Positions 1 to 64,000 of a stretch of 64,000 nt of DNA are shown one piece after another (the first letter of the stretch is position 1; each line of letters begins with the position of its first letter). Source of the stretch: a virus. The notes below the pieces were generated by a model, which was not told the origin of the DNA, ran no database searches, and saw only the letters and a program-made list of their open reading frames with translations. The position numbers and the translations under genes were made by a program. The stretch lies in the IMG/VR virus record IMGVR_UViG_3300027659_000010. The stretch is one strand, 5' to 3'.

Positions 1-228
1 CTGTTGACCTTGATGATAGAAGCCCTGTTGATTGGGATCCATGCCCGCATCAATCATTCTGCGTTTGTCTGGGTCGTTCAGTGCTTCATAGGCCGTGGAG
101 ATTTCTTTGAATTTGGCCTGATCACCACCTCGATCGGGATGATGTTTCATAGCCATTGCTCGATAGGCTTTTTTGATTTCGGCGTCTGTGGCGCCTCTTT
201 TTAATCCTAGGGTAGAGTAATAATCCAT
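1..228 (-). CDS. dnaJ: DnaJ/J-domain chaperone, N-terminal part (runs off window start)
   Basis: Not in ORF track. Manual translation from ATG 228 gives [57 protein letters not shown], a classic J-domain with the HPD motif. Confidence 0.93.
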
Positions 229-234
229 GTTTAC

Positions 235-263
235 AGTATACAATAAAAATAGGACTACGTCAA
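235..263 (-). promoter_or_regulatory. sigma70-type promoter of dnaJ (leaderless)
   Basis: TTGACG-17nt-TATACT on the minus strand; predicted +1 falls on the ATG at 228. Confidence 0.6.
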
Positions 264-272
264 GTAGTCCTA
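250..272 (-). terminator. intrinsic terminator after lysis cassette
   Basis: Hairpin TAGGACTAC-TTGAC-GTAGTCCTA followed by TTTTT on the minus strand. Confidence 0.65.
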
Positions 273-302
273 AGTATTTACTACAGATTTACTGAGCGGA
301 GA

Positions 303-524
303 TTATTTTTTTACTGGTACTTCGGTGCCTTCGTGCTTTTTATGCACTTTGACTTCTTTGCAGTTCTGTTTCGGTTTGTTAGTCTTTGGATCCATTACAG
401 GCTTGCCATCTTTGCCCTGTTGATTCACACAGACTTTTTTAGTTTCTGGTTTTTTATCTTCAGCACTATATACAGGCATGGCCATGGTAAGTGCGAGACC
501 TAGTGCTAGAATAATATTTTTCAT
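303..524 (-). CDS. small secreted Lys-rich protein
   Basis: Signal peptide (..AMPVYSA), two Cys, AAGGA SD; last gene of the lysis operon. Confidence 0.7.
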   Translation of the reverse strand: MKNIILALGLALTMAMPVYSAEDKKPETKKVCVNQQGKDGKPVMDPKTNKPKQNCKEVKVHKKHEGTEVPVKK

Positions 525-533
525 ATGTGTTCC

Positions 534-1046
534 TTATAGTTCTGGTTGATCAGGTTGCATGGGCATGGGTTTGCCTGTGCTGCTTAACGCTGTGTTTGGC
601 TTAGGTGCGCTTCCAAAGCTGCTTCCGCCAAAGCCTGCTGACGGGGAGTTAAACGGTCCTGTTCCAGCTGTTGCACTGCTAGCAAAGCCTGTTGCAACTG
701 GTGTTGCTGGAACAGGGTTAACTGCTGGACTTGGGGTAGTGTTGAGTCCTCCATTGTTTGCTCCATTAAGTTTTTCTTGTGTGCGTCCAAATGCCGCGAT
801 GCCTAGTACTGCTCCCATGGCTATATGAAATAGTCCAGCACCTTGCAGTGTCAATGGATTCCATTGTGTAATAGGTGTACTTGTAATAGTTTGTAGTAGG
901 CTCCAAAGAATTGGAAATATCACCATGTCAAATAGGCATATGCCCATATACATCCAGCCCATCATCGGACGCCATTTTGAATTCATCCAATCTTCTTTCT
1001 TCTTTTCAGCCGCACTCATTTTTTCATATTCTTCTTGGGTTGCCAT
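534..1046 (-). CDS. putative holin (3TM/GTA-type holin-like)
   Basis: KWRPMMGWMY..C.FD...P motif, hydrophobic helices, located in the endolysin/spanin operon. Confidence 0.65.
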   Translation of the reverse strand: MATQEEYEKMSAAEKKKEDWMNSKWRPMMGWMYMGICLFDMVIFPILWSLLQTITSTPITQWNPLTLQGAGLFHIAMGAVLGIAAFGRTQEKLNGANNGGLNTTPSPAVNPVPATPVATGFASSATAGTGPFNSPSAGFGGSSFGSAPKPNTALSSTGKPMPMQPDQPEL

Positions 1047-1066
1047 GTTATTCGCTCCTACTGTAA

Positions 1067-1186
1067 TTATTGCTTTTTGGCCAACATAGCCTGGATCTTT
1101 TCTTGTACAGCCTTAGCCCAAAACGGCTGTGGAAAATTCCAACCTATAAATGCTCCAACTGCTATCCATAATAGTATATCTAACAT
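1067..1186 (-). CDS. 39-aa single-TM protein in lysis cassette
   Basis: Not in ORF track. MLDILLWIAVGAFIGWNFPQPFWAKAVQEKIQAMLAKKQ with AAGGAG SD; fills the gap between o-spanin and holin. Confidence 0.75.
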   Translation of the reverse strand: MLDILLWIAVGAFIGWNFPQPFWAKAVQEKIQAMLAKKQ

Positions 1187-1204
1187 AGTTCGCTCCTTGA
1201 TGTA

Positions 1205-1468
1205 TTATTTAACTGATTCGAAGATTTTCTTCTGATCTCGGTACCATTCCTGCCATGCATCTGTTTTAGTCTTGCATTCATGATATTTACCGTAATTTCG
1301 GACCACAATTTCAAGAGTTCGACTAAGTTGTTTTGTTTCTGCAGGCGTTTTCTCCAGTTCAGGACAGGGTATATTAAGTTCCGCTGGTACGCTTGGAAAT
1401 TTAATAGTCACTGGCACAGTGGTTGAGCAGCCGGCCAACAGCAGCACAAACAGCAGTAGATATTTCAT
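1205..1468 (-). CDS. o-spanin-like outer membrane lipoprotein (Rz1-like)
   Basis: Lipobox LLLAGC, Pro-rich start, C-terminal Cys/helix; ATGA overlap with the i-spanin. Confidence 0.75.
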   Translation of the reverse strand: MKYLLLFVLLLAGCSTTVPVTIKFPSVPAELNIPCPELEKTPAETKQLSRTLEIVVRNYGKYHECKTKTDAWQEWYRDQKKIFESVK

Positions 1469-1932
1469 TTGACTTCTTCCTTACTAGGATCAGATGCTGC
1501 TTTATTGAGTATGTCGACGGCTGCGGGATCTATCTCACATTTAGCGTCAATTATTTTTTCCACTTCTTTGATTCTGTCAATGTATTCTATTTCTTTTTGT
1601 TTAATTACCTTTGTTTTGTATACAATTTTCTCTTGAATAACTGTATTGACTTTCTGACTTTTTTCTTCTGCGATCTTTACTTTTGCTTCTAATTCTCTAA
1701 CACGTTCGCGCCACAGTATTTCCGTACCATAGCTGCCGAACATATATACCCCTATCATCAACACGCCTACACCGATTAATTCTGACGGTAGCTTGTACTG
1801 CGACATCAAAGGAATCCACGCTACCAATTTGCTGGCCACGTAAAGTCCTGCCCCTAGTATCATCAGTGCATAAGTTACCCAAACAAAAAAACTATCTGGA
1901 ATCAATCCCAGCATCCACCCCAACTGACTCAT
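1465..1932 (-). CDS. i-spanin-like inner membrane protein (Rz-like)
   Basis: N-terminal TM helices, coiled coil, C-terminal Cys; directly follows the endolysin. Confidence 0.7.
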   Translation of the reverse strand: MSQLGWMLGLIPDSFFVWVTYALMILGAGLYVASKLVAWIPLMSQYKLPSELIGVGVLMIGVYMFGSYGTEILWRERVRELEAKVKIAEEKSQKVNTVIQEKIVYKTKVIKQKEIEYIDRIKEVEKIIDAKCEIDPAAVDILNKAASDPSKEEVK

Positions 1933-1935
1933 TTA

Positions 1936-2562
1936 TCAGTCTCCAAAGATATGCAGTGCGTGTTCGTAGTGTTTGATGCGATCTTCGAGACCGATAGTAC
2001 CACCGTTGATGCGTTTGGTCAGCGTCAGTATATCACCTGCATCGGCCCACTTGTTGAGATTGTTCTGTTCCCAAAAGAAACAAGCACTCTGCACAGCACC
2101 CTCAAATGTCTGTAGATACTCTGAAGCTTCTTCTACTGGAATATCTAGACTGGCTGCGAAAAATGTATAGTTGTCTTTACCTGTGAGCTGTATCAATCCT
2201 CGACCACAGTAGCGCCATCCATCGCCTGATGCTTCATCTCCATTGCCCATTCTATTGGCATAGACTCTGTTGGCTATGCGTTCTGGTTTGTTTGCATAAG
2301 CAGCTGCGGTAGCATCATCAGGAAAGTATTTAGGAAATACCTTGCGCAGACTGGCGGCCTTGTAATTGAGGTTCTCTTTGAGAAAAACAAATCCACCGCT
2401 TTCATGAGCGCACTGTGCCAGAAAGGCAGCCACACGCTGTGGTGTATTGATTTCATATTCTGGAAGTATGCTTGAAATAGCCTCATACCATTGTGATACA
2501 TAAGGATTCCGTGGAATCATTTCCTTTAATTGTTCTTTGGTAAAATTAAATGTAAAGCTCAT
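1936..2562 (-). CDS. glycoside hydrolase family 19 endolysin
   Basis: AAFLAQCAHESGG, ENLNY, YCGRGLIQLTGKDNY and TKRINGG motifs. Confidence 0.93.
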   Translation of the reverse strand: MSFTFNFTKEQLKEMIPRNPYVSQWYEAISSILPEYEINTPQRVAAFLAQCAHESGGFVFLKENLNYKAASLRKVFPKYFPDDATAAAYANKPERIANRVYANRMGNGDEASGDGWRYCGRGLIQLTGKDNYTFFAASLDIPVEEASEYLQTFEGAVQSACFFWEQNNLNKWADAGDILTLTKRINGGTIGLEDRIKHYEHALHIFGD

Positions 2563-2564
2563 TG

Positions 2565-3311
2565 TTATGTCCTTTTAAGTAGCATAGACCTTGCGCCGTT
2601 ATTGAAAACAAAGTTTTCACCGATTTTATTTATGTGGTAGTCCCCTAATACTTTAGTAAGCCAAAACATTTCACTGCTAGCTGCCTCGTCCACAGTATAG
2701 CCATCTTCTATGCCTTCTAATATGGATTCTGTGGCACCGTCTTTGATGATCTGTAGTTTTACTGTTCTGTCAAAGGGTTTGTGTATGGTTATGATGTCAC
2801 CGTCCAGCGTGAGATCATCCATGAGAGTTTTTGTGAAAAAGCCACGCACACTTTCTGTGCGCATGCGATCCATCAGTCCTTGATATGCAGAAGAATTGTC
2901 AGGAATCTTTTTCTTGAGATTTTCTTCAGTGGCTTCGTGTACTTGGCTTTCTTTATAATATTTAAATTTTAGATCATCTAGGCCTGTGAGCTTTTTTACA
3001 CCGTAGGCGAGTTCTTTGATCTGCTCAGACAATTTAGCTGTGCGAGCTATTTCAACAAACACAGAGTATTCTCCACGGTTGTCTTCTCCGCTGCTGACAT
3101 CTGCGTCTAACACAAAAGCATATCCCTTTTCGATAAATTCCATTAGATCCTTGGCCGGTGAACGATCGTTGACCTTGAAACTGATCACACATACGTCTTG
3201 ATCCTCGCCCATCTTGGATCTAAAAGAATCTACCTCGAAGGTTGGATGGACCATCTCTTTGAGATCGTAGGCTCTGAGACCTTCGTTAAGCTGCTGGTGC
3301 TGGTTGTGCAT
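2565..3311 (-). CDS. hypothetical phage protein
   Basis: Long ORF; start placed at ATG 3311 (track start 3371) to reduce overlap with the upstream gene. Confidence 0.7.
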   Translation of the reverse strand: MHNQHQQLNEGLRAYDLKEMVHPTFEVDSFRSKMGEDQDVCVISFKVNDRSPAKDLMEFIEKGYAFVLDADVSSGEDNRGEYSVFVEIARTAKLSEQIKELAYGVKKLTGLDDLKFKYYKESQVHEATEENLKKKIPDNSSAYQGLMDRMRTESVRGFFTKTLMDDLTLDGDIITIHKPFDRTVKLQIIKDGATESILEGIEDGYTVDEAASSEMFWLTKVLGDYHINKIGENFVFNNGARSMLLKRT

Positions 3312-3819
3312 TTGCCATTTCCTGTGCTTGTTGTTCTGCAGGATCAATCTGTGCATTAACTCCTGATGCACTGACTATGTCCTCTATCTTGTTCTTGTCT
3401 AGTTCTGTGTAGCCTCGATTGATATCGTTCATCAGTTTCTTAGGCATGGTTATTTTAATCATCCAAACGGGTTCTTGATCGATCTTGCCTTTGCGTGTGC
3501 CAGGGCGGATGTCATCGGGGGTCTTGATCTTACGTACTTTTGATATCGCGGTTTCAGCTATCTGTACCTTGCAGCCGTATTCTAACAGTCTTTTTCCGCC
3601 TGCAGGCTCCGGCAGGTCTTTTTCGGGCCACATAAATGTACATTCCACGAAATATCTGGATTCTTTAGGACCAGATACCAGTTCTCCGTCCAGCCAGTTG
3701 TCGTAGACATAGACATCTAGTTCATCGATCACACGTTCGAAGTCTTTGAGTAAATTCAAGCTGTTATTAGAACCGTAAACCTGTTCTATGTTAGCTATAA
3801 CGTCTTTAATATCTGCCAT
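3286..3819 (-). CDS. hypothetical phage protein (late)
   Basis: Start MADIK at 3819 with GGGAGA SD, behind a TAAATA box at 3834-3839. Confidence 0.75.
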   Translation of the reverse strand: MADIKDVIANIEQVYGSNNSLNLLKDFERVIDELDVYVYDNWLDGELVSGPKESRYFVECTFMWPEKDLPEPAGGKRLLEYGCKVQIAETAISKVRKIKTPDDIRPGTRKGKIDQEPVWMIKITMPKKLMNDINRGYTELDKNKIEDIVSASGVNAQIDPAEQQAQEMANAQPAPAA

Positions 3820-3959
3820 AGTATCTCCCTTTGTATTTATCGCCAAAAATCAAACATAACACTTTACTTTTCCCACCATTGGTTAAATACACTTGTGTTC
3901 GGCTACGGACACTACGGTTAGAGGTCCGTGCCTAACATTTACAGGAGGGCTAACCTTAT

Positions 3960-4700
3960 ATGAAGCGAAAAAGAGCGCAAGTACAGCAAAAACCGCAGTA
4001 TGATTCACGTTTTCCCAACAACGTTATAAATATTGATCAGAGATTGAACGAGAAACGCAAACGAGTTCAAATATATCCCAAGAATCTTAGCCAAGAAACT
4101 TACCTACTCAAACTAAACGATCCCAACAAAATGATTATATTCGCTATCGGTCCAGCCGGTACGGGTAAAACCATGCTGGGTGTTCAGTGGGCAGTGGATC
4201 AATTAAAATACGGATCAGCTGATAAGATCATCATAACGCGGCCTGCTGTGAGTGTTGATGAGCAACACGGTTTCTTGCCCGGGGATCTAAATGAAAAAAT
4301 GGAACCTTGGACCAAGCCTATTTTTGATGTGTTCACGGAAAATTTCAACGCCAGAGAGATAGAAAACTTTGTGAAAGAGGGGGTGATAGAAACCAGTCCT
4401 TTGGCCTACATGCGTGGAAGAACTTTCAAAAACGCAGTGATTGTCGCAGACGAAATGCAGAATGCCACACCTAGCCAGATGAAGATGCTGCTAACGAGGC
4501 TGGGGCAAGGATCTAAGATGGTGGTAACAGGAGATCTACAACAGGCAGATCGTCCCAGCACCAACGGGCTGTTGGAGTTTTTACATCTCTACAACAACTT
4601 CCAAGGTCATCGATATGTAGATCTTGTAGAGTTTGATATAGAAGATGTAGAGCGACATGAAGCAGTCAAAGAGATATTGTCTATTTACGGCGATACTTAA
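3960..4700 (+). CDS. phoH: PhoH-family ATPase
   Basis: GPAGTGKT P-loop, GFLPGD, LAYMRGRTF, DEMQN, VVTGDLQQ. Confidence 0.95.
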   Translation: MKRKRAQVQQKPQYDSRFPNNVINIDQRLNEKRKRVQIYPKNLSQETYLLKLNDPNKMIIFAIGPAGTGKTMLGVQWAVDQLKYGSADKIIITRPAVSVDEQHGFLPGDLNEKMEPWTKPIFDVFTENFNAREIENFVKEGVIETSPLAYMRGRTFKNAVIVADEMQNATPSQMKMLLTRLGQGSKMVVTGDLQQADRPSTNGLLEFLHLYNNFQGHRYVDLVEFDIEDVERHEAVKEILSIYGDT

Positions 4701-4718
4701 ACTTATATAAGGAGATAC

Positions 4719-4738
4719 AAGGGGTCTAAGGACCCCTT
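4719..4738. terminator. hairpin between convergent genes
   Basis: AAGGGGTC-TAAG-GACCCCTT inverted repeat between phoH and the convergent gene. Confidence 0.5.
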
Positions 4739-5231
4739 AGTCGTTTACAGCATTGCCTTCAGAGTCAACTTCCAGCCAGGTATAGTCTCCCAGCCATTTT
4801 ACACGGCAGATATAGTCATAGTGTTGAGGAGCACCAGTGCACCACTCATCGGGGCCCTGATGAACTAATATTGTTCCCCCATGACGAGTATCATGTGCCA
4901 ACCAATATATCTGGCCATGATAGGTCTGGAATTGATACTTGGCGGCATGAACCCAATCAGTGATTTCTAATCTACGCTTGATACTTGCAGCCTGCGTCTG
5001 TAACACAGTCACCAACTGCATGATACGATTGTATTCCTGTTGACCGTGCATGCGGGCCACATTGACCATCACGTCTTTCTGCTTCTCGATGGGAATCAGA
5101 TCAAAAGCAGGAGACCCTACCTCTGTGGGATAAGGAGTAACGTTCTTATTAAAAAACGCAACTAGACTGTTATCTATCTTAGCATCAAAACTGTCTCGGC
5201 CTTTGGCCAAGTTTGATTTTTCATCCGACAT
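4737..5231 (-). CDS. conserved hypothetical protein (DUF2452-like)
   Basis: 164-aa ORF in operon; YPTEVGSPAF and D.TW motifs recall DUF2452. Confidence 0.55.
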   Translation of the reverse strand: MSDEKSNLAKGRDSFDAKIDNSLVAFFNKNVTPYPTEVGSPAFDLIPIEKQKDVMVNVARMHGQQEYNRIMQLVTVLQTQAASIKRRLEITDWVHAAKYQFQTYHGQIYWLAHDTRHGGTILVHQGPDEWCTGAPQHYDYICRVKWLGDYTWLEVDSEGNAVND

Positions 5232-6144
5232 TTAATTTGGCAAGTCTAATCAAGGTAGCAGACAGATTGATTTCGCTGTCTGCACAGACCACATGATCTA
5301 TCAGTCCCTGTTTGATCAGCAGCACAGCTTTGTGTTGATTTTCCTCAGAGCCAAAGATCTCAAGATTCGTATATAGCCAACGATATACTTCGATCATTTC
5401 ATCGGCCTGTATCTTGCCACACAGCATCTTGCGAGCTTCGTTGATCTTACCGGCCTTGAACAGTTCCACCATGTCAAACTTCCATTCCAAGGTGCCCGTG
5501 TCGCTGTCGCTGGGCATGGTCAGTTTGCCCTGTGTGGCGTGTTGTTGCAGCAGATTAAGACATTTGCGCAGATCGGGATAGGCCACCTTGACATAGTTGT
5601 CTAAGGTGTCGAGATCAAAATCTATGCCTTCTTCCACCAACACAGTGGCAGCTCTAGCTGTGTACTCAGTTTGATCCAGTTTGGTAAAGTGAAACTGCTG
5701 GCAACGACTATGGATCGCGGGCACGATCATGTTAGGCGTATTACAGGTCAATATGAATCTGCTGAAGTTGGAGTATTCTTCCATGACACCTTTGAGAGCA
5801 TCCTGCGCAAATGGGGTCAGTCGATCTGCTTCATCCAGTAGCACCACTTTGAAAGGACCGAATGGAATCATGCTGACAAAGTTAGTGATCTTTTCTTTCA
5901 TGAGATCTAGGCCACGTTCCCGGCTGGCATTAATCTCTAGAACATCATAGTCCTCGATACCGATCTCACTGATCAGCAGTTTGGCCATAGTGGTTTTACC
6001 TATGCCTGGTGTACCGCTCAGCAGTAGATGAGGGATGCTTTTTTCTCGGATCCATGCTTCAACCTGTTTGCGCTGATTATCATCACGCCAAACATATTCA
6101 CTGATTTTTTTCGGACGGTATTTTTCAACCCATAGTTCTTTCAT
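5221..6144 (-). CDS. clamp loader AAA+ subunit (T4 gp44/RFC small-like)
   Basis: LWVEKYRP, GTPGIGKT Walker A, INAS, LLDEAD Walker B, SRC motif, DLRK. Confidence 0.93.
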   Translation of the reverse strand: MKELWVEKYRPKKISEYVWRDDNQRKQVEAWIREKSIPHLLLSGTPGIGKTTMAKLLISEIGIEDYDVLEINASRERGLDLMKEKITNFVSMIPFGPFKVVLLDEADRLTPFAQDALKGVMEEYSNFSRFILTCNTPNMIVPAIHSRCQQFHFTKLDQTEYTARAATVLVEEGIDFDLDTLDNYVKVAYPDLRKCLNLLQQHATQGKLTMPSDSDTGTLEWKFDMVELFKAGKINEARKMLCGKIQADEMIEVYRWLYTNLEIFGSEENQHKAVLLIKQGLIDHVVCADSEINLSATLIRLAKLNVG

Positions 6145-6153
6145 CGCGACCCC

Positions 6154-6393
6154 TTAAGACTTTAATATCTTAATGATACGCTTTTTTTCCTGTTCTTGCA
6201 ACCAGTCCTTCTCCAAATCCCCGAAGTCTGGAGAATCTGCTAGTGCAGCGTCTACCAGTGCCTTGACCTGATATAGATCCTGTTTGGCATAGAAGGCAGT
6301 GAATCCATCGTTGTATGGACTCTGGCATTCTCTGGCCAAGGCATTAAGTTGATTTGAGATATCAGATACATCCCAACTTTTTCGGAATCCCAT
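6154..6393 (-). CDS. hypothetical protein
   Basis: 79-aa ORF, TAATG-coupled to the GroES-like gene. Confidence 0.7.
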   Translation of the reverse strand: MGFRKSWDVSDISNQLNALARECQSPYNDGFTAFYAKQDLYQVKALVDAALADSPDFGDLEKDWLQEQEKKRIIKILKS

Positions 6394-6815
6394 TAGTTAA
6401 ACTTCGACATGTTCCCAGGTAGGAAATCTTGCGGACTTATGTTCGTACTAGATCCATTAGAGAATTCTTGACCTATATAGAAGTCGTTGGGCTTTTGATC
6501 TGCGACAGCTATTACAGCAGAAACTTCGACTTTCTGGACTTCTTTGACGCTTTCACCGTCGTCGATTTTGATCTTGCGGGTCCAGCGACCGTGTTCAATC
6601 AGTATCCATTGACCAGGTTCAACATCTAGTTCACAGCTAGCACCTACTTTATAAACCTGTGCCCAACGTGGTTTTACTCCATGAGCCTTACCATCGTCGC
6701 TGTGGATTACTATACCTGCAGCAGTTGTCTGCTCTCCCATATCCATGCCATGCACAAGGATGTCTTGCGTCAAAGGGCGGACCTGCATTTTTCGTGCTTC
6801 GAATGATGTAGTCAT
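6393..6815 (-). CDS. groES: GroES/Cpn10-like co-chaperonin
   Basis: VRPL.QDILV, EQTTAAGIVI, V.KVG and V.PG motifs, plus a C-terminal extension. Confidence 0.75.
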   Translation of the reverse strand: MTTSFEARKMQVRPLTQDILVHGMDMGEQTTAAGIVIHSDDGKAHGVKPRWAQVYKVGASCELDVEPGQWILIEHGRWTRKIKIDDGESVKEVQKVEVSAVIAVADQKPNDFYIGQEFSNGSSTNISPQDFLPGNMSKFN

Positions 6816-6818
6816 AGA

Positions 6819-7049
6819 TTACTTTTTATTACCACGTACAGCTACTTCTTCACGCATGGCGCCTGGATTCTGTGCATAGAAATCCTGAAGTACCTGTTCT
6901 CTGGTTCTTATGATTTTACCACCTTCACCTAACTCATCGCCACGAGCATTTACTCGCATATTGCCCACAGCTGGTGTTTTTTCATTACGTAGAGATAATT
7001 TCTCCATGTCAATTTCTTTGCCTCTCACGCTGGTATATGTTCTACCCAT
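6819..7049 (-). CDS. hypothetical protein
   Basis: 76-aa ORF with AAGGAG SD. Confidence 0.75.
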   Translation of the reverse strand: MGRTYTSVRGKEIDMEKLSLRNEKTPAVGNMRVNARGDELGEGGKIIRTREQVLQDFYAQNPGAMREEVAVRGNKK

Positions 7050-7515
7050 TTTGTTTCTCCTTAAAGAATTCTTCTATTGGTATGTCGTATTTAATCGGGT
7101 CTATCTTGTGCACCCCTATGATATGAAGCACATAACTGGCCACTGAACTGCCTCGACCTACTCCCCAAATTATGTTGTTGGCTCTAAGAGTATCTACTAT
7201 ATATTTCATAACATATAATACATCATACATACCGTTTGATATAAACAGTTCTAGTTCTTGCGATACTCTATCTCTTTGTTCGTCAGTGGTGCATTCGCCG
7301 TAAAGAAATTCTACCAAATTAGGGCAGTAATCGTTTGGAATAAACCAATGTGTTGGATCGATATCTTTTGGGGGAACAGGATAATGCAGATGTTCTTTTT
7401 GCAGTTGATCTATGTATTGACTTAAATCATCAGAAGTTTGACAATGTTCCAGTATATCCGGACCGTGTCTGAGAACACCTTGTATCAGTTGTTCAGTGGA
7501 GTTATTAATCGACAT
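7042..7515 (-). CDS. stand-alone fragment homologous to DNA polymerase III alpha (DnaE) palm N-part
   Basis: RVSQELELF..Y.VD.LR..WGVGRGSSVASYVLHIIGVHKIDPIKYDIPIEEFF matches the DnaE motif GPGRGS..GSLVAY.LGIT.IDP..Y.L.FERF. Confidence 0.8.
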   Translation of the reverse strand: MSINNSTEQLIQGVLRHGPDILEHCQTSDDLSQYIDQLQKEHLHYPVPPKDIDPTHWFIPNDYCPNLVEFLYGECTTDEQRDRVSQELELFISNGMYDVLYVMKYIVDTLRANNIIWGVGRGSSVASYVLHIIGVHKIDPIKYDIPIEEFFKEKQNG

Positions 7516-7735
7516 TGATCAATTGACCTAGATCACTATCTGTGCTTTTCATTTTGTCTGCATGCCTTTTAGCAAGTTCCTGTCTATATATTGTAATGAA
7601 AGTTGATAGCTGTGTCAAGAGATCTCTACTGCCCAAACGGGCTGCTGCGTGGTATTTTTTGTTCAATTCGATCAGTTTGTTTTCCACATCCTGATCTTTC
7701 ATTGTGCTCAAATCGCTTTCTAGGGGATGAAACAT
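7505..7735 (-). CDS. hypothetical protein
   Basis: 76-aa helical ORF coupled within the operon. Confidence 0.7.
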   Translation of the reverse strand: MFHPLESDLSTMKDQDVENKLIELNKKYHAAARLGSRDLLTQLSTFITIYRQELAKRHADKMKSTDSDLGQLINVD

Positions 7736-8316
7736 TAGCTGTATGCGCCTAGATAATTTAAAAATATCATGTCAGTGCTGTGTTGCCAAACTTCTATGAT
7801 CACAGGGTTGGTAGCAGAAGTTACAGTGAGACTGCCAGGAAATCCTGCGGATTTTTTCAACACAGTACTACCTGTGACTGTGAATGTAATGGTTCTTGCA
7901 GTACCGTCACCGTAGAGCTCTAGAGTGGCCTTGCCCACTTGCCCTAGACCTGTAACATCTACCGCAGCCACAGGAAACTCTGTAAACTGGATAGCACAAT
8001 TAGTTCCAAACTTTATGATATGATACATAGCCTGCTTGAAACTGACATCCTGGGTGCCTACCACTATAGCAGCACCGTAATCTTTCTTTCGGAAGTATGC
8101 GTCTTGTAGGGTTATAGAAGTAGCTATGTTATAATTGAAATCACTTTCAACATCTGTTCTGGCCACATTGTCCTGCAGATCTTCTATTTCAGTTTTGGCA
8201 GCAGAGAAGTTGGTTTTGATAGTATCAAAGTTATCTCTGAACACCTGTGTGTCGTTGTCCTGTCCAGCTACAGGAAAGTTTTCATTTATTGCTGCGAAAT
8301 TAATAAGGCTTGTCAA
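7735..8316 (-). CDS. virion structural protein (baseplate/tail-associated)
   Basis: N-terminal FPVAGQDNDTQVFRDNF motif and coiled coil; follows the baseplate-like gene. Confidence 0.6.
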   Translation of the reverse strand: MTSLINFAAINENFPVAGQDNDTQVFRDNFDTIKTNFSAAKTEIEDLQDNVARTDVESDFNYNIATSITLQDAYFRKKDYGAAIVVGTQDVSFKQAMYHIIKFGTNCAIQFTEFPVAAVDVTGLGQVGKATLELYGDGTARTITFTVTGSTVLKKSAGFPGSLTVTSATNPVIIEVWQHSTDMIFLNYLGAYS

Positions 8317-10787
8317 GGTAATTTTTCTCCACGTTGCGGGAATGCAAGGTATTTATCCTCTATTTCACCGTCTATGATATCTATGACGTAGCGATCTGCT
8401 ACGAAATCGATGGTTTTAAAATCAAACTCGCTGGCACGAATTCTAGCTAAAACATTAACTGCTGTGCCGGGATTGCAATAGCATAAGGGCAGAGCTTTGA
8501 CATAGCCAGTTTCGTATGATTCTTGATCCTGTATACTGCGCATCCATAGAGGCAGGAATTCGCGATCATTTAGACCAGTTTCAGCCATACGCCTCCGCAT
8601 GTTTTTAATACTGTTTGGAAATATTCTTTGATGGTCACTGTCGCTGACTAATGGGATATCACTGTCGATTTTTATGCTGTCGTAGCTGATCAGCACTGGA
8701 CTGTTAATATTGTTGGGTAGATTTACCGTGCCACTGATACTGCTGCCATTTTTTTCCAAAGGATCAACGATGTTGACATATATGACTTCGTATATGGTTT
8801 CCTGGGTCTGAGAGTTTTTGGCTTTGGCTATTCCTAAATCGCCAAACTGTAATCTCTTGCGATAATGATTTCTACTCATGCTCTGCACATAGCGTACAGC
8901 TTCTACGCTTTCTATGCCCGCATAGACCAAGACCTGTAATGCGGTCTGCACACCAAAGTTCGGATCGCCATATCTATACAGATCACTGGGTTGAAAAATA
9001 GTAGCGTCTGTGATAAAATTATACCAAGCCAATCTTTTGGATTTTGTTTGGAATGCCTTGACATACAGATTAGCGAATGTGTTGGAATTTTCTGCTGTCA
9101 CAGTGATATTGAATGTTCGATTAAGGGTAGCGAAATTTACACTGTCTCTAGCTCGTATAGTAAATGTGAATTTTTTATCGAATTTAGTAATACCGCCATC
9201 AAACGTGGCAGTAAAATCTCTGCTTAGACTGGAACTGTCCTCTGCAGGCGCTAGACTGTCCGAGACTTCGTAGAATCTAGTGAGCCCCGGGCCCGCATCG
9301 TCTGCGAATTGTTTGACCTTGCCTTGGATATCTCCTGTGGGCACAAAAGTCAGTCCCGGCGGCAGTGTGCCTGATACAAATTCATAACCTATCCTACCAC
9401 CATACAACAGTGTTTCTGCTTGAACATATTTCTGACTGGGTTGATTAGGTTTGATAGTGCCGAGATCGCTGTCTGTGATCCACTCCACCGCGCTGTCAAT
9501 TTCGCCTACTATTTGCACTGTGAACTGTTTATCAGCGGTTGAAACTCCCGCGATCCAGAATTCTAAATCTGTAGGCAGTCGATTGCGATGTGCTATGGTA
9601 CAGATGTAGATCAGTCCTAGATATAGCACAGCATCATAGGCTAGATAGTTAGTGCTGTTATTCCATATGCCTTTGAGAGTATAGTTGGCATATGCCAAAC
9701 TGCTGGGGAAATTTGCAGCCCGCATAGTGAACATATAGGTACGTGAAACTCTGGCCTGGTAAGGCACACGTCCCGCTATTTCACCAGTGATACTGTCTAG
9801 CGCCATGCCTGGGGGAAGTTGACTAGGCGAAAGATCTGCATTAGTAGGTAGTAGGAAATAAGTTATAGTGCCAGTCAATGACGGTGGATCATATACATCT
9901 AGATAGATAGTAACGTAGTTGTTGGCCCGGAATCTACCAAGATTGGATTCAGTGATCCATATAGGTGTTCGATCGCTGTTGGCATCTGAGGTAAACAGAT
10001 TGGTATCAACCTGCATGATTGAATTATCTGCCTGTAGGAATTCTTCAGTAACCACATATATCTTAAACAATCTGGTTTCTGTATGCACACCGTCTGTGAC
10101 AGCTACTATGAATGTGTAGATTCTGCTGAGTCTTCTAGGTGATCGGCTGGGCTCGTTGTAGTCAAAATACTGTGAGTCATAGACAAAGGTATCAAACCCG
10201 TTGGATCTAGCCTCAACGAAATCTAAAGGTGTCACATCCAGGGGCGCAGTATCGTAGCCTCCAGATGCGTCTCTGAGATATTCCAACGCAAATATAGGGT
10301 CAGTGAATCCTGAGATTACTCCGTCTCTACTCAGAGTCAATCCCGGAGGCAGCAGTCCGCCATTGGGCACCAGATAAAATTCCAATTTATCTCCAGCGAT
10401 GAGATCGGTATCACGGGCTTCTAGTTGGAAGTTGACCTGAGCGTTGTCTAACACAAAGTATGCTTCAGCAGGCCCTATGTTAAGGAAGCCTTCTTTGGTG
10501 AGCCATATTGGGGCATCTGAACCATCCACTGACAGGCTAAAGGTACGATCTTCTATGTCTACACCATCAAAAGCACGGATCACAAATCTGCTGGTGGTGT
10601 AGACCTTGACCTCAGTAGGCGAACCTTTAATAGCATTATTGCTGAGTCTAAGACCTCTAGGCAAGGTGCCTGCCAACAGGGTCATTGTGACTGTGCCTAG
10701 GTTGCTGTTGGCTGACAAAGGCAAATCGACTATGATACGTTCAGTGAGTATGCCTAGGCTGCCAGCTGGGGTGATCCAAGTGATCAT
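8313..10787 (-). CDS. large Ig-like (He_PIG) repeat structural protein, putative baseplate wedge
   Basis: Repeated LP(P/R)G(L/M).L...G.I.G motifs and F.IRA.D strands; 824 aa. Confidence 0.65.
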   Translation of the reverse strand: MITWITPAGSLGILTERIIVDLPLSANSNLGTVTMTLLAGTLPRGLRLSNNAIKGSPTEVKVYTTSRFVIRAFDGVDIEDRTFSLSVDGSDAPIWLTKEGFLNIGPAEAYFVLDNAQVNFQLEARDTDLIAGDKLEFYLVPNGGLLPPGLTLSRDGVISGFTDPIFALEYLRDASGGYDTAPLDVTPLDFVEARSNGFDTFVYDSQYFDYNEPSRSPRRLSRIYTFIVAVTDGVHTETRLFKIYVVTEEFLQADNSIMQVDTNLFTSDANSDRTPIWITESNLGRFRANNYVTIYLDVYDPPSLTGTITYFLLPTNADLSPSQLPPGMALDSITGEIAGRVPYQARVSRTYMFTMRAANFPSSLAYANYTLKGIWNNSTNYLAYDAVLYLGLIYICTIAHRNRLPTDLEFWIAGVSTADKQFTVQIVGEIDSAVEWITDSDLGTIKPNQPSQKYVQAETLLYGGRIGYEFVSGTLPPGLTFVPTGDIQGKVKQFADDAGPGLTRFYEVSDSLAPAEDSSSLSRDFTATFDGGITKFDKKFTFTIRARDSVNFATLNRTFNITVTAENSNTFANLYVKAFQTKSKRLAWYNFITDATIFQPSDLYRYGDPNFGVQTALQVLVYAGIESVEAVRYVQSMSRNHYRKRLQFGDLGIAKAKNSQTQETIYEVIYVNIVDPLEKNGSSISGTVNLPNNINSPVLISYDSIKIDSDIPLVSDSDHQRIFPNSIKNMRRRMAETGLNDREFLPLWMRSIQDQESYETGYVKALPLCYCNPGTAVNVLARIRASEFDFKTIDFVADRYVIDIIDGEIEDKYLAFPQRGEKLP

Positions 10788-10799
10788 CGGAGTTGTCCC

Positions 10800-11375
10800 T
10801 TAGACAATGCTGCCGCAGTCTAGATCAAATCTGCCTGGCAGAGTAATTGTGCCAAAATCCATATTAGATGCTGCGAACAGCGCCTGCATGGAGTTGTTAA
10901 GTGTGCCGGTAATGGCACCAAAATCATATGAGGTTAATATATCTGTTACTGGTATAATGGTTTTGATCGAAATAGCAGAACCAAAGGCAGTGACTTCAAT
11001 GTCTTTGACACTGGTTACAGACCCCGGAGCTGCTGTACCTGCTATAGTGATCTGTTGATGTGTGCCGGCTAACATCACACCGGCGTCTGTGTCTATTCTA
11101 GTAAACGCATCTGGAGCTGTGCTGTTGACCACTATGCTGGTGTCTGTGTCAGTGAGCAGCATTTTTGTACCGCTTACTAATTTTTTAAATCTCAATTCTG
11201 CGCCGACTTTTTCTTTGAACACGCCCACGCCGGTATTATTAACGTTGACAGCAGTGATAGTTAACTGCGCACTTAAATCTGAGAAGTTGGCATTTACTTT
11301 CTGGAACGCGGTGCGTAGATCGTCACCTAGGCCGTCATTTACCACATTGCCGATATTGATTGTTTGTATTGTCAT
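10800..11375 (-). CDS. baseplate/tail-fibre connector-like protein
   Basis: N-terminal NDGLGDDLRTAFQKVNANF (T4 gp9/gp10-like motif); C-terminal DFG repeats. Confidence 0.65.
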   Translation of the reverse strand: MTIQTINIGNVVNDGLGDDLRTAFQKVNANFSDLSAQLTITAVNVNNTGVGVFKEKVGAELRFKKLVSGTKMLLTDTDTSIVVNSTAPDAFTRIDTDAGVMLAGTHQQITIAGTAAPGSVTSVKDIEVTAFGSAISIKTIIPVTDILTSYDFGAITGTLNNSMQALFAASNMDFGTITLPGRFDLDCGSIV

Positions 11376-11426
11376 ATCACGCTCTCTTTATTGTGTATTT
11401 ACCGTTTATTAGTATCCAATTATGCA

Positions 11427-11470
11427 GGAGTTTTGCAAACTAAAAAATTAAAATTATTAGTAGCCAAAGT
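11427..11470 (-). repeat. 44-nt imperfect direct repeat, intergenic copy of 12157-12200
   Basis: 39/44 identical to 12157-12200; reads TLATNNFNFLVCKTPA-stop. Confidence 0.85.
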
Positions 11471-11486
11471 AGTGTAATAAAAACAT

Positions 11487-12542
11487 TTAAATTCCGTAGG
11501 TACCTTTAACTGCATTGTAATTCTGAGTTATCTCAGCACCAGACAATGCTCTGTTATACACTCGCATCTGATAAAAAACTGGATAATCAGCTGAATTTGA
11601 GTTGTTTATTGTATCCGTTAAACCTGTACCGTTATTTAAATGCCTTGCCCCAAAATAAAAATCACCTGTCGCAAAGAGTGTTTGATTATTGATAGTATCA
11701 GTTGTTCCAACTTGTGAACCATTTAGAAACAGACTAATTTGTGTGCCATTGATAACAAAAATCCAATGTCTTATAGCATTACTAGCAGTTATGGTTACTG
11801 TGGTTTCATTATTAGGAATACCATAACCTATCTCTGTTGAAGAATTCAAATATGCTAGGTATCCACTGTTATTATCATAAAATTCATTACCCCAAATAGG
11901 TGCCCAAAATGATGTTGGATTAAATGAAGCAACCACTTCAACTGTTACAGTGTTTGAAGCAATATTGTAAGGGACACTGATATAATCCGTACCATTTGCA
12001 TCCGCATTGTTTAGTCTTATGCCACCACCATTGTTTGACACATACGATGGAGAACCTTGTAGCGTTGCATTACGACTATTGCCACTAGAATCAGTCCATG
12101 TAGTTCCAGATGTTGGTGCAGTTTGTAAATTGAATTGCAAACCTGAAGTTACGATTGGAGTTTTGCAAACTAAAAAATTGAAATTATTAGCATTCGAAGT
12201 TCCAACATTAGCCCCGGTAAAAAAATTAACAACACGCCCAGACTCTGAAGTCCAAATATTGTAAGCATGGCTCGAAAATACCCACCCATAAACACTTTGG
12301 GCATCAGCATAACTCAGTACTGCTGCAAGACTTTGAATTTCTGCAACAGTGGCCGTTCGCCATGTTCCTGGCGGAAAGTCTAAACCTGTGAAGTTTGCGG
12401 CGTAGGTTTGTGCTGCTGCATAAGTCCCACCAGTGGTCATAGGAGCCCATGTCAACCCAGCTAGAGTAACATATCCTGCTGGCAGTAGTGAGAGGCGTCG
12501 TCGACGACCAAACTTGAATGTGCCTGTGAATGAACCCAGCAT
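11487..12542 (-). CDS. putative receptor-binding protein: C-type-lectin/DUF1566-like domain plus LamG-like (concanavalin) domain
   Basis: LTW..WRTATVAEIQSL..IWTS..NFLVC in the N-terminal half; SLFLNG and RVYNRALSGAEITQNYNA LamG-type C-terminus. Confidence 0.7.
   Translation of the reverse strand: MLGSFTGTFKFGRRRRLSLLPAGYVTLAGLTWAPMTTGGTYAAAQTYAANFTGLDFPPGTWRTATVAEIQSLAAVLSYADAQSVYGWVFSSHAYNIWTSESGRVVNFFTGANVGTSNANNFNFLVCKTPIVTSGLQFNLQTAPTSGTTWTDSSGNSRNATLQGSPSYVSNNGGGIRLNNADANGTDYISVPYNIASNTVTVEVVASFNPTSFWAPIWGNEFYDNNSGYLAYLNSSTEIGYGIPNNETTVTITASNAIRHWIFVINGTQISLFLNGSQVGTTDTINNQTLFATGDFYFGARHLNNGTGLTDTINNSNSADYPVFYQMRVYNRALSGAEITQNYNAVKGTYGI
12157..12200 (-). repeat. 44-nt imperfect direct repeat, intragenic copy at lectin/LamG junction
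   Basis: Encodes TSNANNFNFLVCKTP; partner copy at 11427-11470. Confidence 0.85.
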
Positions 12543-12543
12543 G

Positions 12544-14847
12544 TTAGAATCCTGTTAGTTGTCCCAGCACGATGTAAGTGCCAGAATTGTTTATGATACT
12601 AAATGTCACCACATCAGTTCTGTTGGTGCTGGGTGTTGGTGTGACATTGCCCTGCCAGTTTAAGGTTTGTATTACTCCACCTATCCCAACAGAGTTGGGA
12701 ATAAAGCCTGTACCGCCTTGTTCTATTATCAAAGTCAATGCGGTAGCATAGCCGCTAGATAAATTTAAATTGGTAAAGTTTACCGTAAAAAGGGCATCTG
12801 GGCTGGTGTGATAGAATATATGTCCTAGAGAACAATCGTGTGTTACAATACCTGTGGCATCTGCTTTGGTTTGAAACTTTTCGTGTACACCGTTGTCTAT
12901 TTTGAGAATACCCGCAACCTGTATACCACCCGGAGTTTCAAGATTGCCATCTTCACCAAACTGCCAACGGCGTAGAGTTGAGTCTGCAAGGTTGATGTCA
13001 ATGTTGATGTTGCCGTTGCTCTTGATATCACCCGATAAGGTTAAATCACCGTTGACAATGGTATTGCCAACATGGATGTCCACATTACCACCTACCAGTG
13101 GTCGAGAGTATTCTATACTAAAGCTATTTGATACACCGTTGACCGCATAGTCATAGCTCAATGTTCCGTATTGATAATCACCACTGGCATCAGTGAAAAT
13201 TGAAGTGGAGACTGATGTGTTGATGCTGGATACGCCATTCACATAAGGTAGACCTGAACTGTCGAGTATGGTGCCACCTGCTGGTAGTGTTAAATTACCA
13301 TCCTCACCGAATGACCATCTGCGTAGAGTTGAGTCACTCAAGTTGATATCAATGTCAATGTTGCCTTCACTGCGTAGTTGACTAACTGTGCCAGTCCAGG
13401 CTGTGGTTTGAACTGTAGTATCAGGGAATGTCAAACTGCCATTTGCTTTAAATGTCCATTCCTTGTCAAAATCTCCATTCATTGGATTGTAGGCGCCTGT
13501 TATTATTTTGACATCACCTGCACCATCGGCGCCACTGCCAACTATCACTCCTGAAAAGGCTGTTGCCGCTACATTGTTTTCAGGGTTAGCGTTTGTCCAT
13601 TGTAAAGAAGCCTGACCTGTGGATCCACCTGAGTAAACTATTATTGGGGTATTGGCACTGCCCTGGATACTTCCATAGGATGTGGATGCCAGTATAGACA
13701 CCTTGCCACCCGGTAATGTTAAAATGCCATCCTCACCAAACTGCCAACGGCGTAGAGTTGAATCACTCAAGTTGATGTCAATGTTGATGTTGCCTTCACT
13801 GGTGATATCACTGCTGTAGGAAACTTCTTTGGTGGCAGCGTTGTATTGCAACACTCCGCTGGTGCCGCCAATATTTCTAATTGGTGCTACATAAAAACTA
13901 TTAGTTTGTGCGGCAACCCCGTCGACTGCACTACCGCTGGCATTTAATATGATTGTGTTGTCAGGTTGATCTGTCTGTCCAGCGAAACGACCAATGGCTA
14001 TGGCATCCTCACCCTGTGCTGAATTACCAGCATAACTACCTATGGCCACTGCATAAGGACTTTGATTGGAGAATCCGGCTCGTTGTCCCACTGCCACTGC
14101 CTCGTAACTTTGGTTAACTTGGCCAGCACCGTATCCAACTGCTACTGAAAACCCGCCTTGGGTAGTAGAACCAGCACTGTTACCGACTGCTACAGAGCTG
14201 ACTCCTTGTGTTGTGGCTCCTGCTCCATAACCTATGGCCACTGACAGTGGGCCTTGTGAAGTCTGACCAGCAAACGCACCAACGGCCACACTACTGGAGC
14301 CTTGTGAAGTCTGACCAGCATTTGAACCTAATGCTATTTTAGTTTCTGATGTTCGTAACCCCGTAGCACTAACGATGCCTGGGGCTTCTAGGTTCCCATT
14401 TGAGCCAAGACTGACAGTATAAGCACCGTTGACCAATGTACTGCTCGGAGTATTTACTTGACCGCCATTAACTGTTAGGTTACCATTGGCATCTAGGCCT
14501 ACTGCTGTGCCACCGATGTAGATAGTGTTGTTGCTGACATAGAGACTACGCCAAGGCAGTGTGCTTGAGCCTAGATCTCCACCAAGAGCAGTCTGGGGAA
14601 GAATATCCCCACCCACAGACAGGTTGCTGGTTACGGTGGTAGCTTGATCTATGACAATACTTGAGCTATCATCTGTGCTGATAGTGCTGCCTAGAAATGT
14701 TAGTGCAGTATCTTGTCCTGTAGTAGCAAGTCCTACCGCTTCGTAGAGTTCTGTGAAGTTAGCATTGACTTTTTGGAACGCTGCTCGTAGGCTATCGCCT
14801 TTCTTGTCATTAGCTGCGGTGCCTACATTAATGTTTTGTTTTGCCAT
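12544..14847 (-). CDS. tail fibre protein with YadA-head-like repeats
   Basis: NDKKGDSLRAAFQKVNANF N-terminus, 16-aa AVA(I/V)G..AG...Q repeats, three NIDINL.DSTLRRW.FGEDG modules. Confidence 0.8.
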   Translation of the reverse strand: MAKQNINVGTAANDKKGDSLRAAFQKVNANFTELYEAVGLATTGQDTALTFLGSTISTDDSSSIVIDQATTVTSNLSVGGDILPQTALGGDLGSSTLPWRSLYVSNNTIYIGGTAVGLDANGNLTVNGGQVNTPSSTLVNGAYTVSLGSNGNLEAPGIVSATGLRTSETKIALGSNAGQTSQGSSSVAVGAFAGQTSQGPLSVAIGYGAGATTQGVSSVAVGNSAGSTTQGGFSVAVGYGAGQVNQSYEAVAVGQRAGFSNQSPYAVAIGSYAGNSAQGEDAIAIGRFAGQTDQPDNTIILNASGSAVDGVAAQTNSFYVAPIRNIGGTSGVLQYNAATKEVSYSSDITSEGNINIDINLSDSTLRRWQFGEDGILTLPGGKVSILASTSYGSIQGSANTPIIVYSGGSTGQASLQWTNANPENNVAATAFSGVIVGSGADGAGDVKIITGAYNPMNGDFDKEWTFKANGSLTFPDTTVQTTAWTGTVSQLRSEGNIDIDINLSDSTLRRWSFGEDGNLTLPAGGTILDSSGLPYVNGVSSINTSVSTSIFTDASGDYQYGTLSYDYAVNGVSNSFSIEYSRPLVGGNVDIHVGNTIVNGDLTLSGDIKSNGNINIDINLADSTLRRWQFGEDGNLETPGGIQVAGILKIDNGVHEKFQTKADATGIVTHDCSLGHIFYHTSPDALFTVNFTNLNLSSGYATALTLIIEQGGTGFIPNSVGIGGVIQTLNWQGNVTPTPSTNRTDVVTFSIINNSGTYIVLGQLTGF
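12949..13801 (-). repeat. three dispersed ~70-nt repeats in tail fibre gene (~12949-13020, ~13299-13371, ~13728-13801)
   Basis: Near-identical DNA (cgtagagttga(g/a)tc..ttgat(g/a)tcaatgt..atgttgcc) encoding S.GNI.IDINL.DSTLRRW.FGEDG. Confidence 0.85.
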
Positions 14848-14858
14848 TTATCGCTCCG

Positions 14859-16907
14859 TTATACCAATGCTGCTATTCTTGTTTGGAAGTCAGCAAAGCT
14901 GGCGCTGGCTGCAACCACTGATTGTAATTCTGTGAGATTTATAACTCTACTGCCTTTTACAGTTAACCTTTCAGCTACAATGATATCGTTTTCAACAACA
15001 ACATCTGAATTGAATGTGGTCAGCACATCAACTGTTATGCTGCTAGAATCAGTGGTCGAAATTGTACTGTTAATAAACTCTAATGTTGATGTATAAAATA
15101 ATTCTTTGGTTGTGGTATTGTAAACAACAGGTCTAGCTGATAATGTAGTTGACCTAACAGGATCAACATAGAAGCCAGCTGTGGAACCGTTGAGTGCAAC
15201 TCCACTGGCATTGATTACAATACTGCCTGCTGTTTGACCTGTCTCTCCAGCTTTGTAACCAATAGCAATAGCATTGGCTCCTTGATTGATTTCGCCTGCT
15301 TCGGCACCTAAAGCTATACCGCGGAGACCCTGACTATTATTTCCTGCACCAGCACCCACAGCCACTGCATCACCACTCTGTGAGGTAGCACCGGCACCTT
15401 CGCCAATAGCCACTGTGGAGCCACCTTGTGATATATTGCCAGCGTTAACACCAATAGCCACTGCACTCATACCTTGATTATTTTGACCAGCACTAAATCC
15501 TAATGCAATTGCACTATTACTTTGATTAGTTTGACCAGCATTTTGACCTAACGCAAGTTTTGGTTCAGCGGTTCTTAATGTTGTAGCTTCTATATTACCG
15601 TAGACTGTGGCAGTGTTGCCATCTATGATCTGGGTAGAACTATCTGTAAACACAGAGCCTATGAATATACCTCTTAGTGTGCCACTCACAGCATCTACCA
15701 TCACTGTGGAATCATCTGCGAACACTGAACCACGCAAATCAAACACTGGATTCACCGCGATAGTTAAAATATCTTCGTTAGCAATGTCTGATTTAGTAAG
15801 AGTAATTCCTAGACCATTGTTTATGAACAATACATCACTGGCAGCGTCGGCCAGTAATCTGTTTGCACTATCACCGTTGACTTCGATTTGAGTAAACGCA
15901 TTTACCGCAGGTGCCGAGTTTGTGATAGTGACATCACCTGTGGCTACATCTGTTGAAACAGTGATACCTACACCGGACGATATCGTGATCACTCCGGTAT
16001 TGGTAACTCTGACGTTGTCACCGGTGCCAGCAGTGATGTTAATACCAGCACCTGTGGTTCTACCTGCGGGCAGTGCTGTGGTGCTCTGTAGGCTGCGGAC
16101 ACCTGAGTTAGTTACTGTGGTCGTGCCGCTTGCTGTTGCCACACTTATGCCTGAGCCTGCTGCTACACTAAGTACACCTGTGTTTGAGATAGTGATTGAG
16201 TCTGCACCCGAGCTTACCAGCATGCTGACACCACTACCACTGATCAAGTTTAGGGTGTCACCGAATTCTGTTGCTACCACACTGTTACCAGCGTCAACTT
16301 CGATGATTTTGAAGAATGTCTTTTCTGGATCTATTATCAAGCTAGTGCCAATACCAGTTATAGGATCACCGCCAACAGTAGAATTGGCCGGAAGATTAAT
16401 TGTCAGTCCAACCCCTTTGACCTGTGCTGCGCCCGCCCATAATCCGTTCAAGGGTTTTACCGCGGTATGCTCACTGCTGAACACAGCACCCCATTTGTGT
16501 GTGGTATCACCAAGATCACGTAAATTATCTGTGGTAGGACTCACATTGGTATCTAAACTGGTAAAGTCAATAGGCGTTAATCCGCTTCCGCCGCCTATGG
16601 TAGCGATTATAACATCAAAATTTTCATTGATCAGTGTAAACGCTTCATTCACGTCACTCCATAACAATGGAGGTGCTCCTACAGATATGTTGTTATTAAA
16701 TGCAGTGGCTGTGATCAAACTACTGCCATCTGAAACCACAGTCTGTGATAAATTCACAGTCCATGTGCTGCCTGATCCAGAAACGATAAAAGTACCTTGT
16801 AATACTTCAGTACCATACAGAGCGTTTCCTACTGTGATCGTACCTGATACCAACGTAGTTACAGTAAGGGTAGTTCCTGTGATAGACCCTAAAAATGTTG
16901 CTGCCAT
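14859..16907 (-). CDS. tail fibre protein with YadA-head-like repeats
   Basis: Gly/Ser/Thr-rich; TNTGV repeats, GSVF.D.ST repeats, AVAIG..AG...Q repeats; C-terminal FADFQTRIAAL. Confidence 0.8.
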   Translation of the reverse strand: MAATFLGSITGTTLTVTTLVSGTITVGNALYGTEVLQGTFIVSGSGSTWTVNLSQTVVSDGSSLITATAFNNNISVGAPPLLWSDVNEAFTLINENFDVIIATIGGGSGLTPIDFTSLDTNVSPTTDNLRDLGDTTHKWGAVFSSEHTAVKPLNGLWAGAAQVKGVGLTINLPANSTVGGDPITGIGTSLIIDPEKTFFKIIEVDAGNSVVATEFGDTLNLISGSGVSMLVSSGADSITISNTGVLSVAAGSGISVATASGTTTVTNSGVRSLQSTTALPAGRTTGAGINITAGTGDNVRVTNTGVITISSGVGITVSTDVATGDVTITNSAPAVNAFTQIEVNGDSANRLLADAASDVLFINNGLGITLTKSDIANEDILTIAVNPVFDLRGSVFADDSTVMVDAVSGTLRGIFIGSVFTDSSTQIIDGNTATVYGNIEATTLRTAEPKLALGQNAGQTNQSNSAIALGFSAGQNNQGMSAVAIGVNAGNISQGGSTVAIGEGAGATSQSGDAVAVGAGAGNNSQGLRGIALGAEAGEINQGANAIAIGYKAGETGQTAGSIVINASGVALNGSTAGFYVDPVRSTTLSARPVVYNTTTKELFYTSTLEFINSTISTTDSSSITVDVLTTFNSDVVVENDIIVAERLTVKGSRVINLTELQSVVAASASFADFQTRIAALV

Positions 16908-19900
16908 TATGTTCTCCCTACCGCTATTTCGACTAACCCAATATGATCTGAATCGTAGTTCTTGATGGCTTTGCCTACCACTGTACCTACTCGGATATCC
17001 CCGCTGGCAGCCACTGCCACACCTGCTATTCCTGAAGTCACTAATATGTCTCCTTTGCGTATTTTACCTACTACCTTGCATGGCACTCGTCCCTGCAGAG
17101 CAATTAAGTTTTTCAATCCCGGACAGGCTTCGTACATGGTGTAAGCAGCGGTGTTAGATACCACACCTGCTACCCTTGTATCATTTTTAACATTAGTGGT
17201 TGTGACTTCTTTGTCACCGCCAAACACCAATACTGTGCCTACTTCATATTGCTCGTCACCTTCATAGTTTTCTGCTAGGTCAGCTGCATAGGTGGCTTGG
17301 AATCTACTGGATCCTGTCAGTGACCAATAACCTGTAACATTACCGAGATTAGTGGCACCACCGGTGGTCAGTGTACCATTGTTGCCAACGTTGACACCTA
17401 TACAGGTCACTGTGCTGGTAGTGCTTATAACACCGTTAGAAGTTATAGCACCTACTGCAGTGATAGGAGCATTTGCACTGCCGTCTTTGTCCTTGAACTC
17501 ATGTGCATCATTCCTATAGGATATTTTGTTATTGCTGGCTGTTGCTGTGTCACTCTGTATGAATATTCCGCCTACTGTATTAAAACCATAGTACCTAATG
17601 TAGCCGCCAGACCCACTGGCCAGTGTGTCTATGGCAATGTTATTGTCAATTTTAAGGCTCTGAAGATCCACTGTCCTACCACCAAAATCTCCATTAGAAT
17701 CTCTAGCAATCAGTTCACTAGCTCCCACTGCCGAAGACGATCCCGCACTAGAGTTAATGACACCATAATCAATGTCTGCAGTGTTGCTGCCAGCACTGGT
17801 TCGTTTGAGAAATCCCACGCTGGAATATTGATTTTTCTTAATGGCTCCACCTTCGTCTACTACTGTGGTAAAGGCCACTGCACTGGGGTTGGCACTGGAT
17901 ACCGTTGAGTTTCCTACCAGTGTGTCTGGAGCCAGTTGAGCCAACTTGCTAATGGCGATCGCAGCACTAGCACTGACGTCCGCATTTACAATGCTGGTAG
18001 CTAGATTCAGTTTGGAATAGGCAATCGCAGCACTAGAGTTAATATCTGCGTCGACGATACTGTTGGCTAGATTTAATTTGCTATAAGCAATGGCCGCAGC
18101 AGCATTAACGTCTGTGTTGATAATTGCGCCTGCTACTATCTGTGCATCAACCTGATTCAGTGCAGAATCTACTCCTGGCGTAAGATTAAAGGTTATGTCG
18201 CCGATAACCGTGGTATTGATAGCGAAATCACCCGAGCCAGTGAATGCCAGAATATCTGCCGCCTTAGCATTTGTAACGGTAACATCTTGGAAATTATCAA
18301 AAGTCAAACTGCGTAGATTAACCACTTCCTGTGGATTTGTAGGATCCTGAAGGTCCGCAATCTTGTTGTTGGCCATGTTTATAGTGCCTTTCATAGCCAA
18401 GGTACCATTAAGAGCCAAGAAGCCGCCTGTCACTGAAGGAATTAATTGTCCGCTAGATACTGCCGATCCATCATGTTGCATGCCTAATCTACGTTCAATG
18501 TAGATACGTGCAGCATTTTCTGTAGGCACAGTGTCTGTGGCGTTGTCAGTGAATCCCGAATCAGTTGAGAATTCCGAAACGGGCACACCTCGTTTGAAAC
18601 CAATACCATCCAAGTTACTCAGAGCGATGCTGGCAGCAAAGGTCACTGTGCCCGTGCCTTGATCAACTCTAAAATATGGACCTACAGAAAAATTGCCGAA
18701 TTGATCGGTAGTAACATAAAACACACGACCAACATCACGTTCTTCTGTTTCTGTATCTGGGTTAATGGAATTAACACTTGGGCCGTAGATTTCTTTAGGA
18801 TAGTTGGTATCAGCATAGGAACCCGTGCCTATTTCTAAAAGGTCATGACTGGTTACACGAGTTAGAGAAATACGTATAGTTAAACTGCCTATAGCACCAT
18901 TGGTTCGTATAGGCACAGCACTTTTTGCACTGTAGCTAGAACCATAGGCAACGATGCTGTGCACCAACGGTTTGTTTAGATACACACGAGCAAAAATATC
19001 GTTAGTCACTGTCAGCGGATCGTACTGTGACACAATGTACTCTTCGCCTTTGAACATAAACTTAGAACCAGTGACTCTGCTGATACTTTGATCCGGTACA
19101 GCCACCACAGCGAATGTTGTATCGCCGGCTCTGCCCTGCACCCTGCTTACAGTATGAGTACCAGTCTGTGAACCAGCTGTAGCTATCCCACTTGCTGCTC
19201 CAGGTGATATTGCCAGGGTGAACGTATCAGGTGTTGGCGTAGATTGTACAAAATAGTTGATGTTTGCATTCAATCCGCCAGGCAATGTGCCTGTGGTTTT
19301 AAATCTAATAACATCGTCAACAGCAAAGCCGTGCGCAGTAGTAGTCACTACTCCAGGTGTAGCAATAGTTATTGTGGCATCCAGTTCCCCTCCAGCGACT
19401 GCTGTCATTGTGCCTGAAGCCGTGCTAAGAGTAACTGCGGCACCGCCTTGCGTGGCGCTGACAGTGATTTTAGAATCCGGAACCACACGACCTGCAGTAG
19501 CAGGAGTTGACGATATAGTTCCGCTTGATCCTGACGTATAGGTAAACGTAGTGGCATTGGTAACAGTGATAACCACTGCGTTGTCTGAATCTAATGCAGT
19601 ACTGGTTGTATTGATATCTACGGTCTGTCCAGAAGCCAATCCGTGATTCACTGATGTCACTATAGTAGCAGTAGTACCAGATCTCGCTACTGTAGCAATT
19701 GGAATGTTGGCACTAAATGGACTTGACAGAACGTAATATATAGTGCCGGCTGTGATACCACCGAATGTAGTACCTGAAAACACAACAGGCATGCCTGGCT
19801 TGACCTGATAACTGATGGTGCTGAGAGTAATTAAATTAGTGGTCACAGTGGTGTCTGTGGCAACTAAACTGTAGGTAGCTGCCACACCTGGTTGCCAAAC

Positions 19901-22900
19901 AGTCAATTCAACATAGTCGTAGTTTTCTCTGAGATTGGTCTTGGTAAGTCCTTCGTGCTTGAGACTGAATGTTCCCGATCCAGCAGAGCTTGTGTTGATC
20001 GCCGTGCCGTTTTTGGTTAAACTTATTTTAAACTCAGTATCAGTCAAGCCATCTGGCAGCACATAATATTCTTGTTCAGTCACTATGCCTGTAGGCAGTG
20101 ATCCAGCTGCGCTGACCAAAAAGCTGATGGTGTAATTTTCTATCAGCTTGTGTGTTTTTACACCTTGTATGGTTAGACCAGTACCGTTAGTTAGTGCTTG
20201 AACACTACCTCCGGGAGATGTGCTTACAGTGAACTGATTGTATTCTGGAACTGAGATTACATAATATGTAGTACCACTGATAAATCCATTGGCAGTGGAC
20301 GTAGGTATAAATTTATCGCCTAGTTTCAGTTTGTGATTTTGTGCCGTGGTGCACAGGCTGCTGTCGGTGATATCAGTGATTGTCAGCAATACCTTGATCA
20401 CTGCAGGAGAAGCATTGGTTATACTCACTGGGTATGGACCGTTCTCATCTTCCACAGCCGTAAACAGTAGAACACGATAAACCAATTCTCCAGTTTCACG
20501 AAGTTTTAGGCCAGTTGATGGTCTAACAGCTACATTTTCAAGTCCGCCAGTTAGTATCAGTTGTCCATTGTTCCTCAGGGTCATTACTGTGTTATCGGGT
20601 ACGATCGCAGATAGTCCTTCACTTTCTGCGGCTCCTGTGCCTGTGGTTAGATTTAGACGTACCACTCCTGCGGGGAAGGCATCTTCCTGTGTAACGCTGG
20701 TAACCGGATATTTAAAAATTCCTATACTTCCGCCGTGATCGACTTCTAGTTCTGACCCTCCATTCGGAAGATAGTCATATGCATAAACATAGATAAACAA
20801 CCCCTCGAACGTATTAAGGTAGGCACCTCCATCGTTATAACATTTTACTTTCTGGGCGAAGTCTTCAAACACACTGGTAGGGGTTGGTACTTCTAGTGGA
20901 TCGAATCCTTCTGCCACCAGGGCATAATTACCATGAGCACTGGATCCACCTACTGATCTGATCTGCGCACCATTGAGACTGTAGTAACTGATGTGGCAGT
21001 AGTAGGTGAACATGCTCACAGCTTCTACCAAGCCACCATTAGTGGCACATATGCCGTAGCCTAGATCGTTGATCTGTGTGAAGTCATTACACAACAATGA
21101 TCTATTACCTGGCATCAGTATTTCATAGATTCGTTGGAAGCTGTGGACACCCGAACCAGCACTGGTAGTAGCCAGTTTGGTAATCGTTGATGTCTGAACC
21201 ACACGTCCAGCTGGTTTAGGAACTTCTCCTATAGTACCAGTGGTATTAGATACGTAGGTAAATGTTGTGGGATTAATCACAGTGATAACCTGTGCATTAT
21301 CCCCATCTAGTACAGTAGCGGTATTATTAATATTAACTACAGATCCGCTGACTAATAGATGTGCAGTGGAACATACCACAGTGACTAAGGTGCCAATTCT
21401 TTCTACAGTAGCGATAGGAATTGTACTGCTAGGAGCAAACAACGACACTGTGATATTAAACGTGTTGTTGGTAATTCCATCCTCGACCACAAAATATTCC
21501 TGCCCAGCGACAATTCCGCCAGGCAGTGTGCCTGTGGTGCTAAACACTATAGTGGCGCCAGGTTGCAGTCTATGGTCTGCTCTGGTTATAACTGCCGGCG
21601 AAGCAAAACTAATGGTACAGGTCTGTGTGCCTGCTGCACGAGTAAATGGATTTGTGTCGTCTAATACAAGATTAGCAGTGGATCCAGCGGGATTATACAC
21701 AAAGTCTCTAACATAATTGACACGGAATACAGAATCATCTACCAAGAAAGAACAGGGCAGTTGAGGAAATCTATCCAGTCCCGACACCCCCAGTGTCAGA
21801 AAATCACCACTAGTGGTATTATGGCGGAACTGTAGGTTGCCCGTGAAGCCATCCACAAACATACCACCTGCAAACACTTGGCGATCTTTGCTTCTTGAGA
21901 ATGAAGCACATTCTTGGAAGTATGGAGATTTAGCTGAGATCTGACCGGTAGGATCCAAAACAGCCATAAATCCGCCATGCCCTTGTGCAGTAATAGCCTG
22001 CCAGCGCACCGCATCGTTGGCCAAGAACACATCCATTTCTTCGTTGTTTTTGGGTTGATTCACGCTGCCAAATCCTGGACCGCTTTCATCTATGATATCA
22101 TTGATGGCAATTATCAAACTGGCCACAACATTATCTGACCCCACTTCTGCTACAAAGGCTTGATCTATGATCTGCGGGAATACAGTATTATAGACTGTGG
22201 TGATCACTGTGTTGTCGATGACACTCTGCATCAATTGGTTTAGTTTAATCAAAACTTCTTGATACTGATCCAGCTGAGCAGTGATAGCGACTAACGCACT
22301 GTCACTCTGATAGTATTTTAATGCAGCACTAACCGTACGATTATATGAGCCATACTTAAGGTCAAATACTATGGAATCGACCAGCAGTCCTATATCACGC
22401 TCACATAGTGCTGAATTGTATTCAAAATTGAACCAGATAGACCCCGCAATGGCTGTGGCAATATTGTTGTTGATCCAAGCTACAATTTCTTTTTGTAAGA
22501 AAGTTCTATTGAGATCTAGTAGTGCAGCAGCAGCATCGTAGTTGCCTGGATTATTGATAGGTGGATATACTGGATCTTCAGTGTCTGACAGATAATGGTA
22601 TGCATACAATTTGGTCGCAGTGGGCAACCCATCTATGACTCTGTCTCTGCGAAATTTTTGAAACGCCCACGGACTTGAACTGATACCTGGTCGTGGTCTA
22701 AATATAACTCTTCGGAATTCATCTCCAACAATTGAACAGTTCTGTGGTACCTTTAACGGATAGTTTTCATAGTATTCACCGCTTTCAACTAGTATTGAAA
22801 TCTGTATGCTCTTACTGATGTCGCCATAACTGATTACTTCATCTATAACGAAGTTACCAAACTTGATGTCAACATCGAATATTTCATTGCCGTCGCTGTC

Positions 22901-24451
22901 TAGTGCCCCTGAATGTGTTAGTATCTGTGCCAATGCTCCTGAAGTTTCTCCTCTTAGGAAAAGGCCTTCACGGATATCTCTACCGCGTATGGCTTCGGGA
23001 GTGTTGGTTAATACATCGCCAGTGAAGTCAGTACGGAATCCGTCAGTGCGGATTCTGAATCTTGGAAGACTGACGTCTAATGTAGGTGTAGAAACAAATC
23101 CAGTTCCCTTGTCTGTGATAGTGATACTGGTAATAACTCCACTGGTAACCACAGCAGTACCAAATGCGCCTGATCCACTACCTCCTGTGACACGCACAGA
23201 CACTAGACTATACCCTGTACCACCATTGGTGATGGCAACAGAAGCTACTTTGTAAGTGAGATTAAAAGTGGCGCCAACACCAATGGAACCAACACCTGGG
23301 GGTGCTGCAGATGTCGAGATAGTCGTGGTCACAGCCACAGAACCAGGTAATGTGGCTGCTACATATACTCCAGAAGATATTATTCTAAACGTGTTAATAG
23401 CACCAGGTGTGCTCAAGGTAGTTAAAACTTGTATGGTGGCTATACTTGTACCGACGCCTCCGATAACGGATAATATGTCACCTGGATAATAGTTTGTGCC
23501 TACACCATTAAGTTCGGCAGTATCTATGCTCATACTCAACACGCCGACAAATCCTGAACCTGAACCAGGTGCTACACCTATGCCATCTAAGGTACAGGTT
23601 CCTGCACCTCCGTTAAATGTCAGGATCTTTTTGTAAGGTCCAATTTCTGCAGGACCTTCTAGAACCAATTCTTCAGCACGTTTTAGCGCAGCTTCTAGTG
23701 TTCTGTATGCATAGGCCAACGCTCGTCCCTGCAGAGCTTTGGAAACACCGGGTCTATCATCAGCACCGCTGAGAGCCACATAGAGATTTACTGTGCTGCC
23801 AAACGCAGACGAATCCACATACTGTTTGGTGGCTGCGATCAATCCACCGTACAATAGGTCATCATCGGGTTCTGGACTGCGTGACAAAATAAGAGGCCCA
23901 CTCATGGTGCCGAACGATCCGTCCACTAGTCCTGTTTCGGTGTTAACAGTCTCTGTGCCTGCTCGAGATATCTTCGAATCTGTATAGGCTTTATTCACTA
24001 ATTCATGTTTATAGATAGGACTCAGTGGTGCTATATTAATACCAGCATCGAATATACGATATTGATTACCGCCCGACCGCATGGATAGATCACCGCCTAG
24101 CTGCGGTGAAGAATCAGCTACGATTTCTGAAAATTCACTGTTGATGATAATTTCATTGGGATTTGTAGTAAAGTCTATGCTGACTCCTGAGCCAGCTGCC
24201 AACCTCTTAAAGGCCAATCCCGACTCAGTGTTATTGACTGTGAGTAATGGTGTTGATCCAGTCGCGGGATCATTCTGACCAACATATGCTTGGGGGGTGT
24301 CATCTAGGCCGATAAAAGTGAGATTTTCACCTAGCCCTAGAGAACTGTAAAGTTCACGAAAGTTGTCGTTAACCTTGCGGAACGAATCTCTTATGCTATC
24401 ACCGGTGCCGTCATTGCCGATAGCACCAATATCAATTGTCTTTCTTGCCAT
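16907..24451 (-). CDS. giant tail fibre/spike protein (~2510 aa) with C-terminal peptidase G2-like intramolecular chaperone
   Basis: Start MARKTIDIG..NDGTGDSIRDSF at 24451 with AGGA SD (track start 24493). GEYYE..PLKVP..SIVGD pectin-lyase-type motif; H.L..G..F...YYV repeats; C-terminal ADLAENY..GTVL..VAGVVS..IALQGRVPCKV..KGDILVTS. Confidence 0.8.
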   Translation of the reverse strand: MARKTIDIGAIGNDGTGDSIRDSFRKVNDNFRELYSSLGLGENLTFIGLDDTPQAYVGQNDPATGSTPLLTVNNTESGLAFKRLAAGSGVSIDFTTNPNEIIINSEFSEIVADSSPQLGGDLSMRSGGNQYRIFDAGINIAPLSPIYKHELVNKAYTDSKISRAGTETVNTETGLVDGSFGTMSGPLILSRSPEPDDDLLYGGLIAATKQYVDSSAFGSTVNLYVALSGADDRPGVSKALQGRALAYAYRTLEAALKRAEELVLEGPAEIGPYKKILTFNGGAGTCTLDGIGVAPGSGSGFVGVLSMSIDTAELNGVGTNYYPGDILSVIGGVGTSIATIQVLTTLSTPGAINTFRIISSGVYVAATLPGSVAVTTTISTSAAPPGVGSIGVGATFNLTYKVASVAITNGGTGYSLVSVRVTGGSGSGAFGTAVVTSGVITSITITDKGTGFVSTPTLDVSLPRFRIRTDGFRTDFTGDVLTNTPEAIRGRDIREGLFLRGETSGALAQILTHSGALDSDGNEIFDVDIKFGNFVIDEVISYGDISKSIQISILVESGEYYENYPLKVPQNCSIVGDEFRRVIFRPRPGISSSPWAFQKFRRDRVIDGLPTATKLYAYHYLSDTEDPVYPPINNPGNYDAAAALLDLNRTFLQKEIVAWINNNIATAIAGSIWFNFEYNSALCERDIGLLVDSIVFDLKYGSYNRTVSAALKYYQSDSALVAITAQLDQYQEVLIKLNQLMQSVIDNTVITTVYNTVFPQIIDQAFVAEVGSDNVVASLIIAINDIIDESGPGFGSVNQPKNNEEMDVFLANDAVRWQAITAQGHGGFMAVLDPTGQISAKSPYFQECASFSRSKDRQVFAGGMFVDGFTGNLQFRHNTTSGDFLTLGVSGLDRFPQLPCSFLVDDSVFRVNYVRDFVYNPAGSTANLVLDDTNPFTRAAGTQTCTISFASPAVITRADHRLQPGATIVFSTTGTLPGGIVAGQEYFVVEDGITNNTFNITVSLFAPSSTIPIATVERIGTLVTVVCSTAHLLVSGSVVNINNTATVLDGDNAQVITVINPTTFTYVSNTTGTIGEVPKPAGRVVQTSTITKLATTSAGSGVHSFQRIYEILMPGNRSLLCNDFTQINDLGYGICATNGGLVEAVSMFTYYCHISYYSLNGAQIRSVGGSSAHGNYALVAEGFDPLEVPTPTSVFEDFAQKVKCYNDGGAYLNTFEGLFIYVYAYDYLPNGGSELEVDHGGSIGIFKYPVTSVTQEDAFPAGVVRLNLTTGTGAAESEGLSAIVPDNTVMTLRNNGQLILTGGLENVAVRPSTGLKLRETGELVYRVLLFTAVEDENGPYPVSITNASPAVIKVLLTITDITDSSLCTTAQNHKLKLGDKFIPTSTANGFISGTTYYVISVPEYNQFTVSTSPGGSVQALTNGTGLTIQGVKTHKLIENYTISFLVSAAGSLPTGIVTEQEYYVLPDGLTDTEFKISLTKNGTAINTSSAGSGTFSLKHEGLTKTNLRENYDYVELTVWQPGVAATYSLVATDTTVTTNLITLSTISYQVKPGMPVVFSGTTFGGITAGTIYYVLSSPFSANIPIATVARSGTTATIVTSVNHGLASGQTVDINTTSTALDSDNAVVITVTNATTFTYTSGSSGTISSTPATAGRVVPDSKITVSATQGGAAVTLSTASGTMTAVAGGELDATITIATPGVVTTTAHGFAVDDVIRFKTTGTLPGGLNANINYFVQSTPTPDTFTLAISPGAASGIATAGSQTGTHTVSRVQGRAGDTTFAVVAVPDQSISRVTGSKFMFKGEEYIVSQYDPLTVTNDIFARVYLNKPLVHSIVAYGSSYSAKSAVPIRTNGAIGSLTIRISLTRVTSHDLLEIGTGSYADTNYPKEIYGPSVNSINPDTETEERDVGRVFYVTTDQFGNFSVGPYFRVDQGTGTVTFAASIALSNLDGIGFKRGVPVSEFSTDSGFTDNATDTVPTENAARIYIERRLGMQHDGSAVSSGQLIPSVTGGFLALNGTLAMKGTINMANNKIADLQDPTNPQEVVNLRSLTFDNFQDVTVTNAKAADILAFTGSGDFAINTTVIGDITFNLTPGVDSALNQVDAQIVAGAIINTDVNAAAAIAYSKLNLANSIVDADINSSAAIAYSKLNLATSIVNADVSASAAIAISKLAQLAPDTLVGNSTVSSANPSAVAFTTVVDEGGAIKKNQYSSVGFLKRTSAGSNTADIDYGVINSSAGSSSAVGASELIARDSNGDFGGRTVDLQSLKIDNNIAIDTLASGSGGYIRYYGFNTVGGIFIQSDTATASNNKISYRNDAHEFKDKDGSANAPITAVGAITSNGVISTTSTVTCIGVNVGNNGTLTTGGATNLGNVTGYWSLTGSSRFQATYAADLAENYEGDEQYEVGTVLVFGGDKEVTTTNVKNDTRVAGVVSNTAAYTMYEACPGLKNLIALQGRVPCKVVGKIRKGDILVTSGIAGVAVAASGDIRVGTVVGKAIKNYDSDHIGLVEIAVGRT

Positions 24452-24519
24452 AGTTTTTCCTAGGATTAGCAGTTGCTGAGTATATTTATCCAAAAATTTT
24501 ATAAGCCTAATGTAAATAC

Positions 24520-24810
24520 ATGATGTTCATCAAAACAGAAATCCAACAGAATCATTATGTTAGGCTCAGTAAACTAGGACATAGGCATGAGTATGTGAGA
24601 AACAAAACCGCAGTGATTCTGAGATGCGACAGCTGTGATCGGGAATTTGCTCGAGATCTCAAACACATAGATAGGAAACGTCTCAGCAACAACTATTTCC
24701 ACTGTTGTGCTGACTGTGATGCTAAAAAATTTGCCCAGAGAATAGGAGTAGAACAGAAACAGATCTGGGATATGCCCGCGAGCATTACTCTGCCCGTAGG
24801 CAAGTACTAA
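24520..24810 (+). CDS. Zn-finger hypothetical protein
   Basis: CDSC...HCCADC motifs; TAAATA box directly upstream. Confidence 0.7.
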   Translation: MMFIKTEIQQNHYVRLSKLGHRHEYVRNKTAVILRCDSCDREFARDLKHIDRKRLSNNYFHCCADCDAKKFAQRIGVEQKQIWDMPASITLPVGKY

Positions 24811-24834
24811 ATATTAGTCCAAGGAGAATTCAAA

Positions 24835-25140
24835 ATGGAAATCTTATTAGCGATTGCAGTGGTAGCGGTTATCGGTGCTCTTTTGTATTTTAACAGAAGT
24901 TCCAAGAGTCTTGATGTAAACAATGACGGTAAGGTAGACGTTTCTGATGCAAAGACTGCTGTTCAGAATGCGGTAGAGGGTGTCAAAACTGTCGCTGACA
25001 TAAACAAGGACGGAGTGGTAGATTCTGCTGACGCTGCTGTGGTTGTGGAACAGGCTAAAACAGCAGTGAAGAAGGCAGCTACAAAAACTAAAACTGCTGT
25101 TAAGAAAGCAACAGGTCGCGGTGGTAAGCCACAGGCATAG
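24835..25140 (+). CDS. membrane-anchored EF-hand/dockerin-like protein with Lys/Ala tail
   Basis: N-terminal TM, two DxNxDGxVD loops, AAGGAG SD. Confidence 0.7.
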   Translation: MEILLAIAVVAVIGALLYFNRSSKSLDVNNDGKVDVSDAKTAVQNAVEGVKTVADINKDGVVDSADAAVVVEQAKTAVKKAATKTKTAVKKATGRGGKPQA

Positions 25141-26161
25141 TAGTAATTTTTTTGGCCTGTTCGTAGAGTGCGAAGCTGGCTAGATTTTTGGCCTTGCTTT
25201 CGCACATGATATCGAATTGGTCTCTGAAGGTCAACGCCCACTCATTGACCGCAGTGTTCCAATAGAATTCACTGTGTGCCCGCAGTTTGGCTTTCTTGTA
25301 GCCTGCTTCTAAGAGGGTCGGAAGATCGGGGCGGTGGTGTCCGGGATGAGCAATAAGGCAGTCTTCCCGTGATACACTATAATGTATGACAGGGCGCACA
25401 CCACGCCAACTATCAATAATCCCTTTAACACGGTTGTCAGTGCTTTCAATATATTCTCCAGTTTTAATCCAATGGTGATGTATGTCTAAGACCAATGCAC
25501 AGTCCTTGACCAGTTCAAGGCTGTGTTCGATGCCCCAGGTCATTTCATCGTTTTCTATGGTAAGACAATTGCGAGCCTCGGGAGTCATCCGTGCCAAAGC
25601 ACTACGGATACCGGCTGGGCCTTGTCGGCCAGCGATATGCACATTGATCTTAAAGTCTTGAAACGTTTTACCAAACCCCATCCAGCGAGCCATGTCCACA
25701 TGATATTCAAACTCCTCTATACTACGATCAACAATATCGGGATTATCAGATGCCAGCACAGTAAACTGGCCAGGGTGAAAACTGAGACGAACACCACGAT
25801 CTCTAGCAATACGCCCCACCTCAGCAAAATGCTGTTGGGCATATGCGACCACATGGCCTTGACGCCAAAACCAGCTGTAATTACGCTCAGTATAAACAGG
25901 CAGCACATCACTGCCAATACGCACCATGCGAAGTTCGTCATCTAAGGTACCTACTCTTTCTACAAGTTTGCGAACTGATTCAATGTTTCTTACCATGAGA
26001 TCCCATAGTCTCTGTTCTGCTACATCAGCAGTCTGACGTTTAAGCCATGCCACGGTAGTCGACCCTGTATTGAGATCACGGTCTCGAGCATTGATTTTCA
26101 TTCCGTCAACTTCGGAAGGATCGTTGATCCATTTGCAGGCAAAGCCTATACGTTTAGTCAT
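25100..26161 (-). CDS. uvsE: UV damage endonuclease
   Basis: RIGFAC, RLSFHPGQFTVLAS, TIENDE, LDIHHH, HYS, AHS, IMCESKAK. Confidence 0.92.
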   Translation of the reverse strand: MTKRIGFACKWINDPSEVDGMKINARDRDLNTGSTTVAWLKRQTADVAEQRLWDLMVRNIESVRKLVERVGTLDDELRMVRIGSDVLPVYTERNYSWFWRQGHVVAYAQQHFAEVGRIARDRGVRLSFHPGQFTVLASDNPDIVDRSIEEFEYHVDMARWMGFGKTFQDFKINVHIAGRQGPAGIRSALARMTPEARNCLTIENDEMTWGIEHSLELVKDCALVLDIHHHWIKTGEYIESTDNRVKGIIDSWRGVRPVIHYSVSREDCLIAHPGHHRPDLPTLLEAGYKKAKLRAHSEFYWNTAVNEWALTFRDQFDIMCESKAKNLASFALYEQAKKITTMPVAYHRDLLLS

Positions 26162-26167
26162 ACTACG

Positions 26168-26196
26168 AGTATAACATCATCACTGCCAGTTGTCAA
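26168..26196 (-). promoter_or_regulatory. sigma70-type promoter of uvsE (leaderless)
   Basis: TTGACA-17nt-TATACT; predicted +1 falls on ATG 26161. Confidence 0.7.
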
Positions 26197-26980
26197 CAAC
26201 AAACTTATCCTGAACCGCACAGGGATTTGGATCACCGTGGAACACCGCCACTGAGCATTCTGGATCGGGTCTAACATCATTGCGAACGGTGGCGAATGTG
26301 CGTTTGCCGTTGTTCATTGTGAGTTCACTGCGATTGCGGATTTCCCATTTATAACTCATGATCCATTCTTTAGGCCAAAATTTTATCGCACCTTGGCACA
26401 ACTTCCAAATCCAATCCTGATCTCCCTGCAGTCGTTGTGCATCTCTGGGATTGTTTTGGAATTGACTCCAGATATGACTCTGTGTGCCATGATCCCAAGC
26501 CATCACAGAGCTGTTTAGATATCGCCATGATGCATAGAATTTTCTGTTGAAATCATGTATGCCTATGAATTGTCCGGGACAATATACCGTGAGTTTGTCT
26601 ATGTTGGCATGGATGACTACATCTAAATCAAAATATAATATTCGGCCTTTCAAGGGTAGATTGGGATCAAACATATGTACCTTGTGCCACCATCCTCGAG
26701 GATAGTTGGCATTGGGTTGGACGATGCTGCGAACACCTTGTATAGGATGTTGATCATCAGTGAGACACACCAGTTCATAAGGCACAGTAATATGCCTTGC
26801 TATCATGTTGCGTAGTCTTTCTACGTATTCACGACTGTACTTATTACCAAACCTCACACACAGGATAGTGATCTTGGTATTGGGATCGAGATTGGCCACT
26901 ATGGCTGCATATTGATGTGCGGCTTTAGAGGCTTTGGCCTCTCGTTTAATCCTTTTACGTTCTTGTTTTGACAATTCCAT
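26180..26980 (-). CDS. GT-A fold glycosyltransferase-like protein
   Basis: CLTDD, GWWHK, YFDLDVVI (DxD), NSSVM, GDQDWI, FHGDPNP. Confidence 0.75.
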   Translation of the reverse strand: MELSKQERKRIKREAKASKAAHQYAAIVANLDPNTKITILCVRFGNKYSREYVERLRNMIARHITVPYELVCLTDDQHPIQGVRSIVQPNANYPRGWWHKVHMFDPNLPLKGRILYFDLDVVIHANIDKLTVYCPGQFIGIHDFNRKFYASWRYLNSSVMAWDHGTQSHIWSQFQNNPRDAQRLQGDQDWIWKLCQGAIKFWPKEWIMSYKWEIRNRSELTMNNGKRTFATVRNDVRPDPECSVAVFHGDPNPCAVQDKFVVDNWQ

Positions 26981-27785
26981 CTATGGCAACCAAGTCTTCT
27001 AATAGCTGTTTTAACTGATTCAATGGAATCATGTTAGGTCCATCTGAGGGAGCTGAATCAGGATCTTCATGTGTTTCTACAAATACACCTGCAACACATC
27101 CTGTGGCTACAGCAGCCCTCGCCAGGTACGGGACCATGGTCCTATCGCCTCCTGACTTCGACCCCAATCCTCCAGGTTGTTGCACACTATGAGTGGCATC
27201 AAAGACCACTGGATAGCCGGTGCTTGCCATAATGGGTAGGCTGCGCATATCCACAACGAGATTATTGTATCCATGAGTGTATCCTCTTTCACATAACATG
27301 ATGCGTTCATTACCAGTTGAGGCAATCTTCGCTGCAACGTTTTTCATATCTTGGGGAGCAAGAAACTGACCTTTTTTAACATTGATAGCACACCCGGTAG
27401 CACCTGCTGCCAACAACAGATCAGTCTGTCTGCAGAGAAATGCAGGTATTTGTATGACATCTATTCCTGCATCTGAGACCAATTGTGCCTGATAGCTTTC
27501 GTGTATGTCAGTGAGCACAGGTATGCCCAACGAATGTTTGACGCTGTTAAGGATTTTTAAACCATCGTCTATGCCGATGCCGCGTTGGGTACCTAGGCTG
27601 GATCTATTGGCTTTATCAAAGCTGCTTTTATAGACTAAATCGATATCTAGATCATCGCAGATTTCTTTTATGACACCAGCGGTATGCTCTGCATGTGTTT
27701 GGCTTTCTATCTGGCAAGGACCAGCGATTAGGAATATTTTGTTTTCGTTGCTGGCAACGATCCTGTTTATGGCAAATATACGCAT
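26955..27785 (-). CDS. kdsA: KDO-8-phosphate synthase
   Basis: LIAGPCQIES, KSSFDKANRSS, QIPAFLCRQTDLL, KKGQFL, CERG, DATHSVQQPG, SDGPN; start at ATG 27785 (track 27800). Confidence 0.95.
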   Translation of the reverse strand: MRIFAINRIVASNENKIFLIAGPCQIESQTHAEHTAGVIKEICDDLDIDLVYKSSFDKANRSSLGTQRGIGIDDGLKILNSVKHSLGIPVLTDIHESYQAQLVSDAGIDVIQIPAFLCRQTDLLLAAGATGCAINVKKGQFLAPQDMKNVAAKIASTGNERIMLCERGYTHGYNNLVVDMRSLPIMASTGYPVVFDATHSVQQPGGLGSKSGGDRTMVPYLARAAVATGCVAGVFVETHEDPDSAPSDGPNMIPLNQLKQLLEDLVAIDGIVKTRT

Positions 27786-27793
27786 AAAACTAT

Positions 27794-27985
27794 TTACCAA
27801 TGCCTAATAACGTTGGCAATAATAAACAGGCAGGTGATCACATGGATGATGACCCAAAAAGTTTTTAAGAACAATGCTATCCTTGCTTCGCGTATGGACA
27901 AGATGGGAACATCCGGACGATCTTCGTCTGTCTGTCCCATTAGGTGCCCGGTCGCCCGGGCCCATATACGTTCAAAACTATTCAT
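27794..27985 (-). CDS. small membrane protein
   Basis: 63 aa with a C-terminal TM helix. Confidence 0.7.
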   Translation of the reverse strand: MNSFERIWARATGHLMGQTDEDRPDVPILSIREARIALFLKTFWVIIHVITCLFIIANVIRHW

Positions 27986-28537
27986 TCAACACTCACGTAT
28001 AATAGGAATGTCGCCTTCGTATGTGGCAGAATTGCCTGCGTGTTCAAATACTTCTACAGATCTGATGCGTACTGTTGGATTCAGCGGATAACGATGGTTT
28101 CCGTTTTTCAACAACCAATCCATCTTGTCATAGCATAATTTAGCAAACATTTCGCAGCCTACTCCCGGAACAACACGTAGATCACAAACACCAGATCTAC
28201 GATATGGTTCTATCTGTACACGTTCTGCGTTACCATCGTGTTCGGCGTTTGAACTCCATCCTGCCATTTCTTTAAAACGATCTAGTAAAGGATCGTCTTC
28301 AGCGATCACAGTGGTGTGATCAAACATGTGATCGGCCCACGCCTTGAAGTCTTTGAGGCCACCAAAGTCCATGCCCCAATTCTTTTCGTCCAGAGTATCA
28401 CATTCAAAAATCAATCTTATTCCGATTGAGTATCCGTGTAGTAATGAGCAATGGCTGTGTGTGGCACGCCATTGTCTAAAGCAGCAGGACAGGCCTCTGT
28501 CGTTGCCGTAGGTTTTCGTTGAAAGATATTTCGCCAT
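27986..28537 (-). CDS. queD: 6-carboxytetrahydropterin synthase (QueD/PTPS family)
   Basis: HCSLLHGY, MDFGGLK, FDH, CE.FA, EVFEH.GNSA; ATG 28537 with AGGAGG SD. Confidence 0.88.
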   Translation of the reverse strand: MAKYLSTKTYGNDRGLSCCFRQWRATHSHCSLLHGYSIGIRLIFECDTLDEKNWGMDFGGLKDFKAWADHMFDHTTVIAEDDPLLDRFKEMAGWSSNAEHDGNAERVQIEPYRRSGVCDLRVVPGVGCEMFAKLCYDKMDWLLKNGNHRYPLNPTVRIRSVEVFEHAGNSATYEGDIPIIREC

Positions 28538-28632
28538 CTCTTGCCTCCTATGCATAAAGCGAGTAAGTTTGACGACATGCAGAGTTTATAAAGCGGGATG
28601 AATGACGTAAAAGTCCGCTGTGCCTGTGTGTA
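28538..28632 (-). ncRNA. candidate structured cis-regulatory leader of queD
   Basis: Stem AGCGG/CCGCT followed by TTATAAA; second stem TGCAT/ATGCA abuts the SD; promoter TTGCGT-17-TATAAT at 28639-28667. Confidence 0.45.
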
Positions 28633-28656
28633 TGATTTATTATACTACCAACGTAT

Positions 28657-29250
28657 TTATAACGCAACAAATTCCACGTTATTTTTCTGCCATTCTTGAG
28701 GCATCTGCCAATCTCTGTGATTCCTTATAATGAATTTTTGATCGGAATGATGCATGAACACCCGATTGATCTGATAGATCCAATATGAATAATCTATAGC
28801 CTGCGATCCAGACTGTGCATAATTTTTTGTGCCCTTGTAGATATTATTAACAGCAGAGTTGATAGGATATAGATCGAACCCAATAAGTTCTATTTCAGAG
28901 TATGCTAACTCAGCAGCCAACAACACAGCATACCCCCCACTGCCCCAATGATCGGGGTCGTCCTTTTTGTGTACGCCTTGGTACGGCAGCGCCGGCACAG
29001 TTTTGATATTTTTGTGTTTGCGTATCTTTCTGAAGTAATGAAACCATGAAGGTCTCACATAGATCAACGTGTTTTTGGTCTGAGAATTTTCCACAGCTTC
29101 ATCTGCCATTCGCCGATCACAGCAGATCAAATGATCAACAGTAACGTCTCTGTGAATAGCGTTGCAGCCAATCAGTGTGTCTGCGCTTAATGATTCTATG
29201 TCTATGGCTCTACGGCTTTCGCCATTACCAATAACCACAGCCCGAGACAT
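28657..29250 (-). CDS. Maf/GT29-like nucleotide-sugar transferase-like protein
   Basis: AVVIGNGES, GCNA, D.LICCD, WGSG..A, IELIGFD motifs; TAATG-coupled start at 29250. Confidence 0.6.
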   Translation of the reverse strand: MSRAVVIGNGESRRAIDIESLSADTLIGCNAIHRDVTVDHLICCDRRMADEAVENSQTKNTLIYVRPSWFHYFRKIRKHKNIKTVPALPYQGVHKKDDPDHWGSGGYAVLLAAELAYSEIELIGFDLYPINSAVNNIYKGTKNYAQSGSQAIDYSYWIYQINRVFMHHSDQKFIIRNHRDWQMPQEWQKNNVEFVAL

Positions 29251-30329
29251 TATTCGATTCTTCCGAATCCGCTCCAAAGACCAGGGCTACCTTGATTTAC
29301 GCACACCCATCCTACGAATCTACCAGGAGACGGTTGGCTGTTCCATACGATGTCTCCAACAATAAAATGACCAGATGTAGGAGATTCTGTGTCACTGAGA
29401 TGTATTCTGTTATTGAATTTTATAGATCCATTAACATGTAATGCAGTTCTTGGGTCAGGATTATTTACATTTATTCCTAATATTCCTAATACCGTAACTT
29501 TATTTGCGGGACTACCTAATACGATATTCCCGCCAGATTCGATTGAAATCCTTGCAGTGGCATCAGTGACAATATCAAAGTGGTTGCTGGCATACGTACC
29601 TATATAGCCACGCACAGAATCTTTGGTACCTATTACTACTTCTACGCCGTCTTCGGCTATACTTAGAGCACTGTTGGGATCTTCTGTGCCCAATCCTAGT
29701 CTATTGGTTTCGCTGCTAAAGACCATGTGTTGGCCCACTCTCATACCACCTTCTACAATCAACCCTTTGAGATGGCCTACTTCTCGCAGACTGCTTTTGA
29801 CAACGGTGGGTCCTAGTTCTCGTTCGTCTATCAGCTTGATGTTGTTGACTGTGATGGTCTTGCCTCGGGCAAAATCTAAATTCTCCGACATAAAGAATCT
29901 GTCAGGATTGCTGGCGAATATAAATTGTTTGGTCTGTCCTCGACCAGCCCATAATAATCCTTTGCCTTCTATGCTGTCTCCGGAAAACGTTATGGGAATA
30001 TCTTTTTCGAATTTGATATCTGCTCGTAGTTCGTCTACTATCAGCACCTTGGTTTTAAGGGTGTTGCTAACGGTTAAATTTTCTATGTGCTCTACTGTGA
30101 GTGTTTTAGCATGCACTCCTTGATCGTCCACAGTCAGCTGTGTGGCTGTTGCAGAATCTTTGATACCTGTGCTGGCAAAGTTTTGCACAGTGCCTCCTTT
30201 GAGGTGATCGCCGGACAATGACCTAAAAGGTATTTTTCTGGCAATTTCCTTGGCATCAGGATGTGCTGTTTGTGCTAGGCCGTTGAGTTCGTCTCCGAGG
30301 GCGGCTAAAATATTATTAAGATTGCTCAT
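29250..30329 (-). CDS. virion/tail-associated structural protein
   Basis: SSLREVG.L, RLGLGT.DP, LGINV.NP, LHVNG, GDIVWN..P....GWVC fibre-type motifs; ATG 30329 behind TAAATA. Confidence 0.6.
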   Translation of the reverse strand: MSNLNNILAALGDELNGLAQTAHPDAKEIARKIPFRSLSGDHLKGGTVQNFASTGIKDSATATQLTVDDQGVHAKTLTVEHIENLTVSNTLKTKVLIVDELRADIKFEKDIPITFSGDSIEGKGLLWAGRGQTKQFIFASNPDRFFMSENLDFARGKTITVNNIKLIDERELGPTVVKSSLREVGHLKGLIVEGGMRVGQHMVFSSETNRLGLGTEDPNSALSIAEDGVEVVIGTKDSVRGYIGTYASNHFDIVTDATARISIESGGNIVLGSPANKVTVLGILGINVNNPDPRTALHVNGSIKFNNRIHLSDTESPTSGHFIVGDIVWNSQPSPGRFVGWVCVNQGSPGLWSGFGRIE

Positions 30330-30353
30330 AGTAATATATTTATGCGCCAACAA

Positions 30354-30377
30354 AAAAACAGGCCGAAGCCTGTTTTT
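30354..30377 (-). terminator. intrinsic terminator (possibly bidirectional)
   Basis: AAAAACAGGC-CGAA-GCCTGTTTTT hairpin, with a TTCG loop on the minus strand. Confidence 0.8.
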
Positions 30378-30394
30378 ACTGAGAATTTACTTTG

Positions 30395-31576
30395 TTATTG
30401 CGATCGAACCAAGATAGTATCTTCGTTGATTCTACCATTTAGCTTGATATCCACAGCCTTGATATCGTCTAAGAACTTGCGTAGCTGTACCTTGCTGGCG
30501 GCCTTGAACTCTTTGAACTGTTCTTCTGGCTTGCGCAGTGTTTTTTGCACGGATTTAACAGGATCAAACCCTGTAATACTGGTGCCTTTGACACTGAGCT
30601 CTTGGTACTCAGCTGCCACATACTTGCCTAGTTTGCGGGTTTTTGTATTAAACACCCATAGCTCTTTGGCACCTATAATATCCTGTGGATTCACGCTGAC
30701 TAATTTCAGCTTGTCATCCTGCTTGAGATGTTTCATTTTAGCCACTAGTTTAGACTTATCAGTGGGTTTCTTGGCTCTAGGTTTCTTGTTGATTTTGGCT
30801 TCCTGTGCCAGCATGTCGCAGGCAGAGAGAATCTCGCTGTAGAACATAACGATTTTTTTGACCTGTGCTTTGGTCAAATGACTGTAGCCTTCTTTGAGCT
30901 GTTCGCATTTGCCTTCTTGCAGTTCCAAATATTCGTCATACTGTCGCTGATACCAGTTCTTGATGATCCTGGCATGTGCAGCCTTGACCTGCCGACCTCT
31001 AAGCAAATTCAACAGTTTGAATGCCTTGGGATCAAACGCTTCTGGATCTGCTGAAAACAATTCTATAGCATCTTCGATCTCTTCAGTCATTTTAAAAGCA
31101 GCTTCTTGGGTGCGTTCTTGTATGCTAGGTTGGATCACTACAGGTTTTAATTCTGCGCCTGGCTCTTGTTCCTGTTCGTCGTTCTTGCCTTCTTCGATGA
31201 TGTTGGCAATAGCCTTGCTGAGCCATTCTGCTGTGTTACGACCTTCGTTGAAGTCCGCTCTTACCGGAGGCATGCCACGCAATAGGTTGGCGGCAATGGC
31301 TCCGACTGTGATAGAACAGCGATTGTCTTTGGTATCTTTGAACTGTTTGATGGTGTCTTTGGCATAGCCATTCACGCTCATCCAATTTATAACCTTGGGT
31401 TTGAGATCTTTGCCACTGTGTTCTAATCGGTAGTAGCTCATGGCATTACGAAAGTGACGACTGAATTGGTCTGCGGTCATCGTTTCATAGCCGTCCCATT
31501 TCGGGCTTAAATCACGATTGACTTTAGCACGATGCTCAGCCACATGTTTTTTAGAAACGCGAGTACTTGTTGCCAA
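30395..31576 (-). CDS. conserved hypothetical phage protein (early)
   Basis: 393-aa ORF, TTG start with AGGAG SD, own promoter and terminator. Confidence 0.8.
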   Translation of the reverse strand: MATSTRVSKKHVAEHRAKVNRDLSPKWDGYETMTADQFSRHFRNAMSYYRLEHSGKDLKPKVINWMSVNGYAKDTIKQFKDTKDNRCSITVGAIAANLLRGMPPVRADFNEGRNTAEWLSKAIANIIEEGKNDEQEQEPGAELKPVVIQPSIQERTQEAAFKMTEEIEDAIELFSADPEAFDPKAFKLLNLLRGRQVKAAHARIIKNWYQRQYDEYLELQEGKCEQLKEGYSHLTKAQVKKIVMFYSEILSACDMLAQEAKINKKPRAKKPTDKSKLVAKMKHLKQDDKLKLVSVNPQDIIGAKELWVFNTKTRKLGKYVAAEYQELSVKGTSITGFDPVKSVQKTLRKPEEQFKEFKAASKVQLRKFLDDIKAVDIKLNGRINEDTILVRSQ

Positions 31577-31607
31577 TTTATGCTCCTGTGCAGTAATTAA
31601 TATAGTT

Positions 31608-31636
31608 ATTATAGCACCAATTTAATATAATGTCAA
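31608..31636 (-). promoter_or_regulatory. consensus sigma70 promoter
   Basis: TTGACA-17nt-TATAAT with extended TG. Confidence 0.85.
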
Positions 31637-31819
31637 CCGATCAATTTCAATGGTGTCACCATTGTCCAATTCTTGGAATATGGTCACAGCTTCTATGCCT
31701 TCTAGTTCCAAAGTATTTTTGGCTAATTCTTTGGCTTCTTTCAAACTATTGGTAGTATCTACCAACTCCTGATGCCCGACATCGTCTTCAGACCAGACCT
31801 CATAAAGTTCCCAGGTCAT
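31622..31819 (-). CDS. small acidic hypothetical protein
   Basis: 65-aa ORF in operon. Confidence 0.65.
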   Translation of the reverse strand: MTWELYEVWSEDDVGHQELVDTTNSLKEAKELAKNTLELEGIEAVTIFQELDNGDTIEIDRLTLY

Positions 31820-31828
31820 AATAAATTA

Positions 31829-32386
31829 TTAATCTCCTTTTTCAAAGTTTTCCCAATCTCCACCAGGCGCTACGGCCCAGCCAAGACGTTGAAGATCATT
31901 CCGGATCTCGTCGGTAATGCAACCTTCAGGAACATATTTACGCTGATCATATAAATTTCCAGCTTCTTCGTCTTGATAATCATTTCGGATACCCGAACAA
32001 TACCAATCGATGTAATCACCTTGTTGTCGCATATCAGCTACAATTCCGCCAGCATACCTCCAAGAACATGACCATTCCTCACCTTTAAGTACAGGAATGA
32101 CTTCTAGCCTAATGAATCCATTATTACACATTGCCGCATATAAGTTTTGAGCATATGCATCGTGGGAACGAACTTTCTCCAAAATCCAATCAGTGGTTAA
32201 TAGATCGTACTCCACGTTGTTGATTCTGCTTTTGAGATCGTTAAACTTATTATTATGTTCTTCTAAGACTTGTTCAAACCAATCAAGATAATTTTCATTG
32301 ATAGGTTCGCCTTTTTCTTCCTGTCGTTTGACATATCCCTCTTTTTGGAAGGTATGTCGATCAGGGCTTTTTGAAACTTTATCCAT
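31829..32386 (-). CDS. hypothetical phage protein
   Basis: 185 aa; YAQNLYAAMCNN and WSCSWRYAGG motifs. Confidence 0.75.
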   Translation of the reverse strand: MDKVSKSPDRHTFQKEGYVKRQEEKGEPINENYLDWFEQVLEEHNNKFNDLKSRINNVEYDLLTTDWILEKVRSHDAYAQNLYAAMCNNGFIRLEVIPVLKGEEWSCSWRYAGGIVADMRQQGDYIDWYCSGIRNDYQDEEAGNLYDQRKYVPEGCITDEIRNDLQRLGWAVAPGGDWENFEKGD

Positions 32387-33635
32387 GTGATTTTACAATT
32401 CTATTCATAGATACTTCTGGATCCCATTCTTTGCAATACTTTTTACGATTAGCACGACCTTCTTTAGTATCAGGATCATAGTCGATCCACGAAAACTCTG
32501 TGCCATCACATTCGGGGCAATGACTGTTGTAGTCGTCATCTTCACACATATCGCTACGCATGCCTACCCAACCGCATTCTTTGTTATCACAGATAGCATC
32601 CGCTGGTTCTGGTGGTTGATTGACCCATGAGCCTGTGTCCCAATTATAACCACTCCAGGTTTGCACACCGGAGATTGTTTTGAACTTACCGTATTCCCAT
32701 TCACCGAATTCTGTGCCGTTCCAATATGCTGTACCGTATGTGGTGCCATAGCTTTTCCAAACACAACTATACCAACCTTCTATAGTTGGTTTAGTTTTTG
32801 CAAATTTAAATTTAGGAGTTGATTCCCATGTGCTTGGACTTGTACCAATTGGAGGATGTCCCCAATCCTTTTCTCCAGGCTCGTAGCGTTTAAATCCGCC
32901 TTCATCGTCAGTGAGCCGAACCATGATCATGTCTGAACTCTTGCCGTCAGTGCTACCACCGTTGTTGTCGATTTCTTCACCGTCATACATCACTGAGTTC
33001 ACAATCTCTTCACCATCTACTTCATCGTAGTAGAGTTCTAGTTTTTCAATATCAAACGGTGCTCGAAGTTCAATTTCACCTTCAAAGAACGTGCCTTTTT
33101 CGTTGCTTCTACCAATAAACACCACTTCACCTTTTTTACGACTACCAATCCAGACTTCATCTTGACAACTCCAAGCAGGACTGTCTTCAACATCGTCGCA
33201 GTCATCAAAACTTTTTTCAAAAACTGTATTACCGTTTTCATCTTCGATCTGTATGTGTCCTGCATTGCGGCTCACACCATTCACATGTGCCATATCGTCA
33301 CATTCATACCAGGACCCCGGTCTAAACGGTAATTTTTCTAGATCCAGTCCCATTTCTTCTTGCACAATGTCTTCATCGCTCCATGCTATTTCTGTCAGAT
33401 CCACTGAGTTTTTCACGCAGTAGTTCCAGACTTTTTTATCCACGGTACCCATGACTATTTCACCACCATAGCCCCACAATGAAATTTTATAGGTGCGTGG
33501 TGTAAACTTAAGAACTTCTATGAGTTTTTGTTGTTCTGCTAGATGCTGTGCGGCTAATTCTTCAGCAGTTGGCTCCGGAGCATCGCCGGGAGCGAATGGC
33601 CATGATCCTTTGGGGTTAGCGGTTGTCATACACAA
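32379..33635 (-). CDS. acidic hypothetical protein with C-terminal Zn ribbon
   Basis: 418 aa; CDNKECGW...CPEC. Confidence 0.75.
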   Translation of the reverse strand: MCMTTANPKGSWPFAPGDAPEPTAEELAAQHLAEQQKLIEVLKFTPRTYKISLWGYGGEIVMGTVDKKVWNYCVKNSVDLTEIAWSDEDIVQEEMGLDLEKLPFRPGSWYECDDMAHVNGVSRNAGHIQIEDENGNTVFEKSFDDCDDVEDSPAWSCQDEVWIGSRKKGEVVFIGRSNEKGTFFEGEIELRAPFDIEKLELYYDEVDGEEIVNSVMYDGEEIDNNGGSTDGKSSDMIMVRLTDDEGGFKRYEPGEKDWGHPPIGTSPSTWESTPKFKFAKTKPTIEGWYSCVWKSYGTTYGTAYWNGTEFGEWEYGKFKTISGVQTWSGYNWDTGSWVNQPPEPADAICDNKECGWVGMRSDMCEDDDYNSHCPECDGTEFSWIDYDPDTKEGRANRKKYCKEWDPEVSMNRIVKSHG

Positions 33636-34009
33636 TCTCCTTGTTCAGCAATTTTAGAAGCAGCTTTTGCGGTTGAATTGTTTTTGGATCGAAATTTCTT
33701 AACATCATCCACCGCAGATTTCAGTGTTTCTGCATAGTTAATAGCCTGCTGTTCGGTCATGCACACAGTGGTTTCGCAGTCCACATACCCCTTTGACAAC
33801 AGAGTCCAGATATGTTGCCAACGTGTCTTTGACCAAAAGTTGGTTTTCACCGTGGTGTAGATAGTAACGGTCACTTCATGATCGTCAGATTCAATCCAGA
33901 CATTATGGCTGTGATCATCATCTCCGCAATTACAAACCACCTTGTAGACTCTGCTGTCTCCCCAATCGTGGGTCTTCAAAATACCTTCTGCTGGAATCTG
34001 TGCTTTCAT
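33626..34009 (-). CDS. hypothetical protein
   Basis: 127 aa; CNC...H motif; ATGA overlaps. Confidence 0.7.
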   Translation of the reverse strand: MKAQIPAEGILKTHDWGDSRVYKVVCNCGDDDHSHNVWIESDDHEVTVTIYTTVKTNFWSKTRWQHIWTLLSKGYVDCETTVCMTEQQAINYAETLKSAVDDVKKFRSKNNSTAKAASKIAEQGDCV

Positions 34010-34227
34010 TGTACGGGCAACCTATCAAATGTTTTGACCTGCGAGCGACTGGCTGAAATAGCATCGACCATTCGATCGTAGTCGTCGGGATCCATGGCAG
34101 ATCGATAGATGCTCAGAGCCTGGGTCATCATCACTGCGGCTACTTCCAAGGCACCATGCACACCCACCATGTGATCAGTGAACTCAATATAATTGTCATA
34201 GAGCTGTTGCATTTTATCTTTGCTCAT
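34006..34227 (-). CDS. hypothetical protein
   Basis: 73-aa ORF in operon. Confidence 0.7.
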   Translation of the reverse strand: MSKDKMQQLYDNYIEFTDHMVGVHGALEVAAVMMTQALSIYRSAMDPDDYDRMVDAISASRSQVKTFDRLPVQ

Positions 34228-34393
34228 TTATTTTTTTCCTGTGTTTATATTCTCGTTTGATCCACCATTTATAAGTGTTCCAGTACTGTTTAATTGTAGC
34301 AGGTTCATCTCCGTAGGTCAATCTCTCCTCGCGATTCTCCATCCAAAGTCGTTGGACCCAAAGTCTAAATCTTGAAGGAGAGTTTAGGTCCAT
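34214..34393 (-). CDS. 59-aa hypothetical protein
   Basis: Not in track. MDLNSPSRFRLWVQRLWMENREERLTYGDEPATIKQYWNTYKWWIKREY...; fills the operon gap. Confidence 0.6.
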   Translation of the reverse strand: MDLNSPSRFRLWVQRLWMENREERLTYGDEPATIKQYWNTYKWWIKREYKHRKKINEQR

Positions 34394-35199
34394 AGGCTTT
34401 CCCGAATTTTAATTAAACGAATCATCATTGCTTCATCTTCATCATTGTAGGTTTTTTCAATCTCTTGACTCTTATCCAAGGCAATTTTACACATCTCTGC
34501 TTCTTCTGGTGTTTTGTCGTCCATATCCAAAAGATGGTAACCTTTCTCACGGCGCATGTCACAGTACGCACTCCACCCGCTGGCATCATGAACATCTGGA
34601 CGTTTTGGATAAACTTCCTTCCACCATATGTAAAGCTCTAGAATTTCTTTGGCTGCTTTGGCTTGATATGTAGGCTCTGCTAGATGCTTTTCACCTTCGT
34701 CTAAGAACTCTTCGTTGGTCAGTGTCATTGCCCATTCTAGATAAGCAATACCTGCTTCTGGACAACGCCAATTGCGATACCAACGGCGCCACCATGGATA
34801 ATCGTATTTTTTCTTATCCTCATCACTCCATAAACAGTGGTGCCAAGCCTGTTCTATCTCAACAAAATCCACAAGCTCGTTAAAGAGACAAGGCAGAAAG
34901 CGATTGCCCACATCACGCCAATCACCTGGCGCAATATCTCTGGGATGGGCAGTAAGGGCATGACTGCGAGTAACCCAACGATTATTAATGTAATACCTAA
35001 TATCATTTATTCTTTCCGGTATCCAACACCATACACCTTGGATTTTATCCAACCCTTCTTCAGCGATCCACCAACGGATTGGATATTGGTCTTTAGCGGC
35101 CTTTTCCCATTCTCGCCATTCTTTTCCTGTGCCACACTTTAGTTTAGTGGTCCCACGGATCCAATCAGCAAACGGGGAACAGGTCCAATAATTTCTCAT
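34384..35199 (-). CDS. Trp-rich hypothetical phage protein
   Basis: 271-aa ORF with AAGGA SD behind a consensus promoter. Confidence 0.8.
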   Translation of the reverse strand: MRNYWTCSPFADWIRGTTKLKCGTGKEWREWEKAAKDQYPIRWWIAEEGLDKIQGVWCWIPERINDIRYYINNRWVTRSHALTAHPRDIAPGDWRDVGNRFLPCLFNELVDFVEIEQAWHHCLWSDEDKKKYDYPWWRRWYRNWRCPEAGIAYLEWAMTLTNEEFLDEGEKHLAEPTYQAKAAKEILELYIWWKEVYPKRPDVHDASGWSAYCDMRREKGYHLLDMDDKTPEEAEMCKIALDKSQEIEKTYNDEDEAMMIRLIKIRESLWT

Positions 35200-35235
35200 G
35201 TAATTCCTTCTCAGACTTAATAGTCGAACACTTTA

Positions 35236-35264
35236 ATTATACGATCTTTTCAAGAACCTGTCAA
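35236..35264 (-). promoter_or_regulatory. consensus sigma70 promoter
   Basis: TTGACA-17nt-TATAAT. Confidence 0.85.
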
Positions 35265-35282
35265 TAACGATTAGAAAATGAC

Positions 35283-35666
35283 TTAGATTTTTCGGTGATA
35301 CCCTGCCAAATACAACATCATACTGTACTGCTCGTAGGCTTTTTTCACAGACTCGTGTGTCATACGAAAGTGTGATTCCTCACGTTCTTTGCTCATCAGC
35401 AATTCGAACATATCGGTATAGCCCTGACTGTGAGGATTATTATTAAAGAAGCGTTTTTCCATATCCACCAAAGTCCTTAATCTGCTCTCTGGAATCTGCA
35501 GAGTATAGAGTTTCTCAGTTTGATATTCTACGACATCGTTTCGTATGACATCAGCACGTTCGGGATCTGTAAAGAATCTAGGGGGATGATATCTAGCATG
35601 TCGTCCAGTGTCATTGACCACTCGAACATCGTAGTTTTCACAAAATTTTTTGAGATTATCTTCCAC
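35283..35666 (-). CDS. hypothetical protein
   Basis: 127-aa ORF, GTG start. Confidence 0.7.
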   Translation of the reverse strand: MEDNLKKFCENYDVRVVNDTGRHARYHPPRFFTDPERADVIRNDVVEYQTEKLYTLQIPESRLRTLVDMEKRFFNNNPHSQGYTDMFELLMSKEREESHFRMTHESVKKAYEQYSMMLYLAGYHRKI

Positions 35667-35811
35667 GACCTGCAGACTTCTTGACGGGTTTGTTTACATT
35701 GACCTGGCTACCATGTATGCCGTGATTAGCATCTGTGATGTTTTTGTTGTTGTTTTGTTTTTGATTCTGTTTCTTTTTAAGTAATGCGGCTTTGAGTAGG
35801 TCTGTTTTCAT
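35656..35811 (-). CDS. 51-aa basic protein
   Basis: Not in track. MKTDLLKAALLKKKQNQKQNNNKNIT...KKSAGRGR; ATGA overlap with the thyX stop. Confidence 0.65.
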   Translation of the reverse strand: MKTDLLKAALLKKKQNQKQNNNKNITDANHGIHGSQVNVNKPVKKSAGRGR

Positions 35812-36485
35812 TGCAGCTCCTTGCCTAATAAACTTTCTGCCATGGGAAACACTGTGGCAATAACTTCAGCACAGGCTTTTGCAACAAGTTGATGCTCTTT
35901 TTGTGTGCCGTTACCTGAACGCAGTTCAATGAAGTGAATCCACGAACGCAGGGTGCCGTTCATATAGAGTCTGCTTTCAATTAGGCCTTCTGGAAGAACA
36001 GCTCGAGCCTGTTCCTTGGCTATGCCATTAGCAATTGCCCATTCGTATTCCCGTTGTGCGGCATAGATGACTCGTTGCTGAGCTCGGTACCATTCATTTT
36101 GTAGCAGTTGATCTTCCACTTCGACACTGTTCTGTCTGTTCTTTGGGTCTTGAAGTCTGGCTTCTCTTGTAACGAACGCCAAATCTTTAGTTGGGTCAGC
36201 ATAGCGTTGACTGAATTCCTGAAATGAAAATGATCTGTGTCTGAGGATCTGTCGGGCAATATCTCTGGTGGTAGTGATTTCACAGCAGGCTGATACCATT
36301 TCCAAGGGACTCCAGTGTTGGTGTCGGACCAAGTATCGTATGAGCTTGTCTGATGTTTCAGTGTTAAGCTGGTTTGAGGGATTGCTGACACGGGCGCAAT
36401 ACGCAATGAGTTCCTGCGCATCCTCGATGCCCATGAGTCTAAATTCGCCTGTGGGTTGAGAATAGGATAAAAGTTTAACATTCAT
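35808..36485 (-). CDS. thyX: flavin-dependent thymidylate synthase
   Basis: HWSPLE, RQILRHRSFSFQEFSQRY, EQARAVLP, TQKEH. Confidence 0.95.
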   Translation of the reverse strand: MNVKLLSYSQPTGEFRLMGIEDAQELIAYCARVSNPSNQLNTETSDKLIRYLVRHQHWSPLEMVSACCEITTTRDIARQILRHRSFSFQEFSQRYADPTKDLAFVTREARLQDPKNRQNSVEVEDQLLQNEWYRAQQRVIYAAQREYEWAIANGIAKEQARAVLPEGLIESRLYMNGTLRSWIHFIELRSGNGTQKEHQLVAKACAEVIATVFPMAESLLGKELQ

Positions 36486-36974
36486 TTATGACTCTTTCAA
36501 TATTTTCATGATCTTTTCTTTTTCTAAAAGATCTCGTTCGAGTTCCACGTATTGGTTACGCAGTTCTTTTAACTGCTCCCAACGTGATTCTAATTCTGTA
36601 TTAGGTTTCAGTATGGCCAGTCGTTGTTCAATCTTTTCTATAGCTTGGGTTAGACTCTTACCACCTACAACAATATCAGCACCTTCTTTCATTGTCAATC
36701 CGTCTGCGTCAATAAGCACCGTGGAGGGGCTAGTACTCATGGTATAACCACCGGTGCCGGTTGTTGTTGTATATGTGTAGGGGGAGGTAATACTACCTGC
36801 GGTGAACATACTGCTATCAAGGGTGATGGTGTCTGTGCCCATGCTGGCTCCTATGTTATAGGTATAGTTAGCAGCACCATATCCACCAAGATCAATAGTG
36901 GTACAATCACCACTACTGACCGCGATGGTATCGTCGATGCTTACATTACGCTGACTTAGCTTCTTTGCGGGCAT
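36486..36974 (-). CDS. hypothetical protein
   Basis: Thr/Ser-rich N-terminus, C-terminal coiled coil (IEQRLAIL.P). Confidence 0.7.
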   Translation of the reverse strand: MPAKKLSQRNVSIDDTIAVSSGDCTTIDLGGYGAANYTYNIGASMGTDTITLDSSMFTAGSITSPYTYTTTTGTGGYTMSTSPSTVLIDADGLTMKEGADIVVGGKSLTQAIEKIEQRLAILKPNTELESRWEQLKELRNQYVELERDLLEKEKIMKILKES

Positions 36975-37140
36975 TTTTTTCTTCGGTGATTTCTGTGCGA
37001 CGTGCCTTGACCAACTTGCCTACTTCTTGCAGAGCTTTACGAGCGCGGGTTCCTGCAGCATTGTTTCCTGCTGCGAATTTAGCGTCCTCTGAGAGAAATG
37101 TATCTAGTGCTGCTTTGAGTTGTTCTACTGTGTTTGACAT
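36946..37140 (-). CDS. histone H1-like Hc1-family small basic protein
   Basis: KF..GN.AAGTRARKALQE...RR.EI.EEKN motif; AAGGA SD. Confidence 0.7.
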   Translation of the reverse strand: MSNTVEQLKAALDTFLSEDAKFAAGNNAAGTRARKALQEVGKLVKARRTEITEEKNARKEAKSA

Positions 37141-37183
37141 ATCTGTTTCCTTATCGTTATGTGAATATACTTATTCCGGTCAA

Positions 37184-37294
37184 TGGTGTGGTCGGTAGGT
37201 TTCGAACCTACAAAGGCTACGAACTACGTCAGCGCCCCGTCCCCATTCTGGACTATGGGTCCAGCGGGAGCTTTGCCAATTTGCTCACGACCAC
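37184..37294 (-). tRNA. atypical 111-nt tRNA-like RNA (type II/Leu-like body, expanded anticodon arm)
   Basis: Acceptor GTGGTCG/CGACCAC-A-CCA; D arm AGC-AAATTGGCAAA-GCT; T arm GTAGG-TTCGAAA-CCTAC; long variable arm; 33-nt anticodon region. Confidence 0.75.
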
Positions 37295-37300
37295 AAGTAT

Positions 37301-37329
37301 AGTATATAACCTTATTTTTTGAAATGCAA
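37301..37329 (-). promoter_or_regulatory. sigma70-type promoter of the tRNA-like RNA
   Basis: TTGCAT-17nt-TATACT; predicted +1 at ~37294, the 5' G of the acceptor stem. Confidence 0.6.
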
Positions 37330-37358
37330 GAGATATCTGTGTTAAATACTAGCATATT

Positions 37359-38342
37359 ATGATCATAGACTTTCAAAAGATTCCGTTTAACGAGATTGTG
37401 CGTTTTGGACAGAGGACCATGCTAGACCGTCCACTGTTTTCTGTGAGTTGGATACTGGGCAGATTCTGTAACTACAACTGTTCCTATTGTTGGCCCTATG
37501 CTAGATCAGATCGAATCGATCATCAGAGTTTAGAAACCTACACCTCGACTATTGACGAAATCAAACGCCAGGCCAAACTAAATGGCTTCGATCAATTCCA
37601 TTGGAGTTTTTCAGGAGGGGAACCCACAGCCTACAAACAGTTGAATGAATTAGTCAAGCACCTACAACAGGACACAGTGTCTCCATACCAAAGCATACAT
37701 ATGACCACTAATCTTTCACCGGGATCAAAATGGTGGAACACCTGGTGCTCTAACACAGACATGCTGCAACGTCGGAGTATTACCGCATCATTTCACGCCG
37801 AGCATGCTCGAGAACAAGAGTTTGGTGATAAGTGTCTTCAGTTGATTTATGAACGGGTGCATGTGACTGTGAATCAAGTAATGGTCCCTGATCAGTTTTG
37901 GGACCTGTATGCTCGCTGTGAAAGGTTTCATCAACGAGGTATAAACATCACGCTGAAACCACAGAGTGATCCTACTGCAAGTCATATTGTCAGTGGCTAC
38001 ACAGATGAAATGGTCCAGGCCATGCAGACAGGATTTACACAGAAGGCACAAGGAGAAGATGTTTATCAAATAGCACTGTATGAACAAAATGGCACTGAAC
38101 ATTTATTTGATCAGGCCGAACGATTCAATGCATTCGGATTTAACAAATTTCAAGGTTGGAGTTGCAATAGTGGCTATCAAAGTGTTATAATAAGAGGTAA
38201 TGAGGTCAAGAGAAGTTACAGCTGTCACGATCTGCCACTAGGAAATCTTCAAGATGGTTTTACATTATTCAATGAACCGACTAAATGTATTAGTTCTAGC
38301 TGTGTGAGTTCTGCAGATTCAAAAATACCAAAATGCAAATAA
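37359..38342 (+). CDS. radical SAM protein with C-terminal Cys cluster
   Basis: CNYNCSYC, SGGEPT, TTN; WSCNSG..SC..C...C C-terminus. Confidence 0.9.
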   Translation: MIIDFQKIPFNEIVRFGQRTMLDRPLFSVSWILGRFCNYNCSYCWPYARSDRIDHQSLETYTSTIDEIKRQAKLNGFDQFHWSFSGGEPTAYKQLNELVKHLQQDTVSPYQSIHMTTNLSPGSKWWNTWCSNTDMLQRRSITASFHAEHAREQEFGDKCLQLIYERVHVTVNQVMVPDQFWDLYARCERFHQRGINITLKPQSDPTASHIVSGYTDEMVQAMQTGFTQKAQGEDVYQIALYEQNGTEHLFDQAERFNAFGFNKFQGWSCNSGYQSVIIRGNEVKRSYSCHDLPLGNLQDGFTLFNEPTKCISSSCVSSADSKIPKCK

Positions 38343-38923
38343 ACACCGAACATCTGCATCATTGGATGCAGGCCATACGACAGAGTTCCGATCCTATGCG
38401 AACCATGGATGCGTTTTGGAGCGGCCAATTAAAAAGCAAAGAATGGTTGATTACTAATCTAAGACATCACGTGAAAAAATTCGTTACCATAGACATACAC
38501 GGCGGGTGGGTCGGAGTATTAGCCAGCATGTTGTTTCAAAGTGATGTGCCTGTACTCAACATTCGTAGCATTGATATAGATCCCGCATGCGAACCTATTG
38601 CTGTAAACATGAACAAGATAGAAGAGATGGTTGGCAAGTTCTGTGCGGTTACCGCAGACATGTGCGAGATTCGAAGCGACGCAGATGTTGTTATCAATAC
38701 CAGTTGTGAGCATGTCACACAAGAACAGTATGATTTATGGTTAAGCAGAATGCCGCAAAACAGTTTATTAGTCTTGCAAAGTAATAACTATGATATTCCA
38801 GAGCATGTTCGTATCGCGCAGTCGCTAGAAGAATTTCAAACACAATGCGGCATTAATAAAATATGGGCCGGATCATTAGAACTGCCGTTGTACACACGAT
38901 ATATGATCATAGGTAAGAAATAG
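38333..38923 (+). CDS. class I SAM-dependent methyltransferase-like protein
   Basis: GGWVG Gly motif, SIDID, VINTSCEH, LQSNNY. Confidence 0.6.
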   Translation: MQINTEHLHHWMQAIRQSSDPMRTMDAFWSGQLKSKEWLITNLRHHVKKFVTIDIHGGWVGVLASMLFQSDVPVLNIRSIDIDPACEPIAVNMNKIEEMVGKFCAVTADMCEIRSDADVVINTSCEHVTQEQYDLWLSRMPQNSLLVLQSNNYDIPEHVRIAQSLEEFQTQCGINKIWAGSLELPLYTRYMIIGKK

Positions 38924-39888
38924 TGTATTCATTAACAGACATTAGAACAGTTCATTTAGAAGTTACTAGTAGATGCCAAGCTAGTTGTCCTATGTGCGCC
39001 CGTAATATCCAAGGTGGAATCGATAATCCGTTCATGACGGTTATAGAAATTACATTAGATCAGCTTAAAGAATGGTTTTCAGTTGAGTTTATTAGACAGT
39101 TAGATCGGTTGTTTATGTGCGGCAACTTAGGGGATCCTATCATTGCCAAGGACACTTTAAAGATCTTTGAATATATTCGAGAAGTTAATCCTAACATAAT
39201 ATTAAGCATGAATACAAACGGTTCTGCAAGAAATCTGCAGTTCTGGAAAAAACTTGCTGAAGCAAGAGTTCATGTACGATTTGGTATTGATGGACTAATA
39301 GATACTCACAGTCTGTATCGTATAGGCACGGACTGGGTGAAAATAATAGATAATGCCAAAAATTTTATAACGGCTGGGGGACATGCTACTTGGGACATGT
39401 TGGTGTTTGAGCATAACAAACATCAGGTTGAACTTTGTAAAGAGCTCAGTGAGTCTATAGGGTTTGAAAAGTTTGTGTCAAAGAATACTGCTAGATTTAG
39501 GGACAATTATCTTAATGTTTTAAACAAAGAAGGACAGACTACACATATATTATATCCCACCGATAGAAGCAAACAAATACCAGTAACCAAAAAATCTACA
39601 ACAATAAATTGTAAAGTACAAAAGGAAAGAAGCCTATATATTAGTGCAACAGGTACCGTAAGTCCTTGCTGCTGGTTAGATAATGAATGGCAATCTCCTA
39701 ATAATCCTAATCGTATTGATTACATGGATAAGATAGGAACTAGACTAAGTTTGTCTAAGAATACGTTAGAGGAAATCTTTGAACAAAACGTTTTCACGGC
39801 AATTGAAAACACGTGGGAATGCAATCCGTTAAAAGAATGTTCAAAACAGTGTGGCGAAACAGATCGATTCAACGAACAATTTAATTGA
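38923..39888 (+). CDS. radical SAM/SPASM-twitch protein
   Basis: CQASCPMC, GNLGDP, TNG; C...G.VSPCC...CSKQC. Confidence 0.9.
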   Translation: MYSLTDIRTVHLEVTSRCQASCPMCARNIQGGIDNPFMTVIEITLDQLKEWFSVEFIRQLDRLFMCGNLGDPIIAKDTLKIFEYIREVNPNIILSMNTNGSARNLQFWKKLAEARVHVRFGIDGLIDTHSLYRIGTDWVKIIDNAKNFITAGGHATWDMLVFEHNKHQVELCKELSESIGFEKFVSKNTARFRDNYLNVLNKEGQTTHILYPTDRSKQIPVTKKSTTINCKVQKERSLYISATGTVSPCCWLDNEWQSPNNPNRIDYMDKIGTRLSLSKNTLEEIFEQNVFTAIENTWECNPLKECSKQCGETDRFNEQFN

Positions 39889-39894
39889 GAATGA

Positions 39895-41292
39895 ATGAGT
39901 AATAAGATCAAACAGTGGCAGGACAAAATCGAAGCAGTGTCGGGTAGTCAGACTTTTTGTGTACTACCCTGGATACATTTTGCCACCAGACCAAATGGCG
40001 ATATGCGATTATGTTGTTCCGCTAATGCCAGCGGAGCAGGAGAAAACCACACAGTGGGACTGGTGAAGAACGAAAAAGGTCAACCAGCTAACTTTGGTCG
40101 AGAAACACCTATGAGTGCTTGGAACAATGAATACATGAAAGATGTACGATTAACTATGCTTGAAGGAAAGATACCTGCTAGTTGTAGTAAGTGCATTGCT
40201 GAAGAGTCACGCGGTGTTGCTAGCAAACGTATCTGGGAAACAGGTTCGTGGATGGAAGATGGCATCGATGTTGAAGAGCTTATTAAGCAAACAGCAGAAG
40301 ATGGAACTATTCCTGAACGTCTTGTTTACTTAGATTTACGCTTAGGCCATACCTGTAATCTCAAGTGCGTTATGTGTAGTCCGCATGACAGCAGCCAGTG
40401 GGTGGCGGATCATAAAAAGATATACCCGTTATTTCAGGCAAAGGAACTTAAGGAACAGATGTCATGGGATAGGAAAGATTTTAATAATAAGTGGCACGAG
40501 AATCCAGACTTTTGGAAAGAGATGTATGCACAGATTCCTAACCTAAAGCAGGTGTACTTCGCCGGCGGTGAACCATTAATGATACGCGAACATAAATGGT
40601 TCCTTGAAGAAATTATTCGTCAAGGCTATGCTGACAAAATTCTCATACGTTACAATACAAATGGATTACTTGTAGATGATGAAATTATCGAACTATGGAA
40701 GCAATTCAAAAAGGTCAAGGTCGGTTTTAGTATCGATGCTGTGGGTGACCGTAATTGGTATATACGCTATCCTAGCGATTGGGCTATTATCGAACATAAT
40801 CTTCACAAGCTAGATAACACTCCCGACAACATACAAGTTAGTATCGCCACTGCTATACAGATATTGAACATCAAACATTTAGCAGACTTCGCCAAGTGGA
40901 AGATTACACAAAACTTTAAGAAAGTAAATCTTGAAAATACAGTAGGCGGAATACAAGCCGGTGGCGGAATTATTAATATGCATCTGCTGTATATCCCAAC
41001 CTTCTTAAGTATTCGATTGCTACCTGCTGAAGATAAAGCAGAAGTTCGCAGAAACTTTGCAGAACTTGCTAATTGGTTGCATGAAAACTATAGACAAGAT
41101 GAAGATTTTTGGAAAAATAATCCTTACGGGTGGAAACGTTGGCAGGCTGTACTGGACTTCATGGATGCCGAAGATCATACAAATCAAATATCTGCTTTTA
41201 ATGAATATATTTCAAGGTTAGATAAACTACGTGGTACACGATTTAAACTAATATTTCCGGAGTTGTCGCATTTGGAATCGTATAATGCCTGA
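39895..41292 (+). CDS. radical SAM protein with N-terminal twitch/SPASM domain
   Basis: FCVLPW..LCC..CSKC; CNLKCVMC; FAGGEPLM; YNTNG. Confidence 0.9.
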   Translation: MSNKIKQWQDKIEAVSGSQTFCVLPWIHFATRPNGDMRLCCSANASGAGENHTVGLVKNEKGQPANFGRETPMSAWNNEYMKDVRLTMLEGKIPASCSKCIAEESRGVASKRIWETGSWMEDGIDVEELIKQTAEDGTIPERLVYLDLRLGHTCNLKCVMCSPHDSSQWVADHKKIYPLFQAKELKEQMSWDRKDFNNKWHENPDFWKEMYAQIPNLKQVYFAGGEPLMIREHKWFLEEIIRQGYADKILIRYNTNGLLVDDEIIELWKQFKKVKVGFSIDAVGDRNWYIRYPSDWAIIEHNLHKLDNTPDNIQVSIATAIQILNIKHLADFAKWKITQNFKKVNLENTVGGIQAGGGIINMHLLYIPTFLSIRLLPAEDKAEVRRNFAELANWLHENYRQDEDFWKNNPYGWKRWQAVLDFMDAEDHTNQISAFNEYISRLDKLRGTRFKLIFPELSHLESYNA

Positions 41293-42376
41293 CTTCAATA
41301 CGTTGTATCCCGTAAAAAAGATTTTTCAGGTAGCCTGGGAGTCTACCCTTAAATGTAATTTAGACTGTAGCTACTGCGGTGACGGACACGATAATTCACA
41401 AAAGCATCCTAGCCTAGAAGAAAGCCTTAAAACTGTGGATTTTATAATTGAATATCTCAATCTTCATATGTCTATAAAAAATAAAAACAATAAGTTTGCT
41501 AATTTAAATATACAAGGCGGAGAGAGTATATTCCATCCTAATATTTTAGAAATATTAGAATATGCGGATGCTAAAAAAAGCAAATATCAAGATTGGTATC
41601 TTAGTGTTTCCCTCATCACAAATGCTATTATAGGCATAAACCAGTGGAAAAAAATATCTAGATTAGTTGACTTTTTTACAGTAAGTTATCATCCCGAGAG
41701 TTTACCTAAACAACAAGAAATGTTTAGACAGAATATATTGCACCTTAAGCAGTCTAGCAAATCATTTCATGTAGCAGTATTAATGCATCCAAAGTATTGG
41801 GATAACTGTATCGAGATGATAGAATTTTGCAAACAGCATGGGATTAACGCACTGCCTAGACAAATAGATCATCCTTGGAGTGATTTTAGATTTAATTACG
41901 ATGAAGAACAAACACAGCTTCTAACAGGAGCAAAGAAGATATCAGTCGCTACTAAAGTTATTTCTTTTTTTAGAAACGGTATAAATCTATCTGCACAAGG
42001 TCGAGCCTGTTGTGGGGGCGAAAGCATGTGCACAGAGGAGGCCAACGATATTAGATATGTGAACGGAAATAATTTCAAAGGATGGCAATGTTCTGTAGAT
42101 AAATTTTTCTTATACATACGACAGACAACAGGTGAAATTTTTACCAACAAAGATTGCAGGATGAACTATGATAACAAAGTAGGGGTTATAGGATATTTAA
42201 AAACCAGTAATGAGCTACTCGATGCTGTAAAACATCAAATAGAAACAAATACATTGCCTACTATTACCTGTAAGAAATTTAGTTGTTGGTGTGGTCTATG
42301 TGCTCCTAAAGCTAGAACAACAGAATTATATAATGATATGATGGAAAGATATTCAAATGCTAACACAGGTAATTGA
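41285..42376 (+). CDS. radical SAM protein
   Basis: CNLDCSYC, GGE; GRACCGG; CWCGLCAPK. Confidence 0.9.
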   Translation: MPDFNTLYPVKKIFQVAWESTLKCNLDCSYCGDGHDNSQKHPSLEESLKTVDFIIEYLNLHMSIKNKNNKFANLNIQGGESIFHPNILEILEYADAKKSKYQDWYLSVSLITNAIIGINQWKKISRLVDFFTVSYHPESLPKQQEMFRQNILHLKQSSKSFHVAVLMHPKYWDNCIEMIEFCKQHGINALPRQIDHPWSDFRFNYDEEQTQLLTGAKKISVATKVISFFRNGINLSAQGRACCGGESMCTEEANDIRYVNGNNFKGWQCSVDKFFLYIRQTTGEIFTNKDCRMNYDNKVGVIGYLKTSNELLDAVKHQIETNTLPTITCKKFSCWCGLCAPKARTTELYNDMMERYSNANTGN

Positions 42377-43334
42377 AGGTCGCGATTCTAATGTTCTTAC
42401 CATAGAACTAATGCTAGGAAACTTATGTAACTACAAATGTTCATATTGCTTTCCTGGTAGCAACGAGGGCGATCACCTTTGGCCCGACACCGACACTCTT
42501 ATTAAGAATATTACCCATCTGTTTGAAACATACAAACAACATGGCAAGAATAAGTTTGAGTTGTACTTAGTAGGTGGTGAGCCAACCTTATGGAAAGACT
42601 TGTCTAAATTTTGCTGGTTTTTAAAAAATAACTATGACGTAGTCATTAGGTTATCTACTAACGGATACAAGAAAGCAGAATGGTGGAAATTAAATTCTCA
42701 ATTGTTTGATGCTGTCGAAATATCAGTTCATCACGAATATGCAAATCTCGATCACATTGTAAGTATATGCGATGCTTTATACTACGAGAAAACAAATCTA
42801 GTTGCCAATGTGTTAATGGATCCTGATTTTTTTGATAAGTGTATTTCTATTGTAGAATATATAAAGTCTAGTAAAAAAAGATGGCCTATAGTAGCTAAAT
42901 GGGTACACTTCGATGGTAGGTCTAAATACACAAAACAGCAAGCAGAGTATTTAGAAAAACCATTAAAGCGTTGGCCGAATTTGCTTTGGTGGTTTAAACT
43001 AAAATATCATGCCCGTTACAAAACATGGGTCATTGAAGATAATAAGAAAAAACTAGTTGCAGATAACTACTTGACTTTACAAGGCAAGAATTATTTTAAA
43101 GGTTGGAATTGTAATCTCGGAGTCGACCATTTACACATATCAATGTCAGGACTCATATCGGGCAACTGCGGACAACTGTTGTATGGTAAAACTTTTCATT
43201 ATAATTTATATCAGGATAGCTTTGCTATAAACTTTAATCCTACTATAAATTCTGTGACCTGTACAAAAGATATATGTAGTTGCGGTTTTGAAACAAATAT
43301 TAGTAAAGTTATACCGATAAAGGTAATTGACTAA
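42357..43334 (+). CDS. radical SAM protein
   Basis: CNYKCSYC, GGEPT, STNG; WNCNLG..CTKDICSC. Confidence 0.9.
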   Translation: MLTQVIEGRDSNVLTIELMLGNLCNYKCSYCFPGSNEGDHLWPDTDTLIKNITHLFETYKQHGKNKFELYLVGGEPTLWKDLSKFCWFLKNNYDVVIRLSTNGYKKAEWWKLNSQLFDAVEISVHHEYANLDHIVSICDALYYEKTNLVANVLMDPDFFDKCISIVEYIKSSKKRWPIVAKWVHFDGRSKYTKQQAEYLEKPLKRWPNLLWWFKLKYHARYKTWVIEDNKKKLVADNYLTLQGKNYFKGWNCNLGVDHLHISMSGLISGNCGQLLYGKTFHYNLYQDSFAINFNPTINSVTCTKDICSCGFETNISKVIPIKVID

Positions 43335-44406
43335 CATCATTCCATAGCTGTCTAAAGTCATCAAGATCTTTTGCCTTAGGAACACACATACCACAACCGC
43401 ATCGTTGATTAGGGCATACAATAGGTGCTATTGTTGTTTGCGATAGCATGGCACTCACATTATCAAGTATTAACTGTGTGTTAGATAAATTTCCAATCGG
43501 GCCTCTTCCTGTATGCGTTGCCTGACAAGTTTGGTGATGAAATACATCTCCGCCGTATTGATCTATGTGCAAGAAATACCAATTAACAGTACAGTGCCAA
43601 TCTTTAAACCAATTATTAACTAGTTTAACTTCCTGCCATTCGCCATCGACCTTACCCTGCGTACATCGTCCGCCACAGCAGGCCCTGCCTACATTTGTAC
43701 CTTCTTTGGCCATACTTGCTTTACTTGTTTGTCCCATCCAACTATAGAACCAGTCTTGTTGTGCTTCTGTATATTCGTGACTTGTGCGTCTGTTAGTGCC
43801 GTCTGCATCAATAAACCAACCCTTGCGCACAATGTTACCGTCGCCAATAGGCACAGGATTTACCTTGATTCCTTTTTCTTTTAGCATAGCACATATTAAA
43901 GTTGCCTGTTCAAAGTGATCACAATGCAACATTACATTAACTTGCAAACTCATACCTGCGGTGTGCAATGCTAGAATATTTTCAATTGTACGTTTGTTGA
44001 GAGGATCTTCAGCATGCCAACTAACGGTAGCATGAGAAAAATTATCTAGTATCCGTTGAGTAAATTTAGGACCCCATGTGCCGTTGGTAGTGAGACTTAA
44101 TCTAAATTTCTTTGTTTCTTTAATATAATCAACCAACGGCCAAAAGTCGGGATTAATTGTAGGCTCACCGCCAGTGAAATCTATGTTACTTATGGTCTGA
44201 TCGACACGTTTACTATTATATAAATCTGCATATTGATCTACAAAATTAAATGTTTTTTTTAATTCTTCTAGTTCGGGTAGTTTGCTGTAATTGTCATGCC
44301 TCGTACTTTCACAGTAGGTACAATCTAAATTGCATCTTCTTATGATATCCCAAGTGACCATTAATGGTTCGGGTCGGCTGAGTTTAATCGCGGTGGTTTG
44401 GATCAT
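43309..44406 (-). CDS. radical SAM protein (paralog of 41285-42376)
   Basis: CNLDCTYC, TGGEPT, TTNG; GRACCGG; CGCGMCVPK. Confidence 0.9.
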   Translation of the reverse strand: MIQTTAIKLSRPEPLMVTWDIIRRCNLDCTYCESTRHDNYSKLPELEELKKTFNFVDQYADLYNSKRVDQTISNIDFTGGEPTINPDFWPLVDYIKETKKFRLSLTTNGTWGPKFTQRILDNFSHATVSWHAEDPLNKRTIENILALHTAGMSLQVNVMLHCDHFEQATLICAMLKEKGIKVNPVPIGDGNIVRKGWFIDADGTNRRTSHEYTEAQQDWFYSWMGQTSKASMAKEGTNVGRACCGGRCTQGKVDGEWQEVKLVNNWFKDWHCTVNWYFLHIDQYGGDVFHHQTCQATHTGRGPIGNLSNTQLILDNVSAMLSQTTIAPIVCPNQRCGCGMCVPKAKDLDDFRQLWNDVSQLPLSV

Positions 44407-45289
44407 ATTTTGTTAATGGTATATCTGATGCACACGTGCAGAAATTGCGATCACAGGTCACTGGAGTAGTGGGAGCAATAAAGGTACCGGTATAGATGTT
44501 GCCGATGCTGCCTCCGACTCGACAGGTAGCACGATGAACTTCGCCGTCCCAGTTAATCATTAGACTTTCAAGGCCGGCGTTGCAAGACCATCCGTTGAAT
44601 TGATTTAGGTTATTTTTAATAATATCGTTGGCATGGATAATCTTTTCTTCATCGATTCTACAATTAGGCTTTGCAGTAGCATCGTGTTCTAAGATCCATT
44701 CTAGATCTGTTCCGTCATATTTAAGGTCATCAAAGACATTGTGGTCACCCTCGGTCCATCGAATTCTGCGGATAGCATATTTGATACCAATTTCATCAAA
44801 CTTTTTAACAACCAGTTTTACGTGATGAACATATTTGTGATGAGCCATGATATTAACAAAGAAATCTCGTTCTGTGTTGTCGTAGAATTTTAAAATAGTA
44901 TCAAACACTCTAGTCCAATCTTGCTCAAAGTGTAGACTAAAAACAATATGATTGAAAAATGTCTCGTGATCCAAATACCATCGATGACCTCTGGTTCCGT
45001 TGGTAGTTAAGTTGACCCAGAATATATCTTTGCGTTTAAAATACTCGAGAAGGGCTTCAATATCAGGATGAACACAAGGTTCACCTCCTGTTAGACTGAT
45101 GCGCAAAGGCTTACCTAGCCCACATAGTTTATCTACAGCGGCTTCTAGAATATTGATATCTGTATGAGGACTGAAATTGTCGTGTATGACAGATGGGCAA
45201 TAACTACAATCATAGTTACAACGCTTACCAAGATTCCATTCTACTTTGAGCTGATCTTGATGCGGCCAACAACTGGTTATTTTATACAT
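44384..45289 (-). CDS. radical SAM protein (paralog of 42357-43334)
   Basis: CNYDCSYC, TGGEP, TTNG; WSCNAG..CDRNFCTC; likely start ATG 45289 (track 45313). Confidence 0.9.
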   Translation of the reverse strand: MYKITSCWPHQDQLKVEWNLGKRCNYDCSYCPSVIHDNFSPHTDINILEAAVDKLCGLGKPLRISLTGGEPCVHPDIEALLEYFKRKDIFWVNLTTNGTRGHRWYLDHETFFNHIVFSLHFEQDWTRVFDTILKFYDNTERDFFVNIMAHHKYVHHVKLVVKKFDEIGIKYAIRRIRWTEGDHNVFDDLKYDGTDLEWILEHDATAKPNCRIDEEKIIHANDIIKNNLNQFNGWSCNAGLESLMINWDGEVHRATCRVGGSIGNIYTGTFIAPTTPVTCDRNFCTCASDIPLTKYDPNHRD

Positions 45290-46598
45290 ACGGTTTAAAT
45301 TCCGGTACAACATTTAACAAATTCTGACCACGAGTAGAGTCTAAAGCAAAATTAAAATCTAAAAAGTCTTGCCACAAATTATTTTGATCATTAGCTTGTA
45401 GATAATTAATGTTATCTTGTATTTGTTGGTGTGTAACTTTACCTAACAGCGGATTGTTTTTAATTGCATCCCAGTCGTCTATTTGTGATTTAACAGATAA
45501 TAACTTTGTGATTGCTAACACTTTTAAATCGTTAGGCAATACTTGTGCTGACAAGCAGTTAGGATAGCTAACACGATGACTGTAGAATACAATATCCATC
45601 TTGTTGATAAAATAATCAATACACTCTGCGGCTTGTAATATGTTACCTGCTTGCGCTGTAAATGCTCCAACGACTCTACTAACGTTGGGTATCTTTTTTA
45701 TTTCTTTAATATTTTCTTCAACTTGATTAAAGTCACCGTTACCACGTATGTAATTGTAAACATCGTGAATGCCGTCAATGCTGACATTAACGGCAACGCT
45801 TCTAAAATGAGGCCAGTAGTCATATATAGTTCTTCCTTTGCTGATTCCTAAGGTCGTGCCGTTAGTGGCATATTTGATTTCAATGTTCTTGCCATAAGGC
45901 TTGAGCATATCAAGTATTCGATAATGCTGCGGATCCATTAAGGGCTCACCACCAGCAAACTCCACACGTTTAAAATGAGGAATTAACTTTTCAAAACTTG
46001 CCCACCAGTTGTCTGTGTCATCAAACGGACCTATGTATTGGCCGGGTTTCTTGACCAGTCGTTCTACAGTTGATACAAGATAGTTGTTTTCTTTTTTATA
46101 AAAAGGAACAACCTTGTCCCAGTCTTGCCAACTAGTGCTGTCAAGCGGATTGCACATACGACATTTTAAATTACAAAGATTATTAAGTTTGATTTCCATT
46201 GTAGGAATTTCAAATGGCATTGTGAAATCGTGTCGCATATTACTAACAGCATTAGGATATAATGTAATACGTGATTCTGGAATAACTCCTGCAATGTGTC
46301 GCTGTCGTAAACTTTCAACACCCTGATCTTCTAAACTAAAACAAGGAGCACATTCTTTAGGGCGTTCTCCGATCAACACCTGTCTACGTATGCGAGTCAT
46401 TGTTTCACTGTTCCAATGATACTCTAATGGAGCATCTTGTATGAAACCAATGGGGTGGCTGCGACAACAAACTTTAACAGCGCCATCTTCTCTGGTAGCT
46501 AGACCTGTAAAAGGATGCATACAAAATGTTTTACTTTGACTTTTCAACTGCCCACTCCCTTTCTTTGCACCAGAAACAGTTACCACAGGTTGGTACAT
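45282..46598 (-). CDS. radical SAM protein with N-terminal twitch domain (paralog of 39895-41292)
   Basis: FCMHPF..VCC..CAPC; CNLKCRMC; FAGGEPLM; true start probably ~50 nt downstream of the track start. Confidence 0.9.
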   Translation of the reverse strand: MYQPVVTVSGAKKGSGQLKSQSKTFCMHPFTGLATREDGAVKVCCRSHPIGFIQDAPLEYHWNSETMTRIRRQVLIGERPKECAPCFSLEDQGVESLRQRHIAGVIPESRITLYPNAVSNMRHDFTMPFEIPTMEIKLNNLCNLKCRMCNPLDSTSWQDWDKVVPFYKKENNYLVSTVERLVKKPGQYIGPFDDTDNWWASFEKLIPHFKRVEFAGGEPLMDPQHYRILDMLKPYGKNIEIKYATNGTTLGISKGRTIYDYWPHFRSVAVNVSIDGIHDVYNYIRGNGDFNQVEENIKEIKKIPNVSRVVGAFTAQAGNILQAAECIDYFINKMDIVFYSHRVSYPNCLSAQVLPNDLKVLAITKLLSVKSQIDDWDAIKNNPLLGKVTHQQIQDNINYLQANDQNNLWQDFLDFNFALDSTRGQNLLNVVPEFKPYV

Positions 46599-47211
46599 AC
46601 TGTCCTGGAATATAATTTTTATAGGTTATATTTTCAAACTCACCTTCACAGCTTCTTGTTAGTTCTAATAGATCTTCTATTTGATTTTCGTAGTATTGTT
46701 CAACGATCCAATCTTTTCTAGTATGAACAAATGGGTGACATATACTTATACCCTCATGAACAAAGTAAGGAGGGATGTGCCCTTCGTCTCTATCACTCAA
46801 TGCACCTTCAATCTCGATGTCTGGATTTTTATTGATACCGCCATATAACGCATCGAGTTGATACTTATGTGCGATATATTCATTATGCGATCTTAGTATT
46901 ATCTGATTCCCACTTTTTAATTTACCATACTCATCAACGATGGTAGGACCTTTATCTCCCCATTCTAATTCTGAAGGAATTAGATTTTGATGAACATAAA
47001 ACTTGTTATCGAAATGCTGTTTAAACCAATCCATCACTCTGTTGGCAACATGTTCTTGCCAAGGTCTTGTTTTCCATAATCGTATTTGATTGGTAAAATG
47101 TATTTCAGCGTTAGTATTTGAACAGATCAAATAGGATAGTAATGCACTATCAACACCACCACTTATACTAATTCCAATTTTTTTCCAATTAGGATCTAGA
47201 TATAGTTTCAT
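46531..47211 (-). CDS. QueC-like PP-loop ATPase (adenine nucleotide alpha hydrolase)
   Basis: SGGVDS PP-loop, HPF, TRSC...CGNCFWCKER Zn motif; ATG 47211 behind TAAATA (track start 47319). Confidence 0.7.
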   Translation of the reverse strand: MKLYLDPNWKKIGISISGGVDSALLSYLICSNTNAEIHFTNQIRLWKTRPWQEHVANRVMDWFKQHFDNKFYVHQNLIPSELEWGDKGPTIVDEYGKLKSGNQIILRSHNEYIAHKYQLDALYGGINKNPDIEIEGALSDRDEGHIPPYFVHEGISICHPFVHTRKDWIVEQYYENQIEDLLELTRSCEGEFENITYKNYIPGQYVPTCGNCFWCKEREWAVEKSK

Positions 47212-47251
47212 AAAAGTATTTACATCATTATAGTAGCACATAAATATTTCC

Positions 47252-47932
47252 ATGTATAAAAAAATGATCACCAAACAAATATTTACATGCCCAGAAGGGC
47301 TAATTGAACAAGCACTCAAAGAGCATCCAATTACAGAAAGTATTGTTCTTAATGAGCCAACTGGTGACTTTTTCTACGACAAGTGGGTGATCAAAGAATT
47401 TTACAAAGGTACAATTTGGCAACAAGTTTTAGACACAATGCCTATGTCTGTTGGCCAAGCACGGATTATTAAACTAGAGCCGGGAGAAAGTTACATGGCT
47501 CATGCTGATATAGACAATCGCTGGCATTTAAATTTAACAGGTGAACAATCATATCTAATTGATTTAGATAATAAAGTTATGTACGAATGCGTAAGAGATG
47601 ATCACTGGGCGTACATGGATGCTAGTCATATACATGCTGCAACAAATTACGGATCCATTCCACGCTTGCAATTAGTAGTCCGAGAACTTTTATTCCGCAG
47701 TCGTCAACCTGTGGACTTAGTTAGCGTTGTTATGGAACCAGCGCATCCTCAGCATGATTTTAGATACAAGTTTGATAAAATCTTTAGCCCATTTCTAAAC
47801 CGTGCTAATCAAAAATACAAGTTAGCAGACTTTGCATACAACACATCTAATCTGTCGTTTAAATTAGAGCGTGAACTGCTAGAAGATTTTAAACAGCTTG
47901 CAACAGAAGATTTTAAAATCACACATGATTGA
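47252..47932 (+). CDS. AspH-like Fe(II)/2OG oxygenase
   Basis: ARIIKLEPG..HAD..RWH..HAATNYG..RLQLV. Confidence 0.7.
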   Translation: MYKKMITKQIFTCPEGLIEQALKEHPITESIVLNEPTGDFFYDKWVIKEFYKGTIWQQVLDTMPMSVGQARIIKLEPGESYMAHADIDNRWHLNLTGEQSYLIDLDNKVMYECVRDDHWAYMDASHIHAATNYGSIPRLQLVVRELLFRSRQPVDLVSVVMEPAHPQHDFRYKFDKIFSPFLNRANQKYKLADFAYNTSNLSFKLERELLEDFKQLATEDFKITHD

Positions 47933-48605
47933 CACAAGTAATTGGAAACCATTTTTTAAATACGGCGATGATGGTAGTCTGTGTTTAGCCCAACAAACTT
48001 ATGAGCCGTTAATTAGTCCGGATCGTACAATGTTCTGTGCCAATTACAATTGGCAAAACAAATACCAACGCACATATGAAGACAGAGAATTGTACACTGC
48101 TGAAGTATGTGACTGGTTCTTTGAAAACGAATTATATCATTTAACAAAGTTTAAAGGTAAGTCTTATGTACCCAACATTGTTGATATTGACTATACAAAT
48201 AAAAAGGTATTTTTTGAGTGGAACGGATATACGTTTAATGAAATGTTACACCGTGGCGAAGCTGTAGAGTGGGAGGATCAATTAAAATATATAATGCTAG
48301 ACTTACATAAAGGAGGTACATATAAACTTACTATGTATCCGCATTGTCATTTTTTAGATACCAACGGAGTTATGAAGACTATTGATTGGTATGGATGTGT
48401 TGCTGTACGTCATCCGTTCATACATACCAAATACATGAATGCCATAGTTCATGAAACTGCTAGATTTAGATTAGAGGAAACAGGCGACCCTGTTAATAAT
48501 CTTTTAAATTTAGAAACTATGTTCAAACGTAGTTTAAGTACACACGTACTATGGCGTGATAAAAATATGTATTACATTTACAAGGAAATATTTACTAATG
48601 AGTGA
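47925..48605 (+). CDS. protein-kinase-like (APH-like) fold protein
   Basis: FENEL, VPNIVD, YKLTMYPHCHF (degenerate catalytic loop), MKTIDW (DFG-like); ATG 47925. Confidence 0.5.
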   Translation: MIDTSNWKPFFKYGDDGSLCLAQQTYEPLISPDRTMFCANYNWQNKYQRTYEDRELYTAEVCDWFFENELYHLTKFKGKSYVPNIVDIDYTNKKVFFEWNGYTFNEMLHRGEAVEWEDQLKYIMLDLHKGGTYKLTMYPHCHFLDTNGVMKTIDWYGCVAVRHPFIHTKYMNAIVHETARFRLEETGDPVNNLLNLETMFKRSLSTHVLWRDKNMYYIYKEIFTNE

Positions 48606-48699
48606 TAAAAAAATGAACATTGGGTTAATTGCACCGTGTTATATATGCGGCAAACGTGAAAACGTTTCTGGGTTCAAATCCTCCACCTTCCGACAATAA
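48598..48699 (+). CDS. 33-aa CxxC peptide ORF (uncertain)
   Basis: MSDKKMNIGLIAPCYICGKRENVSGFKSSTFRQ; ATGAGTGA overlap with the upstream stop; ends 10 nt before the next ATG. Confidence 0.3.
   Translation: MSDKKMNIGLIAPCYICGKRENVSGFKSSTFRQ
48621..48695 (+). pseudogene. decayed tRNA-Ser-like sequence
   Basis: TGGGTTAATTGCA-CCGTG-TTATATA-TGCGG-C-AAACG-TGAAAA-CGTTT-CTGGG-TTCAAAT-CCTCC-ACCTTCC-G-ACA; 5' acceptor strand is missing. Confidence 0.5.
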
Positions 48700-48709
48700 A
48701 GGATATAGG

Positions 48710-49288
48710 ATGGCAAAATTAGTTGGAAGCACCGAAGGTAAAATTGACTGGGACTCTATAGTTCAAATATGCAAAGATTCTACTGACGGAGACTTTAATT
48801 CTGTAGGTACAGTCGTTGACCGTTCAGAATCTAGCTGGACTGAAAATCCTGAGTTATTAGGATCATACCGAGATGTTATTAAAATATGGCAAGATGCAAA
48901 ATATAATCTGTCATTAATAGAATGGTACGATTATTATCCCGGAAAACATTTTGATATTGAAGTTCAGAATAAGTTTTCAGATTTAGTTAATGCTGATCCA
49001 CGCCGCGTGTTTGTTAGTGAACTATGGCCCGGTAGATGCGTTCCTAAACACTGGGATGTTGAAGACCAAGAAAAAGAGTGGTTAGCCGAAGGTGAATTAA
49101 AACGCTGGGTTGTGTTTATAGATAAACCCCAATTTGGCCATGTATTCTTATTTGACAATCAAGATGCATTTTATTATATACCACAACATCAAGTATGGGA
49201 GTGGGATCATTATAGAAACTGGCATGCTGGTACAAACTGCGGATCAGAACCGTATTACTTGTTTCATTTTTTAGGAAAGCCAAGATGA
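48710..49288 (+). CDS. Fe(II)/2OG oxygenase-like cupin
   Basis: PG..VPKHWD...WHAGTNCG; ATG 48710 (track 48629). Confidence 0.65.
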   Translation: MAKLVGSTEGKIDWDSIVQICKDSTDGDFNSVGTVVDRSESSWTENPELLGSYRDVIKIWQDAKYNLSLIEWYDYYPGKHFDIEVQNKFSDLVNADPRRVFVSELWPGRCVPKHWDVEDQEKEWLAEGELKRWVVFIDKPQFGHVFLFDNQDAFYYIPQHQVWEWDHYRNWHAGTNCGSEPYYLFHFLGKPR

Positions 49289-49830
49289 TTGAATACATCA
49301 GTAATTGTTCGGCACTAATTGATTGGGATGAAATTATTGAACAATGTGCAAACACGCAACCTGAATATATTGGTCCTAAACATAAGAAAGGTGATACGAT
49401 TCCGGGATTAGATGAAGTGGTAAATCTATGGGAGCATGCAGGATATAAGAATGTAACTGATGGTGGAACTGTAAGTTGGGGAATGTATATGCCAGGTAAG
49501 CAGTTTGACGAACGCAGTGTTCAAACATTCTGTGACATATTTGGAATTAATAACTACCATACTGCCTGGATAAGCAAGATTGATGTAGGATGTTTTGCTC
49601 CTATACACTGGGACGTTAATGACCACGAAGAAGAACTTGCAAAGTTATCACCTAAGGTTAGATATCACTGCCATATAGGAAAGCCAAAGTTTGGACATGT
49701 CTTTATAGTAGAGAACCAATGCTTTTATAATAAAGCACAGGGTGATACATTTAGATGGCAAGACAGACGATACTGGCATGCTGGTTCTAACTGCGGATTA
49801 GAACCTAAATATATTTTTAACTTATGGTAA
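49285..49830 (+). CDS. Fe(II)/2OG oxygenase-like cupin (paralog of upstream gene)
   Basis: APIHWD...KPKFGHVF...WHAGSNCG. Confidence 0.65.
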   Translation: MIEYISNCSALIDWDEIIEQCANTQPEYIGPKHKKGDTIPGLDEVVNLWEHAGYKNVTDGGTVSWGMYMPGKQFDERSVQTFCDIFGINNYHTAWISKIDVGCFAPIHWDVNDHEEELAKLSPKVRYHCHIGKPKFGHVFIVENQCFYNKAQGDTFRWQDRRYWHAGSNCGLEPKYIFNLW

Positions 49831-49832
49831 CT

Positions 49833-50291
49833 ATGAAAGTTTGTATTACAGGAACAACACGCGGCATTGGTAACGTATTATCTAAACACTTTAAAAAATC
49901 AGGGTGGAAGGTTGTAGAGCTCAATCGCGGAGATGAAATTATTAAGTCGGGTGTGGGTTGTGATTTGTTTATTAACAACGCTTACATTAATGGACACCAG
50001 ATAGATATCTTCAACCAACTGTACGCTAGCGTTGCTAAGATGGTTGTAATGGGTAGCATTGCTTCCGATTATCCAGATCCTAATATGCTAGATTATAGTA
50101 AACACAAGAAAGAATTAAAAGAACGTGTGCTAGAAGTCGCCAATAGCTCTGTGAACAAAGCAGATATCTTGCTATTACAACTAACAGGCGACAGTTACAA
50201 CGACTACGATCTCATCATCCGCACTATAGATTTTTGGTTAGAGTATCCTAAGATAACATGTGTATCATTTATACCAGGGAAGCCAAACTAA
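49833..50291 (+). CDS. short SDR-family oxidoreductase
   Basis: ITGTTRGIG, FINNA, YSKHK (YxxxK). Confidence 0.75.
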   Translation: MKVCITGTTRGIGNVLSKHFKKSGWKVVELNRGDEIIKSGVGCDLFINNAYINGHQIDIFNQLYASVAKMVVMGSIASDYPDPNMLDYSKHKKELKERVLEVANSSVNKADILLLQLTGDSYNDYDLIIRTIDFWLEYPKITCVSFIPGKPN

Positions 50292-50890
50292 TGGAAAAGA
50301 AAATTATTATCACGGGTCATACTAATGGCATTGGCAAATCTATATACAATACTTTTAAAGAAGGTAGTTGTAGAGAAATTCTAGGTATGAGTCGTAGCAA
50401 CGGATACGATATAGATAAAGACTTTGACAAAATTGTAGAAGAAGCCACCGGAGCTGAAATCTTTATCAATAATGCGTATAGAGATGGACAGCAATTAAAA
50501 TTATTACAGGCTCTTAAAAATAAGGTTGATATGATGGTAGTAATGGGTAGCGTTAGTAGATTCTATCCTGAAATTATCCCAACACAATATGTTTATGATA
50601 AGCAAGCCTTGGCCGAAGCATGTAGAAAAATTAGTCTTGATCCAACTGGCATACCGTTGTTACATTTAGATTTGAGTTTTATTGAAGGAACAACCGTTGA
50701 TGAAGATATCCCCACTGCTTTTGTAAGTGACAATACTGTAAGTCATAAAGATATTATTGATACTATTATTTTCTGGATACAACATCCTGTAGTACGACAA
50801 GTGGAGTTCAGATGGCAGCTTACTCCTTATTTAAAAGAACAACTATATAAATGTAATCCTAATTTAGATCCAGCGAGGATAACGGTTTAA
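50291..50890 (+). CDS. SDR-family oxidoreductase
   Basis: ITGHTNGIG, FINNA, MGS, YVYDK; TAATG-coupled start at 50291. Confidence 0.75.
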   Translation: MEKKIIITGHTNGIGKSIYNTFKEGSCREILGMSRSNGYDIDKDFDKIVEEATGAEIFINNAYRDGQQLKLLQALKNKVDMMVVMGSVSRFYPEIIPTQYVYDKQALAEACRKISLDPTGIPLLHLDLSFIEGTTVDEDIPTAFVSDNTVSHKDIIDTIIFWIQHPVVRQVEFRWQLTPYLKEQLYKCNPNLDPARITV

Positions 50891-51418
50891 GTTTTCATAA
50901 AACAAATCTACATTAATTTTCCATACAGTTTGATCTGTACCTCTGTAGAATATGTCTTTCACTTTTTTGACCACACCTATTTTTTCTAGCGTTGGAAAAT
51001 AAGTTCTGTGCACAAATCTTTGACTAGCAATCTTACTTTCGTTTGATGTAGCATATACATTATTACCGGCCCACTCAATGCATTGAGGTAATAGGAATTG
51101 ATCTGTTAAATTTTGATGTTGGCCTATAGCAACATTAGCAGTCATCATTCCACCACCATTTCTTGCTCCACGCAATATACAACAACGAGTTAAAACCCTA
51201 TAACTGTTCTGGCCCATAACATCATCAAACGAATGTGCGGCAACACTTCCAATAGCAATATCGTCTTGATACAGAATCCATGCATTCCACTTATGTTCGT
51301 TATGAAAGCATTCTATCATTGTTTTTTGACTACTGTTATTGTAAAAACCTTTCTCTGTTGCTTCTTTATAAAAACTAGAAAGGTCTAACTTATCATTCCA
51401 TTCTACTAATTTGTACAT
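50864..51418 (-). CDS. GNAT-like hypothetical protein
   Basis: WILY....IGSVA, YRVLTR.C, VYATSN pattern; weak assignment. Confidence 0.45.
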   Translation of the reverse strand: MYKLVEWNDKLDLSSFYKEATEKGFYNNSSQKTMIECFHNEHKWNAWILYQDDIAIGSVAAHSFDDVMGQNSYRVLTRCCILRGARNGGGMMTANVAIGQHQNLTDQFLLPQCIEWAGNNVYATSNESKIASQRFVHRTYFPTLEKIGVVKKVKDIFYRGTDQTVWKINVDLFYENLNRYPRWI

Positions 51419-52376
51419 TGATTACATCTTCTTTATTTCTTATAAAGTGATCAGTTCCACACATATCGCACTCCGGTATTGCACAAAACTTTGAGAAATG
51501 AAATTTTAAAACATCACCTTCTGAACATGTTTCTAAATTTAGAGCTTGATAGTCAACATACTTCTTCCAGTCGGGGTCGTCTAAGCTATTATGGAATTCT
51601 AAAAGTTTCTTTACAGTACCTAATGCAGAACATTTGTATATCTTTTTATCTAGTAAAAAATTACACATCGGACTACTACATCCTTCTTTGTAAGAGATAT
51701 GGGGTAATCCTGTTTTAAAAGGCTTAGGTTTTGTGGCCTGCATATAGTGATTCTTTTTAAAATCAAATTGCGGACGGAAGTGAACAAAAATTTTATCGTT
51801 GCAGTAATAATGGTCATTAGGCTGTTCGCCTAAGAAATATTCTTTATTCTGATCAATCCATTTCCCAAAGTAGGGATCTTTCCTAGGATTATCTAACTGC
51901 ATGAACTTTTTTAAAAACTGATTTGCATCATCTTTAGGTAATCCTAATCTTGTAACTAACTGGTTAACGCCTTCAGTTATTTTTGAAGTCATTTTTGCAT
52001 CAAAGGCTGCAAAATGATTACATACAAACAAACCAGATTCGTGTTTAATTAAAAAGTCTGCGACTTCATCTACGTGTTTAGATAACAGTGTTCCGTTTGT
52101 TGAGAACTGTATCTTTGCAGTAGGATCTATTTTTCGTATGTGCGTTAGTATAATATCGATCTTATCTAAGTATAATAACGGTTCACCTCCAATAACACTA
52201 TACAATTCAATCTCAAACTTTTCTTTGGCTAGTGTAATGCCTTCTAATATTGTTTCAATATCCGGATCTTTATCTGTATCTCTAACGACATTACTTCTAG
52301 TATCGCACTGATTGCATGATAGATTACATTTAGCACCGTAGTACACATCAAGCATTTTAAGGTATGGTTTAGTCAT
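51393..52376 (-). CDS. radical SAM protein
   Basis: CNLSCNQC, GGEPLL, STNG; C....C...YKC...CDMC. Confidence 0.88.
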   Translation of the reverse strand: MTKPYLKMLDVYYGAKCNLSCNQCDTRSNVVRDTDKDPDIETILEGITLAKEKFEIELYSVIGGEPLLYLDKIDIILTHIRKIDPTAKIQFSTNGTLLSKHVDEVADFLIKHESGLFVCNHFAAFDAKMTSKITEGVNQLVTRLGLPKDDANQFLKKFMQLDNPRKDPYFGKWIDQNKEYFLGEQPNDHYYCNDKIFVHFRPQFDFKKNHYMQATKPKPFKTGLPHISYKEGCSSPMCNFLLDKKIYKCSALGTVKKLLEFHNSLDDPDWKKYVDYQALNLETCSEGDVLKFHFSKFCAIPECDMCGTDHFIRNKEDVINVQISRME

Positions 52377-53532
52377 TTGATGATCTCAGATCTATAACAG
52401 GATAAAATTTTCGTACATGCTGATTGCTGATTTCTTTTTTAGATTTATAATTTTCAATATATTCTGCCAGTTCTAAATTAACGTCTTTTAACGAATGACC
52501 GGTTAATTTATCTACAGAATTATTATAAAAAATAAATTCTTCAAAGTAGTTGTTGTCATCTTTGTTTAAAAATTGCAAAACTTCCGGGTAGTCTTGTACA
52601 GCATGTTTTATGATATTTTTATATTCCTTAGGCAAACATGAAATCCGTAGAAATTCAGGATAAGATAAGAATTTTTTTTCTAATTCGAACTGTGAAAATT
52701 CTTTAGTTATAAACTGATCTAGTTCTTTTAATTTGTTTACATTATACACATTTACAACCGTAGAAATTCCTATAGTAGTACTCTGCTTTGGTCTTGAATC
52801 AATTAAAGAACTATAGAATTTTAAATTTTTTACTATCTCATTAAAATCTGATTTGCCTCTAATGTATTCATTTAAATGTCCAACCCCGTCTATGCTTACA
52901 TTTAAGTCTAAAAATCTACATTTTTTAAATGCTTCGAGTATATAATCTGTTGGCAGCACCGTTCCGTTGGTGTATGTAGAAACAACAACTTTTGATATCT
53001 CATTGGATAGTACCATATCTTTAACAAACTCCTGAGCCCGAGGACTTATCAACGGTTCGCCCCCAAATAATTTAATTTCTTTTAAATGAGTTTTATCGAT
53101 ATCGTTGTGTGTTGTAGATGCTACAAATTTTTTAGGGCTAATTGGTTTCCCTAATATTTTTAATTCGTCATCGTATAATAGATGACTGTTTGCAGATGAA
53201 CACATTCTGCATTTTAAATTGCATAGATTATCAAATTGTATTTGTATAGCATGTATCTCTATATTTTCAACATTACCATATTTCTTAACACTCCGTTGAC
53301 GCATGGATTCTATGCCTGCAACTTCCTCCCTGTAGCATTGATCACAACCGTTTACAATTTCGCCAGCCAACATTTGTTTTCTTACTTTTTCTAATTGACC
53401 GGTATTAAACGATTTCTCAAAAGATTCGTTAATTAGTATCTGATGGGAATAATTCTGACAGCACGGTTGCAACACGTCGCCGTTGTTTATTGTAACTTCT
53501 CTAAAAGGTAATGAACAATAAGTGTCATGCAT
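52369..53532 (-). CDS. radical SAM protein with N-terminal twitch domain
   Basis: YCSLPF..PCC..CDQC; CNLKCRMC; GGEPL; TNG; SIDG. Confidence 0.9.
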   Translation of the reverse strand: MHDTYCSLPFREVTINNGDVLQPCCQNYSHQILINESFEKSFNTGQLEKVRKQMLAGEIVNGCDQCYREEVAGIESMRQRSVKKYGNVENIEIHAIQIQFDNLCNLKCRMCSSANSHLLYDDELKILGKPISPKKFVASTTHNDIDKTHLKEIKLFGGEPLISPRAQEFVKDMVLSNEISKVVVSTYTNGTVLPTDYILEAFKKCRFLDLNVSIDGVGHLNEYIRGKSDFNEIVKNLKFYSSLIDSRPKQSTTIGISTVVNVYNVNKLKELDQFITKEFSQFELEKKFLSYPEFLRISCLPKEYKNIIKHAVQDYPEVLQFLNKDDNNYFEEFIFYNNSVDKLTGHSLKDVNLELAEYIENYKSKKEISNQHVRKFYPVIDLRSSND

Positions 53533-54220
53533 ATAATTGTTTTGCTCGGTCCATGAAGTCTATGGGGAAATTTGTCTTAAAACTTTCAAATGCTAACATT
53601 TGAAGATTGCTAAATGAAGTAGGAATATCTAATGAAATCCCCATTGAATCTATTTTAGAAAACAAATCATGTTGTCTATCTTCACTAATATGACTTAATA
53701 CACTACGTATAGATATTTGTGGTTCAAAATCTTTATAGCAGAAGAAATAATTAATGCTCTTAAGTTTGCCATCTACTATAAAGTAACTACTAGGATGCAA
53801 ACTGTACTTGTATATACCTAATGTTTTGTGCGCTTTAAAAATTTCTAACATCTGTTCTTGCCAATCGGGTAATATGTCGTCATACGCACAGTTGTTATCT
53901 AGAGTTTGTTGCCAAAAATCTACACCTTGTATTTGCATGTAGATTTTTTTATTATCTAAATCTATATTTGTTATTTCCGGAACCATGTCCGGGAATGAAT
54001 TACGCATTTGAGTAAGATAGTTCACTTCTCGTAGCCACTTCTCTTCCATTAATGCTGGATCAACTACTTGGTTCTGTTCTTTATGATAATCGGTATCGTT
54101 GGTATAATGTTGGCAAAAAATTGTTTTGTCTTCATTAACTAAACTTGTGTAGATCAAATTATTCCTACATAATCCTTTTCCCGGAACGTTATTATAGTAG
54201 TACTCAAACTTTGTTGTCAT
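53525..54220 (-). CDS. protein-kinase-like fold protein (paralog of 47925-48605)
   Basis: WLREV, VPEITNID, YKYSLHPSSYF, LKSINYF. Confidence 0.5.
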   Translation of the reverse strand: MTTKFEYYYNNVPGKGLCRNNLIYTSLVNEDKTIFCQHYTNDTDYHKEQNQVVDPALMEEKWLREVNYLTQMRNSFPDMVPEITNIDLDNKKIYMQIQGVDFWQQTLDNNCAYDDILPDWQEQMLEIFKAHKTLGIYKYSLHPSSYFIVDGKLKSINYFFCYKDFEPQISIRSVLSHISEDRQHDLFSKIDSMGISLDIPTSFSNLQMLAFESFKTNFPIDFMDRAKQLYA

Positions 54221-54225
54221 ATAGC

Positions 54226-54242
54226 TACTTATCTGATAAGTA
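54226..54242. promoter_or_regulatory. palindromic back-to-back late-type promoters
   Basis: TACTTATC-T-GATAAGTA perfect inverted repeat between divergent operons; TAAGTA on both strands. Confidence 0.55.
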
Positions 54243-54273
54243 TGTACGTAATTTAAATTAAGGATAGTATATA

Positions 54274-54873
54274 ATGAAAGAGGTTGTCTATAGCGAGATG
54301 CCTAGGGTAACAGTGTACGAAGACGTTGTAGATCATGAGTTTTGTGACTATATTATTAACAAATTCACCAAAGCAGGAATGAACCCAAGAGCAGGATGGG
54401 AATCATATCAACAATCTGACGGGCAAGTGCACGAAGGTATAGAGCAAAGAAATATTAGCTGGGACACTCCTCAAGAGATTCGAGAATTCTTTTGGGCTAT
54501 TATAACTAGAGTTACCGGTGTTCCTAGAACACACATCGAAGCAGGCGATATTTATAGATATGATGAAGGTCAATTTTTTGATCTGCATGTTGACTATCCT
54601 CTTGAACCAAAAAAGATAAATTATTATACTAATGGTGGGGATAGAAAACACACTGCAATTTTTTATTTAAATGATAACTTTGAAGGTGGTGAGTTTTACT
54701 TTCCAATTTTAGGATTTTCTATTAAACCTAAAAAAGGATCAATGGCTTGGATAGAGTATGACTATCCGGACGAGTCTATTAATCAATCTAGCGTACACGA
54801 ATCTACAATAATTACCAAAGGTGAGAAGTGGATATGTGCAACTTTTATTGCAAACGGTCCGAGGGTTGAATAA
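54274..54873 (+). CDS. prolyl 4-hydroxylase-like 2OG-Fe(II) oxygenase
   Basis: RYDEGQFFDLHVD, R..TAIFYLND.FEGGEF.FP, HES..I.KGEKW. Confidence 0.88.
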   Translation: MKEVVYSEMPRVTVYEDVVDHEFCDYIINKFTKAGMNPRAGWESYQQSDGQVHEGIEQRNISWDTPQEIREFFWAIITRVTGVPRTHIEAGDIYRYDEGQFFDLHVDYPLEPKKINYYTNGGDRKHTAIFYLNDNFEGGEFYFPILGFSIKPKKGSMAWIEYDYPDESINQSSVHESTIITKGEKWICATFIANGPRVE

Positions 54874-55799
54874 TGACCGATAGAATAAAATTTGAGACTA
54901 ATTTCTCCGTGATGGTGAACAACTTGTGTAACATGACTTGTAGTCATTGCACAGGGTTAGCTATGTATGATTTCTTAGGTACGTTCAAATGGGGTGATTG
55001 GAACCAACGATATAAGCGATGGTCTGAAATTCTAGATCTAAGATATGTGTCTATATGCGGTGGAGAGCCTTATCTACATCCAGAGTTAGAGTTATGGTTT
55101 GATAGCTTACGTGAATGGTGGCCTGAGGCTAAAATAGAAATACTCACTAACGGCACTAGATTATCTAAACGGATTGAGTTATCAAGAAAAATAATAAGAG
55201 ATGGTAATGCATACTTACAGGTTTCTTGCCATGATGCAGATACATTTAATAGTATGAATGAAGACTTATTAGCAATTTTAGAGCCCTGGAAAGATTCACT
55301 ATCAAATGTTAAAAAAGAGAAAGTACCTTTAGAGTCTTGGAAAATGCTTGAGTACTATTCAGAAGGACGATTAATAGCAAGACTACAACAAGTTACAGAA
55401 ATGGCGCCTCCTTATCACAAGTATGTCGACAACGGTACTGTGTATTTTGAGATGGGTGGGGATATGGTTAAAAGCCATGAATCATGTGTGTGGAAAGACT
55501 CTTACACATTCCAGCATGGAATTCTATATAAATGTCCACCTGTAACAAATTATCCAGAGGCTAAGTTACAGGTTGGATTTGAAAAAGAAGCAAGAGAAAT
55601 ATTAGAACAGTATAAGGGATGTGATCCTTTAAGCGATGACAAATCGGTAATTGAGTTTATTAACAACTTAGCAGTACCAATACGAGTATGTGAACTATGT
55701 GCATTTGACAAACAAAAAGTAGAACTAGGAATACCAGTCACGTTAGATTCTAGTCGTAAGAAAAAATTTAGACAATTTAAATTAACTCAGTATGATTAA
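54873..55799 (+). CDS. radical SAM protein
   Basis: CNMTCSHC, GGEPYLHP, TNG; LYKCP..CELC. Confidence 0.88.
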   Translation: MTDRIKFETNFSVMVNNLCNMTCSHCTGLAMYDFLGTFKWGDWNQRYKRWSEILDLRYVSICGGEPYLHPELELWFDSLREWWPEAKIEILTNGTRLSKRIELSRKIIRDGNAYLQVSCHDADTFNSMNEDLLAILEPWKDSLSNVKKEKVPLESWKMLEYYSEGRLIARLQQVTEMAPPYHKYVDNGTVYFEMGGDMVKSHESCVWKDSYTFQHGILYKCPPVTNYPEAKLQVGFEKEAREILEQYKGCDPLSDDKSVIEFINNLAVPIRVCELCAFDKQKVELGIPVTLDSSRKKKFRQFKLTQYD

Positions 55800-56607
55800 A
55801 GGTATCGGCGGTAAGCCTTATATAAACTTAGATTCTTACTTAGACATTGAAGGATTCAAAAACTTACATCCTGAAATATGTAAGGGCTTTGCTTTGGCAA
55901 GAGATTATGCTAAAGAAGGCACCTGGATGAAACCTGGATTTAATTGGAAAGATGCTAGTTACATTATTAACTGGAAACCAATTTATAAGGCAGTAGAAGA
56001 ATACCTAGCGTTGCCAGAAACAGATCCTATACGTGTTGCCGGTGACCCATTGTACTTTACAGACCTGAGCAATTTTAAAAATCGTAATACATTTACACGC
56101 TATTTAAAAATGGTGCTAGGCGCTAGTGATCCTTACATTTACTATTTCTTATGGGAGCAAGGTGACTGGAATAACCGTGGTGCTGAACGTAGACCCACAG
56201 AAGAAAGCAAATATTTTCCAGGTGTAGTAGTATGGGTAAAAAACTTATTAGAACAGAATATTATTAGCCAGGTAGGTCGTGTTATATTCTTCCACTGTGA
56301 CCATAACGGATTAGGATTTGAGCATAGAGACCTAGATGCCAACAATGGCATATTAGAAAAAAACTCTTACACAGATCATCGCAACGAGTTTATACACATA
56401 CGTTTTAGAACCAAGCGTGGATTTTATATTTGGGATCCAGATACTGAAAATAAACACTATATTAACAGCAACGCAGGCTTCTGGAACGATGAAGATTGGC
56501 ACGGTGGAGACAGCATAGGCGAGCAAGACTATGCGTTACGTGTGGACTGTAAGTTTACACAAGAGTTTCGTGCCAAGTTAGGCATTGCACACTTGGATAG
56601 CTATTGA
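55792..56607 (+). CDS. Fe(II)/2OG oxygenase-like protein
   Basis: GRVIFF..EHRD...WHGG...LRVD facial-triad pattern. Confidence 0.55.
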   Translation: MIKGIGGKPYINLDSYLDIEGFKNLHPEICKGFALARDYAKEGTWMKPGFNWKDASYIINWKPIYKAVEEYLALPETDPIRVAGDPLYFTDLSNFKNRNTFTRYLKMVLGASDPYIYYFLWEQGDWNNRGAERRPTEESKYFPGVVVWVKNLLEQNIISQVGRVIFFHCDHNGLGFEHRDLDANNGILEKNSYTDHRNEFIHIRFRTKRGFYIWDPDTENKHYINSNAGFWNDEDWHGGDSIGEQDYALRVDCKFTQEFRAKLGIAHLDSY

Positions 56608-56616
56608 GGAAACATT

Positions 56617-57114
56617 ATGAAATATATTGGAAATTTTGCTGAATTTATAAAAGACGAGTGGATCGCAGAAGTGTTATCTGGCCGAGGCAAGGCTAGACCA
56701 AAAGATTGGCCGCCGGCATATACACAAGAAAGCAATGAATACAAAAAGGCAACAGATGCAGGATACGACCTCGAAGGAATTCACTGGTATGTATTTGACA
56801 GCGGGGAAGATCTTAGTTTTCAAATTGAGTTCCCGTTTTTAAAGAATGAAAATCATTGGTGGATTACAAAACTTTATCCCGGACAGTACATGCCGATGCA
56901 TTCAGACCCGCATGTACATGAAAAGGACGGAACGCGATATTGGATTCCTTTACAGGACTATCATCCTGGGCATGTGTTTATATATAATGACACACTAATG
57001 ACAGGTTACAAAAAAGGGGATGTGTTTGTGTTTCTCGATTCTTACGATATGCATGGGTCTGCAAACATTGGACATATTCCTAGATTAAGTTTGTTGATAA
57101 CCGAATACGTATGA
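56617..57114 (+). CDS. Fe(II)/2OG oxygenase-like cupin
   Basis: LYPGQYMPMHSD..RYWIPL..HGSANIG..PR. Confidence 0.7.
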   Translation: MKYIGNFAEFIKDEWIAEVLSGRGKARPKDWPPAYTQESNEYKKATDAGYDLEGIHWYVFDSGEDLSFQIEFPFLKNENHWWITKLYPGQYMPMHSDPHVHEKDGTRYWIPLQDYHPGHVFIYNDTLMTGYKKGDVFVFLDSYDMHGSANIGHIPRLSLLITEYV

Positions 57115-57863
57115 AAATAGGGTTTTATGGTGATAGTTATTGCGTGAAAATAGATTCGTTACACTGCCAATATCACAAATATCAAACATATATCAAACTT
57201 GTCAAGAATCATTATAATGCAGAAGTTATAAACCTAGGGGTGGGAGGTAGTAGTTATTGGGACTTGATGCTGAAACAGTTTCCACCTGCCTTAAACAATT
57301 TACCAGATATATGCATATTTTGTTGGACTGATCCTTCTCGTATATATAACCCGAGTACTAGAAATTTAGGTTCATGGGTAATGGAAAAAATTAATTACAT
57401 GGATCATCCTGGCCATATATTAAATCACAATACATACCTTGCAGCACAGAAATATTTTACACATTTGTATGATGACGAAAAGGCATTACACGAAGCATTG
57501 TCAGCATTTTATTTTTTTGATCGAGAAGTGCTTGCTCCTATACAAGATAAGACTAAAATTATTCACTTGTGGAGTTTTGGTATTCCGAGAAATACTGATT
57601 CTAATAATATCTATATTCCGGATAATCTTGATTATATTTACAGATGGAAGACTGGAGTTGAACTAAGACCTAGTTTAAAATGTTTTGGTAATCTCTCTGG
57701 GGATGTATTAGATGAAGGTCCGGTGCCTAATCATTTATATGGTAATCTGAATAATACATTACTTGCAGATTTTATTATAGAAGCCATCAATGAGCATCAC
57801 AATGGAAAATTACTAACCAAAGACGATATTGTAGAACAAAATCGACTATACAAAATTTCATAA
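57111..57863 (+). CDS. SGNH/GDSL-like hydrolase or acyltransferase
   Basis: FYGDSY, NLGVGGSS, WT...R, PNHL. Confidence 0.6.
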   Translation: MKIGFYGDSYCVKIDSLHCQYHKYQTYIKLVKNHYNAEVINLGVGGSSYWDLMLKQFPPALNNLPDICIFCWTDPSRIYNPSTRNLGSWVMEKINYMDHPGHILNHNTYLAAQKYFTHLYDDEKALHEALSAFYFFDREVLAPIQDKTKIIHLWSFGIPRNTDSNNIYIPDNLDYIYRWKTGVELRPSLKCFGNLSGDVLDEGPVPNHLYGNLNNTLLADFIIEAINEHHNGKLLTKDDIVEQNRLYKIS

Positions 57864-58985
57864 ATGCCATGTTGGTATAGTATCGAACAAACTTGCTTTT
57901 AAACTAAAGTAAATTTCTGCATCAAATTTATCATTAATGGCCTTTAATAATTTTTCTTCTTTAAATTTACGATATTCAAGGCTGTAAAAAAATGTTGTTC
58001 CTTCGTAATTAAATATGTTTGAAAGATTTATTAGTGTATTACCTATGCTTGTGTCCACATAATCTAACAAATTATCGTTGCCTAGAAGATCACACTTTAC
58101 AAATTTGTAATCAGGATATTGCTTCTGCCAATAATCTAAAGACGATTTGTTGTAATCATACATAATTACTGTTCCATTATCGGATAGATATTCAGCAAAC
58201 CACACTCCACTAGCAGGAGTAACAATCTGATCATATTTCTTTACAGGAAGATCTACAGTTTCGGTGTTAGCTGTATGAACGTATGTATCGTGGCAATAGT
58301 TTAGTCGATGGTATGCCCAACTTAATTGCTTGTAAAAATCATCAGGACTCTCGGGATAGAAATGTTTTTTATTATTCCTAAGTTCTTCGTCAAACACTAA
58401 CATAGTATAACCTTCTTCGAAACCTTTGCTAAGTATATTCCAACCGTGGCATTGGTGATTATATTGTTTAGTATCATCCCCTACGCTGACCCATTTAGGA
58501 GTAAAGTCGTCGTGCCAATTTTCACGGCTACGCCAGGGCATCCACTGCTTGTGTTTTGCTCCTAGTTGCTGTTTTCCTATTTTTGGATTACCTAGTTGTT
58601 TATAATGCTTTAAGTTAATAACATAACATTGGTGATGCAATTCATAATACGCATCACTTCGATCTAATATATGTCCTGCTATAAAAAAATCTTTTGTAAT
58701 CAGATTTGATAATGCATCAAAGAATGCTGTTCCGTTGATAAATTCTGTACCAGTGCTTACTACTAATGCAAAGTCATATTCTAATGTAGATACATGATTA
58801 ATCAGTGCGTCCTCATCTACCCATTGAAAAACAGTATAACCTTTTTTGTATAGATTAGATAAAACTCCGTCTGCTTGATTTTTTATTAATTGGCGGATCT
58901 CGGGCTGATACTGTCTTGTGTTATCAACAAAACATACAGCTATGTTTCTATCCCATCCGGGATTAAATTCTAGAATGTTTATCAT
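57858..58985 (-). CDS. hypothetical enzyme (possible GT-A plus methyltransferase-like regions)
   Basis: 375 aa; AGHILDR..YYELHHQCY.INL; C-terminal YDY..CDLL..LSNIF. Confidence 0.5.
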   Translation of the reverse strand: MINILEFNPGWDRNIAVCFVDNTRQYQPEIRQLIKNQADGVLSNLYKKGYTVFQWVDEDALINHVSTLEYDFALVVSTGTEFINGTAFFDALSNLITKDFFIAGHILDRSDAYYELHHQCYVINLKHYKQLGNPKIGKQQLGAKHKQWMPWRSRENWHDDFTPKWVSVGDDTKQYNHQCHGWNILSKGFEEGYTMLVFDEELRNNKKHFYPESPDDFYKQLSWAYHRLNYCHDTYVHTANTETVDLPVKKYDQIVTPASGVWFAEYLSDNGTVIMYDYNKSSLDYWQKQYPDYKFVKCDLLGNDNLLDYVDTSIGNTLINLSNIFNYEGTTFFYSLEYRKFKEEKLLKAINDKFDAEIYFSLKASLFDTIPTWHL

Positions 58986-59718
58986 ACTGTTTTATATAAC
59001 TTCGAACAACCAACTCTGCAAATGCTTCTTTTTTAATACCAGGAATACCGTGCGATATTAAGTGTACTCTAGGAATGTGAGAAAGATTGATAACACTATG
59101 ATAGTTCCTTATGTTAACAATAAATGCTCGACCTTCTTTAAAAGGAACAACTCCATACCCTTGAACTGATAGATAACAATTATCTGGATGATGAATAGCT
59201 ACATTAATTGGTACTCCGAAATCTAACATATCAAGATCATTTTCTCCCGGCAGTTTTCCAGGTGCATCGCTATGAGGATTAATATATCCGTTAGATTCTA
59301 CCTGCATAAATCTTATTCTGCGATAAGACTCGTAAGGGAAATCTTTCCAAAAAGATTTTATAGAAGGAGTCTGTTCCGATAAAGATGTCCAATTATAAGG
59401 AACTTGAGATTCATCAGTATAGCCATAGTTCGTCCAGGCTCCTGTTTTATCAACATCAATACCGTGTATACAACAACTGTTCCATCCCTTGCTGTCTGTT
59501 TCTCTATGTGGTACTAAGCGAAATGTAGATTTGTCTGATTCTCTTTGCCAGTTTTCGACATCAATGTCCATATCAAGTTCTAACCATCCTATCTTGGAAT
59601 AGTTTAAAATCCATCGGGCAATCTGCAGATTGCCGAGAAGGTCTTCTGGTATTTGTGGAGTCTTCCAAATTATATCTTTGTTCTTCAAATAAAAATCAAA
59701 TGCTGTCTGGATATTCAT
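58963..59718 (-). CDS. AspH-like Fe(II)/2OG oxygenase
   Basis: RIRFM...GYINPHSD..INVAI..HSVIN..RVHLI. Confidence 0.75.
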   Translation of the reverse strand: MNIQTAFDFYLKNKDIIWKTPQIPEDLLGNLQIARWILNYSKIGWLELDMDIDVENWQRESDKSTFRLVPHRETDSKGWNSCCIHGIDVDKTGAWTNYGYTDESQVPYNWTSLSEQTPSIKSFWKDFPYESYRRIRFMQVESNGYINPHSDAPGKLPGENDLDMLDFGVPINVAIHHPDNCYLSVQGYGVVPFKEGRAFIVNIRNYHSVINLSHIPRVHLISHGIPGIKKEAFAELVVRSYIKQYDKHSRI

Positions 59719-59757
59719 ATAAGTAGTTATCTGCGTATTTAAAGAATAAGTAGTTAT

Positions 59758-60615
59758 ATGACTGTACCACCTAACGATAAAAGATCGCTACCCTATGGCG
59801 GATCATTTGCTATTATGGATCCGGAAACTTTGGACATCCTACCTCAGGCTATGAATGTAGATGCCGAGACATTTTGTAAAAGATACTCAGAGTGGATAAA
59901 ATCCACTGAACTAAACACTATTACAGGAATAGAACACTTTCCATACGCTGTATTTTCTAACGGAACTACAGAAGCATTTGATAAGTTCTATATCAAAAAT
60001 AATAAACGACGATTTCGCTGCTTCAAAGGAGAATATATCTATCATCAAGTGACCTGGAGGAGCAGCTGGCCGAATTGGCAATTTATAGAAGATGCTCCAT
60101 TAGAAACTAACGATGCAGTGATTATCAGCCTACCATTTAGCGACACAGGGAACGAACATTCCAAAATGGGAGAAACTTTGCGTATCTGTACAGAACTTGA
60201 AATTCCTGTATTAGTTGACTGTGTGTATTTTGGTGTATGTTCTAACATAGATTTTAATTTTAATTTTGACTGCATTACAGATATTACGTTTAGTCTATCA
60301 AAAGCATTTCCTTTAGCATATGCTCGTGTTGGTATGAGATTGACTAGAGAGGACAATGACGATTCTTTGTTAATGATGCACAAGATCGATTACACCAATA
60401 GAGTGGGAGCAGGATTAGGATATAAAATGATCGAAAGATTTTCTCCAGATTTTATTGTTCAGCGTTATAAGAAACGTCAAATAGAACTTTGTAAGACTCT
60501 TGGTATTAAATCTAGTAATACTGTGTTGTTTGGTATAGACGAACACAATCGTTATCCAGAATACAACAGAGGCGGTTCAACAAATCGTCTGGGATTATAC
60601 AAGCACTATGTATAA
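59758..60615 (+). CDS. PLP-dependent (fold I) enzyme
   Basis: GTTEAFD, GEY.YH, S.PF..TG, VLVDCVY, FSLSKAF (PLP Lys), RVGMR. Confidence 0.75.
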   Translation: MTVPPNDKRSLPYGGSFAIMDPETLDILPQAMNVDAETFCKRYSEWIKSTELNTITGIEHFPYAVFSNGTTEAFDKFYIKNNKRRFRCFKGEYIYHQVTWRSSWPNWQFIEDAPLETNDAVIISLPFSDTGNEHSKMGETLRICTELEIPVLVDCVYFGVCSNIDFNFNFDCITDITFSLSKAFPLAYARVGMRLTREDNDDSLLMMHKIDYTNRVGAGLGYKMIERFSPDFIVQRYKKRQIELCKTLGIKSSNTVLFGIDEHNRYPEYNRGGSTNRLGLYKHYV

Positions 60616-61645
60616 GATTGTTAATTTAGAAACATTTGCTATATCACAAGACACAGTTGAAGATTTATTAAAGCAAGAGATAGGTGATAGCAAACAGATT
60701 TTAGGGTTGCTATTATTAGATGGATTTCTTTTTAACAACAACTGTAACATAGATCTACTAGACAAAAGTATCGATCTGCATGTGGTGGCAGGCATAGTTA
60801 ACGATCAACATCAATACAATAATATAATTCATTTTGATTTTATGATGCATACTGTTTTCTTGGGATATAAAAATAAAGAAACATACATCTGGAATAAAAA
60901 TTCTAATAAATTTTTATTTCTAGGAGGAGTTCCTAACAGGCACAACAGAGCAGGTCTCCTGAATAAATTTAAAAAAAGCGATTTATTAAACGATTCAGTA
61001 TATACATTTTTTAAACCCTGGACCGAAGAACAAAAACAATGGTGTAAAAATAATGTAGATGGGTATGATAAGATAGTCGAGCAGTCTATAGACGATGTTT
61101 ATTCCGCATCTAAGCATTACGGAACCAATCCTTCTCAGAATGAATGGACGAAAAATATAGGATGGATCGAACCGGCAGTTTATAAGAATACCGCATTAAG
61201 CATAATTTCAGAAGGTGTAAGCAGCAGTGACTTAACTTCTAGATATCTTACAGAAAAGACCTACAGAGTATTTGTCCAACGCCATCCATTTTTACATGCT
61301 TCTACTCCGGAGATGTTTAAATACATTAAGGAATTAGGATTTAAAACTTTTGAAGAATATATGCTAATAAAAGATTATGCTTATTTGCCAAACGAACAAG
61401 ACAGGTTAGATGCTATTGTAAAAAATACAAAACATTTTCTAGCAAACTATCAAGCATACCAACTAGATATTGAAGCAGATATCGAGCATAATTACAATCT
61501 GTTTTACAAATTAGCAAACAAGAATTTAAAAACGTTGGATTATATAAAAAACAAATTTCATATAGAACAACACGAGATTGATAAATGGTTCAATCAAAAA
61601 GGATTCCATCATCTAGTGAGGGCATATGCTAGTCGAACACAATAA
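60608..61645 (+). CDS. glycosyltransferase-like protein (GT10/GT-B-like C-terminus)
   Basis: FLFLGG...HNR, SIISE, LTEKTYR, PF, LGFKTF..DY. Confidence 0.5.
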   Translation: MYKIVNLETFAISQDTVEDLLKQEIGDSKQILGLLLLDGFLFNNNCNIDLLDKSIDLHVVAGIVNDQHQYNNIIHFDFMMHTVFLGYKNKETYIWNKNSNKFLFLGGVPNRHNRAGLLNKFKKSDLLNDSVYTFFKPWTEEQKQWCKNNVDGYDKIVEQSIDDVYSASKHYGTNPSQNEWTKNIGWIEPAVYKNTALSIISEGVSSSDLTSRYLTEKTYRVFVQRHPFLHASTPEMFKYIKELGFKTFEEYMLIKDYAYLPNEQDRLDAIVKNTKHFLANYQAYQLDIEADIEHNYNLFYKLANKNLKTLDYIKNKFHIEQHEIDKWFNQKGFHHLVRAYASRTQ

Positions 61646-62273
61646 TTATCAGTACTATACTTTGTTAGAAGAACTGTTAGCCAGTCTTACTGCTACTGTA
61701 AATTCTAATCCTTGGAGAAATGTACTGTCAAGATTGTTAGAACTTCCCAAAGAAGATACCACCGAAGACGTATGGTGGGTGCTATCTACAGACAACGATA
61801 CACAAAAATACGAAACTAATTTTTCTATAAATTATGGTCGTGTAAACGAATCAAAGAATGGCTCTAGCTGGTTAGTAATTATGTTGGCCGACGACAGCTG
61901 GAAAGAAACGCATGACAATAAAATAATTGATAGTATTTTTTTTAAAGAAAAACAATTAATTAATAAGCTACCTGGAATAAGGATGGCAACACTATCTTTC
62001 ATCAGTGATAACACAGTAGTTCAGCATCACGTAGACGGTTATGAAAAGTTTGAAGACGACAGCTACTATTATCAATTGCTGTTAAATGCAGATGCTCCTA
62101 TATCCGATGACATATCGTTGATTATAGAAGATAAAAAATTTAGACAACAACCGAATAGTATATTCGGATTTGATTCACATTACCCCCACGGAGCTGAAAA
62201 TTTCTCAGGCGGTGACTGGATTGTTTTAAGTATTAAAATACAAAGAAAGTATTTTGAAAATAATATCAAATAA
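61626..62273 (+). CDS. AspH-like Fe(II)/2OG oxygenase
   Basis: ATLSFI...VQHHVD...FDSHYPHGAEN. Confidence 0.7.
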   Translation: MLVEHNNYQYYTLLEELLASLTATVNSNPWRNVLSRLLELPKEDTTEDVWWVLSTDNDTQKYETNFSINYGRVNESKNGSSWLVIMLADDSWKETHDNKIIDSIFFKEKQLINKLPGIRMATLSFISDNTVVQHHVDGYEKFEDDSYYYQLLLNADAPISDDISLIIEDKKFRQQPNSIFGFDSHYPHGAENFSGGDWIVLSIKIQRKYFENNIK

Positions 62274-63309
62274 TGATTGGGATCCTTTAAAGGAAATAAT
62301 TGTTGGCAGAGCAGACAACGCCCGTATTCCAACCGTAGATCGTAGTACTATGAGCATGAGTTATACAAACTATGACATAGAAAAAATTAAGCCGTTAGAA
62401 GGGCCTTACCCAAAATGGTTAATCGAAGAAGCCAACGAAGATGCAAATGAATTATGCAATGTGTTAACACTTGCTGGAGTTAAAGTACATCGTCCTTTGC
62501 CTATCGATCACAGCAAAACTTTTAGTACTCCGGATTGGACCACTACCGGGTGGTACACTTGGTGTCCCCGAGACCTGTTGTTGCCGTTAGATAACCTAAT
62601 GATTGAAACTCCTAGTCCATGCAGAAGCAGACAGTTTGAAACAACGGCTTATCATGATGTGATGATAGAGGCTATAACAGATGGGACCGAATGGATCTCT
62701 GCACCTAGGCCTAGACTGTTAGACGAGTCTTATCAATTCACCGATCTTAGAAAACCCAGTCTTAATAATCTTGAACCTATATTCGATGCCCCTAATTGTA
62801 TAAGATTAGGACGCGACATTTTATTTCAAATATCTAATACAGGTAATTGGTTAGGATTCCAGTGGTTAAAAAATACTTTAGAGTCCAGAGGTTATCGATT
62901 ACACGCAGCAGAACATATCTATAGTTTCGCACACTTTGACAGCACCATTATTCCTCTTCGTCCTGGTTTGGTATTGTTAAACAGCGCACGAGTAACACCG
63001 GAGAATTGTCCTAAATTATTTGAGAAGTGGGATAAGATTTATTTTAAAGACGTTAATGTTAATCCTGTTACACAATCTGGCCCGGGAAGTATTAGTCCGT
63101 GTAGTCCTTACATTGGAATGAACATTCTAAGTATCGATCAGAATACGGTAATAGTAGGAAAAGATCAAACTAATTTAATAAAGGTATTAGAGCAACACAA
63201 GTTCACAGTCATTCCAACACGCATGAGACATGCACAAACCCTCAGTGGAGGTTATCATTGTGCTACGTTAGATCTAGTAAGACAAGGCAACCTCGAGGAT
63301 TATTTTTAA
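62254..63309 (+). CDS. amidinotransferase (glycine/inosamine-phosphate AT family)
   Basis: DWDPLKEIIVG, CPRD, FDAPN, HFDST, MNILS, GGYHCATLD (catalytic D-H-C). Confidence 0.92.
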   Translation: MKIISNNDWDPLKEIIVGRADNARIPTVDRSTMSMSYTNYDIEKIKPLEGPYPKWLIEEANEDANELCNVLTLAGVKVHRPLPIDHSKTFSTPDWTTTGWYTWCPRDLLLPLDNLMIETPSPCRSRQFETTAYHDVMIEAITDGTEWISAPRPRLLDESYQFTDLRKPSLNNLEPIFDAPNCIRLGRDILFQISNTGNWLGFQWLKNTLESRGYRLHAAEHIYSFAHFDSTIIPLRPGLVLLNSARVTPENCPKLFEKWDKIYFKDVNVNPVTQSGPGSISPCSPYIGMNILSIDQNTVIVGKDQTNLIKVLEQHKFTVIPTRMRHAQTLSGGYHCATLDLVRQGNLEDYF

Positions 63310-64000
63310 TGCAAAATATTATCTCTAGATACATGATCAGTGATAATTTTATAGGATTACCTTTACATATGGGACATCAATACGATAAAAAAGATCTAGT
63401 TTCTAAAATCGATCTTTGGAAATATGTATTGAAATATAAATGTGCTGCACAATCCGGTGAATCTGTTCTCATAGGAATGCAGACACTTAATATTGATTAT
63501 CTTGCAGTGTGTTTCGCTGCGGCAGAATTGTCTTTAAAGATAGTGATAGTGGACTACACTAGAAATGATGATTTTTCAGATGTTACATATTTTGATCCAA
63601 AGACAAAAATACTATCACCTATAGATATATTTTTGCACGATTATTCAAAAAAAGAAATTGAAGAAAAGCCAAAAGCATTTTCTAAGTTTATATTTTTTTC
63701 AAATTGCTCAAATAGAACCTACAGTATAAAAGAAATAGATTTTACTGTCGATGATGAACAGTTCAAAATTTCTAAGAATATTTTCCCTAACCCGTCCAAC
63801 GTAGTGATGCGATGCACCAGCAGCGGTACTACGGGAACACCTAAAATAGTAGAACATACACACGAATTCTTGTACAAAGTTTCTATAAGAAATTCAAAAA
63901 AGTTTTCTGGAAAATGTTTACATGTAAGAAACCTAAATCACGGAAGTAGTTTAGCAGTATATCTTTTACCAACATTAATCAGCGACAAGGTAACTGGACA
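63309..64000 (+). CDS. adenylate-forming (AMP-binding/acyl-CoA ligase-like) enzyme, truncated by window end
   Basis: Not in track. TAATG-coupled ATG at 63309; MQNIISR...MRCTSSGTTGTPKIVEHTH (A3 P-loop)...NHGSS. Confidence 0.8.
   Translation, partial: MQNIISRYMISDNFIGLPLHMGHQYDKKDLVSKIDLWKYVLKYKCAAQSGESVLIGMQTLNIDYLAVCFAAAELSLKIVIVDYTRNDDFSDVTYFDPKTKILSPIDIFLHDYSKKEIEEKPKAFSKFIFFSNCSNRTYSIKEIDFTVDDEQFKISKNIFPNPSNVVMRCTSSGTTGTPKIVEHTHEFLYKVSIRNSKKFSGKCLHVRNLNHGSSLAVYLLPTLISDKVTG

Follow-up and report, generated by a model that had tools for sequence, protein, structure and literature searches.

We found that the window (the whole stretch of viral DNA analysed, 64,000 nt) carries on its minus strand, at 37294..37184, a gene for a 111-nt tRNA-like RNA with G1 at 37294 and A76 at 37184. 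The RNA has the acceptor end, D arm, T arm and long extra arm of a class II tRNA, while a plain hairpin occupies the place of the anticodon arm. That this RNA is real, selected and non-decoding we regard as nearly certain. For the data as a whole we favour, with modest confidence, a small RNA that descends from class II tRNA-Leu, is transcribed on its own and does not decode; the confidence is modest because the explanation includes steps that we infer.

Structure of the RNA

The window RNA (37184..37294) scored 105.5 bits against the family covariance model R1; all the parts described below are on the minus strand. The acceptor stem is 7 bp long, with GUGGUCG (nt 1-7, 37288..37294) paired to CGACCAC (nt 101-107). 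The 3′ strand is followed by A73 (37187) and an encoded CCA (37184-37186), the whole 3′ part occupying 37184..37194. U8-G9 lie between the acceptor stem and the D stem. The D arm (nt 10-26, 37269..37285), AGC-A-AAUUGGCAAA-GCU, has a 3-bp AGC/GCU stem and GG in the loop; it is colinear with what we take to be the D arm of Escherichia coli tRNA-Leu.

The arm in place of the anticodon arm is 27 nt long (nt 27-53, 37242..37268). Its base helix, C27-C29/G51-G53, is separated by an internal loop (G30 opposite A48-U50) from an inner hairpin, CUGGA-CCCAUAG-UCCAG (nt 31-47, 37248..37264). The long extra (variable) arm (nt 57-82, 37213..37238) consists of a GGGGC/GCCUU base, an internal loop, a GAC/GUU helix and a GUA triloop; an NUA triloop is kept across the family. 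U83 (37212), the equivalent of U48 and invariant in the family, comes before the T arm (nt 84-100, 37195..37211), GUAGG-UUCGAAA-CCUAC. The original prediction, made from this sequence, had listed an acceptor stem with A73-CCA, a GG D loop, a TTCGAAA T arm and a long variable arm; all are present, and the helices covary.

Family members and their detection

We count at least 132 distinct variants of the family, spread over more than 230 phage contigs of IMG/VR. An exact 28-nt query (T arm and 3′ acceptor strand) matched 47 IMG/VR contigs, and three further pattern scans used a single anchor each (acceptor, T arm or D arm); the family counts are lower bounds. The 132 distinct sequences collected are 96-119 nt long. 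With a covariance model built from 56 variants, family members scored 65-121 bits and ordinary tRNAs at most 43 bits. The score next below the family came from a distinct 116-nt tRNA-like RNA on a 455-kb contig (L185:357-472), with 49.5 bits for the family model and 32.5 bits for the Rfam tRNA model; it has a sealed 'anticodon' helix of ~9 bp and a very long extra arm, and ARAGORN gave no call for it.

The family is carried by uncultured phages of jumbo size, ~350 kb as estimated from the CheckV completeness of five large contigs (31-80% complete). In each of the five, one copy of the RNA was found. One structural protein encoded in the window shares 36% identity with proteins of large myoviruses of the PA5oct type; four cultured relatives searched with the model (PA5oct, phiN3, BUCT-ZZ01 and vB_OspM_OC) gave scores at the level of ordinary tRNAs only (≤41 bits). 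Distant-mode blastn with three members as queries detected no family RNA among 50,697 cultured phage records, the matches being T-arm similarities to ordinary tRNAs only, e.g. tRNA-Tyr of Aeromonas phages. Among 185,579 species genomes, two pattern scans yielded either nothing or chance matches only. The family is absent from Rfam 15, and our literature search found no description of it.

ARAGORN called no tRNA anywhere in the 64-kb window. A 701-nt region searched against Rfam 15 gave no match at gathering scores, nor at E-values up to 10. Relatives scored 24-32 bits with the Rfam tRNA model (RF00005; gathering score 29), as compared with 57-71 bits for real tRNAs, and a few short-arm relatives were mis-called by ARAGORN as tRNA-Pro or tRNA-His. 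The consequence for annotation is that tRNA finders either miss the family RNA or give its short-arm members a wrong identity.

Partial copies were also seen. At L173:6074-6183 the 5′ acceptor strand and D arm of a family copy are replaced with unrelated sequence, which comes after a terminator-like hairpin (GGGCAC..GTGCCC, then a T run); this copy is probably a 5′-truncated relic. Four loci of identical sequence (L247, L249, L263 and L285) have an exact family-type D arm, GTGAGTGCAACTTGGCAGACCTCCC, then unrelated sequence, with no T arm and no acceptor 3′ strand after it. This element is a 5′ fragment or a recombination product.

Covariation and invariant positions

In an alignment of 100 distinct sequences 95.2% of cells were paired and 17 of the 26 pairs showed compensatory changes; the covariation score was 0.311, against a shuffled mean of 0.116 and 0.057 for the best slid control. 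The alignment of 67 distinct sequences, where the T stem was not fixed by the search pattern, had 95.4% of cells paired, 20 compensatory pairs of 26 and a covariation score of 0.442 (shuffled mean 0.165, best slid control 0.08). None of 500 shuffles matched the observed score in either alignment. In the 67-sequence alignment compensatory changes were seen in six of the seven acceptor pairs (the family-wide figure as well), three of five T-stem pairs, all three pairs at the base of the central arm, and four of five outer and all three inner pairs of the extra arm; over the different alignments the count for the outer helix is three to four of five.

The identity of certain nucleotides is kept throughout. 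Among 68 aligned members A73, C74 and C75 are invariant and A76 is present in 67; the sole exception, L262:4647-4746, encodes CCG at its 3′ end, not CCA. U8, A10, the U48 equivalent, U54, U55 and C56 are also invariant, and 67 of 68 members have A58. A73 stays fixed next to acceptor pairs 1-6 that are free to vary. In the D stem, A10-U and G11-C are invariant, and the third pair, Watson-Crick in the window RNA, is mismatched in most relatives. The D loop reads AA..GG-N-A-N-A in every aligned member, with one additional nucleotide in most relatives.

The arm replacing the anticodon arm

The central arm is 12-35 nt long among the 132 distinct members, and a 5-bp stem with a 7-nt loop, the canonical anticodon stem-loop, was found in none of them. 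The absence of a tRNA call by ARAGORN or Rfam agrees with this observation, and the original view that the RNA is not a normal decoder holds. The opposing case that had been named, homologs with an ordinary 17-nt arm, was looked for in the 132 relatives and did not occur: arms of 17 nt are found in six members, all of them 6-bp stems capped with UUCG or UUUG.

The tip of the arm is a tetraloop (GNRA, UNCG or CUUG) in 49 of the 132 members. We observed 4-bp stems with a CUUG loop, 6-bp stems with a UUCG loop, bulged helices of ~10 bp with a GNRA loop, and arms with an AGUA/GAA internal loop (loop E or sarcin-ricin type) under a UUCG or ACCCCC cap. In one large subgroup (L137:3031-3141, L184:6946-7062, L244, L245, L257 and similar loci) the AGUA/GAA loop lies between CUCC/GGAG-type helices. 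Judged by its sequence, the AGUA/GAA arm looks like a recognisable protein- or RNA-docking module placed on a tRNA body.

An outer stem CCCG/CGGG had been drawn for the window RNA. In the 21 sequences of the window subgroup this stem has zero covariation and five broken cells, and its second G run belongs to the base of the extra arm. C27-C29 pair instead with the first G run, G51-G53, the three pairs covarying across the family; the variants of this base helix among subgroups are CUCC/GGGG, UGCC/GGYG, CUC/GAG and UCCUCC/GGAGGG. G57-G59, together with G60 and C61, pair with G78-U82. A-U compensations in this extra-arm helix were seen within the window subgroup (L015, L162 and L200), and elsewhere in the family it reads GGGAC/GUUCU, GGAAC/GUUCU, GGUAUC/GAUACU or GGGUC/GACUU. 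The ARAGORN call of tRNA-Pro (anticodon GGG) for short-arm members was rejected, as the G residues read as an anticodon covary with the C-rich strand on the 5′ side (CUCC/GGGG, CUGCC/GGYG, CUC/GAG, CUG/CAG).

With a plain variable hairpin in the anticodon-arm position the RNA is unable to pair with a codon. As compensatory changes are present and no member has a canonical arm, we characterized the RNA as a selected non-decoding look-alike of tRNA and not as the product of a recent insertion.

Transcription

A sigma70-type promoter lies upstream of the RNA on the same strand (37301..37329), with the -35 box TTGCAT at 37324-37329, a 17-nt spacer and the -10 box TATACT at 37301-37306. The same layout (TTGnnn, 17-nt spacer, TATAAT or TATACT) is kept in 111 of 115 distinct upstream regions, in agreement with the promoter and the start at or next to G1 suggested originally. 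Since the -10 hexamer ends exactly 6 nt before nt 1, the transcript is expected to begin with G1, carry a 5′ triphosphate and require no cleavage by RNase P.

Downstream of the RNA gene no intrinsic terminator was found in the window; a T run directly after CCA is present in 39 of 128 distinct downstream regions. The spacer between the RNA and the next gene (37141..37183, minus strand) contains a short AT-rich inverted repeat with an ATAAGTA box at 37168-37174, followed by a ribosome-binding site. Most relatives have a (T)ATAAGTA box and an AT-rich inverted repeat ~10 nt past CCA, ahead of the ribosome-binding site of the gene for the Hc1-like protein, and the arms of the repeat appear, on a reading by eye and not by count, to covary. 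The window as a whole shows no enrichment of ATAAGTA, with 9 copies where 13 are expected; the box occurs also in other divergent intergenic regions, at 54226-54242 and 59719-59752. The element may serve the downstream genes as a phage-specific promoter, or it may be a processing hairpin.

Resemblance to tRNA-Leu and possible function

The Leu-like body noted at the outset was borne out: among ordinary tRNAs, tRNA-Leu has the top score with the family model, both in T4 (39 bits, Ser 26) and in most of the phage tRNA arrays that accompany the RNA (11 of 13 comparable arrays by our own tally). In E. coli and Aquifex the leucine identity set includes A73, U8:A14, A15-U48, G18G19, A20a and contacts of the D and T loops (PMC9976931; PMC2377443), with A73 as the discriminator rule for LeuRS (PMC9976931). 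The anticodon arm is dispensable for leucylation, and a minimal tRNA-Leu without the arm is still charged (PMC9976931; PMC2377443). The window RNA has the nucleotides for U8:A14, A15-U48, G18G19, A20a, G18-U55, G19-C56 and U54:A58 at the sequence level; the nucleotides of the tertiary core used by LeuRS are invariant or nearly so across the family, and the discriminator is A in all 68 members. The window RNA thus has the full E. coli LeuRS identity set, of which the anticodon is not a part. Points against charging are the mismatched third D-stem pair and the additional D-loop nucleotide of most relatives, and the extra arm: with 5 bp, an internal loop and 3-4 bp it exceeds in length that of known tRNA-Leu, and orientation of this arm matters for at least one LeuRS (PMC2377443).

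Leucylation is suggested by the invariance of LeuRS identity nucleotides together with the dispensability of the anticodon arm. For the RNA being leucylated in vivo we see the chances as evenly balanced. The rules are extrapolated from E. coli LeuRS to the host enzyme.

We propose that the RNA would fold into the L-shape of a tRNA, be released by host tRNA 3′-processing enzymes and probably be charged with leucine by host LeuRS, through A73 and the tertiary core. As it cannot pair with a codon, the RNA would act outside decoding, as a leucyl donor or carrier; alternatively, it could occupy LeuRS, EF-Tu or another tRNA-binding host factor. We consider it likely that the RNA is a trans-acting small RNA.

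An uncharged decoy or sponge is a possible explanation, though on the unlikely side. By mimicking the elbow and acceptor end, the RNA would tie up a host protein of tRNA-directed defence or regulation, such as a nuclease or nucleotidyltransferase whose target is the acceptor/CCA end or class II tRNAs, and charging would be dispensable. The use of tRNA genes by phages against defences that target tRNA is known. The conservation of L-shape determinants and CCA end in combination with a freely varying arm would fit such a role, as would the strong promoter of its own and the restriction of the family to phages in the pattern scans of species genomes. However, an invariant A73 beside a freely varying acceptor stem points to recognition of synthetase type, and the anticodon loop to be expected in a decoy for anticodon nucleases is missing from the family RNA.

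Genomic neighbourhood

The RNA is back-to-back with a radical SAM gene, as originally described; this gene (37359-38342) is divergent from the RNA and 64 nt away from it. The next gene after the RNA, on the same strand, is Hc1-like (36946-37140), followed by a gene for a 162-aa protein of no known family (36486-36974, minus strand) and then thyX. The common gene order among the 132 loci is radical SAM (minus), 196-aa gene (minus), RNA, Hc1, 162-aa gene, ThyX, and the synteny RNA > Hc1 > cluster 1 > ThyX is present in ~100 of them. Across the RNA gene the GC content drops from ~0.44 to ~0.37.

Distant members often keep the divergent pair of radical SAM and 196-aa genes, and their downstream genes differ. 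Adjacency to radical SAM is frequent and not obligatory; in several contigs the homologs are elsewhere or were not found. Some distant members are located inside tRNA arrays, 3 nt before tRNA-Ser (L167) or between tRNA-Arg and tRNA-Ser (L209). The RNA gene persists while the neighbouring proteins have diverged to 30-60% identity.

One could suppose that the RNA is a cis-acting 5′ module, i.e. a processing handle or stabiliser of the Hc1/162-aa protein/ThyX mRNA in the manner of 't-elements', the excised RNA being a by-product. The start predicted at nt 1 and the lack of a terminator before the co-oriented genes speak for such a module, and so does the synteny in ~100 of 132 loci. We find this explanation unlikely all the same: distant members keep the RNA with other downstream genes or inside tRNA arrays, the conserved spacer box may itself be a promoter for the downstream genes, and a processing handle needs neither an invariant A73 nor a core of LeuRS type.

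Pfam, PHROG and NCBIfam contain no family for the 162-aa protein, in which a variable N-terminal part rich in S, T and G precedes a conserved helical C-terminal segment (DIKIGGKSL..RL.IL.P.P). In many relatives the ORF called for this protein runs further upstream, with a lysine-rich start (MKSQKKR..) that overlaps the end of Hc1. The upstream protein of 196 aa likewise has no family; its one lead is a weak methyltransferase-like signal, seen only in the ESM Atlas. No link to tRNA biology was seen for either protein. The island at 37359-46598 contains, besides the gene for the 196-aa protein, several radical SAM paralogs, of which five ORFs at 37359-43334 match Pfam Radical_SAM and a twitch-domain type matches NF033640 (E = 3e-121).

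A more speculative reading, which we hold to be quite improbable, is that of a dedicated aminoacyl carrier: a tRNA withdrawn from translation and charged by host LeuRS, whose amino acid would be tailored or transferred by phage enzymes. The radical SAM and methyltransferase-like genes, divergent neighbours in most loci of both major subfamilies, could be the tailoring enzymes. If this reading were true, the RNA would play the part that an acyl carrier protein has in other pathways. Among known users of aminoacyl-tRNA, no homolog of Leu/Phe-transferase (Leu_Phe_trans), FemAB or cyclodipeptide synthase was found in the five large contigs (31-80% complete), a point against the favoured explanation; nor did these contigs show a CCA-adding enzyme (PolyA_pol) or a class Ia synthetase.

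Two contigs are worth describing for their tRNA content. A 14.5-kb contig (L146) has 36 tRNA genes, for every amino acid but tyrosine, with the family RNA at the edge of the array. Replacement of tRNA-Tyr by the family RNA was rejected, as L167 has both; the absence of tRNA-Tyr in L146 is probably a coincidence or due to the contig end. Another contig (L141:2039-2422 and 10182-10256) has a tmRNA gene and, among 15 tRNAs, an amber-suppressor-type tRNA with anticodon CTA, called tRNA-Pyl by ARAGORN.

Alternative folds of the central arm

The window RNA was originally described as having a 5-bp/7-nt hairpin that displays a CAU anticodon and a mutually exclusive fold that hides it. The CUGGA/UCCAG stem is real, with four of five pairs compensatory in the 21-sequence subgroup; its '7-nt loop' CCCAUAG may be a 5-nt loop closed by the invariant C36-G42 pair. 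The CAU reading was not supported: this loop, with C at position 33 instead of U and the consensus CYYAYAG, is limited to the subgroup of the window RNA, while other subgroups have GNRA, UUCG, CUUG, ACCCCC or further tips.

The hiding fold is competitive in silico. Under constrained folding the CCCAU/AUGGG fold of the window RNA has an energy of -42.0 kcal/mol, the fold supported by covariation -40.0 and the fold with the earlier-drawn outer stem -37.8, and the predicted minimum-energy structure uses the CCCAU/AUGGG helix. This helix has no compensatory pairs, its cells are paired in 87.6% of cases (shuffled mean 87.9%), and 10 of 21 close relatives do not keep its A-U pair. The bistability would thus be a computed property of one window sequence, not a conserved one.

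A switch that toggles display and hiding of CAU, a decoding tRNA of Met/Ile type whose arm is extended, or a tRNA interrupted by a short intron is, in our estimate, very improbable. The CCCAU/AUGGG fold within 2 kcal/mol of the alternatives, for the window sequence alone, can be counted in favour of a switch; against it are an alternative helix that pairs no better than shuffled columns and has no covariation, a loop confined to one subgroup with tetraloops in others, and C in place of U at position 33. As to the intron, also raised in the original prediction, cutting out the hairpin would restore no anticodon loop; what remains are the C-run and G-run strands, which covary with each other as a helix. 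A group I intron was rejected too, the insert of 6-29 nt being too short. A tRNA pseudogene in decay after a recent insertion, which the misses by ARAGORN and the Rfam tRNA model might suggest, is hardly conceivable with 132 distinct variants, compensatory changes in every helix, invariant identity nucleotides, a conserved promoter and a gene that outlasts the divergence of its neighbours.

Comparison with known systems

Codon usage and escape from anticodon nucleases are the usual explanations of why phages carry tRNA genes. In the present family, strong selection maintains a tRNA body that has lost its decoding part, which implies that the elbow, the acceptor end and probably the identity of a leucine acceptor are useful during infection. 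A large and sharply defined family makes a clean system for a non-decoding tRNA predicted to be chargeable, whether it is a donor, a sink for LeuRS or EF-Tu, or a decoy.

The nearest published analogues in kind are the T4 stable RNAs C and D (rnaC and rnaD; species 1 and 2), also tRNA-like RNAs of a phage located beside tRNA genes. They are 139 and 119 nt long, with an architecture unlike that of the family RNA and no meaningful similarity to it: rnaC scored 16.9 bits with the family model (E = 0.0024 in 7 kb) and rnaD gave no match.

YrlA and other bacterial Y RNAs are, like the family RNA, non-decoding mimics of the elbow that the D and T arms make in a tRNA. The Ro-binding helix of YrlA is made by the ends of the RNA, at the place of the anticodon stem, and the acceptor stem is closed, whereas the ends of the family RNA form a normal acceptor stem with ACCA. 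The Rfam search for YrlA gave no match for the window RNA or its relatives.

The tRNA-like domain of tmRNA is another tRNA mimic with a long helix for the anticodon arm, charged by a synthetase that ignores the anticodon; for the family RNA such charging is a prediction. In contrast to tmRNA, the family RNA is without G3-U70, reading frame, pseudoknots and the 360-nt body, and the weak tmRNA match of one relative (15.7 bits) compares with a gathering score of 47.

With class II tRNA-Leu the family RNA shares the 7/5 acceptor/T branch, A73-CCA, the long extra arm, the colinear D loop AAUUGGCAAA and the nucleotides U8, A14, A15-U48, G18G19 and A20a. It differs from tRNA-Leu by a variable hairpin of 12-35 nt instead of the anticodon stem-loop, by a longer extra arm with an internal loop, and by the predicted start of transcription at nt 1.
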